A stretch of 64,000 nucleotides of DNA from Negaprion brevirostris. Lineage: Eukaryota. A program made the translations under genes and the position numbers. The stretch is taken from NCBI GenBank assembly GCA_030324005.1, contig JARDVH010000031.1:40287203-40351202 (forward strand), read 5' to 3'. Shown here one piece after another: positions 1 to 64,000 of the stretch (positions within the stretch are counted from its first letter, which is position 1; each line of letters starts with the position of its first letter). Under the pieces are notes generated by a model. The model worked only from the letters and a program-made list of their open reading frames with translations, was not told the origin of the DNA and ran no database searches.

Positions 1-39
1 TTCTATTAACCTTTGTTATTGTCCATTATGAGGAGAAAG

Positions 40-590
40 TACTGATGTTATGCTTCGGTTGTACAGGAAATTGGTGAGATGACATCTTGGAATATTGTGC
101 ATGATACAGTTCTCCTTATTTATGTAAATGTATTAGAAGCATTTCAGAGAAGGTTTTACTTGACTAATTCCAGGAATGGGTGGGTTGTCTTATGAGGAAA
201 GGTTGGAAAGGTTACACTTATATCTATCAGAGTTTAGAAGATTAAGAGGTGACTTGATTGAAACTTTTAGATCCTAAGGAGAATTGACAGTGTAAATGTG
301 GAGAGAATGTTTCTTCTTGGTGGAGAATCTGGGACGAGCGATCATCGTTTAAAAATAAGGGGTTGTTCATAAAAGATGAAGATGAGGAGAAATTCTGTCA
401 GAGTTGAAGATGAGTCATTAAATTTTTTAAAGCAGAGCTAGATAAATTCTTTATTAATAAGGGGATGAAAAGTTATTGTTAGACATGAATGTGCAATTGA
501 AGTTACAAGCAGATCAGTCATAATCTTATTGAGAGGCAGAGCAGGCTCAAGAGGCCGAGTGGCTGACTGCTTCTCCTAATTTTGTGTGTA
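40..590 (+). mobile_element. CR1-clade LINE, decayed 3' end (in MTX2 intron 1)
   Basis: Degenerate CR1 ORF2 C-terminal motifs (TCTTATGAGGAAAGGTTG = SYEERL; AGATTAAGAGGTGACTTGATTGAA = RLRGDLIE), followed by a CR1-type tail GGCCGAGTGGCTGACTGCTTCTCCTAATTTT. Boundaries approximate. Confidence 0.8.
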
Positions 591-2042
591 CGCTGATTAA
601 AACCTTCCCAAATAGCAAAAGCAAATCTCCCTATAAGGGTATCATTCCTGGACCTGTTAAGGTATAACCCGAGCATCTTGTGGAGGTCNNNNNNNNNNNN
701 NNNNNNNNNNNNNNNNNNNNNNNNNNNNNNNNNNNNNNNNNNNNNNNNNNNNNNNNNNNNNNNNNNNNNNNNNNNNNNNNNNNNNNNNNNNNNNNNNNNN
801 NNNNNNNNNNNNNNNNNNNNNNNNNNNNNNNNNNNNNNNNNNNNNNNNNNNNNNNNNNNNNNNNNNNNNNNNNNNNNNNNNNNNNNNNNNNNNNNNNNNN
901 NNNNNNNNNNNNNNNNNNNNNNNNNNNNNNNNNNNNNNNNNNNNNNNNNNNNNNNNNNNNNNNNNNNNNNNNNNNNNNNNNNNNNNNNNNNNNNNNNNNN
1001 NNNNNNNNNNNNNNNNNNNNNNNNNNNNNNNNNNNNNNNNNNNNNNNNNNNNNNNNNNNNNNNNNNNNNNNNNNNNNNNNNNNNNNNNNNNNNNNNNNNN
1101 NNNNNNNNNNNNCCTGTGCAGCTGACCCACCTGTGATGCCATGGACTTTGCTATGGCTGCACTCCCCTGAGGAACCATCACCCTCACCAGTATCGAGAAA
1201 TGGAAAACCGAATAGCAAGCAAGATAGACATGGGACTTCAACACTACCTGCCTGGTTCTCTTAGACTTCCTTAGAAGGACCCATTCTCCTTCTGTCATCA
1301 CATTTATCAGAAAACCTCCTCTGGTAACACAATTCAAGTAATATTTAGCCACAATGGTTACTGCTGGTCAGTTACAGGAAAGGATTCAGTGAGACAACCT
1401 ACTTTATTGCAGGGATCGGTTTTTTACTGTTTAGCTTTTGCCACAATTAATTTGTGTGAAAAATAGCAAATAAATTTGACAGCTCATCCTCAACACAATA
1501 ACCATGGCAAAAAGTCAGCAGACGCAGTTTCAAATCTAGATCAACAATTGAACTTTCAGTGCCTTTTCTTCAAAAATAACTTAGATTGCAACTACAATTT
1601 CAAGTATTAAAATGTGATTTTAAAGCGCTTCCTATTAATTCTGGTGAAAGGCATCAATCCACTGCAGATTTTTGTTCCATAATTCTACATCTTCATTGAT
1701 ACGTTAATATTTCAATTTGTTCCAATGCTGTTGCATGTTGATAACGTAAGATTAGCTATTTGTGCACATAAAGAAAGCAGCAACCCGAAAAGCATCTGCT
1801 GCACAGAAAATTCAGAAATTTGAGGAGCTGGTAATGTATTTCTGATCATTTACAGCAAATTTTGTATTGAAACAATAATGAATTTTAATCTAGCAATGCT
1901 TGATTAAAGTATGCGAAACATGTGACTTGAGTTGAAAGGGGAGCCTCTACGCTCACGTTAAAATCGTTCTGCAAGAATGCATGATGTTACTACAATGCAA
2001 GTTAAGTCACGTAACTACAACCTAACTATTTTGTACTGCCTG

Positions 2043-2290
2043 GATAAAAGCAAATTACTGCGGATGCTGTAATCTGAAACCAAAAGAGAAAATGCTGGAA
2101 AACCTCAGCAGGTCTGACAGCATCTGTAAAGTGGAGAAAGAGCTAATGTTTCGAATCCAGATGATGCTTTGTCAAAGCTTTGAGCTTTCTGTCATCTGAC
2201 TCATCTGGACTCGAAATGTCAGCTCTTTTCTCCCTTTACAGATGCTGCCAGACCTGCTGAGATTTTCCAGCATTTTCTCTTTTGGTTTGT
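2043..2290. repeat. Fold-back (long inverted repeat) interspersed element, probably Penelope-derived
   Basis: Arm AAACCAAAAGAGAAAATGCTGGAAAACCTCAGCAGGTCTGACAGCATCTGTAAAG (~2077 on) is the near reverse complement of CTTTACAGATGCTGCCAGACCTGCTGAGATTTTCCAGCATTTTCTCTTTTGGTTT (ending ~2288). Related copies at ~3365-3497 and ~14203-14349. Confidence 0.75.
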
Positions 2291-2833
2291 TTTCTATTTT
2301 GTATTGATTGAGTGATCACTTTGGGGAAGTAGTCTCACATTTGTTTTATCTTCAAATTGGCTGCAGTCGAAGTTGAAACAATGCAGTATTTATATTTCAA
2401 CATTAAAATGCAAAATTACAAGTAATCTAGGTAGCTTGTTCAATCATCTTCAAATTCTTAATTCGAAAAGCAACCTCGTGTTCGGCAATCCTCAAACAAC
2501 AGAATTGTCACAGGCAGTTGGATGCTGATGACCAAAGTTCTGTGCACATATGGGCAAAGTTCTGTTTTCGTTGAGCAGCACATGCTCATGGTAGGGTAGC
2601 ATAGGGTATGCAACCCAAAGCTAGTGTGTCGAAAAATAAATGCAATGAGTGCCCCAAATTAAGTTGTGATAAACTCAGACATTTCCTCGGGAGGCCGCAC
2701 TGAGAATCCCCCTGCGTAACCCTGGGTCACCGGCTGCCTCCCAGCCAACACTTGTTACTTCCTCCATCAGAGCCCAAACTAACCCGGTTATCCACTGACT
2801 TGGCACAACATGAAGCAGCATTGGAGTCATTAC

Positions 2834-2873
2834 CTGCCATCTGGCAGACAAACACGTCTGTTGCTATTGACAT
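2834..2873 (-). CDS. MTX2: Metaxin-2, first coding exon (rest of gene lies left of the window)
   Basis: GCC-ATG start, translation MSIATDVFVCQMA + G, then donor CAG|GTAATG. This is a 40-nt phase-1 exon resembling the vertebrate MTX2 N-terminus (MSLVAEAFVSQIAA). It sits under a CpG-rich promoter, downstream of and on the same strand as HoxD1, matching known HOXD-MTX2 synteny. Confidence 0.85.
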
Positions 2874-2879
2874 GGCTGA

Positions 2880-3060
2880 CAGGCGCTGCTCTCGGGCTCT
2901 GGGGGTAGAAGCTGCAGAGTCCCCCCCGAGACAATGTCAGGCCGGCGCCCGCTCACTTCCGGCGACGCCTCGCGTCACTTCCTGTACCGGCCAGGCACTG
3001 CCGCGCACGCGCGGTTTCTGCCGCTGGGGGACGGCAGGAAGGGTTTTCCACTCCATCCGC
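2880..3060 (-). promoter_or_regulatory. CpG-rich housekeeping promoter of MTX2
   Basis: Local CpG/GC peak in AT-rich surroundings. ETS/GABP-type motifs ACTTCCGG (2955-2962) and ACTTCCTG (2977-2984) and an NRF1-like GCGCACGCGC (3003-3012) are typical of nuclear-encoded mitochondrial genes. Confidence 0.75.
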
Positions 3061-3364
3061 AGGATATGCTGTGTTCAAGCGTTTGTAGAAGAATTCTCGT
3101 CAGAAGTTAGAACAACAACTTGCACTTAAGGTTGGAAAGTGCCCTGATGAGCTTGAGAGCAGCATAATCCCGAAGCACATTAAGGTGAATGACTGAAAGC
3201 TTGATCAAAGTGATATGTTTTAAGGAGGAGCAGGAGAGGTTTAGGGAAGGAATCCCGGTACTTAGAACCAATGCTGCTGAAGGTGCAAACTACCAGTGAT
3301 GGAACTGGCATTTACATAGGCCTTTTCACAGCCTCCACGCAATGACTTCAACGAGGCACATGAG

Positions 3365-3497
3365 CTCTGACGGAGGGTCATCGAGACTTGAAACGTTGAC
3401 TGTATTCTCTCCACAGATGCTTTTAGACCTTCTGAGATTTTCCACATTTTCTGTTTTTGTTTCAGATTCCAGCATTTGGAGTATTTTGCCTTTATCT
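3365..3497 (+). repeat. Single arm of the fold-back/Penelope-like element
   Basis: CTGACGGAGGGTCATCGAGACTTGAAACGTTGACTG...CACAGATGCT...GAGATTTTCCACATTTTCTGTTTTTGTTTCAGATTCCAGCA is similar to the right arm at 2200-2290. Confidence 0.65.
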
Positions 3498-3609
3498 TAC
3501 ATGAAGTTGGCCTATTAAAGTATGAACTCACTGATCGAGGTCATAATTGTCTGCCCAAACAGGGAGTCTCACTTGTATATAAAAATGGGTGTGTCAGGTC
3601 TTCTGGTAC

Positions 3610-3835
3610 TTTTTGATTTATTGTTGTTACATGTAAGAGCACACAATGAAAAGTATTGTTTCTTGTGTGTTTATATAGTTTCATAGAGAAGCAAACGAGA
3701 GTGCAGAATATAGTGTTACAGTCATAGGGTGTAGACAAAGATCCACTTAATACAAGGTGGGTCCATTCAAAAATCTTGATGGCAGCAGTGAAGAAGTTGT
3801 TCTTGAGTCGGTTGGTACATGATCTCAGACTCTGG
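3610..3835 (-). mobile_element. LINE 3' end, Rex1/Babar-like
   Basis: Minus-strand translation TNRLKNNFFTAAIKIFE resembles the RLKNSFFPxAIRLLN C-terminal motif of this clade. It ends in an ACATGTAACAACAATAAATCAAA tail. Confidence 0.6.
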
Positions 3836-4704
3836 ATTCTGACTGTGTACTTGAAACACACCTCACTCCAGGAGTGGAATAGAGTTTGTAAATAAAGGGA
3901 ATCTGGTGAAAGGACATTGGCCTCTGAGGAATTATTTCACACATTTTACAAGCAGCAAAATACTTCTGAATTGTAGTCCCTGGTGTAAGGTAGGAGATAC
4001 AGCAATGGCCACTTATAGTCATCTTAAGATAATAGGACACCCAAAGCATGTTAGTGAACACCATAGAAGATATTAGGTTTGATGGCCAGAAGATTCGTTG
4101 AAGGGAAGCTTTGGGGCATCTTGGGCAAAAGTGAAGTAGAGAGTTGTAGGGCAGGTTTACAGAGCTTAGGGCTGAGGCAACTGAAGACATGGCCACCAGC
4201 AGTGGAGCAATTAAAATTTGGGATGTTCATAATGTAGATTAACACTGGCATCTCCATATCAGAGACTAACAATAACAGACAGAAGCCACATTCCTTTAAT
4301 CACTTTATTAATTAAGTTTAAGAAATAATTAACAATAATAACCACTGACAACTAATAAATTTGATGAAATATAGCATAAACAACGAATAACTATATCAAC
4401 ACCTGAAAGCCAATGTGCAACATAGCATAAGGTGACTAGTGTTTATGCTTTTGTCCATTCATGGTCACATCTGAAGTGTTTTATACCCCAAGAGCTTAGT
4501 ACATATCTGAATTCTTCTGAAAAAACGATGCAGATCAGAAACACTGCTTTCACGTTATGCACTTCCAGTCTGTTCCTCTTGTTTCTGCAGTCAGTGGTCA
4601 CCATGGAGAAAACTCTTTCTTTATGAGCATCAAACATGGTATGGTGAATATATAGGAGCTGATTTTCTTCATGTTTGTGAACAGCTGCTCCTTCCAAGTC
4701 TTGG

Positions 4705-5537
4705 TACACTCAGTTGGTGAGATGGCAGACGGAATATAATGTTGATAAATGTGAAGTTAGGCCCTTTGAAAGGAAGAATATGGGAGCTGAATATTATTAG
4801 GAGATGTTGAGTAGGTTGGGGCTGAAATGAAAACATTCGATTTCAGAAGGACAAGAGGTAATCTTATTGAGACATATGGGATTCTCAGAAGGCTTGACTG
4901 GGTAGATGCTAAGAGGTGGTAGCAAAGCATTTATCATTTTAGGCTTCATGAATAGAAGCATTGAGTACAAAAGCATGACAGTTATGCAGGACCTCTGTAA
5001 AGCTCTTGTTAAGGTTCTAATTAGTGTATTGCATCCAGTCTGGACCCCACAATTTAAGAAGGATGTGAAGGTCATTCAGTCAGTGTAGAAGAGTTTTGGA
5101 AGAATGGTTCCAGATATTCAGGTGTTGATTAGGTAAGAGAAGTTGGGGTTGCTCTCCTTAAAAACAAAGGAGATTAAAGGGAGATTTGTTAAGAGTGTGC
5201 AAAATCAGATTTTCAAAAGATAGGCGAAGAAAAGCTGTTCCCATTAGCTGATGATACAAGAACTAGGTGACAGATTTAAGGTTTTAGGCAAGAGGTGCAG
5301 GCAGGGCATGAGGAAGAGTTTTTTCACACAGAATATAGTAATGACTTAGAACTCGCTGCCTATGAGAGTGGTAGAAGCGGAACAATGATTTCAAAAGAAT
5401 ATTGGATAAGTATTTAGAGGAAATAAATCTGCAGGCTGAAAGGACCAAGAGAGAGTGGGATTGGCTGGATTACTTTGCAGACAGTCAGCATGTATTTAAT
5501 AGGCTGAATAACCTTATTCTGTGCCTTACATGACTAT
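4705..5537 (+). mobile_element. CR1-clade LINE ORF2/3' end fragments
   Basis: WQTEYNVDKCEV at ~4722 and LGFMNRSIEYKSMTVMQDLCKALVK...VWTPQFKKDVK at 4906-5088 match CR1 ORF2. CR1-type tail near 5500-5537; frameshifted. Confidence 0.85.
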
Positions 5538-5540
5538 AAC

Positions 5541-5660
5541 TTAATCTTCTACAAGGATGTCCTGTTGTACCTTGTTAAAGGCTTCCTGAAAGTCTATGTA
5601 CACTTCATCCACTGCATTTACTCCCTTCACCTTCTCAAAGAACTGTGTTGGGTTCAACAA
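5541..5660 (-). mobile_element. CR1 reverse transcriptase fragment
   Basis: AVDEVYIDFQEAFNKV is a decayed VDVVYMDFQKAFDKV RT motif. Confidence 0.75.
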
Positions 5661-7443
5661 ACATATAAACTTAGGAAAGCATAGAACAGGAAACGACCAG
5701 CTGGTACATCCAACATGTCCCATATAGTTAGTATGTCTTTTGCATCTTGTAAAGAGGCTTCTTAGCCTGGAGGTACCATGTAGTCTCTTGACCGAGGTGG
5801 AGAACTAGAACTAAAGCCAATTAAAGGAGAAAAATTCTGGAAAATCCTCTCCCAATCTCTCTAGACAATAAAAACATGAAATCTGTGTTGGCTCCCTCTA
5901 ATTATTTTCTCTTCAACTAGATACTTAGTCATTTCATGTATAATTAAATATTCTAAATTCTTCCTTGCCACAGGTGTTAAACTAATTGGCTTGTAAATGT
6001 GCAAATTAGCTTTGTATCTCTTTTAAAAATAAGTATTATACTAGCTATTCTCCTGTTCTCTTGCATACATCCATATATGATATAACTCCAAGATATAATT
6101 TCTAGAATCTCTGCATTTTTGTCTCAGATTCCATCGCCCTCAGATTCCTTGAACTTCTTTGCCATCCTTAAACTTAACTGATTTCTTCAATGCTTTTCTG
6201 TTATTTATTAAACATTTCTTCTTTTGTTTAACAAGTTTGGATTTACTTTCACACTGTCTTTCTGTTTTATTTACAATAATTAGATTTAGCAATGTCTTTT
6301 TGCTTATTCAAGCAAAAGGTTTGAGAAAAGAAACTTGCATATATTTTAAGAATTACATTTGTCCTTATCTATTTACTCCCTTCCTGTCTCAGTCAATAAT
6401 TAATCACTTCCGTGACATCTACTTCAACTTCTGCCTCTCCCCATCATACCATTTTCAGCTTGAGACTGAAGTATCCAGAATGTTATTTTTTTAAGCTAGT
6501 CTCCATAAATTGCACTATATTCAGGAAACCCCTGTCTGCACCTTCGTGCATTCCAAGTCCCACTGTAAAACACGTTTTAAGACTTCCGATAATCTGATTT
6601 GGAAAATATTAAATGCAAATAAATGTTAAAACAAAATTTAACTGTCTCTGCAAAATAAAATGACAATTTACGCAAGGTCACATTTGTTCTCTTCGGTTTT
6701 ATATGCTATTATTTAAGTACTAAAGACTAAAAATATCTGAGAATAGAGAACTTTCATAGGTTATAATGTTTAAANNNNNNNNNNNNNNNNNNNNNNNNNN
6801 NNNNNNNNNNNNNNNNNNNNNNNNNNNNNNNNNNNNNNNNNNNNNNNNNNNNNNNNNNNNNNNNNNNNNNNNNNNNNNNNNNNNNNNNNNNNNNNNNNNN
6901 NNNNNNNNNNNNNNNNNNNNNNNNNNNNNNNNNNNNNNNNNNNNNNNNNNNNNNNNNNNNNNNNNNNNNNNNNNNNNNNNNNNNNNNNNNNNNNNNNNNN
7001 NNNNNNNNNNNNNNNNNNNNNNNNNNNNNNNNNNNNNNNNNNNNNNNNNNNNNNNNNNNNNNNNNNNNNNNNNNNNNNNNNNNNNNNNNNNNNNNNNNNN
7101 NNNNNNNNNNNNNNNNNNNNNNNNNNNNNNNNNNNNNNNNNNNNNNNNNNNNNNNNNNNNNNNNNNNNNNNNNNNNNNNNNNNNNNNNNNNNNNNNNNNN
7201 NNNNNNNNNNNNNNNNNNNNNNNNNNNNNNNNNNNNNNNNNNNNNNNNNNNNNNNNNNNNNNTTATAATGTTTAAATTTCCTATGTGGCATCACATTACT
7301 TGGATAATATATCTTTGTATCTGCTTGTCAGTGTAACATATATTAAGTTTAAAATTACTCATTAATAGTATATGGTGCAGATTTTGAATAATTGTTTGAG
7401 TATAAACATGCTGGCCATAAATTGAGCAATTAAAAATTAGTGA

Positions 7444-7678
7444 CAGAATCCCTTCAGTGCAGAAGGAGGCCGTTCAGCCCATCGAGTCTGCACCAACCAC
7501 AATCCCACCCAGGCTCTATCCCCATGCATTTAGCCTAGTTGGTACCCCTGATGCTAAGGAGCAATTTAGCATAGCCAGTCAACCTAACCTGCACATCTTT
7601 GGAGTGTGGAAGGACACTGGAGCACCTGGAGGAAACCCAAGAGACATGGGGAGAATATGCAAAGTCCACACAAACAGT
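7444..7678 (-). mobile_element. 5'-truncated shark HE1-like SINE
   Basis: Contains GGGGAGAATATGCAAAGTCCACACAAACAGT and CAATTTAGCATAGCCAGTCAACCTAACCTGCACATCTTTGGA body motifs. Has the same tail as the copies at 10939-11275 and 37485-37602. Confidence 0.8.
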
Positions 7679-8039
7679 AATGGATGAGATAGCTGCAATA
7701 AGAGGCTAAATTAATTTAGGGTAACCTTATAATGTATTATATAAAAAGTTAAAGAGGTTATCAGTTTATTTTTCAGTACTCCAGAAGCAAGTTGTGATTG
7801 TTTTAATGTTATTGGCTCGATGTCCACATGTTCCTGTTTAATCATGTGGCTCAATCAGATCCATAGAAACAACAATCCAATGCATTTGTAAATACAACTA
7901 TCAACTTTTTTTTGCACATCTTTCATAATTTGCTGTAATAAGCAATTTCATGAACAATAATATGTCAATTATATTCAAGATTAAGAACTGTTTTAACAGA
8001 GTTAGTGGGGAAAAAACCATCAGCAATGGCAAAGTAGTT

Positions 8040-8356
8040 CACAGCCAATGAATTGAATAAAGTATAGTCACTGTTACTGTGCTGGGGCATACAGGGCAGT
8101 CAGATTGATGACATGAAGGTCCCATAAATGAGCTTAATGCCTGATCTATCAGTATTTAGTGGAGTTAACTGAAAGATTACAGGTGATAAGGACGCGTGCA
8201 GAACTTCAATGTTCATCTTCAAACATCGTTATTAGTATATTTTTCATGCACCTGAAGAGAGAAGGCAAAGTATTAATATATCAGTCAAAAAATAGTACTA
8301 TTGACAATGTGACACTGCCTCAGTGCTACAAAGAAGTGCTGGTCCAGATTATGTGA
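8040..8356 (-). mobile_element. Old DeuSINE (SacSINE1-like) remnant
   Basis: ACAGCCAATGAA...TAGTCACTGTT...CACCTGAAGAGAG...TGACAATGTGACACTGCCTCAGTGCTAC...CCAGATTATGTG follows the Deu-domain SINE layout; heavily diverged. Confidence 0.5.
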
Positions 8357-9149
8357 TTTAGTGTGAATAAATGGTTAAAGTGGAGTTTCATAGGAACTTA
8401 GAAACAGGAGTAGGCCATTCTCATGCGGTATAAGAGATTTTAAAAATCTTTTTCAAGGCTCAGAAATAATGATAATTAAACCTCGCATTTATATAAGTGT
8501 GCTCAACATAGTAACATCTCCCAAGGCACTCATGGGATTGTTATTAAACAAAGTTTGACACCAAACCACATAAAAAAAGGTCAAGGGGATAAATAATTTG
8601 GCTAATGACTTGCAGGTAATTTCAGATTCTGGTTCTCAGACTGGCTGAGAATTAATGCTTCTGATGGATCTACGGAGTCCTGTGGTAATAAAGGAGCAGC
8701 TTCACATGGGGCCACCCAGTCTAATTTTAATGGGGGAGGCGATTGTGATACAATAGAAAGTTGATAGAGGCCACTGAGTTTTGATTTCATTTTTTGTCCA
8801 ATATGAAACATGGAGACAAGCAGTGTGGAAACACCATGTGGCAAAATTGTACAGCCCTCTCATGGCAGGAGTGAGCCATTCAAAAGTTTACTGATTTCCA
8901 AAGGACCATAAAATTCCACCACCATAAAATTCCACCCATAATCTTTAGGTTTTAGCCCATCCTTAAACAGATGTGTGAATTCCACAAATTGTTGTGAGGG
9001 ACTGTCACTTGTGTCCATATTTAATTAGGTAGTTGTCTGAGATTTTATACTGTTTGTAGACAAAATGCCAAAAGTATCATAATTTGCAGCAGCCATCTTA
9101 ACAGGTTGTGTCCAATTTTTGGAAGTGTTGACTGAAAGTTCATATTATG

Positions 9150-9480
9150 ACATGCCTTTACTGGGCATGACATGGGAGTATTATCAGCAAATGTTATATA
9201 GGTGGACCATACTGTTGTATGGTTGGAACCCATCCAGTGGTCAAATATGACACCAAGGTTGTGAATAGTCTGTTTGAACTTTAGATAGTGGAGTAGGATG
9301 GTTAGGCAATGGATTTTGAGGGAGGAAAGACAATGGCTGCACAACCTGAGACTTGACTAATCTAGGCTGGCATTTGTCTAATCCAGTAAACCAGAATGAG
9401 CCTGAGCAGAAAGCGATGAGTCCAAATGGAGAAAGGAAATCTAATATACGGGTAAAAGCTGAGGTGGTTTTCAAAATGGA
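9150..9480 (-). mobile_element. L2-clade LINE ORF2 fragment
   Basis: Minus-strand KQTIHNLGVIFD resembles the L2 VRNLGVIFD motif; degenerate. Confidence 0.6.
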
Positions 9481-10589
9481 CCAAACAAATAGTTGTTAAA
9501 GAATGTAACAATGAGCTGCAAGAGAGAAAAAAAGATCAACAGATGGAAATGGACAATAATATGGTATCATCTAGTTGAAAATGGAAAATTTGTACATGAG
9601 AACATAATTTGCTTAAGAACATGGATGACTTGCAAATAAATCAAAGAAGTGGGAAAGAATACCAGATTACTAAATAAGGAAGTGTTTTCATTTCAGTCAG
9701 AGTGACCCAAATAGATTGTCAATATCCTGAATTATGCTGGAAATCATCATTTATCTATTTACACCAAGGAAAGAATAATGGAAATACCATGATGAACAGC
9801 ACAATTGGGTCACTTCAGACATGCCACTTCTCATATACTGTCCACTATTTAACCAAAAGCTGCAGTTAAACTGGAATTAGAAACCGTGGCTGGAGCTAAA
9901 TATCTCTGATGAAATAAACATGTGAAACTTGCAACAGAATCTCAGTTTGAGAGCAAATGCAATTCCAATAAGCCAGATATCTGCGCATAGTTCAGATAAT
10001 TCCATTTGTAGAACTTAATTATTGTGCTTTGTGTAAGGAAACTCAGATCCTTCTGAATTATAAGATTTCAAGGTCTTAATCACAGTTGCAAAGGATTAAG
10101 TTACAAAAGTTACGGAGAAAATATTGCTGACAAGGCAGACAAGGTAATCTATGCAATGGCAAAGGATTCCTGGAGTTTGTATCAAAAAGAAGATTTACAG
10201 AAATGTGATGTTAAAATATTGTAATAGGAATATTAGGAGTTTTCTACTAGGAAACAAAAAGTGGTGCCACATAATGTATAGTTGTAAATGAAATAGTAAC
10301 CAAAAAAGACACTATTTGCGAAAAAAGGGTGATATCACATAGACTCTCGAAGAAACAACCATCTCAGCAAAATCAGCAGGAGCTCTTCATAATGACTGGA
10401 TATAATCTTAACAAAAGCAAAGGCACACTGTGAATGCAATATGCAACTGGAAAATCCAATCCATTCTTTAAATTTTGAGTGACAAAAAAGTAACTAAACT
10501 GTGAAGACCGTGACTTGTAACAGAATAACTGTATAAAAATAAACTTTCATTGAAACATACAACCTTTGACATGGCTAACCACATTATCC

Positions 10590-11403
10590 TGATCCATTGC
10601 CTCTCCACCATCTTGCAGCTGGGTAGGACGGCTTTCACCATTCTTACCTACCTAATTATAGCCAGTGTATCACTTCCTTTGATTAGCCTTTTCACCACTT
10701 CTGATGTCCCCCTAAAATCTATCTATGAACAGTGAGGTTCATGTTGCACTATCTGTAACCCCCATGACTTGCCTGAGTTTGCAAAATCTCACTAACTGCC
10801 CTGTCTGCAGGCAATACACATCTCTTTAACCTGTAATTAACGCTCTCTCCACTCACACTGTCTGTACCTTTGAGATTTGATTACCTGTAAAGACTCGTAT
10901 TCCAGCCATTATTTTGTAAATTGGGTTTGTGTCTTTATATCATAGAACCCTACAGTGCAGAAAGAGGCCCTTCAGCCCATCAAGTCTGCACCAAACACAA
11001 TCCCACCCACGCCCTACTCCCAGATCCCTACATTATTATACCCACTAATCCCTCTAACNNNNNNNNNNNNNNNNNNNNNNNNNNNNNNNNNNNNNNNNNN
11101 NNNNNNNNNNNNNNNNNNNNNNNNNNNNNNNNNNNNNNNNNNNNNNNNNNNNNNNNNNNNNNNNNNNNNNNNNNNNNNNNNNNNNNNNNNNNGACAGTGA
11201 CCCAAGCCAGGAATCAAACCCAGGACCCTGGAGCTGTGAAGCAGCAGTGCTAACCACTGTGCTACCATGTCGCCCAAGTGCCCTATTTGTGAATAGAACT
11301 CCCACCCATCTGATGAAGGAGCAGCAAGTGCTCCGAAAGATAGTAGATTTTGCTCCCAAATAAATCTATTAAACTTTAATCTGGCATTGTGAGACTTTTT
11401 ACT
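10590..11403 (+). mobile_element. Penelope-like element 3'/terminal-repeat fragment, interrupted by a SINE
   Basis: Sequence ...TTTGTGTCTTTATAT (10940) resumes as GCCCTATTTGTGAATAGAACTCCCACCCATCTGATGAAGGAGCAGCAAGTGCTCCGAAAG...AAATAAATC. This is a hammerhead-core plus AATAAA terminal motif typical of Penelope-like elements. Confidence 0.65.
10939..11275 (-). mobile_element. Full-length tRNA-derived SINE (HE1-like), centre in N gap
   Basis: Head GGGCGACATGGTAGCACAGTGGTTAGCACTGCTGCTTCACAGCTCCAGGGTCCTGGGTTTGATTCC has Pol III A- and B-box-like motifs. LINE-derived tail GGGCTGAAGGGCCTCTTTCTGCACTGTAGGGTTCTATGAT. Confidence 0.85.
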
Positions 11404-11719
11404 AAAATGACTGGAGCTCTACATTTCTACATTTGCAATTCCTTCCAGCTGGGAGTAGCCAACATTAGCAACAACTCACAATTCATCATAGATGACTGCA
11501 TCAGAGACCTTGTGGTGAAGAAGAGAGGACTTCATCATCTTCTCATTGTCCAGGGAGAAGCAAGAAAACAGAGAAAATGGATTTGTCAGAGTAATGGTTC
11601 AGGGTGGAATCAATTACATACACATGGCTGTTTAGGCCCCATATGTTAATGGATTGAAGAATTGCAAAAACTGGGGCTACCATTCCAATAATGTCCAGTT
11701 GGTTTGTGAGCAAGCCTGA

Positions 11720-11870
11720 GTCTTTCCATTTCATTGACTCCTGTTTTGCTAGAGTTCCATGATGCCACACTTGGTCAAGTACTTCCTTGGTGTCACAAGC
11801 AGTCTCCCTCACCTGCCTCTGGAGTTCAGCTGTTTTGTCCATGTTTGACCCATGGCTGTAATGAGGTGGT
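11720..11870 (-). mobile_element. Non-LTR retrotransposon RT fragment
   Basis: QVRETACDTKEVLDQVWHHGTLAKQESM is a decayed form of the EVRVxALDIKxAFDRVWHxGxLAKL RT motif. Confidence 0.65.
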
Positions 11871-14202
11871 GTAAAATATTATCATCACAATGTTTTAATT
11901 TTAAAGTATTTGCTAATTAATTTTATTCCAGTAAATACTTCTGTCACAGCCATGAATGCAGATTTTGGAAAATACCTACTTAATGCCCCGTGTTGCACTA
12001 AAATGGGAATACGTTGATGAACTATCATAGAAATGATACAGTTTGCAATGATTGCTGCTTACAATCATTGTGCAGCAGGAATAAAACATGTTTCCAGTAA
12101 AGTGGAGGTGTATCTGATGAACGTAGTATCTTGAATTCCCCACCACCAATAAAGCTCTTCCAATAATTATTCTTCTCCCAACTGTGCCAAAGCAGATCTC
12201 CCAGAATCCGTTAAAGACTGCAGACTGTGTCTCTCTGATGGGAAATGGTTTCCTTCCCACTTCCAACTGTGGAAGCTCACACAGTCAAACAGCTTTTTCT
12301 CTCTGCTGACTATATGTAACCTTGGCTAGCTTAATATGGCATTTGTTAAAGAAGCCTGCAACCTGAACTCAAAAATGGCTTCCTCGGCCTTCTCCTAACA
12401 TTGTGAAAAATATTATCTTTGTCTCTAGGTAGAAATGCTTATTGGCTATCCTTGATCACTACTCTTCATCTTAAAAGTAAATGGAACATATATAACATAA
12501 CCGTTTACCAACTGATACACCTAACACCTTTCTAGAAGACTCCAAGTTAACTCATTGCAAACTCAGAGACTGCTGCCATTTCTCCAAATGTAAATATCTT
12601 GCAATGTCTTCTCAGCCTTCCTTTGAGTTTCCTAACAGCCAAACCACCCAAGACTTCTCTCGGGTAAACCATAGAAGAATTCACATATCTTGCTTCATGT
12701 ACCCTAAATATAAAGCTACAGTTCCCAAACATAATAACTTTTCAAACCTCATGATTATAACATTATATACCAGTATGTTTTCTTAGGAACAAATGAAAAA
12801 ATAAATTTGACAGGTTTTGCAGGGTGGGTTGATTATGAATCCAACACCAACAAAGGACTTTTAATTGCACCAGTTTTCCAATGTTGTTTTTTCCATTCTT
12901 CTTCCCCTCCTTTTGGCATTTCTCATTGTGGTGACTAATTTTGTTCCAGATTCTAGCAAGTTTTCTGCAATGAGTTCTATTCTACTAGGAATTTCAATGG
13001 AAAATGGTACATTTAAGACACTAGAATCTGTGGGATGCAGGACATCTCTAGAGAGGCTGAAGCACAGTGTCATGGGAAATAGGATGGTCCTGTGTGAATT
13101 GGAACTGAAATGTACTGGGGAATTTTACAGACTGCACAGGGACTATCATTACTTTCACTGCAGTCATGAAGGCAATGTAGTATTCAAGTATCAAAGTGCA
13201 TATTACTCTCATTGTTCTGTGCTTGTTCACTGGGTTTAATTTCATTGTATTAATTTAGACAATTCAGAAATGATCTCATCTTGACATGTGGTGTATCAAT
13301 ATCATCTTTTGGATTAGTTTGGTGAGCAATAAGTTGCAGTGGACATGTGCAATCTACAAAGGTGTGTGCTAAGGACTGTGAGTTCTCTCAAGATCAGAAA
13401 ATTAAGTCAAGAAGGAAAATGATTTATGTCCAACAGTAATAATGAAGACCAAGTATTTGAGACAAACAGTATGAAACTCAGAGGTAGATTGTGTACAAAG
13501 GAGGAATTTGAAGAAGGCTTTTGGTATAATTCCTAATGGTGATGTGCACCATTCTGGATATTAATCACATAAAGGAGTGTGAGTTGAAATAAAGGCCCTG
13601 CATAAAAAGGAAAGCATAATATGTACTTGTTTTGTCTTTGAATATCTGTGAATCTGATGAAAAGTAAATATGTTGTTGGTAGATATGCTATAGTGTTTTT
13701 GCACGTTATATACGATTAAGTATATGTGTGCGTGTATATACGTAACTGAAATTTTGAGATTTTCTCTTAAATAAAATTCAATTAATATACTAACATGGTA
13801 TAGAATGAAGATCAAAACTATTACTTATCTTTGCTGTTTCTCTGGGTGCTAATTAGATGTTTTGAAAATGCCCTGTCACGTCGTTGATCATGAAAATAGG
13901 GTGCAATATGGATAAAGAACACATTATTTACGCTAAAGTCTAACGTTCTGGTCAAAGGGATGACATTTGGTGTACTTGTTTTTGGTGTTCATTTCAGCGT
14001 TTTTTAGGTGGTAATGAACGATATTTAGAGTGAGATGACCTACCTTGTTATCTGTTCTTATACTAATTCCAGCAAAAAAGCGCTACGTAACTGTATATGG
14101 TTTCATGTAAACTACATTACCTCAATTTCTGTTGAATGAACAGAATGCGCGATGAAACGCAATCGATAAACTTTTCAGCAAAGACGACAATGTTCAGGTC
14201 CA

Positions 14203-14349
14203 TAAAAGCAAATTATTGCGGATGCTGGAATCTAAAAGTAAAAGAGAAAATGCTGGAAAATCTCAGCAAAAAGTCACCTAGACTCGAAAAGTCAGCCCTT
14301 TTCTCTCCTTGCAGATGCTGCAGGCCCGTTGAGATTTTCCAGCATATTC
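14203..14349. repeat. Internally deleted copy of the fold-back element
   Basis: TAAAAGCAAATTATTGCGGATGCTGGAATCT...AAAAGAGAAAATGCTGGAAAATCTCAGCA...CAGATGCTGCAGGCCCGTTGAGATTTTCCAGCAT directly matches 2043-2290. Confidence 0.8.
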
Positions 14350-15154
14350 AGGTCCAATTATCGTCGTCCTCATTTATGAACTAAACTGGACAACTCCTTA
14401 CTTTCTAGGACATAACTGCAGGTTAGGTGGTTTGGGTGAAACACCATGTAGAGCAGAAAAGCTTGTTGCAAAAAAAAATGCATTTATCTTTTGTAGTATA
14501 ATAATCCATTCCATGTTTTCTCTCTGATACTAATACCGTTTGATCATTCACTGTGGTTGTTGGTTTACAATTGGATATTCTGTCTGACCCTGTATCCTCA
14601 ATCTGTTGAAGATCAAGAAACTATCCGTTATTTTTAAACACCAAGTAAGCTAGTTAATAGCTGATGAAAACATTAATTTTGGGTTCCATCTGATCCACTG
14701 CAAGGCACTGACTGTACAGTAGTTTTTTTCAAAAATATTTTCAAGATTGCAGAAACTTGTCAAGTATAACACACAATTGGGACGCACTATGTTTTTTTAA
14801 ATTTACTTATAACTCCACTGCTTACATAAATGTTAGTATCGCTCATATCCTATGTTGAAATGTGAAAATAGTAGTAGCGTCATCAAAATGTATGATCGTC
14901 GGTTTTTTTAAAAAATATTTTAACCTAACTGTTGCTTCGCGACACTCTTTCGGCTTGTGAGATTTAAATTAGATTATAAACATCATGTTGGAAAGAGATA
15001 ATTGATGGGACCGGTCATGTTAATCATTGTAGCTACGGGGGAGTTGAATGTTAGTAAGTCTACAGGAACAATTACAAGTGAATCTCTTTCTCCGAGAGCG
15101 TAGAGATTCCATTACTAACCATCTGCAATTCAAAGTGAATAAGTCAAGCGCGTG

Positions 15155-15340
15155 AACAAATATAGGAAATGGGAGCAGGCCACTCGGCCCCTCGAACCTG
15201 CTTCACCATTCAATAAGATGCTGGCTGATCTGATTGTAACCTTAACCTCACATTCCTACATAACCCCGATAACCTTTTACCGCCTTGTTACTCATGAATC
15301 TATCTGGCTCTGCCTTAAAACATTCAAAACCCAGAGAGTC
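15155..15340 (-). mobile_element. CR1-clade LINE 3' end
   Basis: GGAGCAGGCCACTCGGCCCCTCGAACCTGCT...CCATTCAATAAGATGCTGGCTGATCTG is the reverse complement of a tail like that at 510-585. Confidence 0.75.
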
Positions 15341-15599
15341 TTTAGGCATTGCTAATTTTCATCGTTTCCGGATTTAAATAGGCTGGAGAAGATATTTATT
15401 CCTTAATTTTATCTTATTTAGGATAAATTACAATAATGACGAGTTTAAACATATTAACTATCCTAGCTGAATTAGTTACTGCAAATGGTTTAACATACAT
15501 TGTAATGATTTCATTCTTCCATTCTATATTAGAATATTAATAAGAAAGGATTAACTTGCATTCATTCAAAGCCTCCTGACACTGCCGCTAAATGACGCG

Positions 15600-15965
15600 T
15601 GGGCAGCGTTGTGCTTTTGGGGAAAGGCAGCAGTTAATTTGCGCACACTGAGATCTCAGGAATGGGCTGTCAGATCGTGTGGATTTTTGTCCTGCTCCCA
15701 CAGGTCTGTTTTGGTGATTTGGGTTGATGGATAAATATTAGCCAGGACATTGGAAAACGTCCCTGCTGTCCCTCGAATAGTGCCATCGGATATTTCGAGT
15801 GTACCTGAGAGAGCAGATAAGGTTCGCTTGAACATCTCCGAAAGAACAGCGCGGCACTTGGTGCTACATCATGCGTTGTGTGCTCAGAACCCTGCAGTGG
15901 GGCTTTAACGCCGCCCCCCCCCCTCCCTCCTATCTCAAAGGCTGCTCATGAACCTCGGCTGATAC
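15600..15965 (-). mobile_element. DeuSINE (SacSINE1/AmnSINE1-like)
   Basis: GCAGTTAATTTGCGCACA...GGATAAATATTAGCCAGGACA...CGAATAGTGCCATCGGAT...ACCTGAGAGAGCAGA...TGTGCTCAG..CCCTGCAGTGGGGCTT matches the Deu-domain SINE consensus as I recall it. Confidence 0.7.
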
Positions 15966-18900
15966 TTNNNNNNNNNNNNNNNNNNNNNNNNNNNNNNNNN
16001 NNNNNNNNNNNNNACCAAAGTTATTTGGGTCAATTTTCCTTAGCGAATTAGTAAACCACACAATTAATTTCTAAAATCAAATAAATAGCCACGGTTGACA
16101 ATTACAAGAGCTATATCGTTACAATTAGGTTTCTGACTAAGCATTGAGCGAACCCGTAAATATTCCATTCCGTTATTCTAAAGGAAAGCACTGCTTTTCT
16201 AGAGTGCACTCGATACATTCGCTAACCGCATTTCCCATTCTGATTGTGGTGACCACCACAAATCACCTCTGAATCCTGGTAGCTGTAATGCGAGAATGTG
16301 ATTTCATGTGGCATTAAATAATTCATTCCGACGCCTTGTTTGATGTGAAGGGGCTTATCGACGAAAAAGCTGGCATCCTAGCCTGCAAAAAAATTTTTTA
16401 AATTATTTCTGCGATTTTCAATAAGCGCTTTTAAACAGGCATCAAACATTTAAAAATGAATCTCCCCAAGATTGTGAACAATTTAAAAAATCGTTTATCA
16501 TCTAAATGGTTGATTGTACATATAAAATGGAAAAGTAGCTGGAATTATCTGATGTATTTTCTTGATTAGAAATAAATGTAAAACAAACTATCTTTGACAT
16601 AAATACTGTAGTGACAGGCAGCTGTGTAAAATTCGGGAAACGAACTATTGAAAGTAATGGTGCAAACATTGTTGGAAGCAATTTTTGAGACTGTTCAGGA
16701 ATGAAACCAGAAAGTATTTCTGAACAGCAAATGTTAAATGTCAGCTCCGGTCAATTTCCATTTATGTTAGTAATTAAGAGACACATATCTAGACCTAAAC
16801 GCGGAGACAAAACCTTACTTTTCCTTTTAAAGTATATATATATTTTCGCTGGGGATTGAATTGTTTTCACTTTAGGCATCCGGTTCCAGCATTAAACACT
16901 TCCAGGTCGGAATTAAAGCATATTTTTATTTCGCCCCAACAATGTGTGCTGTTGCACGGAGATGGCTAGTTTCTCCATTTCCCACAGTGTACTCATGGCC
17001 TCTCTGAGTAAGCTGCCAATTAGTGCCCAATTAGAGACAGTTTTGTGCTACATGTCTGTGCCAACTGGATACTGCCCAAGCCCTCTTTAGCCAGGGCCCT
17101 AATAATCTCATTATATCTGACAGCACTGGATTTGAGTTTAGGTGCCAGAGGTGAAAGGCCAATATCTAATCAACGGGACGAATCCTTCCCTACAAAACTT
17201 CACATGTTTGATGAATTTATGTTGTTTGGAAAATGCCTTGACAGGTTAATGCATCCTGACTGTTTTACTTTGTGTTTAATATGCCTCAGAAAGGAAAGAT
17301 CCGTAACGTTCTCGCGAAACATTGGCTATCCTGGCCTAGTACTTAAGGAAATACTTCATTTAAGATAAGTGTATAATTCAAAATAATTTCTCGACTCGCA
17401 TTGATAATGTCGGGTGAGATAAGCACATGTTTTTGTTTGTGAACCGGAAGGCTAGATTTGGGGTAATTGCATTATGATGATTGAAACATGTGCAAACGTT
17501 CGCCAATATTTGTACAGAAAGGAGGCAAAGATGTGTGTTTTAAAACTGGGTGTTAAGTGCGAAGTAGATCGAGCCCCGTTCACCCCCTTTACTCAACAAT
17601 CACGTTGTTTCGATTCCAGAAATTCATTTCGCTCAAGAAGCCATGATGCCCCTCGAAATCGTCTTAGTTTCATGATGCATTTTGGCAACACGCATAATAG
17701 GTTCAAGATTAAACGAAGCGCAGTGGTCCAGAGGTATTATGGTATCATTTCACTGTGATTCTATCATGAGGTCACATCAGATAAAATGTACCCAGTGATT
17801 TAATTATTTTCAAGAGTCCCCATTAGGAACACGTAGAAACGTTGTAACCTCACGCCTGTGAACTTCTGTGAAATGAACGCTTGAAAGTTCATTAAAAGAG
17901 ACATGTACAACGAATACGTGATCTTCAGATGATTGGCTTTTTAAAAATGTATCCATTATTATGTTTACATCAGCTCGCATTTCGAGAACCAACGCTTCAG
18001 TCTTTGCAAAAGAGGAATGTGAAATGACCACATTGCATGTAGCAGATATTAAGCTGATTGTCGGGAGGAACTTGGTTACAGTCAGAACACCAACACAGCA
18101 ACATTTAAAATAATCCATACATAATCATAAGACCTGATTCACTATCCGATTTCAACCCTACAAGATGTATGATGCAAACATCTCGCTTGAAGGGAACCTT
18201 ATACTAAATGTCGCCAAACTGGAATAAGTTTCTTACAAACCCCGCACGTTTAGAATACTAACCAGTTGATCCTGTATCTAATGTTTTATTTTCTTTAGCT
18301 TTATCGATTTTAATGAACTATGCTGACTTTACATATTGATTCATTTAGTCTGCAATTGGCGAGAGTCTTTAACCAGGTTTAGCATATTCTGGTAAATTAG
18401 GGATGCACAAATTAGGTTAGACTAAATTGAATACTAATGCCAAGGCAGAGATCTTTACCGTAGTGTTTCAGTACCTGACACTGTGCAATGTCATAGCTAA
18501 TCCCAAGAGCAGAGGCAGATTCTGCAAGTAACTCTTGCTAATCGGTTGCCATAATGCAACATGCCTATAACATATGAAGCTTGTCATGGTCCTGGCATAT
18601 TACCTCGTCAGTTTCATCATGGTTCATTTTTGCATAACGAATATAAAATGTAATAATCGACCACAAGGAATGGGGATGTAATTTTTTCTTATAAACCTTT
18701 TGGAAAAGGAATGAAATAGAAGACTGAAGTACATTTATAACAAATTTCTTAGTAACGTGGTCCCGCACTTCAGCGCCAATAGGTACAAGTATCAGTGATT
18801 GTTTCTGATGACGAATTCAGCTCATGCATACAAAAATATGTCTTAAAGGGTGAAATGGAGCGACTTAACTAAGCACATGTCCGAATGTAATATCATAAGG

Positions 18901-20426
18901 AACAGCATTGGTATGACAATATACAACATCGGTTTTCAGTGAGATCCCTACTTGTTAGTTACGAAGCCGGATCAAACTTAAATTGAGTAAATGCTCGTAT
19001 AGTCCCTATTTCAGTATACACGCAGGACTAAACTCTGGCAATATGTTATTGGGAACAATTCATATAGCGTAATCGGCCACGGTAGATTCCTATCTCGTTA
19101 GAGCGTGACTTATTTTACTTCGGGGCAAGGCATTTCAAAGAGAGAGCTACAAATAGAAAGCAATGTATTAAATATAATTTTAAACGTTGGTATAATATTG
19201 AAATAGAACTGCTGTTCAGCTGTTCACAGTAAAACGCATATATGCCAATTAAAATAATTTGCCGCTGATATATTTATTTTCTCATTATCAGTGCCAATAA
19301 AAACGCGACAGGGACTAGTTTGTTGAAGAAAGAAAAATTCGTTAACATCATGAACGTTTCGCTATACACCGGATTACATTGTCTATCAGTGTTAAACGGT
19401 GCTGAATGGATTCGATACATTTTTATGAAGACCCGTCCTGAAATAATTTCATGCCGCAACTGTTACCGACTGTAACCTACAGTTAGTGTGATAGGGGGCC
19501 TTTCATTGCTGGGAATGGGCTTCGCCAGTTTGCTGTAAGCACGTGAAATGTTTACGTCGAACAAATGTAAACGTGCGCATTGTATGTAATGATATAGCTA
19601 ATCTCGAACCGTAATTGCGACTTGATTTCTGTGTCAATACGTTGAATTTCCAACCTCCCGAATTTACTTGGAGCACGTGTATGTGCAAATGATTAGCGAG
19701 GAACACAATGTAACAACTCATGATTCAGTGAGAGGCTCAATCCGGTGGCAATTACAATGTAGATAAATACCAAAATGAACAAGCCACAAATTATGTTCGT
19801 CTTTACTCAGTATTTGGACAATCTGCATATTGAAGCAGCGGTGAGCCGATGAGGCGTGGCCACTCAGCAGCATGTTGTTCCAATTGGCTGCAAAGAGCTG
19901 TCAGTTATGTTCACTGTCCAAATGTCCTAACAAAATGTTTATATTCATGAGATGTTTCTAGGGTAAACTGATAAAGTTTAAACAAAACGGAGAATGCCTG
20001 ATATGTTTCCTGCTCCAAGATATATATGCCCATACGTATAATATAATCTGTGCTTTAAAGAGTCTGTCATCTGTGGCTCGAGTAACCTAGTTAGTTTTTC
20101 AATGCACTTATCTTTCGGGCAGCGGTTAGTTCAGTTGGTTAATGGTACATGGGTCAGATTAATATCAACAGCACGGAGATCGAACCCCATTCCAGCTCCT
20201 CATCCTACCCATTAGTAAAAATCACAGCAAATTGCTTAAGCAGACGAACATTATATATTGAAGAAGAAAAATGTTGTAGGGAGCAAAGAGCAGAATCAAC
20301 GGTGTCAGGGAATAGCCCATCAATGGTACGCCCTTCTTGTTTGCCATGAACACCGTGGACCAGTGGCATATTAATTGTGCGTCAGTCATAAAGCAACATT
20401 AAATATTCATTTATGCAGTACTACAA

Positions 20427-20439
20427 TGAACTTTGACCT
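20427..20439 (-). promoter_or_regulatory. Consensus DR1 nuclear-receptor element
   Basis: Minus strand AGGTCA-a-AGTTCA. Confidence 0.5.
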
Positions 20440-20625
20440 TTAAAGCTTATCTAAAGATAAGATGTGCACATTACATTAATGTATGCATTCACAAGTTAAA
20501 ACAAATTGGTGGGGAAACGACAAACATATATTTCATGCCTGTTATTGAAATATCTGTACACATATATTGATCGCAACAGAAATGGATAAAGATTAAGAAT
20601 CGACCTCGATCGTTTTGCTTTCTCA

Positions 20626-20642
20626 TGAACTTTCAGTGAACC
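20626..20642 (-). promoter_or_regulatory. DR5 retinoic-acid response element 3' of HoxD1
   Basis: Minus strand GGTTCA-ctgaa-AGTTCA, one spacer base from the Hoxa1 3' RARE (GGTTCA-ccgaa-AGTTCA). It lies ~3.1 kb past the HoxD1 stop. Confidence 0.75.
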
Positions 20643-21699
20643 TGGCGCTTGGGGGTGGGATCGGTGGGATGCCTGCTGTGGTTCACCCTTCTACAACCCC
20701 TTTCAGGCAGAGTAAATATTGAATAGTCCTTCCGCTCTGGGCAGAAATAAAACTGGATATCAAACAAGTGCAAACGACTATTGTGACCCTTACAATGCAG
20801 TCACAGTTACGAACAGTTTTCGTATTGTGCTAATAAAATCCCTGGCATCCCCCACCTCTTCAGGGGCTTTGGGGGAGTAATCAGGACTGGGATCAGAGGT
20901 ATGATAACATAAAAGCGAACAATAGGCGCCTAACAGCAAGAGACAAGACAAAGAGCCAGCAAGTTTATAACATGCAATCGCGCCAGGATATGCCATTTCC
21001 CGGGGCGTAACCAAGCATTACTTATTCAGACTCTCAAAAAATATCACATTTTAAAACCACACTTCTGGCCTGCGTGAAGCATGTGCCTCTGCCTGAAAGC
21101 AAAATAGAAATTTTGTGCAATCAGGTTTCAGATAAAACACGTCTTTCTGGGCACAGTAGAGCTCGGAGATTGCCCATTGCGAGCCACCATCAAAGCATTG
21201 CGGATTCCATATCAAAGATCTCCGTGCTGATTCCCAAGGAGATCATTGTAAATTTTACGACTTGAGCAGCTCTTTGAAATGCCGCTTCTCAGGGGCCGCT
21301 GTGTGTTATTTTAGTGCAACTGTAATTAACACCAAGTTGTTAAGGCCAAATGGTCGAAATGTTTGAGAGAAAAATATAGGCATGTTCATTTGTGCCTTAT
21401 ACAACATGTGGTCGAAGTATGCACTGACACTTTGAGTGTGATTCACCAGTTTGCACTCATACACAATTACAGAAAAGCAAAAATCAAGATTGAAGAGTTT
21501 TATGTTCAGTTATTACAGTGATTAGGTTTCCTTGCCTCACAAAAAACGCTGCAGCTCAATTTTTAAACAAACATTCCAGCAAAGCCTAAAGATGGGATTG
21601 TGTATATATTTAAAATGTTTAATCATAACCGGGCCATCTAAAGCCTGTTTCAACTTGGTATACAGATTTACTTTGCCCAAGTTTAATCCTACAATCGCT

Positions 21700-21805
21700 C
21701 CTACATGACACAGTGACCTCGCTTCAAAAGTATTTTATTGGCTGTAAAACTCTTTGAGGCGCCCTGAAGTCATAAAATGCGTTAAATACAAACACGTTCT
21801 CTTTG
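21700..21805 (+). mobile_element. DeuSINE/L2-type 3' tail
   Basis: ACAGTGACCTCGCTTCAAAAGTATTTTATTGGCTGTAAAACTCTTTGAGGCGCCCTGAAGTCATAAAATGCG is the sense version of the motif seen reversed at 8040. Confidence 0.6.
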
Positions 21806-23761
21806 CCTTCCCTTTGAGTAGCCTGAACTACAGCATCAATTTCACACCGACACATAGGCTCAATTTCAGGTAATGCCAAACATATCAATGAACCAGTAAA
21901 TGGTTGCTCGAAATTCCTATTAACATCCAAGGGGGGAAAAAAAGGATGATTTGTACCAAAATTTCAACGGGCTAATTACATCGCTATGCTAACTTTAAGG
22001 ACTCAACGAATCTTGAATCGGTACAAAAATTAAGTTCGGGTCTTGAATCACTGCAACAGTCAGCTTGAAGTGTAGTTATAGACCTTTAAGCAGCATTATG
22101 CACAACACGTCGCTACGAATTATAATTCGAAAATAATTGTGACATGTTAACATGGAAACAGTCATTTTAAACTGATGTTACGATTTTGACATATTGTTTG
22201 TGAAAAACAAGCAATATGTTATTTTTTATATTTTTGTTTTAATAGAATGCTGAAGATTATTTTTTCCCGAAAGTTCCCACCGTCACTGTTGGACTCGCAT
22301 TCTCCTAACCAATACTAGTGAGAGGTAACTTGTGTTTAAAGCTGCGTGGCATAGACTTTCAGCTGATCAGCCGATTCATGGAAACCAATTCAAACGAGCA
22401 TACGAGTCTCAAATGATGTTCAATTGATTTGGAAATTGAATGGATGTTTTCCCTCTTGCATTCATCATTAGGTCGGAAGTTGCTGAGCGAAGATGTTTAA
22501 TCCAAGAGGACTCATCATAACTTGTTAACAATGCAAAGGCCCGCTTCTTCCCTGAGAAGGGAGAACTATCACTAAATACATTTTTTCAAAAATAGCTTAG
22601 ATTCAACTGAAGTTACTAACAGAAATAACAGTAAAAGATAAATGTTAAAGTCTCTTATTTCAACTGCAGATAACCACTCACATTTTAATATCAGAATCGT
22701 AAAATCACTGATTGTGCTGAAATGGTGTTAACTAATCAAGATTTATCTGAAAGTGGGAGACAATGGCCTTCTTGTTTATTTTATGTATCAGTGCGTAAAA
22801 TTCATTGAGTCACACATTTTAGTTCATATTTGCATTAAACTGGAGATTGTTGCCTTCACGCACTTTCCAGATTAAAGTGGATGTCTTGGTCGAACCCTGA
22901 AATCCAATTCAAAGCTGCACTCAACAGAAAATTCGAGAGGTTTGAAAGCATTACATGTGTTCTGACATATTTTATTCCACGGCCTTTGCATGTTCCTACT
23001 ATTGAGCATTATAATTGTACAGTGGCAGTAACTACAGCCGATAAACAGTTTCCGATAAAGAATGGATTAAGTTATAAGCTTTTAAGTCAATTCGCAATAG
23101 AGCAGAATACATCATGACGAGTCTTTAATATACAATGGTTAAGTATCACAGAGGTAGAGTAGCCAAGTAACATAATACTAAGGAAAGAATGCTAGATAGG
23201 CACAGTGTTACATAGCAGCAACCACAATCTTTCAACCTGAGGCATAATTGTGCAAACTTCACTCATTGAGGAGTTACGTCGAACATGCTACGTTACATTC
23301 GTCAATGTCATCGCACATAAATCAATAAAAAATACAGTACATGTAAACAATTCCTTTTACGCAAGTAAGAGTTTCAGCAAGGCAGTTCAGAGCAAAAACC
23401 TGGTAAATTGGGGCAGTTTGTTGTTGTTGAGACTTTGTTTATAAAGCCTTACACACTGCCTGTGCAAACGTGTTAAGAAAAGAAATACACTTCACACTAC
23501 TTGAGGTGATACATTTTGTTTAGCCTTCTCACTTTAACTGTGTTTATGTTGCTACACATTGCAGGTCAAAGTGGAAACTTTGGCCAAACCATTTGGAGTC
23601 CATTTCAATATGTTACAGAGTTTTAAACCATCTCAAACCAATATATTCAAACAATCGAGTCTGCGTCTCTTGATCGAATAAAAGTGAACACTTTGGTCGT
23701 GTTCTAAATGATTGCGATATTTTCCGCCAAAAAAGCGTTGAAAGTTAAGGCCTCAGGAGAG

Positions 23762-24117
23762 TTACTTCTGCTCAACAAAGTTTGGAGTTTCTGACGAGCT
23801 CTTTGTGGGTGGGGAAGGTAAAGGCGAGGTAGTGTCCGAGCTTTCTGTGGATGCTGAATCCTGACTACAGTTCACAGAAGCCACATTGGCCAGAAAACCT
23901 TCTCTCTCCCTCTTCTTCTGTTTCATTCTTCTGTTCTGGAACCAGATCTTCACCTGGGTTTCACTCAGTTGTAACGCGTTTGCTATTTCCACACGTCTGG
24001 CTCGCGTTAGGTATTTGTTAAAATGGAATTCCTTCTCCAGCTCCGTCAGCTGTTTGGTGGTGAAGTTTGTACGCGGTGTGCTCGGAGGGCTGAGGACTCC
24101 GTAGTCAGTCGTTTTGG
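23762..24117 (-). CDS. HOXD1: HoxD1 exon 2 (homeodomain)
   Basis: Acceptor TTTTGTAG|CC. Encodes [70 protein letters not shown] (paralogy group 1 homeodomain) through a TAA stop. Confidence 0.95.
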
Positions 24118-24547
24118 CTACAAAATGACATAGTTAGGCAGTTATAGTTAGGCAGAGTATTCCAGTGGAAGACATAGAGTTAGTAAGCTAATTTATTTCA
24201 CAGTGCCACTTATTTCCCAATCTCCCACCCCCGAAAGTGTTATTGAAAACGATTCCATTCTCAGTGTCATTGCTCCAGCACAACTAACGGCAATGATATG
24301 AGCCGGAATTGGGGGTGGGGGGNNNNNGGAATTGTGTGCAGGAGGCGAAACGATTGGAACAGCGGTGCACTTCACCCTTAAGGGTCACTTCATCTCAATA
24401 AATTGACACTGTCAATGAAAGGGTTAATACAGAATTAATGCTTTGAACGAATCTTACAGAAGGCCAATAAACTGCAGCAGCCTTTATACATACGCACAAT
24501 ATATATTCTGCACTTTCAGCTCCAGATTTCCGAGGTAATTGACTGAC

Positions 24548-25112
24548 CTGCTTTGGGAGGGTTTCGCTTCACTTTCATCCACTCGAAGGTATTGGCTGTG
24601 CTGAGTTTCTGTGCTGTGGGAGACTCCGACCTATGGTAACCACCCTGACACGTCGACAGGCTCTGATAATGCCCGGGATAAAAGTTTGGGAACTCCTTGC
24701 CAAAGGTTTGATTTTGTTCCGGCTCCCCAAACAGATTGCTGTATTGGTGCTGGCGCGCAGTGAGCGGAAAAGACGCGCTTCCTGAGTAAACAGAGGTGGT
24801 GTATGGGATAAGTTCGCCAGTGTCATCCTGTTCCTGGTTAGCAGCGTAAGGAAAGTCATAACCGACATTGCTCTGAGGTAAGAAGTTAATATCTATGGAT
24901 GCAGAGGAGTCATCGGGAAGTTCGAGGGTGGCAGGTACCGGCTGATGGAGGTGATGATGAGTGGGAGATGGATTACCTACCGATTCATTTGAAACACAGC
25001 GACCTTGTCCGGGGCACTGCTGCAGAGAGACTGCTGGAGAGTTACTGTGACAAAACTTTGGCGAAAAGGTCAGAATGTCTGCACTGGGAATGTATTCTAG
25101 GTAAGAGTTCAT
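24548..25112 (-). CDS. HOXD1: HoxD1 exon 1
   Basis: MNSYLEY N-terminus, TFEWMKVKRNPPK hexapeptide region, phase-1 donor CAG|GTCAGT. Spliced CDS is 921 nt (306 aa). Cluster identity comes from MTX2, miR-10b and D3/D4 residues. Confidence 0.93.
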
Positions 25113-25214
25113 TCTTCCAATGATGGGCTGGAGCAGAATGGGCTGTTTAGCTGTAGCTGATAGCTGTCTATCCCTGATCACCATAGCAGATCCTTCACTT
25201 CCTTCGCAAAGGAC

Positions 25215-25313
25215 GTAAATATTCCTAATATAGAGCAAGGAAGTCACGTGGTTGTGTCCCTCCCATCACTGCAGTCTCAGTCAGCGCTATTGCATGGCGT
25301 CCGGAGCTGTTCG
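25215..25313 (-). promoter_or_regulatory. HoxD1 proximal promoter
   Basis: E-box CACGTG at 25245-25250 and an AT-rich TATA-like TATATTA just downstream on the minus strand; CpG-enriched. Confidence 0.55.
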
Positions 25314-28300
25314 NNNNNNNNNNNNNNNNNNNNNNNNNNNNNNNNNNNNNNNNNNNNNNNNNNNNNNNNNNNNNNNNNNNNNNNNNNNNNNNNNNNNNNN
25401 NNNNNNNNNNNNNTGGCGTCCGGAGCTTTTCGCTCAGCCGCCGAGGGGAGTGGGCGCTGCAATGCTCTCACCATCTATTAACATCACATCATCAGCACAG
25501 TTAGCAGAGGCGTTCGCTAACCTTACTCACACTGCGGACCATCCTCCGAAAGCCCGTCCTAAGGTAAGATATCCCTTTCCGTGCTGCAGAATAAGGAGAG
25601 GTCTGAGCTGTGTGATGGTGGCGCTGACTGTAAAGGCTCACAGTCTGCTGTCAGCAGTCTTGGCGATTCTATGATGCAGTGATCATCGAATGAGGCTACA
25701 AGGTGACTTAAGTGTTTCGTGGCCTTGACGATCGTCACAGCAACAGCAAATCCATAATGGAGAGAGCGCGCGAAAGGATAAAGCAAACGGCTACTTACCT
25801 GATTTCTGAAGTTGAATTCACGGCCCTGCTCCTGTCCCTCCCTCGGTGTAGTGTAGAGTTTATAGAATAACCCAAGTAAACGTCTACTGTACTTACCTTC
25901 TCAGAAGTGCTAATTTCTCCGGAAGTAACATTAACCGACAGAATAATCATGTCCATAAGGAGTTTCACAACGTGAGATGTTTGTGACATTGTTAAAATTT
26001 TGAACTGTTTAGCAAATATGTGAAGTGCGACTGCTTGTCCCGCGTGCAGGTGANNNNNNNNNNAGCTTCCTCGCTCCTCAATCGGCACCCTGTCAATTAT
26101 CATTAATAGCAAAGAACGTTGTAACAGTCCGTAAATGTTTTTAAAGTGATCAACGTTATTAACCTAACTGTATAACTGAAAAGGCTGAAGTCAAAGGTAA
26201 GATATTCTATGTTAACGCCAATGAGTTGTTTCTTTCACTCCCCAGTATTGGCCCTTGCTAATTCTGAATTCGCTTTCTGCCCTGCTCGTTCTGTGCTGTA
26301 GGAAATGTTTAAAGTACGTTAAAAAATGAATTGAAACACAGATCAAATGAAATGTTAGAAAAATAAGTTCCCAAATTGCACAGTCGAACAATTGCAATCG
26401 TTCCGGTAAATCGATAAATCAATTTAAATATTTTGATTTATTTAGTTAATGTGTTACTAAATATTATTTCATCGTGGTATACTTCCGTGATAGCAGCCGA
26501 GTTAGAGTCATTTATCTGTCAAAACACTCACTGGCGAAACTCTAACTCAGTCAGTTGATCTGTTTGAGTAAAGCACGTGAAGACTTGCTCTTTTTAATCG
26601 CCAGGGGCAGTGTGCAGTCTAATTCAAATGAGCAGCTTGTTAGGTGCCGTGTCATTACCTCGTGCATATGTTAAAACATAGCATTAGAGTAGTTTGAAAT
26701 AAATTTATTCAATCATAGAACGGATTGAAAATATATATTCTGTATGTAGCATTCGAAATCTAAAATCTATATCTACAACACAGTATGCCTGTTCTTTCGA
26801 TGTTTGATTATCACTTTCGGCGTTTCTAATCGAAATCCTGCTGCTCCAGTTCGATTTTTAAGTGGGCATCAACCGAGCTCGCACCCTCTCTCTTGTGTTC
26901 CCTTGCAATTGAATCTTGAGTAATAATGTTTGTGTTGCTGCTCTCCTGCTTGAGTCAAAGGTACATCTTATCAAAACCCTTCTCATCCATTTTGCGGTCA
27001 GCATGCTGAATCTGATCGTGAAAAGCCGTGTTATGTATAATGCAGAAGGAAGTGAGTTTGCGGGCTTTGAAAGCATACACTGGGTTTGCAAATGGCTAAA
27101 ATTTCTGCATAGCTAATTCAACACTGCATCCCGCCTTCTCATTTGCATTGCCGTTGTCTTTGGGTGTTTTGCTAACATATCTTTGAAGTTTTACTTTGAA
27201 GGATATATGCAGCTTTATAAGTATAAATCTCTCTTTTCCTAATAAGGTGTTAACAGCAGTATGTGATGAATATATTGGGCATTATTCAAATTAAGTATTT
27301 TAAAAATCCCAATATTTAGGCCTTTTCGTTGTGTTTCTCAAAAGCAGATTTTTTTTAAAAAAAGTGCAGAACTTTGTTTCTAACTACTTAGCGTTTACTT
27401 TTCTCCATTGAAATCGGATGCTGATCATTGGTGGGCGTTTAATTGAGCGCTCGGCTGGAACAGTCATCCACAGCAAGTTCACTTACGTTGCTACCGCACT
27501 CAAAATATAGGTCTGTGCAGGCAGCAAAAAAAATGTGCTCAAAGTTGAGATGGTCATTTCCGAACATGTGCACGCATGAACAAACGTGCTGCAATTCTTA
27601 ATCGGAAAGATCGAATATTTTTTCCAATTATCATCGTTGTTTGCTGACGTGGAATTTATAAATATAAAATCAACTCATTCCGAGTTCCAAAGTTTCTTCT
27701 GAGGTTCACACGTTCCATATTAAAATAATAAAGGAAGTTAATTGGAATGTTGGTTCCTTTTGACAGCTACAGACAATACTTCTTTGCAATCTTGACTAAT
27801 TACTTAAATGAACATAGGCAGTCATGTGAATGCGTGTTTAATTTTCAGCGCACTTAAGTATAGTTTTGTAAAGAGTGAATGGTGACAGACCCACATATTT
27901 ACTTCTCTAAACACTTAACTATTCTTTATAAAAAGCAGTTCGACCAATCTATTTCTGGAGTTCCTCTAGTTGCATCTAGTTGCCGCCAACTCTGCAACTA
28001 GATCAGCTGATTTAGACAGCTTGGCGGCGGGGGTGGGGTGAGGCGACAATAACTGAAGAATGCACTGTCAGTTAGAGACAGGCTTGCAGAAGGTGCGGAT
28101 TCACTGCAGTAGCGTGTGAAAATATTCCCAAATCTGTGTGAGCTTCTGGATTTGAAAGAGACGGCATTTTCCTCATATTCACAATCAAAACTTTTCTGTT
28201 TACTTCGTGTTAGACCGTCACGAGTCTGGAGCAAAAGGGATAGAGACATCCTGGCAATAGGCGACTAATGATTCGGGTCTAGTAAACATCAGGATTATTC

Positions 28301-31300
28301 TGTTACTTGGAATTGCTTTTTGCAATAACCAATTTTATACGCTTCTCTGATTAAACCCTCAATTTTCGCGAGGTTAGTTTTTANNNNNNNNNNNNNNNNN
28401 NNNNNNNNNNNNNNNNNNNNNNNNNNNNNNNNNNNNNNNNNNNNNNNNNNNNNNNNNNNNNNNNNNNNNNNNNNNNNNNNNNNNNNNNNNNNNNNNNNNN
28501 NNNNNNNNNNNNNNNNNNNNNNNNNNNNNNNNNNNNNNNNNNNNNNNNNNNNNNNNNNNNNNNNNNNNNNNNNNNNNNNNNNNNNNNNNNNNNNNNNNNN
28601 NNNNNNNNNNNNNNNNNNNNNNNNATTTGCAAATAAGGCTGCACCTTAAGGCATCAAGTGTGGGTTATATTCCAAGAATGACAGCCATTGCACTAGACCT
28701 ACCGTGGTAGCAACTATATCAGCTCTCCATTAACTGTTCTGTGAATTGACAAGAGGAAATATGGGGTTGTAAATAAAATATAATGTACGGGGTTTTATAC
28801 ATTAGGGATTCCTATGAAAACACATCTATTAGTGACATGTTTTAGAAGGTTAACGTAAGTGACCCAATACCACAAGTGCAGTCATACATGACAATAATTT
28901 AAGCACACATAGCATACTCAGCTGAGCCAAGATTTCTGGTGCCCTTGAAACGTTTTACCCTCTTTAACGAGCAGTAACGAGGGATCGCAGTTAGACGCCA
29001 GATTTCTCGAAGGTTAGTCATACAGGAGGTTTCGTCTGTGGTGTGATTAGACTGGCGTGTGATTCGCTTTTGCATTTGTCCGCTTTGGCAGCGGTTGCTG
29101 GAGGGATCCCAGCTGGCCCGGGCTTGCTTTAAAGGAGGAGGAACTGCTGTCGAGGGAAAAGTGCAGATTTCATGATTGATGAACTCTTAACAATACCCCA
29201 CTGACAGCTATGCATCCAGACAGAGCTGCAAGTCTTTCAGCAGAACTCCTTATGTGTTTGTGCGTTGTTTCAAATTCCAAATTAGCCTTCCTTTTTTTTT
29301 ACAATTGCACGTTTAGAGCCATTATTTTTGCAGAACAAACGGAAATATTAGCTGTAAATATAGCAGACAGTTGCCCAACATAAAAATGAAATATAATGAC
29401 TGATTTTGCCGTCACGTGATCCTTTCCTCACGGGTTCGTGGAGAACTGCTGTTTATTATTGGAAACATGGAAAAACAAAACTCGCCCTATTTTAGGGCGG
29501 GATGCTTCATTTTTTTTTGGAAAACGTACAATGTGTTGTACTGTTAGTGGAAGCATAAACTTCATAATTTATGCAGGGTCAAAATGTCACTTGTTACTGC
29601 GATTGAGTTTTGCTGGCATGAGCTCACGATAGTGGAACCATCACACAACACATGCATGAAGGAAAAACTAAATGAGCTTATAACTAATTAGACCGGCCTT
29701 AGTATGTAGAGGGAACACTGTATGAAGTCCAACTACTATAGATATGTCTACAGAAAAGTTTTCATCCCATCCTAAAGTGAAATTCGGAATTACTTGCAGA
29801 GGTTTAGCAATTTGACCTGCACTCATAGTTCTAAAGGTACATAATGAACGAATATTCGGAACTAACTGCATTTACTACCTTCTTATAAATGTCAGAATCT
29901 AATCACCACATTCCCTTTGGAACTTTAATATAATGACAGTTGATACTACAATTTGAAAACGACCTACCATTGATCATTAAACGCATGGCCGTGTCTCACT
30001 TGAATAAAGCAGACATTTTAGTTTAGAATGTGCACACTTTTTTCTGGAAATTAAATACACGAAAGTAAGAATGTCAAAAAATTAAATATTTATTGGACAT
30101 TACAAATGTGGACGGTGGGCGTTTAGAAGCACATCCTCCTTGTCTGAGACAGCCTACCTGGTTTGTTAATAAACATTGCGTGGGTTGGTTCAGGATTCAG
30201 AAGCGGCTTATTTTTCTAAGTAGTGCGCTATTCTTTGCCCTACTGACGCTGCAGGAAGACTTTTGGAAAGCACGTGTGTTCCCCCTTCTGAAACAGAAAG
30301 ATAAATTGCCCCTTGCCTTCGAAGTAACTGGTGAATTTCTAGCTTAGATTGTGATGCATGTTGTTTCTCCTCAATAGCATGCTCAATAGATTTAATCGCT
30401 GAAGTTGATAGATACTACGAGTATATGTTTTTAAAAATACAGAAACTTTTAGATTAAATTTCTGGCAATTGTTCAACAGGACAGATCTTATTCAGCAGTT
30501 ACTTACTACATGGGACTATATCCCCTTGCGACATTAATTCTTTACTCATTCAGATTGTTTTGGGTGGAGAAATGCTTGTTATTTTTAAATATCAATATGA
30601 CTCCCACCAGCATCAATGCTGTACATGTTTTAAATATATTTAGGCAAGTTGGATGTGCGTTATTTGACGGAGAATTTTACACAGACATCCTACCTAAAGG
30701 TAATGGAGTAGTGTTGGGTCTTAACCATATTCGTTTTTAAAGCCACAAAATGGTGATAAACTATTGTGAACCTCTGAGCGAAATCCGAAGGGGAATGAAA
30801 TCCTAAACAACATGTTTCAATCGACTATCATTTCTTTATCTTCTACAATTTCTGATTTGGTTATGATATTGCATCTTCCTGGTTGGAATGCTAGAAGTTC
30901 AGTGTCGAGATCTTGTCTATTCCGCCTCTCCTAAATAGGATATCAATGCATTGATTTATTCAGCTCCCACATTTGGTCCCGTCGAACAAAATGGCGTCTT
31001 TCATAGGTTGAAACCCCAGCCGGACTATGGCAGCCATCGGTAGCTTATTGTTAGCATCGGTTTTTTTTGTAATTCTGTAGTAACTGAGTTTGTGAATAAA
31101 TATCAGCCCAGTTAGCTTCCCTTTCGGTTTTCATAGCAGCTCAATAAATATGTGAAGTGACCTTAGTATTTAAATTTGAATTGGGGTCCATGCTGTGACT
31201 TGAGGGATCTAACTCAACAGAACTATATTTTCTTAAAGCATTAAACATTTTAAGGGAGAAACCACGGAAAATTGTCCATAGCCTATTAGCAATGTATTTT

Positions 31301-31874
31301 CCATAGAAACCAATATTTCGCCTACAAATAACTACATTTTAAACATAAGCAATTGGTTTTATTCAGTCACAGCACTGTTATTTCTTACCTCGTTTGGTTG
31401 CTGATTACATTTTTGTCTTATTTTCTAGGATTATCGCTGATTGGAACTTTGGACTAAGGCAGTTCGACTATTAAACTGAGAGAAATCAGCAGTGTCGGGA
31501 TAGACATATTCACCTCCAATATATTCTATTCACCTCTTGCATATTTTCATGTTAATACTTTTTTATTCAAAGCTATTATATAAATTGTATTTTAAAGATA
31601 TGTATTTAGTTTTTGAAAATCTGCAGATATTTGAAATATTCACCTTATTTAAAATAAAATACTGAAAATACTTTTATTTCTTGCGCTACATTAAATTTGT
31701 TCAGAATTTGTTTCCTTTGATTGGTGACATAATGCAGACATGAGCAGGAGATCCATAACATCTGGGATCAAGAAGCATGTGCTAAATGGCACGACCTTCC
31801 AGCCTGTTAATGCGGGTATTAGAAATATTAAGGAAATGAAGAATTCGGTATGTGTGCGTGAACTGGAAGTCGGT

Positions 31875-32623
31875 CTAAAACTGCAACTGCTGAAAATCGG
31901 TGGAGCTAAAATTGTCACTTAGAAAGTCAAACACGTTGGATGGAATAACTAATGTGTCCTCGTTTTCCAACAAAGAAAATTGAGGTAATTCTTCTATCAG
32001 ATCTAGATGTGGTTCGATTGTAATTTTGTCTAAATCCTCCAAAGATGGGATGCTGAAACTCTCTGGACTGCCAGGACTTGTTCCAGCTGAGCAGTTTTTC
32101 AGCATAGGCATCAGGGAGTCAGTTTCATCTGAGTTCTGGGGAAAGTAGTGGCTGCGAGTCCCCTCAGTGCAGATCAGAGAAGTGCCAATAACACTGAACA
32201 GGTCGCTGCTGATATCACTCAACACATCTTGATGAGCGGAATCGCTCATCTCTCGCTCAGCAATCTTTTCGCTGTCTAGCGAATCCAAAGTTTTATTTAC
32301 AGGTGTCTCAGCAAAACTTCTTGTGGAAATTCCACTCTGATTAGCGCTGTTAACAAATTGGCGCTTTGAATCAGCGTTTTGGCTTTGTTTGAATCGAGTC
32401 TGTCTTTTGTGCTTCATGCGCCTGTTCTGAAACCAGACTTTGACTTGCCTTTCTGTTAAATCGAGCAGAGCCGCGATTTCTACCCTCCGAGGTCTGCAGA
32501 GGTAACGATTGTAATGAAACTCCTTTTCCAGCTCCAACAGCTGAGTGTTTGTGTAAGTAGTTCGTAGTCTCCTGGAGCTGTCGAAAGGACTCCCGTTGTC
32601 CGGTTCATTAAGCTCTTCATTCT
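31875..32623 (-). CDS. HOXD2: HoxD2 exon 2 (homeodomain)
   Basis: Acceptor CCCTCTTTACAACAG|AG. Encodes [60 protein letters not shown] (PG2) and a PG2-type C-terminus [17 protein letters not shown]. Confidence 0.93.
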
Positions 32624-33012
32624 CTGTTGTAAAGAGGGAAAAGTTTGGATAAGTTATCACAAATCTTTCCAAATATAATCCAGCAACATAAAATGGCCGC
32701 CTCCGAGACACAAAAGGCTTCCAGCAGAAAATGGCCCAGCAGAGCAACAGAAAGATAATCCAGCTGCCTGCGGTTGGGTTGTGTGCAGGTTACTGATACC
32801 TACAGATTACGAGGAGTGTCCTAGACTTTAGTAGCCACTATTTACATTTTGGATATTGTTGGGATGTGAGCATTTTGCAGGTCTGACAGCTTTCAATCTA
32901 TGGAACATGTTGTTACTTCAAAATTGAATCCCTTAAGAAAATACTCTCTGTACACCGTATATGACACACGCACAAAAAAACTAATAGTAAAGGAAAATAC
33001 TATTGACCTGAC

Positions 33013-33358
33013 CTTCGTTAGAAGAACAAGATGAGAATGATCCCGTCGCTGGCACATTTTTTTTCTTGTGGCTTTTCTTTTCTTTCATCCACGGATATTC
33101 CAGAGGTTTATCCCCTAACGTGGCCCGACCAATGCCTTTTGAAGTGTGGGTTTTCCCATTTTGGTTTGTGTTACCATGGTCCAAGCTGCCGAAGCCCTGC
33201 TCAAAAGGAGGAGGAATCAGTGTCGAATGTGAAAGCGTCGAGTTCTTGATTGATGAACTTTGAAATGTCTCGCCAACAGGAGGAAAGGATGTCAGGCACT
33301 CGGCAAGCGATGGCTCACTATTGATAAAACCAACCTCTCTCTCAAACTCGTTGTTCAT
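33013..33358 (-). CDS. HOXD2: HoxD2 exon 1
   Basis: [30 protein letters not shown]2 N-terminus, EYPWMKEKK hexapeptide, phase-1 donor AAG|GTCAGG. Spliced CDS is 1095 nt (364 aa), in frame. Confidence 0.93.
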
Positions 33359-33419
33359 TTCTGCCCGGGCAGAATCGTTTAGAAAATTGCCTATTTGATA
33401 GTTACCTTGAAAATATATA

Positions 33420-33550
33420 TTTATAAAATGTACTGATTACAAACGCTAAGGGACTGTGCTATTATTAAACTATGTCTATTGAATACACAGACACGACGTT
33501 GAGATGAGGCTGATTTTATCGTCACATGATCGCCTTAACCAATGACAAGA
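33420..33550 (-). promoter_or_regulatory. HoxD2 promoter / 5'UTR with PG2-conserved motifs
   Basis: Minus strand TGTCATTGGTTAAGGCGATCATGTGAC (CCAAT + E-box), then TAGTTTAATAATAGCACAGTCCC...TGTAATCAGT, which resembles the Hoxa2 leader as I recall it. Confidence 0.65.
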
Positions 33551-36482
33551 GTGGAAAATGAGACTGGCTTTCTGAATGATTCTGAAATAAAATATATGAA
33601 GGTGTAGGTAGCGTTTTCCTGCCTTCTCCAGGCCATGTTATTATGTAAGGCAGTGCAGTCATTCCTAGAAAGTAGAAAATGTACAGTAAGTACTATTACA
33701 AAACATCCTGCATATCATAGTGGGTGGTTGTTTTGCTGAGAAGAAAAGAACACTCAAGTCTAGGTTTCTGCCTACAAATGTGTAGCGTGGAGTAATAAGC
33801 GACAAATCAATTAATCTTCGGAACTGTGACAATCATCGCAAGGCTCTTCAGTGTAGAAGAATGAACACAAGCTGTGGCTAAAGCAGCACCCTGGACAGTA
33901 GGAGCTGGCGGTGAGGCCCAATGCCAAATAGGACAGGATCATTTGCAGGCACTTACTGCATTTCACCAGGAATATAAACAGATACTGTAAACACTTTCAA
34001 CCCTCGCCCTCCTAAGGCTACCAGAAATAGTTTGAAAATGTACAATTTATTCGATATCTTTACACTCTGAACAAGTATAATCTAACTTTCTCCAAATGGA
34101 TTAACACGCCCTGCTTACAAATGATTCTTTGTTCATATGTTGTTTGTTGACCCCATAAGCCAATTACTTAAATATTTCTGAAGGAACGTTTCGCGGATTT
34201 TCCTTGATTGCAGATTTGTGAGTTATGAACTTTATACACTGCATAGCAGCGTTTGGAAGCCATTTGACATTTAAACCACGAAGGCTGCACTCTCTATAAT
34301 CTGTTATTGCCAAATTAGCTATCACAATATTTGCTAATATTTCTTCTGCTCACATATATACAAAAATACTTGAGAATAAAAAAAGGGTCAAAACGAGTCG
34401 TTGCATTACTTTTTTAAAAATCTCCTTAGCTGGTGCTTGGTTTCTATCAAATTGTTGCGTGAGTGGGTGCTTTTTCTCCTCCTGTCTGCATGGAAAGACA
34501 ATATTTTGCATTCTTTGACGTGTGGGTGGTGTACTAACAAAACAAGGCTGAGGATGTCTTTACGGCGTTGGCGTTAATAATGGGCACGTTTAAAATGACA
34601 CGCCGAGGAGCTGTGTGTAGTGCATAAGAACTATATTGCATTCATATTTAACACATCCTTATCCTCAGATATTTTAAGATAAAGTAAAGCAAAGAAGTTT
34701 GCTCCGAAGGAGAACATTTTAAGTGCTGCACAACTTCTAAAATCATCCACATAAGGTTTGTTAGATGGTTGTCTTCATCACACTGTTGGTGTTTTCAGAT
34801 GTTCACATCCCATTTTCTTTTTTTTCATTTAAAATAAAGACATTATTTTTCGACGGACGGTGATATCTTTGTTGCCAGAAGGCTTTGATCGCTCTTGCTT
34901 TATTTGTCAAACAAAATGGCGCCGCATGTGTCGGTGCTGCGGGCTGCTGCTGTGGAGAGGCAGCAGCGAGTGTCTGGGATCAGCTTCCATTCTCCCAGGC
35001 ACCTAATACTGGGGCATCCCGAACACCGTTTGCTGCATAATAATATTGACGCCTTCCTAAGATAACGGTAATAGATTGAGGCTCTTTTAAATATATTCCT
35101 ATATTTTTCAGATAACATCTGTGGAAATCTTTACTAAATCCCTTTATTTGGATTGATTTGCTCTCTGTATATTTTGAAAAATCAAGCGGCTAACTTTTTC
35201 CTGAAATATGCATTAATAAAATTGTGACATAGGCCAGGGCTGCAAAGTGTTTAAGAAAATCAAAGCAAGTAGTAACTACCAAGTTTAGGTAAAGTAACGA
35301 AAACGTCTATGCTTGAATTTTATTTTTGTCTTGCTTTATTTATCTTATGCTATCTGGCCTCATTCCTTCTCGACCTAACCCCCACCCCCTCTTTCCCTTT
35401 GTTTCCTTCTTGTTATTTTGCGTGCCTGCCAGACACTTTAAAATTTCACGTGTTATTGCTGAACAAAATACAAAATCGTGGCAATGATTTTTCATGTTAA
35501 TTTAGAATTCCATTGAAACATGCAACATATCGTTTTGCAAATGCCCAGTTTAACCCGAAAGCAGCTCGGCTGAACATCTCCACTGTATGGCTGCAGTCAG
35601 CTTGTCTTGCATTAATGAGAAGTGAGGAAGCAAGATGGCGAAGCATAAAACCGATATGCTGCATATGTATTTATAAATAAAGGCTACAGGTTTGTTCAAA
35701 GAACACATTTTTATTCTAAATATCTGTTGGAATAGTACCAGACAATTGAAATAAAGTATTCTTATAGAAATGTGTCGTCTATTGTGTAGTGTCACATTTT
35801 CTCCGATTTACTACAGTCATAACTTACAATTTGCTTTCAGAAATAACCCTTACATAATCTACAAACACCAGCCACTGATACAACTGCTCAAAAACTATCC
35901 TCTCATCTAGTTTAAACCCAGGTTTACTAAAGAGGAAAATATGATTGTAACAGACATGGTTCAAACAGGTTAAAGTCAGGTTGTAGAAGATCTATAAATC
36001 TCACATAAATACATTAAGACGAGGATAAATAAGTGATAGAAAAATCTTTTTTCTTTTCGACTTAAAATAATAAATACATATCGTTGATGTTCAATTCAGT
36101 TCGTTCATTATTGAAAAGTACAGAGCTGAAGTTCTGGGCAGTAAGACCAGTTACGGACAGAATCCCAACAAAGTAGAGTGTGTAGAATCTCTGGTCTCTA
36201 AATTCCACATTAAGAAGGGTTTGCTGAAAACTGGCCACATGTGTCTTACCTTCCAAAGCACCTATCTCAAGCAATTGTTCCTCTATTTGCATTCTGCGTT
36301 ACGCTAGGATCTTACGGAAAGGGCTGATTTGAAGACCCTTAAATGAACACAGAAAAGCAATGCAACAGGTAGAAAATGAATGGTGGACAAATACTGCGGC
36401 AGTCTCATAGCAGGAGAATATTTGATACAAATGAGGTAATATAAAAGCGATGTGATATCGCTTGGCAAGCCGTGCTAGTCCG

Positions 36483-37231
36483 TTACAGATGTGTTAATTT
36501 GGGCGCTTCTTGAATTCTTCCCTGAGATGTGTGATGAGGAGTCAGGTCTGTATATGTAGGATGGGGATCACAAGGTCCATGATGGTGATTGCCTGGTATT
36601 TGAGCAGCGCAGCTATAGTCCACAGTGGCTGATGAAGGATGAGGAAGATGACTAAGGTTAAACATCGGACCAGAAGCTGGCATTGAATCAACAAAGTTCC
36701 CTCCAACATACACAGGGCTGCCTTGCAAGTTGTGATTGGTAAAACTACCATTGCCCTGCATAGTGTGATGGTCGTACTCTGTGCCTGGGTACCTTTTCTG
36801 CTGGGGTAGACAGCTGTTATGTGGTGCAGTGTAAGCAGCTAAGCCGTACATACTTTGCTGGGATTTTGTGTAAGATGTTGGTGAAGGAGCCTCGTAACTC
36901 AGACTGTTGACAGTGGGGAGCTGGCTTGAGAATCCAATGTTACTTGGCGCGGTCAAAAGCGGACTTCTGTCTGGAGAATGTCCAACAGGGGAGTGCATGA
37001 TCCCTTTGGACTTTTGATCCTTTTTATATTTCATTCTTCTGTTCTGGAACCAGATCTTTATCTGGCGTTCGGTTAGGTTTAATAAATTGGCCATCTCAAC
37101 TCGCCGAGGTCGGCACAAATAACGATTAAAGTGAAATTCCTTTTCCAGTTCGACCAGCTGTGCGCTGGTGTAGGCTGTACGGACTCTCTTGGAAGATGGA
37201 CCGGGTGGGCTTTTATCCTCACAGTTGTCAC
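36483..37231 (-). CDS. HOXD3: HoxD3 last exon (homeodomain)
   Basis: Acceptor TTTTATTTTGCAG|GT. Encodes [73 protein letters not shown]; KRVR is the D3-type arm. C-terminus [13 protein letters not shown]. Confidence 0.96.
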
Positions 37232-37484
37232 CTGCAAAATAAAAACATTATATTGGTTCCATACATAAATGTGTAACCCAGCACGCCCAGCTTAGAAACC
37301 CCGGCGCGTCATAACCCACACAGTGATCTAGGAAAATAACTATGAACCGAGTTTTTAACCATTTCATCCACCGCTTCCCAAACTCCAACCTAATGCAATG
37401 GCCAAACTTAACCATCTGAAGGGTAGTATTTTGATGCCATACAAAAGTGGGTTAATAGTTGCTTTAAAATTAAAGTACACCTTT

Positions 37485-37602
37485 GGGGGACTAGCAGGGT
37501 AAATACTTGGGGTTTCGGGGGGTAGGGCCTGGGTGGGATTGTTGTTGGTGCAGGCTCGATGGGCCGAATGGCCTCATTCTGCACTGCAGGGATTCTATGA
37601 TT
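37485..37602 (+). mobile_element. SINE/LINE 3' tail inserted in the HoxD3 intron
   Basis: GGGGGACTAGCAGGGTAAAT...GGGCCTGGGTGGGATTGTTGTTGGTGCAGGCTCGATGGGCCGAATGGCCTCATTCTGCACTGCAGGGATTCTATGA is the reverse complement of the tail at 7444-7550. Confidence 0.8.
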
Positions 37603-38704
37603 TGACGTGTTATGTAAATTGTTTAGTTGGCTGTTAAGTACTTTGGGCCGTCTTGGGGACGTGTAAGGCGCTAGGTAAATGCAAGTTGTGTTTTTTTTCT
37701 TTTCTTTGGCATATGCGGTAAATACTGTTTGCCGAATCACGAGGTTGTCTATTCACTTACTCCTTCGGAGTTTCCAGCAAAAATTTCAGTAACGTCATAA
37801 ACGAACAATTTCACATGGAATCATTTTAAATAAAACCATTTATCTCGAAATATTGACCCATAATTTGGAATGTGACAATTGTGCCATGTTGTTTCCCAGA
37901 TTGCAGTTCAATTGGTATGAGGAGATACCTACCTTAAAACTGGTGAACAAACTCATTCCGAAGGAAATATTACGGAGAAGTGGAAGATTTTTTTTTAAAG
38001 AAAAGAGTAGTTGGAAAGTCAAACGCTTGATATTATGTTATCATGCAGTGCAATAATTAGTTGACTCGATGCGTATTTTTGTTCAGTGTGCAAGTTGAAT
38101 GGGTGTTTAGTTATTCTCATCTGGAATACAGTTGCTAGTCCCCACAAGGATACAATGAGAAGATGAAACATGTTCCCATTAGAAGTATTTCCATCATGTA
38201 CTGTACTTAGATCATGTGAACTCGAACATCTGCATTTCCAAGCAATGTGAATGAGCAGAAAAATAAAATGAGAGATACAATCAACTTAAATTATAAGTAA
38301 AGGAGATATAAACACAATCTTGAAATAATTCTACTTCAATAGATTCTGCTCCGTCAAGGGCAAAGTCCACATTGATAAAATAAGAGTATTTGAGCCGCCT
38401 GCAATAATTGCGTGTATTAGGATTGCGCCATGTGACATTAGAGAATCAGAGAAGGGCCAGCCTATTGTTTCAGACATTCCCTTCTTTCCCTCATCAACCC
38501 TTCTGGAATGTGCCAAGTTACTCAAGCAGTCACTTAGGATTCAATGACTTACAAATTACAAAAATGTTTACGAAATGCCCTGAAAAGATGTAATGATCCC
38601 TTTGCTCTCCCCAACATTGGAAAGTCCATTAGAGGGAAATACTCCCACCTTGGTGAGACTGTTTGGTAAACTTTTCTTCCTAATTGTTAAGACTATTTGT
38701 GATT

Positions 38705-39220
38705 NNNNNNNNNNNNNNNNNNNNNNNNNNNNNNNNNNNNNNNNNNNNNNNNNNNNNNNNNNNNNNNNNNNNNNNNNNNNNNNNNNNNNNNNNNNNNNNN
38801 NNNNNNNNNNNNNNNNNNNNNNNNNNNNNNNNNNNNNNNNNNNNNNNNNNNNNNNNNNNNNNNNNNNNNNNNNNNNNNNNNNNNNNNNNNNNNNNNNNNN
38901 NNNNNNNNNNNNNNNNNNNNNNNNNNNNNNNNNNNNNNNNNNNNNNNNNNNNNNNNNNNNNNNNNNNNNNNNNNNNNNNNNNNNNNNNNNNNNNNNNNNN
39001 NNNNNNNNNNNNNNNNNNNNNNNNNNNNNNNNNNNNNNNNNNNNNNNNNNNNNNNNNNNNNNNNNNNNNNNNNNNNNNNNNNNNNNNNNNNNNNNNNNNN
39101 NNNNNNNNNNNNNNNNNNNNNNNNNNNNNNNNNNNNNNNNNNNNNNNNNNNNNNNNNNNNNNNNNNNNNNNNNNNNNNATTTCGAAATGATAGGGTCTTA
39201 ACACCCTTATCGAATAGCAT
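38705..39220 (-). CDS. HOXD3: HoxD3 first coding exon (only the first ~14 codons are visible; 38705-39178 is N, so the 3' boundary is unknown)
   Basis: ATG at 39220 gives MLFDKGVKTLSFRN, similar to the HOXD3-specific N-terminal extension (MLFEQGQQALEL...). No MQKA..YY or FPWM segment is found elsewhere, so it is inferred to lie in the gap. Confidence 0.75.
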
Positions 39221-39229
39221 TGACACCTC

Positions 39230-39260
39230 CGATCACGTGGCACTGTCACGCCAATCACAG
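39230..39260 (-). promoter_or_regulatory. E-box + CCAAT module in front of the HoxD3 coding exon
   Basis: CACGTG 39234-39239 and CCAAT 39251-39255. Confidence 0.55.
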
Positions 39261-41770
39261 GTCTGCAGCAGTCCTTGAGGTTATGAGGCAAAAGACAATA
39301 ATGGTGAAACATTAGGAACTCATAATTCAGCGTGAAAAACATAAACGGCGGCCCATAAATAAAATCTCATATCACATCCGTCAGCAGAATTTGAGTTTCC
39401 CTTCTTCTATGAATTACTATTTTACTATTTTACGAGATAATAAGCTGCTGAAATGTAACATAAATTACTCGACAACTTCTGTAAGACATTTATATCTTTA
39501 CTAGGTGTTTATGTGTTGGTACCTTCCAAAGAATTAGCTTCAATTTGTAAACTCGGGAAGCGATTATTTTCAGGATATATAGAAAACAACTATAGTTCAA
39601 ACGATCTGCAATGTATTGTTATTGCATCCCTCTTCGATGGCAATTTATTAATATTTCAATGCACAATGTCTTACTCTTTTATTAATACCTACCTTGGATA
39701 TGACTCTTCTATAATTATGCTATCTTGATTTTTAACATGACATAATTATTTAGCAGTTAAGAAATATAATAAACTTCTGAAATGCTTCACATCACATGGA
39801 AAACAACGGGTTTTATGCTAAGGCTTTATTATTCCATAGACTCAAAACAGTGGAAGTCAAAGAACGCTAAAAATGTCCCAGTCATGCTTGACAGAAGTGG
39901 ACTTCGGTGGGACACACAGTGCTATTCCAGCTGGCTTCACTGATTGAGGCCATTTTTATAATGGTGAGAAACAAAAAGGCCCCTCTCAAAAAGAACGAAA
40001 AAACCATAGTCACAGGCGACTTGTTCGCCTGCAGCATTTGCTGGGGGTACAGACCGTTTTATTCTGTGATCTAGACAGTGTTACACAAGACATGATGGAT
40101 CGAACCAGTTTTAAAAGCTGAAAAACCAACGAAGTGTTCCCTCGCCATTGTTGGTTTCTTTTTCTTCAACGTAAGCGAGGTTTGTGTGAAGGGAATGTCT
40201 TGCTTTCTGTTACATCTCTCTGCTTTATGACAGAGGGCAGGCAGTTTAGTTAAAGTATAACTAGCATCTATTCAATCGTTTTGTTCTAATTAAAACAGAG
40301 AAATAAGCAAGTCAGCATTTTACATCTGCATTCTGCTGCTTGCGTCGGTTTTAGTTCATGCAGCCATCTGCAAAATAGCAGATATTACGGGACAAAATTA
40401 TCTCTTTGGACATATCTGTGAAAAATATCAGCATAGTAACCTAAAACAAAAAAGCTAGTAAAGGCGTGTTTAGCCTTTAGTAACTGGCAATCTTTCTTNN
40501 NNNNNNNNNNNNNNNNNNNNNNNNNNNNNNNNNNNNNNNNNNNNNNNNNNNNNNNNNNNNNNNNNNNNNNNNNNNNNNNNNNNNNNNNNNNNNNNNNNTT
40601 AGATAAATGTTCGTAACATAAGAATCGATTTGAAAGAATGGAGATCAGACTCTTGCAGTTGTAACAATAGTTGTTTGAAAACACTATATTACATATAAAC
40701 TATTTAAATATCATATTTTTCCAATTTATGTACTGTCTGCAATTTGATGACCTTACCACAAAACTGCTAATCCTTCTTTCCGTAATTGTGAATTTATTAT
40801 TAAACCAATCGTCTTTTATTTCTCGCAAGCTCTGGATCAATTATTTATTAAATGTGTTCAACATAGTGAGGGGACTCCCCAGTAAGTGCATTTGTGCTGA
40901 AATGAGAGGCTCAGCAATAAAGCCGAATTTTTTGATTGAAATATGGCATCTTGTGCTCCGAGTTGAGGTTGCCTACGCGATTTGTCAAACTAGGAGGTTA
41001 TTTCTGTGTCTGGAATTAAATGATCAAAAACGAGGGTTAAAACAAATCATTGTGAAATATACTGGAACCGCTACACGAAAATGATTGGCCGGTATTTTAA
41101 GTCTTAAGTACGATACCTTGTCTGCAAAATCATTTAAATAAAGCGTATACCCGTATAAACCATCACAAGCATTGGACGTGTGACTTATCTGCTACTATAT
41201 CACGTCACAAATAGATTTTCGATTCATTTAGAAAAAGCCTTCAGCCATACAGGACTTGACATTCTAATGAAATATGAGTTTATGATCTGCGGCCTCCAAA
41301 GTAGCAGTCAGGCACACGTGCACATTTCAGCTGTTTCTTTACGAAAAAAAAGTCAATGTTTTGCTTTCCTGCCCTATGTTGTTTGTTTCTGTGTTTCGTG
41401 GCATTTCATTTTCTTTTGTTATTCTTCTTTCACCTCCTATCCATGCGCGCGCCATTCTAGTTTCATAATTTTGACATTATATTGCCGCCCTTTACTTAGC
41501 TATTTATCTGAAATTTAATTGCATTTCTGCTCACTCACTCCCCACCCCCTCCTATGCCTATCTAATCTGTGTTATGTGTAAGAGATAAGGAGGTAACTCA
41601 GTATTATTTACTGCCACGGGATCTGAACCTACGCCATTGCAGCCAGCCCCTTCGATTGTAGTGGATTTGAAGGCGCTATCTTCGGAATATCAAAACTAAC
41701 ATTAATATTAAGGTATTGTGAAAAGGTTGTGGTGAAGCGGCAGATCTGGTTCAGAAACACCAACTGCTTG

Positions 41771-41814
41771 TGAACTCTGTTTGAACCTAAATCGCAGCCA
41801 CGGGCCATAAATCA
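41771..41814 (-). promoter_or_regulatory. DR5 RARE upstream of the HoxD3 coding exon, with adjacent Pbx/Hox site
   Basis: Minus strand GGTTCA-aacag-AGTTCA (41771-41787), matching the DR5 known between Hox4 and Hox3 paralogues. TGATTTATGG (minus) at 41805-41814. Confidence 0.8.
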
Positions 41815-44800
41815 TTTGGACAATGGTCAACTGTTTCTGCGTTCATCTTTCAGATCTTTCTTACCTTACATGTTTTTTTTAAATGCAAGGGTGCATCACC
41901 TAATACAAAGATTTGATAAGTAACACCTTGTTCTGGACCATCACCCTTTATTTTTGGTGCGTTTCTGGATACATTATCTGCATCTGCCGGGCCCATGGCG
42001 CAAAATAATGCCAAAAATTATTAAACACTCTTGGCCAACATAAATGGCAAGTTTCCCAGCAACATTAATGGAAAGTAGAAAGGCGAAAGAGGCACCAGTG
42101 ACACATGCACCATGAAAGGTTTGAAGTCATGAGTTAACTTTCCATCTTCCTTTCTCCTAGGTTTCAAATTCGTCTGAACAGCGTGTTACAAAAGTTAAAC
42201 TGCTTTAACACATACTTGAGTAAATAGTAAAGCTACATCGTTAGTAATATGTGTTTCCTTGTGTGCTCTGGTTCGCTATTTTGTGTCACATGTACTGTTT
42301 TATTTGACCATGGCCAGACGTCTGAAGAAACAGTTTCTATCATTAAACTAGCAATCAAATAATTGCTTTCCGTTTTCTTTTGTTTTCAATTTAATCTTAA
42401 CAGAGTAGTCTAAGAATGTAAAAGCCAGCTACAAAGGTGGGCAGTTCGTCGTTATTAAGGAGCTAGAGCCCTCACAGTGCATATCAATGCACCTGTCATT
42501 GTGTGCTACGCAAAATTTATGACTGCTAGTGCTATGGTCGTAAACGCTTCACTACAGAATGAAAAGGAAAACACTTCCAAAGACTTGCTATCTTCAGAAG
42601 TGCAAAACAGTTACAGCGTAGGAGGAAAGACCAGAAAAAGAATGCCCAGACTCCACAAGTTTCTTATCTACGAGGCGTTTCGCCAACTCTTGCAGGATTT
42701 TATATAAACCATTGAAACTTGCCAGGGAATTTGAAATACGGCTCTGACCGCAAGCTTTCCACATCTAGCAGAAGCGCGTGGCTGGAGCGGGAGGAACTGA
42801 AAACTGTCTTTGCTAAACGTCAGCTGGGATCCAAATTTGAAATCAAAGGTTTGATTTCAGGTATGAAGCCGGGAGAAAAAGGCGATCAAACAGCACAAGA
42901 AGCTTTTCACTTTTACTTTGTGTCTGGCAGGCGTTTTCAATGTAATTTTATTCGTTATATACGTCAGCTATTTTAAACTGTAACGAGTTCAACACATTCT
43001 CAGAACTTGCTTAACCATGTGATGTATTTTGTTAAACATCCTACGCGAAAATTCGTTGCCTTCGGCCATTGCGCTCCAGAAGAAGCAGATTATTCTTGGG
43101 ACATGGCAATGTTGATTATGTTTATACTTTGAGGATCAGTCCTGGCAGAGGGACCTGTTCCTATTTCAGTTTGCATCTCATCCAATCTCTTCCAAAACGG
43201 TGCTTGATTCCTAAATTGTGGACATCGAAGAACTTTATTTTGAAAATGGAATGGCCTGTCTAGAAAAATAATTCACCATTTGTAGGTAAAGGCAACAGGG
43301 TCCCCATCACTAAACCAAATATTCATCCGGTTTCAGGTTTTAACTGATTTCATATGAGGTCTTTCATTTTATCTAGAGTAAGTGGGATAAACGCGCTCAT
43401 TGTGTAGACTATAACGGTTGAACAGATTGTGCGGTTCCTCACTCCAATTCACAATTCATTTTTGGGTTTTATCCAGAAATCGTACTCCTGTTATACAACC
43501 CAATTAACTTGTAAACTAGGCACAGTCCGAACAGTCGGTCTCTCGTGGAAGTGCGATATGTGTTGCAAAAAGGGAGAAAAAGAGATGGAACAAAAATGTG
43601 GAGTTGAGACTGAGTGAGAAGGATTAAAGATCCGAAGTCAAATTAACTGGATGGAATATTACAGCTCAAAGGAAACATTCCAATACTTCGTCAAACGTGC
43701 CCCCATTAAGATTTAACGAAACGCACCCAGGTTTACATATTGGTTAGAAACAAACCTCATTCTGGGCATTAAAATTTGCCATGAAGTGATTAGCTTAAGT
43801 ACGATCTCTTTCCCGTTTTTAATTATACTGGTTCTTTCGTAGGCCTTAATGGTCCATTGCATAGACGTGTTACCACGACGCAGATTCAATTTATCAGAAT
43901 CACAGATTATTTTGCAAAAGCATTGAGTTCTAGCAGAGAGAAGAAACAGATTCTTAATAGGCGTAATAACAGGCACCAATGAGGAAACTCAACGATCACC
44001 TCCCTGCCTGTTTAAATAATGAATTTCGTTTCTTCTATATGTGTTCCAGTAGTTAAGACATAAAACCATGAACTAAATCCCCAGGGGTAAATTTCATTTA
44101 CTTATTGACCAGAACACCAGATTCTGCTACAAATGGGAAGGAGTGAAAAGTATAAAAACTCACCACCGATTTTTTTTCTATCTTCTTNNNNNNNNNNTGG
44201 ATTTGGAATCTGTCCAGATTGATCAGAGGGCACGGGTTTTGTTCTGAAAGCAGAAAATGTAATTAAATACTTTCATCGACACTAATATCATTTCTCTATA
44301 TCCTATATATTTTAGGTCATCTTATTGACTGCTATCAAACAAAGAAGTGAAAGGACCTTGCAACGGGCCGCTAAGATCCATTTCTGACTGTGGACAATGT
44401 ATTTCTTTGTTATTTACATAAAATGCGTGGAAAAAAACAATGTTTCCTTGTGAGCTTTAATCAAATGGCTTCGTGATTTGGTTATTTTTTTAAAAAGAAA
44501 AGAATGTTAACTTGCTTTGTTTCCGAAATTAGAAATTGGATACCACTAAATAGCAATGCTACATGATTAATGAGTTGAGCTGCATTGTCAGTGAATTTAA
44601 AAAGGAGGGAAGAAAGGGTTAAATAAATTTAAAGTCGGTAAAGATTACGGAAGGGCATTTGGCTTCTTAAAAAAAGTGCCGGAGAACCGCCTCCTGAGAA
44701 TCTGAATACACAACAACAAATCATTCTTTTCCAGCGATTTTCATAATCCAAATTGTTATTGCGGAAACATGAAGCTATTAATAGCATCAAGCATTTCAGA

Positions 44801-45799
44801 TCGGAACTTCAATTTAAAGTACCAGAAATGTGCCTCGAGGGTGGGCTTATTACCCAATGAACATGATATTTTGGGGCCTACTGCACTTGGTAGGGAAATA
44901 GATCGTTCAGTGGGGCCCTTTCATGGAAAATGGGCCTGAACGGAGCAGTAAATAAGAATCACACTTTTATATCATGCAGTCTCTTGGTTTCCTCGAACTC
45001 ACTCCAATCCACTTTTTGCAGATTGCCAATATTAACATTCTTCATAATAAAAAAGGCGTCTATTTCTTTTCCAGATGAAGCTTAAATCTGTGCGTTTAAG
45101 CAGAAACTACCACCGTTGTCGAACATTTTATAGCCAGCTAACCTAACAATACAAATATGGAGGTTAGCAAGAAAGGGCCTGGCGCCATATATAAAGTTCA
45201 TGAATAATGTATAATATTGACAGGCGGTTAAGCTTTGTCATTGGGATACCAAACATCATGTAGTATTTTATATCGATCAGGCAGGCTCATAATGCTCGCT
45301 ATAAAGAGTTTGGTTATACAAAAAAAGTAACTAAAATACAATAATACAACACGGCCGAATCCCCCAAACTTCAAATCAATCTACAAGAAGCAGATAGGAG
45401 GTGAAACGAAGCTGAAGTCAGGCAGGAACTGCATTTCAGGGAATGTTATATCAATTCAAAGCACATGCTTTACATTTGAAAATATATTTAAGAAAAAAAA
45501 ACAACTGTGGGCAGATCAGAGAGACAAAGAAATCGCCGTCATTAGATGACAATATGTAAGAATCATAAGGCTTTGAAATGACCTTTGGCTTGTACAGCAA
45601 TAACTCACCACTTAATGAACAACGAACGGAAGCGCCTCCACTACCTCACAATACAGCCCATCACACAACTTCACCATGGCTTTTCTATCCCTCTTTAATC
45701 CCACTAAGACGCAGCACTTTGCAAACTAGCCTCTCCAACTTGTGTCTATATAGTTTGAAGTTAGAAGAGGATCCAAATCACAGACGGCAAGGCATCGCG

Positions 45800-45875
45800 T
45801 CCTCGGTCCAATGCCTCCCACCATAATGTGTGTAATGTATTCACGTGGCCATACGTCAATTTAAAAGGTTTTATT
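45800..45875. promoter_or_regulatory. Candidate alternative promoter in the HoxD3 upstream region
   Basis: CCAAT 45808-45812, CACGTG 45842-45847, local CpG enrichment. Orientation not determinable. Confidence 0.35.
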
Positions 45876-48800
45876 TCTCAGTAATCACTGGAAGTAAATT
45901 AAGTATTTGCAGGGCAAAGTCGCCACTTTTCCAGAAAGCAAGAACATTCGGCAAGCTTTAAACACTTGGCTGCTTTCAAACAGTTACTAATAACTTAAGT
46001 GTGCTCAGCTATGACCTGGACGGTAAGTTTTTAAACATCTTATTGATTTCGCAGCAGTGTAAGAGAGCCCTCAACCTACCATCCTAGAAGTTAGAAGCAG
46101 AATAGCCGTGTAAAAAGAGTGGGCAGAATGAATACGTCGGAAAGTTCTGGAAAACTTTTCTTGTCACTTTCTTAAATTGTTAAACTGATTTTAAGAACGA
46201 TGCCTTGTTTATTACTTTCAGTGTCTCCCAAAACATAGTGCAGCACAAGCCAAGAATCCAGGGCGGTTACTGTACATGGTGCCTGAAAAAGTTGTAACTT
46301 TTTTCAGAGATGAAAAGTTTTAAAGCCACACGAGCAAGCGAACGTTGATGGTTACCATGACGTGAGCCGAGNNNNNNNNNNTTATTGAAATTTTAGGTGA
46401 AGTTATAAATGAGTGGCCCCATCGAGCAAAATGAAATGCTACTCAGAGTAATTGGATTCAGCTGACTAACATGGCAGCCCAGCAGCTTCGAGGCATGCAG
46501 CAATGAAAAATGCTCCACGCAAAAGTTTTTACCGAGCAAAGCACGTATGCAGACTGCAAAATAACGTTTATGTCTGTGGACATTCGGAGGAAAATGCACA
46601 AATCTGCATGCGAGTAATGTAAATTTGGATAATTTATATGTTTACATTGAGAAGAAAAACGAAAAGCCCTCTGTTATTAATATTCAGATTACAGCGAATA
46701 GTACTATTGTTATATGAACTTAAAATTGAATTTCTAAAAGAAACAATTTGAATCGTATTCCCGATCCTACCTTAGATTAACTTCAGACCAGCGTGTTATG
46801 TACAGTAATAGCATTAAGATATGTCTAAAAGTAGGAATTATTATTATACAACTGGAAAATAGTACAGTTGCATTCTTAATAGCAATTAATAAGAGTAATT
46901 GAATGCGTTTCTAGAACTGAAAGAGAGAAAAAAAACAAGTTAACATTAAAAATTTAGAATCTACTGGAACAAGTTCGCCCACATACCNNNNNNNNNNCCA
47001 GGATTTAAATATGATGATTTCGTTTTTGAAATTTACCCAAATTGGTTAACTGTAAGAGCATTACTACAAAAGTATTGTCCAGTGATTATCTTCTGACACG
47101 ATTGTTGAGTTAAAATGGTATTGATGTTTATTTAACATTTAAATACATTTTAAAAATGCGGATATGGTGATTTCCTAGAAATTCACAAATAGTTTTCCTT
47201 GAAGGACAATAACATTAATTGAGAAATAATTTATACAGGCTGCTGCAATAACTTTAGCCCGCAATATATTTCTGAAGCGCATAAATCAAAGAAGACTGCA
47301 GCCTGACGATAAGCTAGAGACAACAAATTAATGTGATTTACGATCTAAGTTTGCTAGTGACAGTTTGAAAAGTTCCCTGGGTTTCTGTGCCTTTTTATTT
47401 CGTTTTCCTTTTACATAAAACTGCAGAATCAGCTAAAATGCGCCACAAGACAAATCTGGGACTTCTCTGGATTGTCCGATCTAACCTTTCTCAAATTGCG
47501 CACTTTGGTGAAGGAGCAAATGTTTCTTTCCTCTATAAATCGCCATACTTTGCTACAAAATCAGGTTCCTGGTTTGCTTCTTAAATGGGAACAATGCACT
47601 AGTTTGTCTCAGAATTTCATACAATTTGGCATGAATAACATACCCTCTTGCTGAAGGCATTATCCAAACCTACTACTAAAGGTTCATATTATCATACGAT
47701 TGCTTACCTGTGGGTCAATTTATCATAAATCTATGCTTCTCAAACTCAATTTCTTAGCCTGCAGCTGCGAATAATATCCTGCGCCGTTTGTCTGGAGACA
47801 GTGCTGTCTTAAACCAGATCTTGCGGTTTTGCAGACATTTCGATACGAAATGCAGACGGTATTCCCGATAGAAATGGCTTCAGTCTCAGGGACAACTACC
47901 AATAAAAACGGCGTACAGAGATGCATTAGCTTTTAGATCTAAACCGAGACTTTAGAATCGAGCATTCGACGAGGAAATGGTATTGATAAACCGGTAGGTA
48001 TTCCTTTAAAAAAGTTGCAATTTATGAATTTTATAGTGCAACGGATACCTTTTATAATCAGAAAATATAGGCGCTGCCTCAAGATACAGGCATATTTGTT
48101 CACGTGATCTGTGTTACCAGATTGTTCTGATTGAGCCAGTAAGTTGAGCCAGCGCTACCTCACTAACATCTATTTAATATGGATTGTTTGGTGCTTTGAG
48201 TCACTTCTTACATTAACACTAATGAAGAGCTGAATGAAAATTAAATATTCGGTGTTGCATTTGTAAAAGCATTGTGAGGTAGCGTCTTTCAGAACAGTAC
48301 CACGTTCACTAAATTGAACAATAGATTTGTATTTTATTGCCTTTTCATAGCCTCTAGGCTGCAGGCTGCTTATCATTCCTCCTGGTGTATTGAGTTGATT
48401 AGTGCACTCATTTACTTAATCTAACAAGTATTACTTTTGGAAGAATCGGATTCTGTGTATATGTACATATATTTACATTGTATATGACCAAGGCAGCGTA
48501 TTTATATGAAACACTTCATTTGGTTTAAAATATTTTAGTATTTTGAAAACAATACACATCTATAGGTCTCAAAACCAACACAAAGCTGAGAGTAAAACGA
48601 CAAAATATGTAATGAAACGACAACAAACAAGGTTAAATGTTGTGGGGTGATCACATAAAAATCTGGCGAATGAATTGGACTTCCTATTAATCCCGTTTAG
48701 GTTTGGAATTAGTTGAGAGAAGCCGTTAAAGAAATGCTGCAGCAGATACGATTTCTGTGAAACTCAATCTCTCTCCTTTCCAGGAAGAGAAATTAATCAT

Positions 48801-51269
48801 CGTTGGTAACTGCAATGAACTTGATGTCTGTGGACTAGGAATTAATGTGGCATTTTCCCTTTCTCTTTCAGGAGAAGCAGTTTAAATCACAAGGACCAGT
48901 GACAATGTCTAGTTACACAAACGTCTCACAAAACCAGGCGTTGAATGTCGTTTCATTTAATCTCTGTTAATATTATGTATTTACCCCCGACAAATGTTTT
49001 GTGAAATATAATGTTTTTGGTTAGGGAAAATTAATTTCCAGTAACATTCTATCGAATTGCTTAATATTTCTGTTAAATGTTACTTCCAACTGCTCTTAAT
49101 AACTGAAACATTTGTCTGTAATTTAATAGCAATAAAAAACATTTCTATTGACAGTAATGCATGACCTTATTGCACCTAGCGCTGGCTTAACGCAACATTT
49201 ATCTAAATTACTTTACCCTCTGTGGCTTATATGGTCGTTATAAAAATATTGCTTTGCAATTACTGCATTATAAATTATTTAAAAGAAAATAAGGCTTACA
49301 TCTCAATGTTTAACTAAGGCGTCACTTTCGGTCAAAACCCATGTTGAGCGAATTCGAAAGTCTGTTTTGACGATTTTTCAGAATATAACGATTGTTGTAG
49401 GGCTTTGTAAAACAGATACATCTTTTATGTCTTTTAAGTTACCCACGTTTGCGACTTTTTAAGTATTCTTCGATCCCAAAATTGTAAATAGACCGTTTTA
49501 TTAGGCAAGATTTCCCTTCTCTGATAATTTTATGAGGAGACTAAGATGAAGCAACTAAGTGTTAATGCTTGCCACTGTGGGAACTCAGCTTTACGTGGAA
49601 TATAATCAAATGGGGACCTGAAGACGGCTTCGACTGCAGCATATGTTCATACAGCAATAAAAAGAAGAGATTTACAATCTTCGCCTGGTCTCGGCAGCCT
49701 TTCAGGAATTACTGGTAATGATTTATAACAGAGGGAAATTGTTGACCCCCCCCCAACCCCCACCCCCACCCCAACAACAACAACTTTCTTCCGATTTAAT
49801 GAAAAAGTTGTAATTAAAGCGTTTTCATTGATTCGTGTCTGTCTAGTTCTTCGCTGGAGTGGAATTTAACGGTAGATGACACTGAGTTGAAGTGAGAGTC
49901 GGCAAAAGAGTAACTTGGCGGTACGACCGCAGCTTTGTCATCAGGAAAACAGCGCTGCATTTGTCATCGGCGAATAACTGAATTAATAGGTTATTGTTTT
50001 AATGCATAATTTATTAAAAAAGGAAACGAGCGTTGACTTTACACACGTGACGACAGCACAAATTCAATTTCCAGAAGTGTTTTGTGACAAAAGCAACGGA
50101 AGCAATAAATGCCGAGGTTCATTTTGTAAAATATCTCCAATCAATTGAATAAAATCTTTTTTCAAAAGATATCTGCATTTGCCACAGTAATGTATGCAGT
50201 TTAATTACACTTTTAGAAAGAGGTTTAGGAACTGAGCTGTCACGATATGCCACTCCGACGCTACAACTACAACTTAGGTTAAGGTTTGATGTTACTGTTT
50301 CACTTTATACCTTAAAATGTTGACTTGCATTTGTTTTTAACCTTTACCACAATAATAAAACTTTTGCACATTATTGTTAAACGGCCAACAATAAAAAGCT
50401 AGATTATGCTTGTACTTTATTGTGTTGTATTATCTATAGTATACATGTGAGGCATACTTTAATACGACATCCTATTATTATCATACCAACCTCAAATCAG
50501 CAAATCAGAATAGAACCGTTTTATTACATTACAACATGTACCGACAGTGAAAACACAGTTTGTTCCTGTTCTGGGTAGAAATCACAACCATTTATTATTT
50601 AAATGAGTCAAGCACGCTCTCCCAGTTTTGTGGATAATCATTTAACAGACTGCTATAGAAAAAACAAAAACTCACTTTCTGTCAAATCAAATCCCCATAG
50701 GTGCAAAGGAGACATTTGTTTCATCTTTTAAAGCAAAACATCTATTAAAAAATGAAGCACCAAACGCTCATGAATATAGTTTCTGTAGACTTGGGTACCT
50801 GCAATTGTTCTAGTTGAATCTCATTTACAGACTTTCCATTAGATCTCAAAGAAAACAAAATATATGACTCGTGGTATTCAATATAAACTCAGGCCTCTAT
50901 TTCACTGTGTACAAATAGGCAGCAGATGCCATGACAGCCGGCATTGTTTGCAATAAAGCACAACTAAACCGTAAAATCTACGCCATTTCATGACACTCAA
51001 CTACGCCTTAATAATAATCTCATCGCAGCCTTACTAACATTTACCCCACCTCCAAAATGCAGCCGGTACAAATTTCTGCATCTGAAGTTTATCATGGTTG
51101 TTCCAAAATGTTAAAGCTAATCCGAATAGAAGGTCAGTATATCTGCCTACTACAACTTATGACTGTCGCCTGGTAGCACAAAGTAAGAAGCAAAGGGCGC
51201 TATTCATCAAATATATATGACAGTTACATTCATTTGCTATCTTAGCAGAAACAAAACTAAAATTGTTTA

Positions 51270-51470
51270 CCTACCAAGCTTCCATTTTTCAGTTTCTGGC
51301 AACGAACCACAACAGCAAAGTGAAATAGCGGACCATTTGTATATAATATTCTTGGGATCTGTTCACTTTTCAAGTGTGATAGAGTCCTTTGCTTGGCCGA
51401 TTAATGACGACGCCGTGTTTCTTTCGGGACGTACTGCATTAATTATTTAGTAAATCACGTGGCCGAATCA
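51270..51470 (-). promoter_or_regulatory. Candidate distal HoxD3 promoter and non-coding first exon
   Basis: Minus strand GGCCACGTGATTTACTAAATAATTAATGCAGTACGTCCCGAAAGAAACACGGCGTCGTCATTAAT, followed ~180 nt later by donor-like TTG|GTAG|GTAAAC (51266-51277). Hox3 genes are known to use upstream non-coding exons. Confidence 0.55.
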
Positions 51471-51914
51471 AATATAAAAGGATACATAAAATCTTGCCAC
51501 CTCTTCTGGACATAATCATAAAATGTATAAGTCTTTACCATTTGAGAAATATTTGGGTGGTAAATATGTTTTAAAATTCTAAAGGGAAAGACTAACAAAT
51601 ATGGCTGTTTAGTAGCGTTGGGTTGCATCAGCTTTGTCCCATTTTGAATGACCAGCCTATGGCATGGTCGGATTGACTCTTTGCCTTCCTTTCAGCTGTT
51701 TCTCTTTCCAGGCTAGGAGCAAAATAACGGTGCAGTGTACACATAACAATAACAATTCAGTGCACATTTAAGTCCTCATTTAAGTTTAAGTTTATTCCGA
51801 TTTGTTCCATGAAACTAAATATTAAACTTATTTCAATTTTAAGGAAGTCAAATCATAAAAAGTGGGTCTTTAATGCCCGTATTTGTCCCCTAAACATGCA
51901 TGGAGTTAAATAAA

Positions 51915-52095
51915 TGCGTGTACAAAAAAGTATGCATTTACATTATCGCATATGCACCCATGCATATATACATACACACATACATCAATACACATACCGT
52001 GGCCATATCCACATATGTACACATACACATGTACATACATGCATATACATAAATACATACTCATGCATGAAAAATATATATATATACATACAAAC
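51915..52095. repeat. Degenerate (CA/TA)n low-complexity microsatellite
   Basis: Alternating purine-pyrimidine runs such as ATATATACATACACACATACAT and ACATACACATGTACATACATGCATATACAT. Confidence 0.85.
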
Positions 52096-53736
52096 AGCAC
52101 ACAGCTAGATGTAATGGTTATATGTAGCCATGGAAAGCTGTGTTGAGCGTCGATAGATATAAATATGCAAGTTGATTGATTGTGATTGATATTATATGTG
52201 ACGTTGTGAATTTTGAATGATATAACAGTTCAGAAATCATGATGTTGTTTACTTTTATGTTCTGTGCTTCCCTTGTTTGCCTATTCGATATTTATGTGAC
52301 AAATTACACAGTGAAAGAACTTGAAAATAATTAAGATTCTGAATTTAAAACATCTGAATTATGAATTGTAACCAGTGCCTACTAATACGTGTTGCTGGAT
52401 AGGTTAAATATTGATAAATTACATGACTAAATGAATATGAGACGTTATCAATTGACCTTGGTGGTAACTGCGGTTAAAAGTAGACTGCTTTTCAAGGAGA
52501 TAGGTGTTGCACAAAAGTCAAAGTCATATACTGCTTACAGCTTCTTTTAGCATTTATATGCTCTGGTCATTTAGACTGTGCCTTGGAAAAGACACTATTT
52601 GCCGCTGATTAATTGCTACTTATTGGGGCTTTTCGCACACACTGTAACTGAGTTTCAGTGACCTCTGTTTGACCAAATATTACAAAATATTTTGAAAAGT
52701 TCGTTCAGTTTCACTTTTCGTGGATGGTTGTAGAAGAGAAAGGAGGCTCCATTACGCTCAACTGTCATAGTGGACGGGGCAGACATTTATTCTGGGGGGG
52801 GGGGGGGGGTGGGGGGGGTTTAATTTTAATTATAAATTTNNNNNNNNNNNNNNNNNNNNNNNNNNNNNNNNNNNNNNNNNNNNNNNNNNNNNNNNNNNNN
52901 NNNNNNNNNNNNNNNNNNNNNNNNNNNNNNNNNNNNNNNGGGTGTTAATATGAAGTATAACTGGGCAGAACATGGGCCAGGCCAAAACACCTACACGACA
53001 GGATGCTGTGTCCACGCAGAGACGAAAATGTGACTTCTTTTAGTTAAAACAAATGAATTATGACAACATTTTGAAACCTTATCCATAATAAGGATGCACC
53101 ACTGCTCGAGAATATAATTACTTCCAACCGTACTACTGGACGTTTTGTTTATTTTTGTTGTTTTACTGTTACATATGCGGGGATATCTTTTAGCTGGCAT
53201 GAATTCAATTCTGGTTTGACAAACCAACGTGGGCCGTTATTCCACACAAACATCAACCACTGCAACGCGATTTCGAATGTTTTGAACATATTAATGAATG
53301 TGGCAAAACTATATTTTTGTGGCGCCTATACGGAAAAAGAATTACAGTGGAAATCTCAATGCAAGTACTAAGAGATAAATGTTCGGGAGAGTTTCTGAAC
53401 ATTTTCTTTATTCAGCATCGTAGGAAGCAGAGCAAGAACATATTGAGTTGAAAAATAGGCAACGTCTGAAGCTGAGTAAATGAACAACGTCTATGTACTA
53501 TCATTAGAGGTAATGGCTGAAATGTCACTTCTGTGAAGGTGTAAGGGTGGGAGAAAACGGGGGTTTACAGGCATCGTGCATGATCCTAAAATCTATACGT
53601 TCTGAGAATTGATGCAAAAGTTACCCCTGTAGTAATTGGAGTAGTTCATACGTGAGAAACTATTTCAACTGGCTTTAACTAGAGGGTGTCTGTGTTGAAA
53701 CACATAGAAAAGGCGAAGGGTAGGATTGAGTCCAAA

Positions 53737-53813
53737 AGGTCAAGGGTTTAGAGGTCAGTCCTCCAGGCTGAAATACAGCTAATCGAATAGAAAATTTGTC
53801 CTCTTGGTGAACC
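53737..53813 (-). promoter_or_regulatory. HoxD4 3' neural enhancer RARE region
   Basis: Minus strand GGTTCA-ccaag-AGGACA at 53797-53813, which is Hox4 3' DR5 type (Hoxd4 GGTTCA-n5-AGGACA). Plus strand AGGTCA-agggtttag-AGGTCA at 53737-53757. Confidence 0.8.
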
Positions 53814-56331
53814 TGTTTCTACAGTTTAGCCGAACTTCAGTAAAAATACCTTTTCAGCTTCTCAACATGAAGGCGTCAGAAAAGGACATCTTTGCTTCGC
53901 GTGAATCTTAGCGTTTTGTGCTGATGACAATGATTTAAATGGCATAGAGAATATCACTCATTTATAATATCAAGACGTGGATATATTATAGTAATGTCAT
54001 GTGCAAGTCTGAGAACTACACGGCTTATCCTATAAAGAACAAAGCTTCTTGGAATTCGCCTTTTCAAACAGCCCATGTCCAGCTAAGCCAGCTGCAAGCT
54101 TGCAGGGCAGTAAAGGGACAGGAAAGAGAGCTGCACCGACAACTTTCTTTTGTTACTGAATGCTACAAAATCGAGTTTGAGCATCGAAATTCCTCGGAAA
54201 TAGATTTTCTTGACTTCTTGCATTTTGACGGAATTCTGGCATTTCCATCTAAATTGCTGCGTGATTGCGAATAATGATTTCCTGAGAGTTGGTTTGGCAC
54301 GGTTTCCTTTTAGCGGATTAGCTAGCCCATTAACACGATACCCTCCGGACTTTTTTCTCCCTTTAAATACACAGCCTTTCTACCGATAGCTTCGATTATT
54401 TTAAGACAATATTGTGGACACTCGCCATCTTTCTTTCCCAAAGCTCCAGTTTTGCGGGTGGCAGAAAAATCAAATGACCGAACTCTAAGCCATCTCACAT
54501 TTGTTCGCGCAGTTTTAGTAATGTGTGAGGAGATAGCCCTCAATTGTAATCACACAACTAAACACAATCGCTCGCCTTTCCCCCGNNNNNNNNNNNNNNN
54601 NNNNNNNNNNNNNNNNNNNNNNNNNNNNNNNNNNNNNNNNNNNNNNNNNNNNNNNNNNNNNNNNNNNNNNNNNNNNNNNNNNNNNNNNNNNNNNNNNNNN
54701 GGAGAGTTTTTTGAGCATTAAAAAATGTATCTTTATATTTAACTTATGGAGTAATGTTATCATGAAAACAGTAAGGCATGTTCGAATAGCTAATGAGCTT
54801 TTCCTTCGGGGCACCAAAAAGACTTCATTCCATTTAAATATCTGGATATCTTGCAATGAATGGTCGGTTTAAAACATCGCATAAAGGAACTGAATGTGAA
54901 ATGCCCATGACATACCAATGTGCCACTGATTGATATCGTGAGAATATTGGCACAGTGCATCCAGTCCTGTGTTTCAGGAAGTTCTGACTCGTTTCGCCTG
55001 CTTGTAACAACATAACATTAGCTTCCTTCAAACTGCCAGAAACAAGAATCTTCAGCAATTTGTGTTTAGGTGTAAATTACCTAATTGAAGAGCCTCTCGG
55101 CTATTGTCCCTGTCCCTCTAAATCAAGCATCAGTGTGTCTTTACAGATTAATAGGCTGGTAAAAAGAAAACGAATAGGCTCTTCACAAAGCAAAATATAC
55201 ACGGTGTGGAGAGTTTCTGTTTCTAAACTGTGTACCTTGTAGCATTGTTGTTCGCTCATCCGTTCTGGAGAAAATCGAAAGGAAACGCATTCCCACTTGT
55301 AATACTAAACGTTCACAGATTGGTGTAACCAACTTACTCATTTATCAACTAACAACCCGAGAAACAGAGTTTAACAAGCATCCTGAACACAAAGTACTGT
55401 TGCAATATTTCACTAACCGCATTTCTCTTTCAGAAACCTTGCTTTAGATTACATCGGTTGGTGTCGTTTCCTAATTTGATATTGAATTGGAGACACTAGA
55501 TTTTTTGGCATTTTGTATTGTTGCATGTAAGGTCTATTTTCATGACATTTGCACACGATAGCGTCGCAACAGGAGCGGTCGTCACACACAAGATTCCATG
55601 TGCAGATACCGAAAAAGGAAAACCACTCACGCTATTTAGCTTATTACTACTAAATTTATTTTTGAACTTTAGTAGTGCGTACGAATTTTGGTATCGTTCT
55701 TGAACATAAAAATGTATGCAATCTTGCATTGTAGACTTGTAACAATAATCCATCCAGCAGCACAATTACAAATACCATTTTCTCATTTTAAATAAAGAAA
55801 CCACATAACACTATCTAATTCCTGATCACTATAAATCTCAAATACCAACACAACATACACAAAGAGATGGAATCGCAAAAATGCACATTACAAGCAAAAT
55901 AGCTGTGGAAATCAGAAATTACCACAACAAATCACTGGGCCTTCATTGTAAAATAAAAGACCATGAACAAGCGTCGGAGCCTTTCATTTTCATGCGAGCA
56001 GACTACACATGTATCTTCCTGGAGTGTACACCTCGCCATGTCTTCAAGGTCTTAATGCCTCGCACTTGTTAAGGTTACTAAGGTGTACTGCATGATAAGA
56101 ATAGCCACTGACTAAAATCGCAATGGTTTCCGCTGCAGCTAAGGTGACTTTCTCCTTTTTTATTGTTTCATTTCCTACATTTAAGAACAAAGGTGAGGCA
56201 CAAGACAAGGTCCCTTCAATGCCATANNNNNNNNNNGGAAAGCACCTACAAGCCATGTTATCGGTACATGCAATTTCTGCCTGGAAATGTCTCATTATAT
56301 ACACTTAAAGAGCCACTTAGAAGAAGTGTTT

Positions 56332-56642
56332 CTATAAACTTGTGAGGTCTGTTTGTTGGTCCTTGGAAACAGTTTGTAACTGTTGATTGGAAGTCGAGGA
56401 AGAACCAGAGGATCTGGTCTTTGTGTTAGGCAGTTTGTGATCTTTTTTCCACTTCATTCTTCTGTTCTGAAACCAAATTTTGATCTGGCGTTCGGAAAGA
56501 CATAAAGTGTGAGCTATTTCAATCCGACGTCGTCGTGTCAGATACCTGTTAAAATGGAATTCCTTTTCCAGTTCTAAAACCTGCTGCCTTGTGTAGGCAG
56601 TTCGTGAACGTTTTGGTTCCCCTCCTGTGTAATTAGGGTTCA
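56332..56642 (-). CDS. HOXD4: HoxD4 exon 2 (homeodomain)
   Basis: Acceptor TTTTTCAG|TG. Encodes [75 protein letters not shown] and the C-terminus TDLTSL (D4-type). Confidence 0.96.
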
Positions 56643-56896
56643 CTGAAAAACAAAACAATTCAAAAACCATTCAAATCTGCACCTAAAGTTTGTCAGCCGC
56701 TTTCACCAGTCAGCCCTAGAGGCAACGCCTGCACCGTAATAGTATCTCTGCAAGGAAGTTCAAATAGATATATATATATTGTTACTAAGGATCACTTTAA
56801 AGTTCTTACGGAATTGGGGATATAACATGTCCCTGTTACTCTCAGGCTCGAGTTTTCACATGGAGTCAGCCACATGGCCCGCGGCCTATTTCCTCA

Positions 56897-56980
56897 GCAA
56901 TAAAAATTTATGATGGGTGTAATTGCTGGTCTTTTTAAAAACCGCTCATAAATCCTCTCTTGAAGGAGTTATTTACGGTA
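56897..56980 (-). promoter_or_regulatory. Hox4 intronic HB1-type homeodomain-binding element
   Basis: Minus strand GCAATTACACCCATCATAAATTTTTATTGC, plus neighbouring GATTTATG and CCGTAAAT sites, in the HoxD4 intron. Confidence 0.7.
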
Positions 56981-57101
56981 GACCTGTATCAATGGGTCAC
57001 AAATATTTGCCANNNNNNNNNNNNNNNNNNNNNNNNNNNNNNNNNNNNNNNNNNNNNNNNNNNGGGGGGCCCCGAAAGGGAAACCAAAAAGTGGATCTTA
57101 C

Positions 57102-57513
57102 CCGTGTTAACGTGGATTTTCTTCATCCAAGGATAAACCACTGCTGGTTGTTTGGTTGCTGTGCCGTTTTGACTCTTTGGATTATGTTGCTGCTGGCTGC
57201 AAGGCCGGCCTATGGAGACTTGGAGCGGTGCAACGGGCTCCCCCTGCCCTGTGAGGTGGTTCTGAGGAGCGGGCTGTGCCTGCAGATGACCCCTCTGCTG
57301 CACTGGAGAGCCCCGAGCGTTGCTGCAGCTGTACGACTGGCCGCTGTAGTTTGACCGTGGATAGATTCCTTGGTGCTGAAATTCTGAATCCTGCGACTGG
57401 CTGTAATACTCTGAGCAGTGGTCAGGTATGTAGTTATTTTGCGAGTATTCCTCGCAAGGTGGAAATTTGGGATCCACATATTTAGTGTTCATCAAATACG
57501 AACTCATGGTCAT
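57102..57513 (-). CDS. HOXD4: HoxD4 exon 1
   Basis: [26 protein letters not shown]-terminus, [11 protein letters not shown] hexapeptide, phase-1 donor CGG|GTAAGA. Spliced CDS is 723 nt (240 aa). Confidence 0.96.
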
Positions 57514-57564
57514 TAATTTCTGAAGGTGGAAAATACTAATTTTTCTCCAGTTGTCTTTTTTTCC

Positions 57565-57640
57565 CGTTCCATAAAGCCCTCCTACTTGCTGTCAACTGAA
57601 TAAAGTTAGTCACCCATGTGACCGTGCGAGCCAATGGCGT
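57565..57640 (-). promoter_or_regulatory. HoxD4 proximal promoter / leader (PG4-conserved block)
   Basis: Minus strand ATTGGCTCGCACGGTCACATGG (CCAAT + E-box), then AACTTTATTCAGTTGACAGCAAGTAGGAGGGCTTTATGG. Confidence 0.7.
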
Positions 57641-58859
57641 GGCCGGGCCCGATTCCCGGATAAGGAAACAGCTAATGACAATTTTTTACAAACTTCGTCC
57701 AGAAAACCTTGATTTAAAAATAAATTTAAAAACTGCAAGGTCGTGATTTTCTCCCCCCAGCAGCCACTAAGTACTTGAAACTGGTTCCGGAAAATACACA
57801 CAGTTGAGTTTCCCATTTGGAGAGAATAATTGTTCACTCACTGAGCGCCCGAATATTGCTCAGGTAATTTGCTCTTTTGTTAAAAGGGAGATTTCCACCA
57901 TTCCTTGCCGCTTTTCAAATAAATCAAGGAGAGCGAACTCATTCGGCATGTTGGTGTTTGTTGTTGCAGCTTTTTCCCCGGGAGCAGCAGGACAATAGCG
58001 AGGGTTCCTGGAGAAACGGCCAGTAGTCCAACGCACGCAGGGTGACAAAGGAATCATCCAGTTAGCCAAAAAAAGGAATAACGGAGCTGAGGGAAATAAT
58101 TACAGCCATTACCGATGCAGAAAGATCTTTTGGACAAAGTTATTCAAAGGCAAACATGGGCCTAGTTCAATGTAGTCAGAACAAGGCATTCCGTATCACA
58201 TAAAGCACTTTGCCTGTGTTGCTTGAGGACATTGCCAGATCAAAAATACTTTGTTTCTAAAGTTGAAACATTTGCAAGACTAGGGTATAAGTTTTCTATC
58301 TGATGGCCGAAACATTTATGCTGCCATTTTTTCACAATTCGTTTTTCTCTTCTCACATTCACTCACATCTCTTATCTCCCTAAACTATTCTAATAACTCA
58401 CTCTCCTATTTGTAACGTGTACAATTCAACCTTAAGTTTTGAACTGAGCCGCATTCTAGATCGATTTAATTCCTAAGCTCTAAAGCGATACGAAAACCGC
58501 CAGCCAATCTTTGTAGATAATTTATCGTCATCGCCATGGAAACAGGCAGCTTGAGAAAGAAATACTTAAGTTTCAGTAATCTTAGATTTCCGGAGAGTAA
58601 ATCCGGAAGTTTAGAAACGACTGCATTCTCAATAATGATCAGGAAATCAACACGTTAACCATCACAGTTCGATTGCAAAAGAGAAGTAAAATAATCCATT
58701 CAGTTTTGAGCGGCGAGATCTAAAAGCCTACTCAATATTGAAAACTGGATTCAAAACAAAAAGAGACCATTCCCAATTAAATCATTCAGTATGACTTAGA
58801 ACTTCATCAATCTAAACAGTAAAGGCCACGGAGAGCAAACTGCTGATTTTCGTAGTGTT

Positions 58860-58946
58860 GGCATCGACCATAGACTCCCCTAGAAACGAATCTGTGACAG
58901 AAACATCACACAAATTCGGTTCTACAGGGTATATATAGACGACGGG
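58860..58946 (-). ncRNA. MIR10B: microRNA miR-10b precursor
   Basis: Mature 5p UACCCUGUAGAACCGAAUUUGUG at 58931-58909 and 3p arm ACAGAUUCGUUUCUAGGGGAGU at 58895-58874 fold into a hairpin. Located ~1.4 kb upstream of HoxD4. Confidence 0.97.
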
Positions 58947-60548
58947 TTGCAAACAAATTCGGTGACTAATTACAATATGGGAAAGTGGTTTAAAAGCTCC
59001 AAGGGGTTCATGGCTTGCAATATTAATAACTAAAAAATAAAATTCAGACACAGCGATTGTTAAACAATTTAATTGTTTGGGCACTGGGAAAAAAACATAG
59101 AAGTCGTTCTTTTATAACTGGTAGCTGATAGCAAACATTTCTACGTGCGTTGTTCGGCAGTGACAGCAACATGAATCAGCGTGCAGAGTTGGTTTGTGCA
59201 TACAGTCTACAAGGCAGAAGTTATAATTTGTTACTGTGCTTATGAACCCTTCGTATTTCACAAAGATTTTATAGGAAACAGTTTGTACCGATCCGCTCCA
59301 GCTAACATTACTAAGTGCCCCAGCGTGAATCAATAATTGCTCCAGATGCTAATAATTTGAACTCACCACTAACAAACCGCAGGATGTTATAACAAATATC
59401 GCCCGGCCTAAACAATTCCTAAATCTAATCAAAAAGTTATACATGATAATGCAAATATTGGTTTATTTCAAAGTGTTCTCCATTCAGTGCTACTTTCAAG
59501 AAATGATAGCAGCCCAGGAAAAAAATAACGATTGTTTGTTCTATTCTAATCTCTCCCTCGGAGCTGGATCAAATAATAAATGCTGGCAGAGTGTTTCGAA
59601 ATCTAATTACCATCAATTGGATCGCCATATGCAAGGAAAAATGCATATTATTTAATCTGCCAACTAACTAGGATTCCCTTTGCCTCGAACAAGTCTAAGG
59701 TGGTTTCTCAACTCTCGTGCATTGTAGATTCCTTACTCTGCTCTCCACACTGTCCCCGCAGTGCCACCGCGTTGTGTGTTAAAGGCTGAAGGGCACGGGG
59801 TCAGACTGAAATCATTTACAAACACCTCTGAAAGTTGCATTATTATTTTCACTTTAGCGAGCGCGGTGCGCCTGACCTTTCGCAAGTGTGTGAATCTTTC
59901 CCAACTCACTGAGTTTACAGTAATTCTACCCTTGTGCCTCTAGTTAGAATAACGCACGCGAGTGGCCAAGAACAAATATAAATCTTCGGCAACGAAAAAA
60001 AGTAAGTGTATTGAACAGTACAAAGGTTAGACTGAAATGTTTTGAGCTGCACTGATTAACAAAGTAAAACGGAAACTGTATTTTCTGCCACGAAATGGGA
60101 CTGTTCACTTTGTTTCTCTGCTGCTTCTGTCCAGCACAACAAAGGTTTCGTTTTGTCGACGTTTTATTGCAAAGCAACTAAACTAATCCTTTACAAATGT
60201 TCAGAATTGTGTTTAACCCTTGAGTAAATTGCTGCTTTGATTATTTTACCTTCTGTTAAAAAGAATCATTACGTCGCTAAAAGTTTGGTCTTGTTTACCT
60301 GTGATTTTTTTTCGTTTGCCCCAGTGCATTAGGAAAGAGACAAAAAACTAAACAGTTTTCGACAACCAATGACACCAACGAAATGCACCGGCAGTGAATT
60401 CAGCTTTAAAAAAAGCCTTTTTGCAAAAAAAAACCCAGATACCGTTACATCATCCGCTAATTGGAAAGCCAAATCTCTTTTACTGCTCAAATTATCGCAG
60501 ATTGTGAAGCTGATTGGTGCTACACATTTTAATATTTGTTAGACGCTG

Positions 60549-60565
60549 TGACCTGCATTTCACCT
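60549..60565 (-). promoter_or_regulatory. HoxD4 5' DR5 RARE
   Basis: Minus strand AGGTGA-aatgc-AGGTCA, the sequence of the characterised Hoxd4 upstream RARE; ~3 kb upstream of the ATG. Confidence 0.88.
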
Positions 60566-63500
60566 TACTGCTCGACTCGTTCAGACAGGTCAATGCCAAA
60601 GAGTTATTGATGAACAAACCCGATTAAAATTCACCTCTTTTTTAACTGCCCACACAAGTGCTGCGACTTTTGATCTAGCAGATTTTGACCTAGAGAATGT
60701 CAATGCAAAGTAAGTGTTTGGGAAGTGAACCCTATATTTATTCATAGATTCAGTTGTTCAATGAAAGCTATTATTGCCATGAGCCTGCTCAGGGCCTTCC
60801 TGCGTATAAACACAACGATTTAAAAAACAAAATTGAATTTTTAAAAAGTTCACCTTTCCAGTGACCCAGAAAGCCATTTTCTTGCAGGAGTCCACTCAGC
60901 ATAAGGAAGACTGTTTTGCTTTTCAGTAGCAATTACCCTTGATTACTTATCAACGCCTAGAGATTCACATTGTAAAACTTAGTGCTGACACGAAGGATCC
61001 ATTGCGCTGGCCCATTGCTTTGCCAATACCGGTTAAACATTATCTGGATCTATTTAAAGTGAGTTCTTGTTTGACGTTTATCTCGTGGCATAATTAGGCC
61101 GTTACTCGGAGGGCAATAGAATCGGATATTATGGGTAAATATAGACTAGTATCTGTAAATGTCTGCATTTGATATCCTTATGAATGCTTATAATTAGCTG
61201 AGGTGAAGGAGCAATGGCAGACTAAGGTGAAAAGACACATTGACGGTCCCTGGTGTGAGAGGACAGAATATTTCTAGTTCTGGCTTGCGACAGCCAGATT
61301 GTAATTCAACTCAAGATGTTTTACTGTCCCTTTTGCAATAAAGATTTGAAACTGTCTAATTTGACGTGCGATTTTGGTTACTTTATTGTATTGCGATATT
61401 ATTAACTTTTCCTTAAATGTATAGTTTTAATGTATTATCTTCATGAACCTATTGATAGAATATTTTATTTACTGTATCTTTCATAGTTAACAAAATGCAA
61501 GAAACTTTTGAATAATGCTTCAATTTAAAAAATGAAATTTTGCAATAAGTAATATCTATCAAGAACCTGGCGGACTATTGCAAAAACACTTTTATCATAA
61601 AAGGTAAGCCTAACCAATACATAACACAATAAAGGAAAAGCTGTGCTTTAGTTAAATGAATAGCTCATCTGATGCTCTGGCAGCCATAAGGCTTGATTTT
61701 TGGCCTACATGTTTACAGTGACTGTGATATCTGGAGAACTTTAACATTTCCTTTCGCCCACACGCTTCTGTTGGCTCAATAAGTGTACGCTTTAAATATC
61801 TGCTATAATTATTGACACGTCATTCGACAAAGTGATTTTACAGATGTTTTTGAAACCGGAACAATAATTTTCCTGCAAATGACCTTTTACAGATGCAGCC
61901 TTGCACTGGGAGGCGCTGTGTAGTACATTACCAGTTCAAAATAACAACCCAACTAAATCTGACTGGATATATACCGTCACAGTTAAACACAAAACATTAA
62001 CTGCTTTTACTCTGTACCTAGACATACCCTAAGCCTTTCAGGGAAACTGAATGTAACAGCATCATTTCTCCCATGCAGTTATACAAATTGAGCAGAATGT
62101 CAGGAAGAAAGTAAGTTGTGCACAATTGTTACTCGAATCCTGCTAGAATCCACGTAACCACTCCCTTTAGGCCCACAATGTGACCGTCTCATTTTCTATA
62201 TAGACCGCATTCGAAACTAACATCCGCTCCCAACTATTCGCCAAACATTTAAGAAATAACACACAGCTACTTACGGAAGAGCCTCTTCCNNNNNNNNNNN
62301 NNNNNNNNNNNNNNNNNNNNNNNNNNNNNNNNNNNNNNNNNNNNNNNNNNNNNNNACAATAAAGATAGAAATCAGTGGAATTACTTTCCGGTTCAAACTA
62401 ATGTTAAAGTAACTGAAATATTTTTAACTTCGCAAGTTCAGGTAAGCGGTCTTCGTGACTATTTTCAAAGACAAAAATGCGACCGACAATATAATTTATG
62501 CTACAGTTAGAACTGTATTTTTACGTGCAGCACTTTAAGCAAAAATTCGACCATTTATATACGGCGAATCATCATTAGTTTCATTTTACACTGTTTAAGC
62601 ACAGGAAACCCATGTGATATCACATATTCTAGGCAAACAACAATTTCAATATTGGTTTTACATTGCTTTGGCCGTCTCTGACAATACAAATTTTCTCCTC
62701 TCACGAGTTAATGTGACCATTCAGTGCACTTTTAAAATATATCTATATGCATAAAACGTCGATTTGTAATGATAAGCGACATTAATGAAAAGAAAGTCCT
62801 CTGTGGGCTGATACCCACTCTCAAATACGTTCTCGAATATCTTGGCAGGTATTTTTTCTTGAGGTTGTGTTTACTATTCTTTTCAAATGCGGATTTTATT
62901 GAACATTTAGAGCAGAGAGAAAAAAACTCGTGGTGTTACTCAGCCTCGTTAACTTCGAATAATTTCGAAATCTTTATTTTTTATTTCTTAAAAAGTTTAT
63001 CTCTTAAATTCTCCATTGAAGTTGGCTAAAGAGGGCAGGGCATACTGGAATTTTATTTTATAAAATAAATCCGAATTGTGTATGAATGTGCTGTTCACAT
63101 TTTCTGTTGTCAGTGTCAACAATCTTCCTCTGGACTCCTTGTGTAGAGCCTGCCCCTGTCATGTTTAGTATTTATTCATTTTCTTTTGCATTAATATGGC
63201 ATTTTGGTTCCTATTTCGCACTGTTTAAGATTTCATAGTTCCCCCATCCCTCCCCCCGAAACGTTGTCATACCATTCTACAAATTTCAGCAACATGAATG
63301 TAGCCCATAAGTAATATCAATGTGTAACTAAAAAAAAATTAATAGGGTTAATTCATTTCCTATTGCCTCACTATTTGCGGGACACAAAAGGACTGAAATG
63401 GGAATTCCGAACTAGTTCTCACCAACTGCAATGAGTGTTTTGACTCCGTTTATTGAAAAAAAGGATATTTTTCAGCAGATATTTGGAGAAAATGAAAATG

Positions 63501-64000
63501 CATTATGCAGCACATTGTTCGCCATTGTTCTATATTTCTATTCCAAATTGTTCGCAACTCTGAACAAATCCCTGATACCTATAACCGAACAAATTAGCTG
63601 AAAGTTATTATGCAATCTCAGCAAATTAATCCAGGTTGAGCAAGGAATGTGCTGGAAATGTTTGATTTTTCTTTAAACTTGCAGAATTATTCCTTGAATT
63701 AGGCCATATCTCCCAAAGTATTTTTCAATCAAACTCTCAAACTATACAGAAACAATTTATATCCTGCACATTGCTTAGTTCTCCGACCTCAATTTAAAAA
63801 AATCGATTTTCAACGTATGGAAGTGTTACATATTAGGGAGGGCTGTGCAGTAAATATCTTTCAGAGCTGGCTGAATAAAATGACTTATCCAACACACGTG
63901 ACCAAGCTGCACGAAAGCTTTTTTTTTAAAGCACCCTACTTACCCTAGGTTTATTTCTGAATTTTTCATTTCACTGTTTAAAAGCATTATGAGACACAAC

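What the first reader, a model, noticed from the sequence alone, without database searches (positions are those of the whole stretch)
20427..20700. Hoxa1-type 3' DR5 RARE plus a perfect DR1 downstream of HoxD1
Seen: CAGGTTCActgaaAGTTCA (minus, 20626-20642) lies 3.1 kb past HoxD1, with a perfect DR1 AGGTCAaAGTTCA ~190 bp further on and another GGTTCA half-site near 20680. Known: Hoxa1 and Hoxb1 have 3' DR5 RAREs, the Hoxa1 one being GGTTCAccgaaAGTTCA, and I do not recall an equivalent being well characterised for Hoxd1. Inference: this is a paralogous enhancer from before the genome duplications, retained at shark HoxD1, possibly with DR1 (COUP-TF/RXR/HNF4-type) modulation.
Basis: partly seen in the sequence, partly recalled or inferred. 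Interest (0 to 1): 0.7.

Follow-up and report, generated by a model that had tools for sequence, protein, structure and literature searches.

The report
Third copy of Hox1 retinoid enhancer
A shark's HoxD1 gene is followed by the same three-part DNA element that lies behind its sister genes HoxA1 and HoxB1, so this likely retinoic-acid (vitamin A) switch, known from mouse Hoxa1 and Hoxb1, probably predates the duplications that made the vertebrate Hox clusters.

Summary
Observation confirmed, and larger than reported. The gene is HoxD1. The same three blocks lie in the same order, strand and similar spacing 3' of this genome's HoxA1 and HoxB1. Composite patterns hit those loci in 3 of 4, 2 of 2 and 3 of 3 genome-wide matches (patterns built after seeing the alignment). 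In 4 of 4 other runs laid, both DR5 half-sites and the DR1 are unchanged, and the 521-bp core differs by 2.3% against 5-6% in flanks. The DR5 matches the mouse Hoxa1 3' RARE at 16 of 17 bases (PMC7259794). Verdict: HoxD paralogue of the Hoxa1/Hoxb1 3' DR5 enhancer, inherited from one ancestral Hox1. RA response, bound factors and target are untested; conservation beyond close sharks is untested. I found no report of a HoxD1 copy, but key comparative papers were not held.

The parts
20699..20725 (-). Block 1: TCAATATTTACTC (20710-20722) followed by TGAAAGG; forkhead (FoxA-type) site by recalled consensus; probably the mouse 'CE2' element (label recalled)
   Evidence: 13-mer identical in the HoxD1, HoxA1 and HoxB1 3' flanks; longest word shared by the three 6-kb flanks, reached by 0 of 96 control triples. 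One change in 1 of 4 other runs (20713), which keeps a forkhead-type consensus.
20680..20685 (+). Lone GGTTCA half-site, HoxD-specific, role unknown
   Evidence: no reverse half-site in the A or B modules; no change listed in 4 of 4 runs.
20626..20642 (-). Block 2: DR5 retinoic acid response element GGTTCA ctgaa AGTTCA
   Evidence: 16 of 17 bases equal to the mouse Hoxa1 3' RARE as printed in PMC7259794 Table 2; half-sites unchanged in 4 of 4 runs, one spacer change at 20632; DR5 at the same place in A and B.
20427..20439 (-). Block 3 core: DR1 AGGTCA a AGTTCA (COUP-TF/HNF4/RXR-type site by recalled consensus)
   Evidence: Identical in HoxA1, AGGTCAaAGGTCG in HoxB1; unchanged in 4 of 4 runs.
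20388..20426 (-). Block 3 tail: ACTGCATAAATGAATATTTAAT, AT-rich conserved block 7 bp behind the DR1, factor unassigned
   Evidence: DR1 plus tail 45 of 52 bases identical to HoxA1, E 8.7e-8 against the whole genome; present in all three paralogues; no change listed in 4 of 4 runs, one change at 20420 in run X6.
23762..24117 (-). HoxD1 coding exon 2 (homeodomain), likely target gene
   Evidence: splice site read from the sequence.
24548..25112 (-). HoxD1 coding exon 1
   Evidence: 96% to a shark Hox-D1-like protein; groups with shark and marsupial HoxD1 at 100/100 support.

Best explanation
This is the HoxD copy of a three-block element (forkhead-like site, DR5, DR1 with AT-rich tail) that also lies 3' of HoxA1 and HoxB1 in the same genome, likely inherited from the single pre-duplication Hox1 gene, and it likely acts as a retinoic-acid-responsive enhancer of HoxD1. 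Predicted working: an RXR/RAR heterodimer sits on the DR5 and switches from co-repressor to co-activator when RA is present (inferred from the mouse Hoxa1 element); a FoxA-type factor on block 1, 67 bp away, would open the site and bias it to endoderm, notochord or floor plate (inferred from motif); a DR1-binding nuclear receptor (COUP-TF as damper, or HNF4/RXR as helper) with an AT-rich-site factor would tune the output (inferred from motif). Shown: the sequence, its paralogy and its constraint among close sharks. Inferred: binding, RA response, tissue and target promoter, 4.5 kb away.
For: Gene identities: window HoxD1, C132 HoxA1, C154 HoxB1 (tree); a metaxin-family exon lies 130 kb further 3' on the same strand, as expected for HoxD-Mtx2 synteny (recalled). 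Blocks at +3040/+3120/+3323 (D), +2875/+2963/+3179 (A), +4581/+4653/+4891 (B) from the stop codon, same strand and order; spacings 67/75/59 and 186/199/221 bp. Local alignment scores 80 (vs A) and 76 (vs B) against maxima of 60 and 50 among 46 control blocks. Genome-wide composite patterns: 3 of 4, 2 of 2 (spacing range excluded B), 3 of 3 matches are Hox1 flanks; reversed-pattern controls 0. Not a repeat: 2 matches in the genome; no Rfam match. Constraint: 12 differences in 521 bp in runs X7 and X12 against 28 and 32 expected from flanks, P 4.8e-4 and 3.6e-5. Mouse Hoxa1 3' RARE is required in vivo and carries RA-dependent chromatin marks (PMC7259794, passages); human HOXA1 and HOXB1/B2 DR5 enhancers open and bind RARA in RA-induced pharyngeal endoderm (PMC11312149, passages); Xenopus hoxd1 is called a direct retinoid target (PMC13446568, passage).
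Against: No binding, chromatin or reporter data for the D copy. Orthologue data cover only close relatives (about 5% divergent); skates, chimaera and bony vertebrates were out of reach. Within the 521-bp core, motifs are not significantly more conserved than the rest (2 of 22 listed variable sites in 93 bp, P 0.21). The D copy lacks the block directly behind the DR5 that A and B share (GCCGAAATTAATTCAG) and the following half-site is altered at 20604 in 4 of 4 other runs, so it may have lost an input. HOXD1, HAGLR and MTX2 have 0 hits in the 8 supplements of the human pharyngeal-endoderm study (files may be cut) and Hoxd1 0 hits in the 4 supplements of the mouse trunk RA study, which gives no support for an active mammalian D copy in those tissues. 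Factor assignments rest on recalled consensus motifs.
Confidence: 0.76

Rival explanations
1. The module is a true paralogue and under selection, but its main job differs: it is driven by the forkhead and DR1 factors with RA only modulating it, or acts as a silencer, or serves several HoxD genes rather than HoxD1 alone.
For: The DR1 block is the best-conserved part between D and A (45 of 52). RAREs acting as silencers and RAREs shared by several Hox genes are described (PMC7259794 and PMC8788451, passages). D lacks the A/B block behind the DR5.
Against: The DR5 is full consensus, 16 of 17 like the mouse Hoxa1 activator RARE, and its half-sites are unchanged in 4 of 4 runs.
Confidence: 0.14
2. 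It is a decaying relic of the ancestral enhancer, still recognisable only because shark genomes change slowly.
For: D has lost the A/B block behind the DR5 and shows no counterpart of the A/B antisense DR2; orthologue depth is shallow.
Against: DNA between and around the blocks no longer aligns among paralogues while the blocks stay 74-100% alike, and the core diverges less than half as fast as its flanks.
Confidence: 0.05
3. The likeness comes from later gene conversion or copying of the HoxA1 flank onto HoxD1, not from the original duplications.
For: The DR1 block is closer between D and A (87%) than between D and B (74%), while exon 1 joins A1 with B1 under a midpoint root.
Against: Similarity is limited to short separated blocks with unalignable spacers; the upstream block aligns D to B over 117 bp; A and B share a block that D lacks; the three loci lie on three different large contigs.
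Confidence: 0.04
4. Chance motifs in non-coding DNA.
For: 1,974 such DR5 sites exist genome-wide; 1 of 4 hits of the block 1 + DR5 pattern is an unrelated locus.
Against: Three blocks in the same order behind 3 of 3 Hox1 genes found.
Confidence: 0.01

Closest known systems
Mouse/human Hoxa1 3' DR5 RARE enhancer (RAIDR5; Langston et al. 1997 and Dupe et al. 1997 seen only as reference titles; sequence and knockout statement from PMC7259794 passages)
   Same: DR5 about 3 kb 3' of a Hox1 gene; 16 of 17 bases identical to the mouse element; the shark HoxA1 flank, its presumed orthologue, shares all three blocks with this element.
   Different: Lies behind HoxD1; lacks the block directly 3' of the DR5 that shark A and B share; no functional test.
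Mouse Hoxb1 3' RAIDR5 enhancer (Thompson et al. 1998, Huang et al. 2002; titles seen; gut activity and CE1/CE2 elements recalled)
   Same: Multi-element enhancer around a DR5; shark HoxB1 carries block 1, a DR5 and a one-mismatch DR1 with the tail in the same order.
   Different: Shark B copy lies at +4.6 kb, has a weaker DR1 and a separate proximal DR2 that D does not show.
Hox3/Hox4 intergenic DR5 RAREs of the A, B and D clusters (Mainguy et al. 2003, seen only as cited in PMC6767176; mouse A sequence in PMC7259794 Table 2)
   Same: A precedent for RAREs at paralogous positions in three clusters; found here too at window 41771-41787, L014 and L017.
   Different: Different position, spacer and flanks; no forkhead-like block or DR1 was sought there.
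Amphioxus Hox-cluster RAREs (Wada et al. 2006, Manzanares et al. 2000; seen as cited in PMC10879103 and PMC3534614)
   Same: Support a chordate-age RA input at conserved positions of the Hox cluster.
   Different: No sequence comparison could be made; whether blocks 1 and 3 exist in amphioxus or cyclostomes is open.

Membership tests
DR5 retinoic acid response element | Two PuG(G/T)TCA half-sites in direct repeat, 5 bp apart (consensus as in PMC3257687 passage) | tested here: met
   0 mismatches.
DR5 retinoic acid response element | Half-sites conserved in orthologues, spacer tolerant | tested here: met
   4 of 4 runs unchanged in half-sites, 1 spacer change; shallow divergence only; runs X5 and X6 did not cover it.
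DR5 retinoic acid response element | Binds RXR/RAR and confers RA-dependent transcription | not testable with these tools
   No binding or reporter data.
Hox1 3' RAIDR5 enhancer family (Hoxa1/Hoxb1) | Lies a few kb 3' of a paralogy-group-1 Hox gene | tested here: met
   +3.0 to +3.4 kb from the HoxD1 stop.
Hox1 3' RAIDR5 enhancer family (Hoxa1/Hoxb1) | Sequence homology beyond the DR5 with the HoxA1 and HoxB1 3' elements, in the same order | tested here: met
   using this genome's own HoxA1 and HoxB1 flanks.
Hox1 3' RAIDR5 enhancer family (Hoxa1/Hoxb1) | Carries the published accessory elements CE1 and CE2 (names recalled) | tested here: inconclusive
   Primary papers not held (search). Block 1 fits my recollection of CE2. 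Whether CE1 is the DR1 block (present in D) or the block behind the DR5 (absent in D) could not be settled.
Hox1 3' RAIDR5 enhancer family (Hoxa1/Hoxb1) | Direct alignment to the mouse or human enhancer sequences | not testable with these tools
   Only the 17-bp mouse Hoxa1 DR5 was available; no vertebrate genomes among relatives.
Hox1 3' RAIDR5 enhancer family (Hoxa1/Hoxb1) | Drives RA-dependent Hox1 expression in embryos | not testable with these tools
   Needs transgenic or deletion assay.
Hoxb1-type 3' DR2 RARE (early neural; role recalled) | Proximal antisense DR2 at about +1.2 to +1.6 kb | tested here: not met
   Present in B (+1627) and A (+1212), no counterpart with up to 1 mismatch in D; D's sense DR2 at +2043 falls in a repeat fragment.
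Interspersed repeat or structured RNA | Many copies in the genome, or an Rfam match | tested here: not met
   2 matches genome-wide (this search skips common words); 0 Rfam matches in 15000-26000; single-copy contig depth.

The most novel reading that the evidence does not exclude
The forkhead + DR5 + DR1/tail module is the ancestral vertebrate Hox1 3' enhancer, already complete before the first genome duplication and built with an endodermal grammar (FoxA, RAR, HNF4/COUP-TF). Its HoxD1 copy is unreported, persists in non-mammalian jawed vertebrates where it explains the direct RA response of hoxd1 (as in Xenopus), and its decay marks lineages where HoxD1 took on new roles or was lost.
Probability: 0.3. 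Interest if true: 0.72.

Novelty: new member of a known kind. Interest (0 to 1): 0.52.

Why it matters
Enhancers that can still be aligned across three clusters born in the early vertebrate genome duplications are uncommon. A third copy shows which parts of the classic Hoxa1/Hoxb1 RA enhancer are ancestral (forkhead-like block, DR5, DR1 with tail) and which are confined to A and B (block behind the DR5, proximal DR2). It gives a 340-bp query to look for the RA switch of hoxd1 in frog, chick and mammals and for the ancestral element in lamprey, hagfish and amphioxus, which makes the question of how RA became wired to Hox1 genes directly testable. The mechanism class itself is well known.

Tried and rejected
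1) A fourth half-site behind the DR5 (AGGTCG, 20601-20606), aligned with GGGTCA in A and B: rejected as a D element, since 4 of 4 other runs differ at 20604. 2) Fourth hit of the block 1 + DR5 pattern on C163: no shared flanks and no DR1 in the fetched stretch; taken as chance. 3) DR2 at +2043 of HoxD1 (window about 21705-21718): in a multi-copy repeat fragment and of opposite orientation to the A/B DR2. 4) Motif-versus-spacer constraint inside the core: not significant (P 0.21). 5) Metaxin search with PF10568 found no exon on this contig; PF17171 did. 6) Pattern had a wrong gap length and found nothing; corrected. 7) Runs X5 and X6 have coverage holes over the DR5 and say nothing about it; 6 of the 24 listed runs were laid. 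8) Ten paper searches showed no title or passage on a HoxD1 3' RARE; in the word-start searches 'hoxd1' also counts Hoxd10-13. 9) Earlier scan notes: nothing on this element.

Full report
Observation. Across the 64-kb window only three strict direct repeats with spacers 0-8 exist, these two and a DR5 at 41771-41787; about 0.14 per spacer class is expected. Genome-wide there are 1,974 RGTTCA-N5-AGTTCA sites, so the DR5 alone would be suggestive, not decisive.

Gene identity. The window holds Hox4, Hox3, Hox2 and Hox1 genes on the minus strand, with a Hox5 just beyond its end. Exon 1 of the Hox1 gene is 96% identical to a shark Hox-D1-like protein; of 11 hits, 4 are named Hox-D1-like in sharks, 2 Hox-A1-like in sharks and 5 Hox-D1 in marsupials. 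A tree of 19 exon-1 sequences (16 chosen by me from the search hits) puts it with shark and marsupial D1 at 100/100, the C132 gene with A1 and the C154 gene with B1 (long-branch warning given, midpoint root only; searches agree). A metaxin-family exon lies 130 kb further 3' on the same contig and strand, in keeping with HoxD-Mtx2 synteny (recalled). A homeodomain search found three Hox1-like genes among 21 matches.

The element is a three-block module shared by all three Hox1 genes. I fetched the 3' flanks of HoxA1 and HoxB1 and scanned and aligned them. Block 1, TCAATATTTACTC, lies at +3040 (D), +2875 (A) and +4581 (B) from the stop codon. Block 2, a DR5, lies at +3120, +2963 (AGTTCAcccaaAGTTCA) and +4653 (GGTTCAcggagAGTTCA). 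Block 3, a DR1 with an AT-rich tail, lies at +3323, +3179 (identical DR1) and +4891 (AGGTCAaAGGTCG). Spacings are 67/75/59 bp and 186/199/221 bp. The 411-bp D block scores 80 against the A flank and 76 against the B flank; 46 control blocks from the window reach at most 60 and 50. The 13-mer is the longest word common to the three 6-kb flanks; 0 of 96 control triples reach 13 and 1 of 96 reaches 12. Genome-wide, block 1 + DR5 gives 4 matches, 3 of them the Hox1 flanks; DR5 + DR1 gives 2, D and A, the range excluding B; DR1 + tail gives 3, all Hox1 flanks; reversed controls give 0. These patterns were made after seeing the alignment, so they test uniqueness, not an unbiased probability. A BLAST of the D module finds only itself and the A block 3; Rfam finds nothing.

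What D lacks. A and B share GCCGAAATTAATTCAG and a further half-site right behind the DR5; D does not keep the first, and its version of the second is changed in 4 of 4 other runs. A and B also share an antisense DR2 at +1212 and +1627 with weakly alignable flanks; D shows no counterpart within its first 3.1 kb. By recollection the B DR2 is the early neural RARE of mouse Hoxb1 and the B DR5 enhancer is active in gut. If so, D kept the DR5 module and not the DR2.

Constraint among sharks. Of 24 listed runs I laid 6, from 6 coded organisms. Over 20340-20860, runs X7, X12 and X18 carry 12, 12 and 9 differences (plus a 2-base gap in X18), and X16 carries 3 and 4 in two overlapping contigs. X12 and X7 differ by 6.2% and 5.4% in the flanks, so the core is about 2.5 times more conserved (P 3.6e-5 and 4.8e-4). 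Of 22 listed variable positions, 0 fall in block 3 (20388-20439), 1 in the DR5 spacer (20632) and 1 in block 1 (20713, TATTTAC to TATTTGC, both fitting the recalled forkhead consensus); differences near stretch ends are not listed. This motif depletion is not significant by itself (P 0.21). X6 differs at 20420 in the tail. All four runs also yielded a second contig on block 3 whose loose ends equal this genome's HoxA1 flank, so the A copy is kept in them too. These relatives are close; skates, chimaera and bony vertebrates could not be examined.

How it most likely works. Shown: sequence, paralogy, constraint. Inferred from the mouse and human paralogues: RXR/RAR on the DR5 gives RA-dependent activation of the nearest promoter, HoxD1, whose start codon is 4.5 kb away. 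PMC7259794 (passages, Table 2, supplement search) prints the mouse Hoxa1 3' RARE, which matches the D element at 16 of 17 bases, more than the shark A copy does (15 of 17), and states that its knockout impairs Hoxa1 expression. PMC11312149 (passages, supplement search) reports RARA binding and RA-induced opening of DR5 enhancers near HOXA1 and HOXB1/B2 in human pharyngeal endoderm, with FOXA1/2 active there. PMC13446568 (passage) calls Xenopus hoxd1 a direct retinoid target. PMC3634737 (passages) lists a conserved NR2F1 site within 5 kb of the mouse Hoxa1 start without giving its place. Inferred from recalled motifs only: FoxA on block 1, COUP-TF, HNF4 or RXR on the DR1, and an unassigned AT-rich-site factor on the tail. 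Together these suggest an endoderm or midline bias. I give this reading 0.76; a paralogue with a different main role 0.14; relic 0.05; conversion 0.04; chance 0.01. Against: no hits for HOXD1 or Hoxd1 in the supplements of the two mammalian studies, and PMC9136108 (passage) describes mouse HOXD1 as neofunctionalised, so the mammalian copy may be lost or silent in those tissues.

Comparison and novelty. It works like, and by homology in this genome belongs with, the Hoxa1/Hoxb1 3' RAIDR5 enhancers; the functional defining feature is untested and the mapping to CE1/CE2 is inconclusive. That RA input to Hox clusters is of chordate age is established (PMC10879103, PMC3534614, PMC6767176, passages). 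Ten searches and passages of 14 papers (those named above plus PMC8788451, PMC4470032, PMC4805430, PMC3257687, PMC7053487, PMC3707753) showed no HoxD1 3' RARE. This is weak evidence of novelty: Langston 1997, Ravi 2009, Matsunami 2010, Santini 2003, Guo 2011 and Marletaz 2006 were not held, Thompson 1998, Mainguy 2003 and Wada 2006 were seen only as citations, and their supplements may list this element. The scan's own notes held nothing on it; two notes on other shark RAREs pointed me to PMC7259794.

Verdict. Real, well supported as a paralogous conserved element; a new member of a known kind; interest 0.52. The most novel reading, a complete pre-duplication enhancer with endodermal grammar and an unreported D copy that explains hoxd1's RA response, has probability about 0.3 and would deserve 0.72.

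Noticed in passing
window 41771-41787 (-); L014:1813-1829 (-); L017:4896-4912 (+): DR5 GGTTCAaacagAGTTCA between HoxD3 and HoxD4; HoxA and HoxB carry GGTTCAagaagAGTTCA with near-identical flanks at the matching place, the same 17-mer as a mouse HoxA element in PMC7259794 Table 2. A known paralogous RARE, serving as positive control.
   Followed up: partly
L003 +1212 and L001 +1627 from the HoxA1 and HoxB1 stop codons (antisense): Shark HoxA1 has a one-mismatch DR2 (AGGTGAaaAGGTCA) at the position and orientation of the HoxB1 DR2 (AGGTAAaaAGGTCA), with weakly alignable flanks: a possible paralogue of the Hoxb1 3' DR2 behind HoxA1.
   Followed up: partly
L003:5757-5785 and L001 directly 3' of the DR5: HoxA1 and HoxB1 share GCCGAAATTAATTCAG plus a GGGTCA half-site behind the DR5; absent or decayed in HoxD1.
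   Followed up: partly
window 31875-33436 (-) and L009:2024-3237 (-): Open reading frames for Hox2 and Hox5 paralogues in this HoxD cluster, genes that mammals lack in HoxD (recalled).
   Followed up: no
window 21700-21790: Short multi-copy repeat fragment: hundreds of contigs pile up there; it contains a one-mismatch DR2.
   Followed up: partly
L004:4897-4910 (+): Strict DR2 GGTTCAtaGGTTCA about 12 kb 3' of HoxA1.
   Followed up: no
window 20151-20163 (+): One-mismatch antisense DR1 about 270 bp beyond block 3; no counterpart seen in A or B.
   Followed up: no
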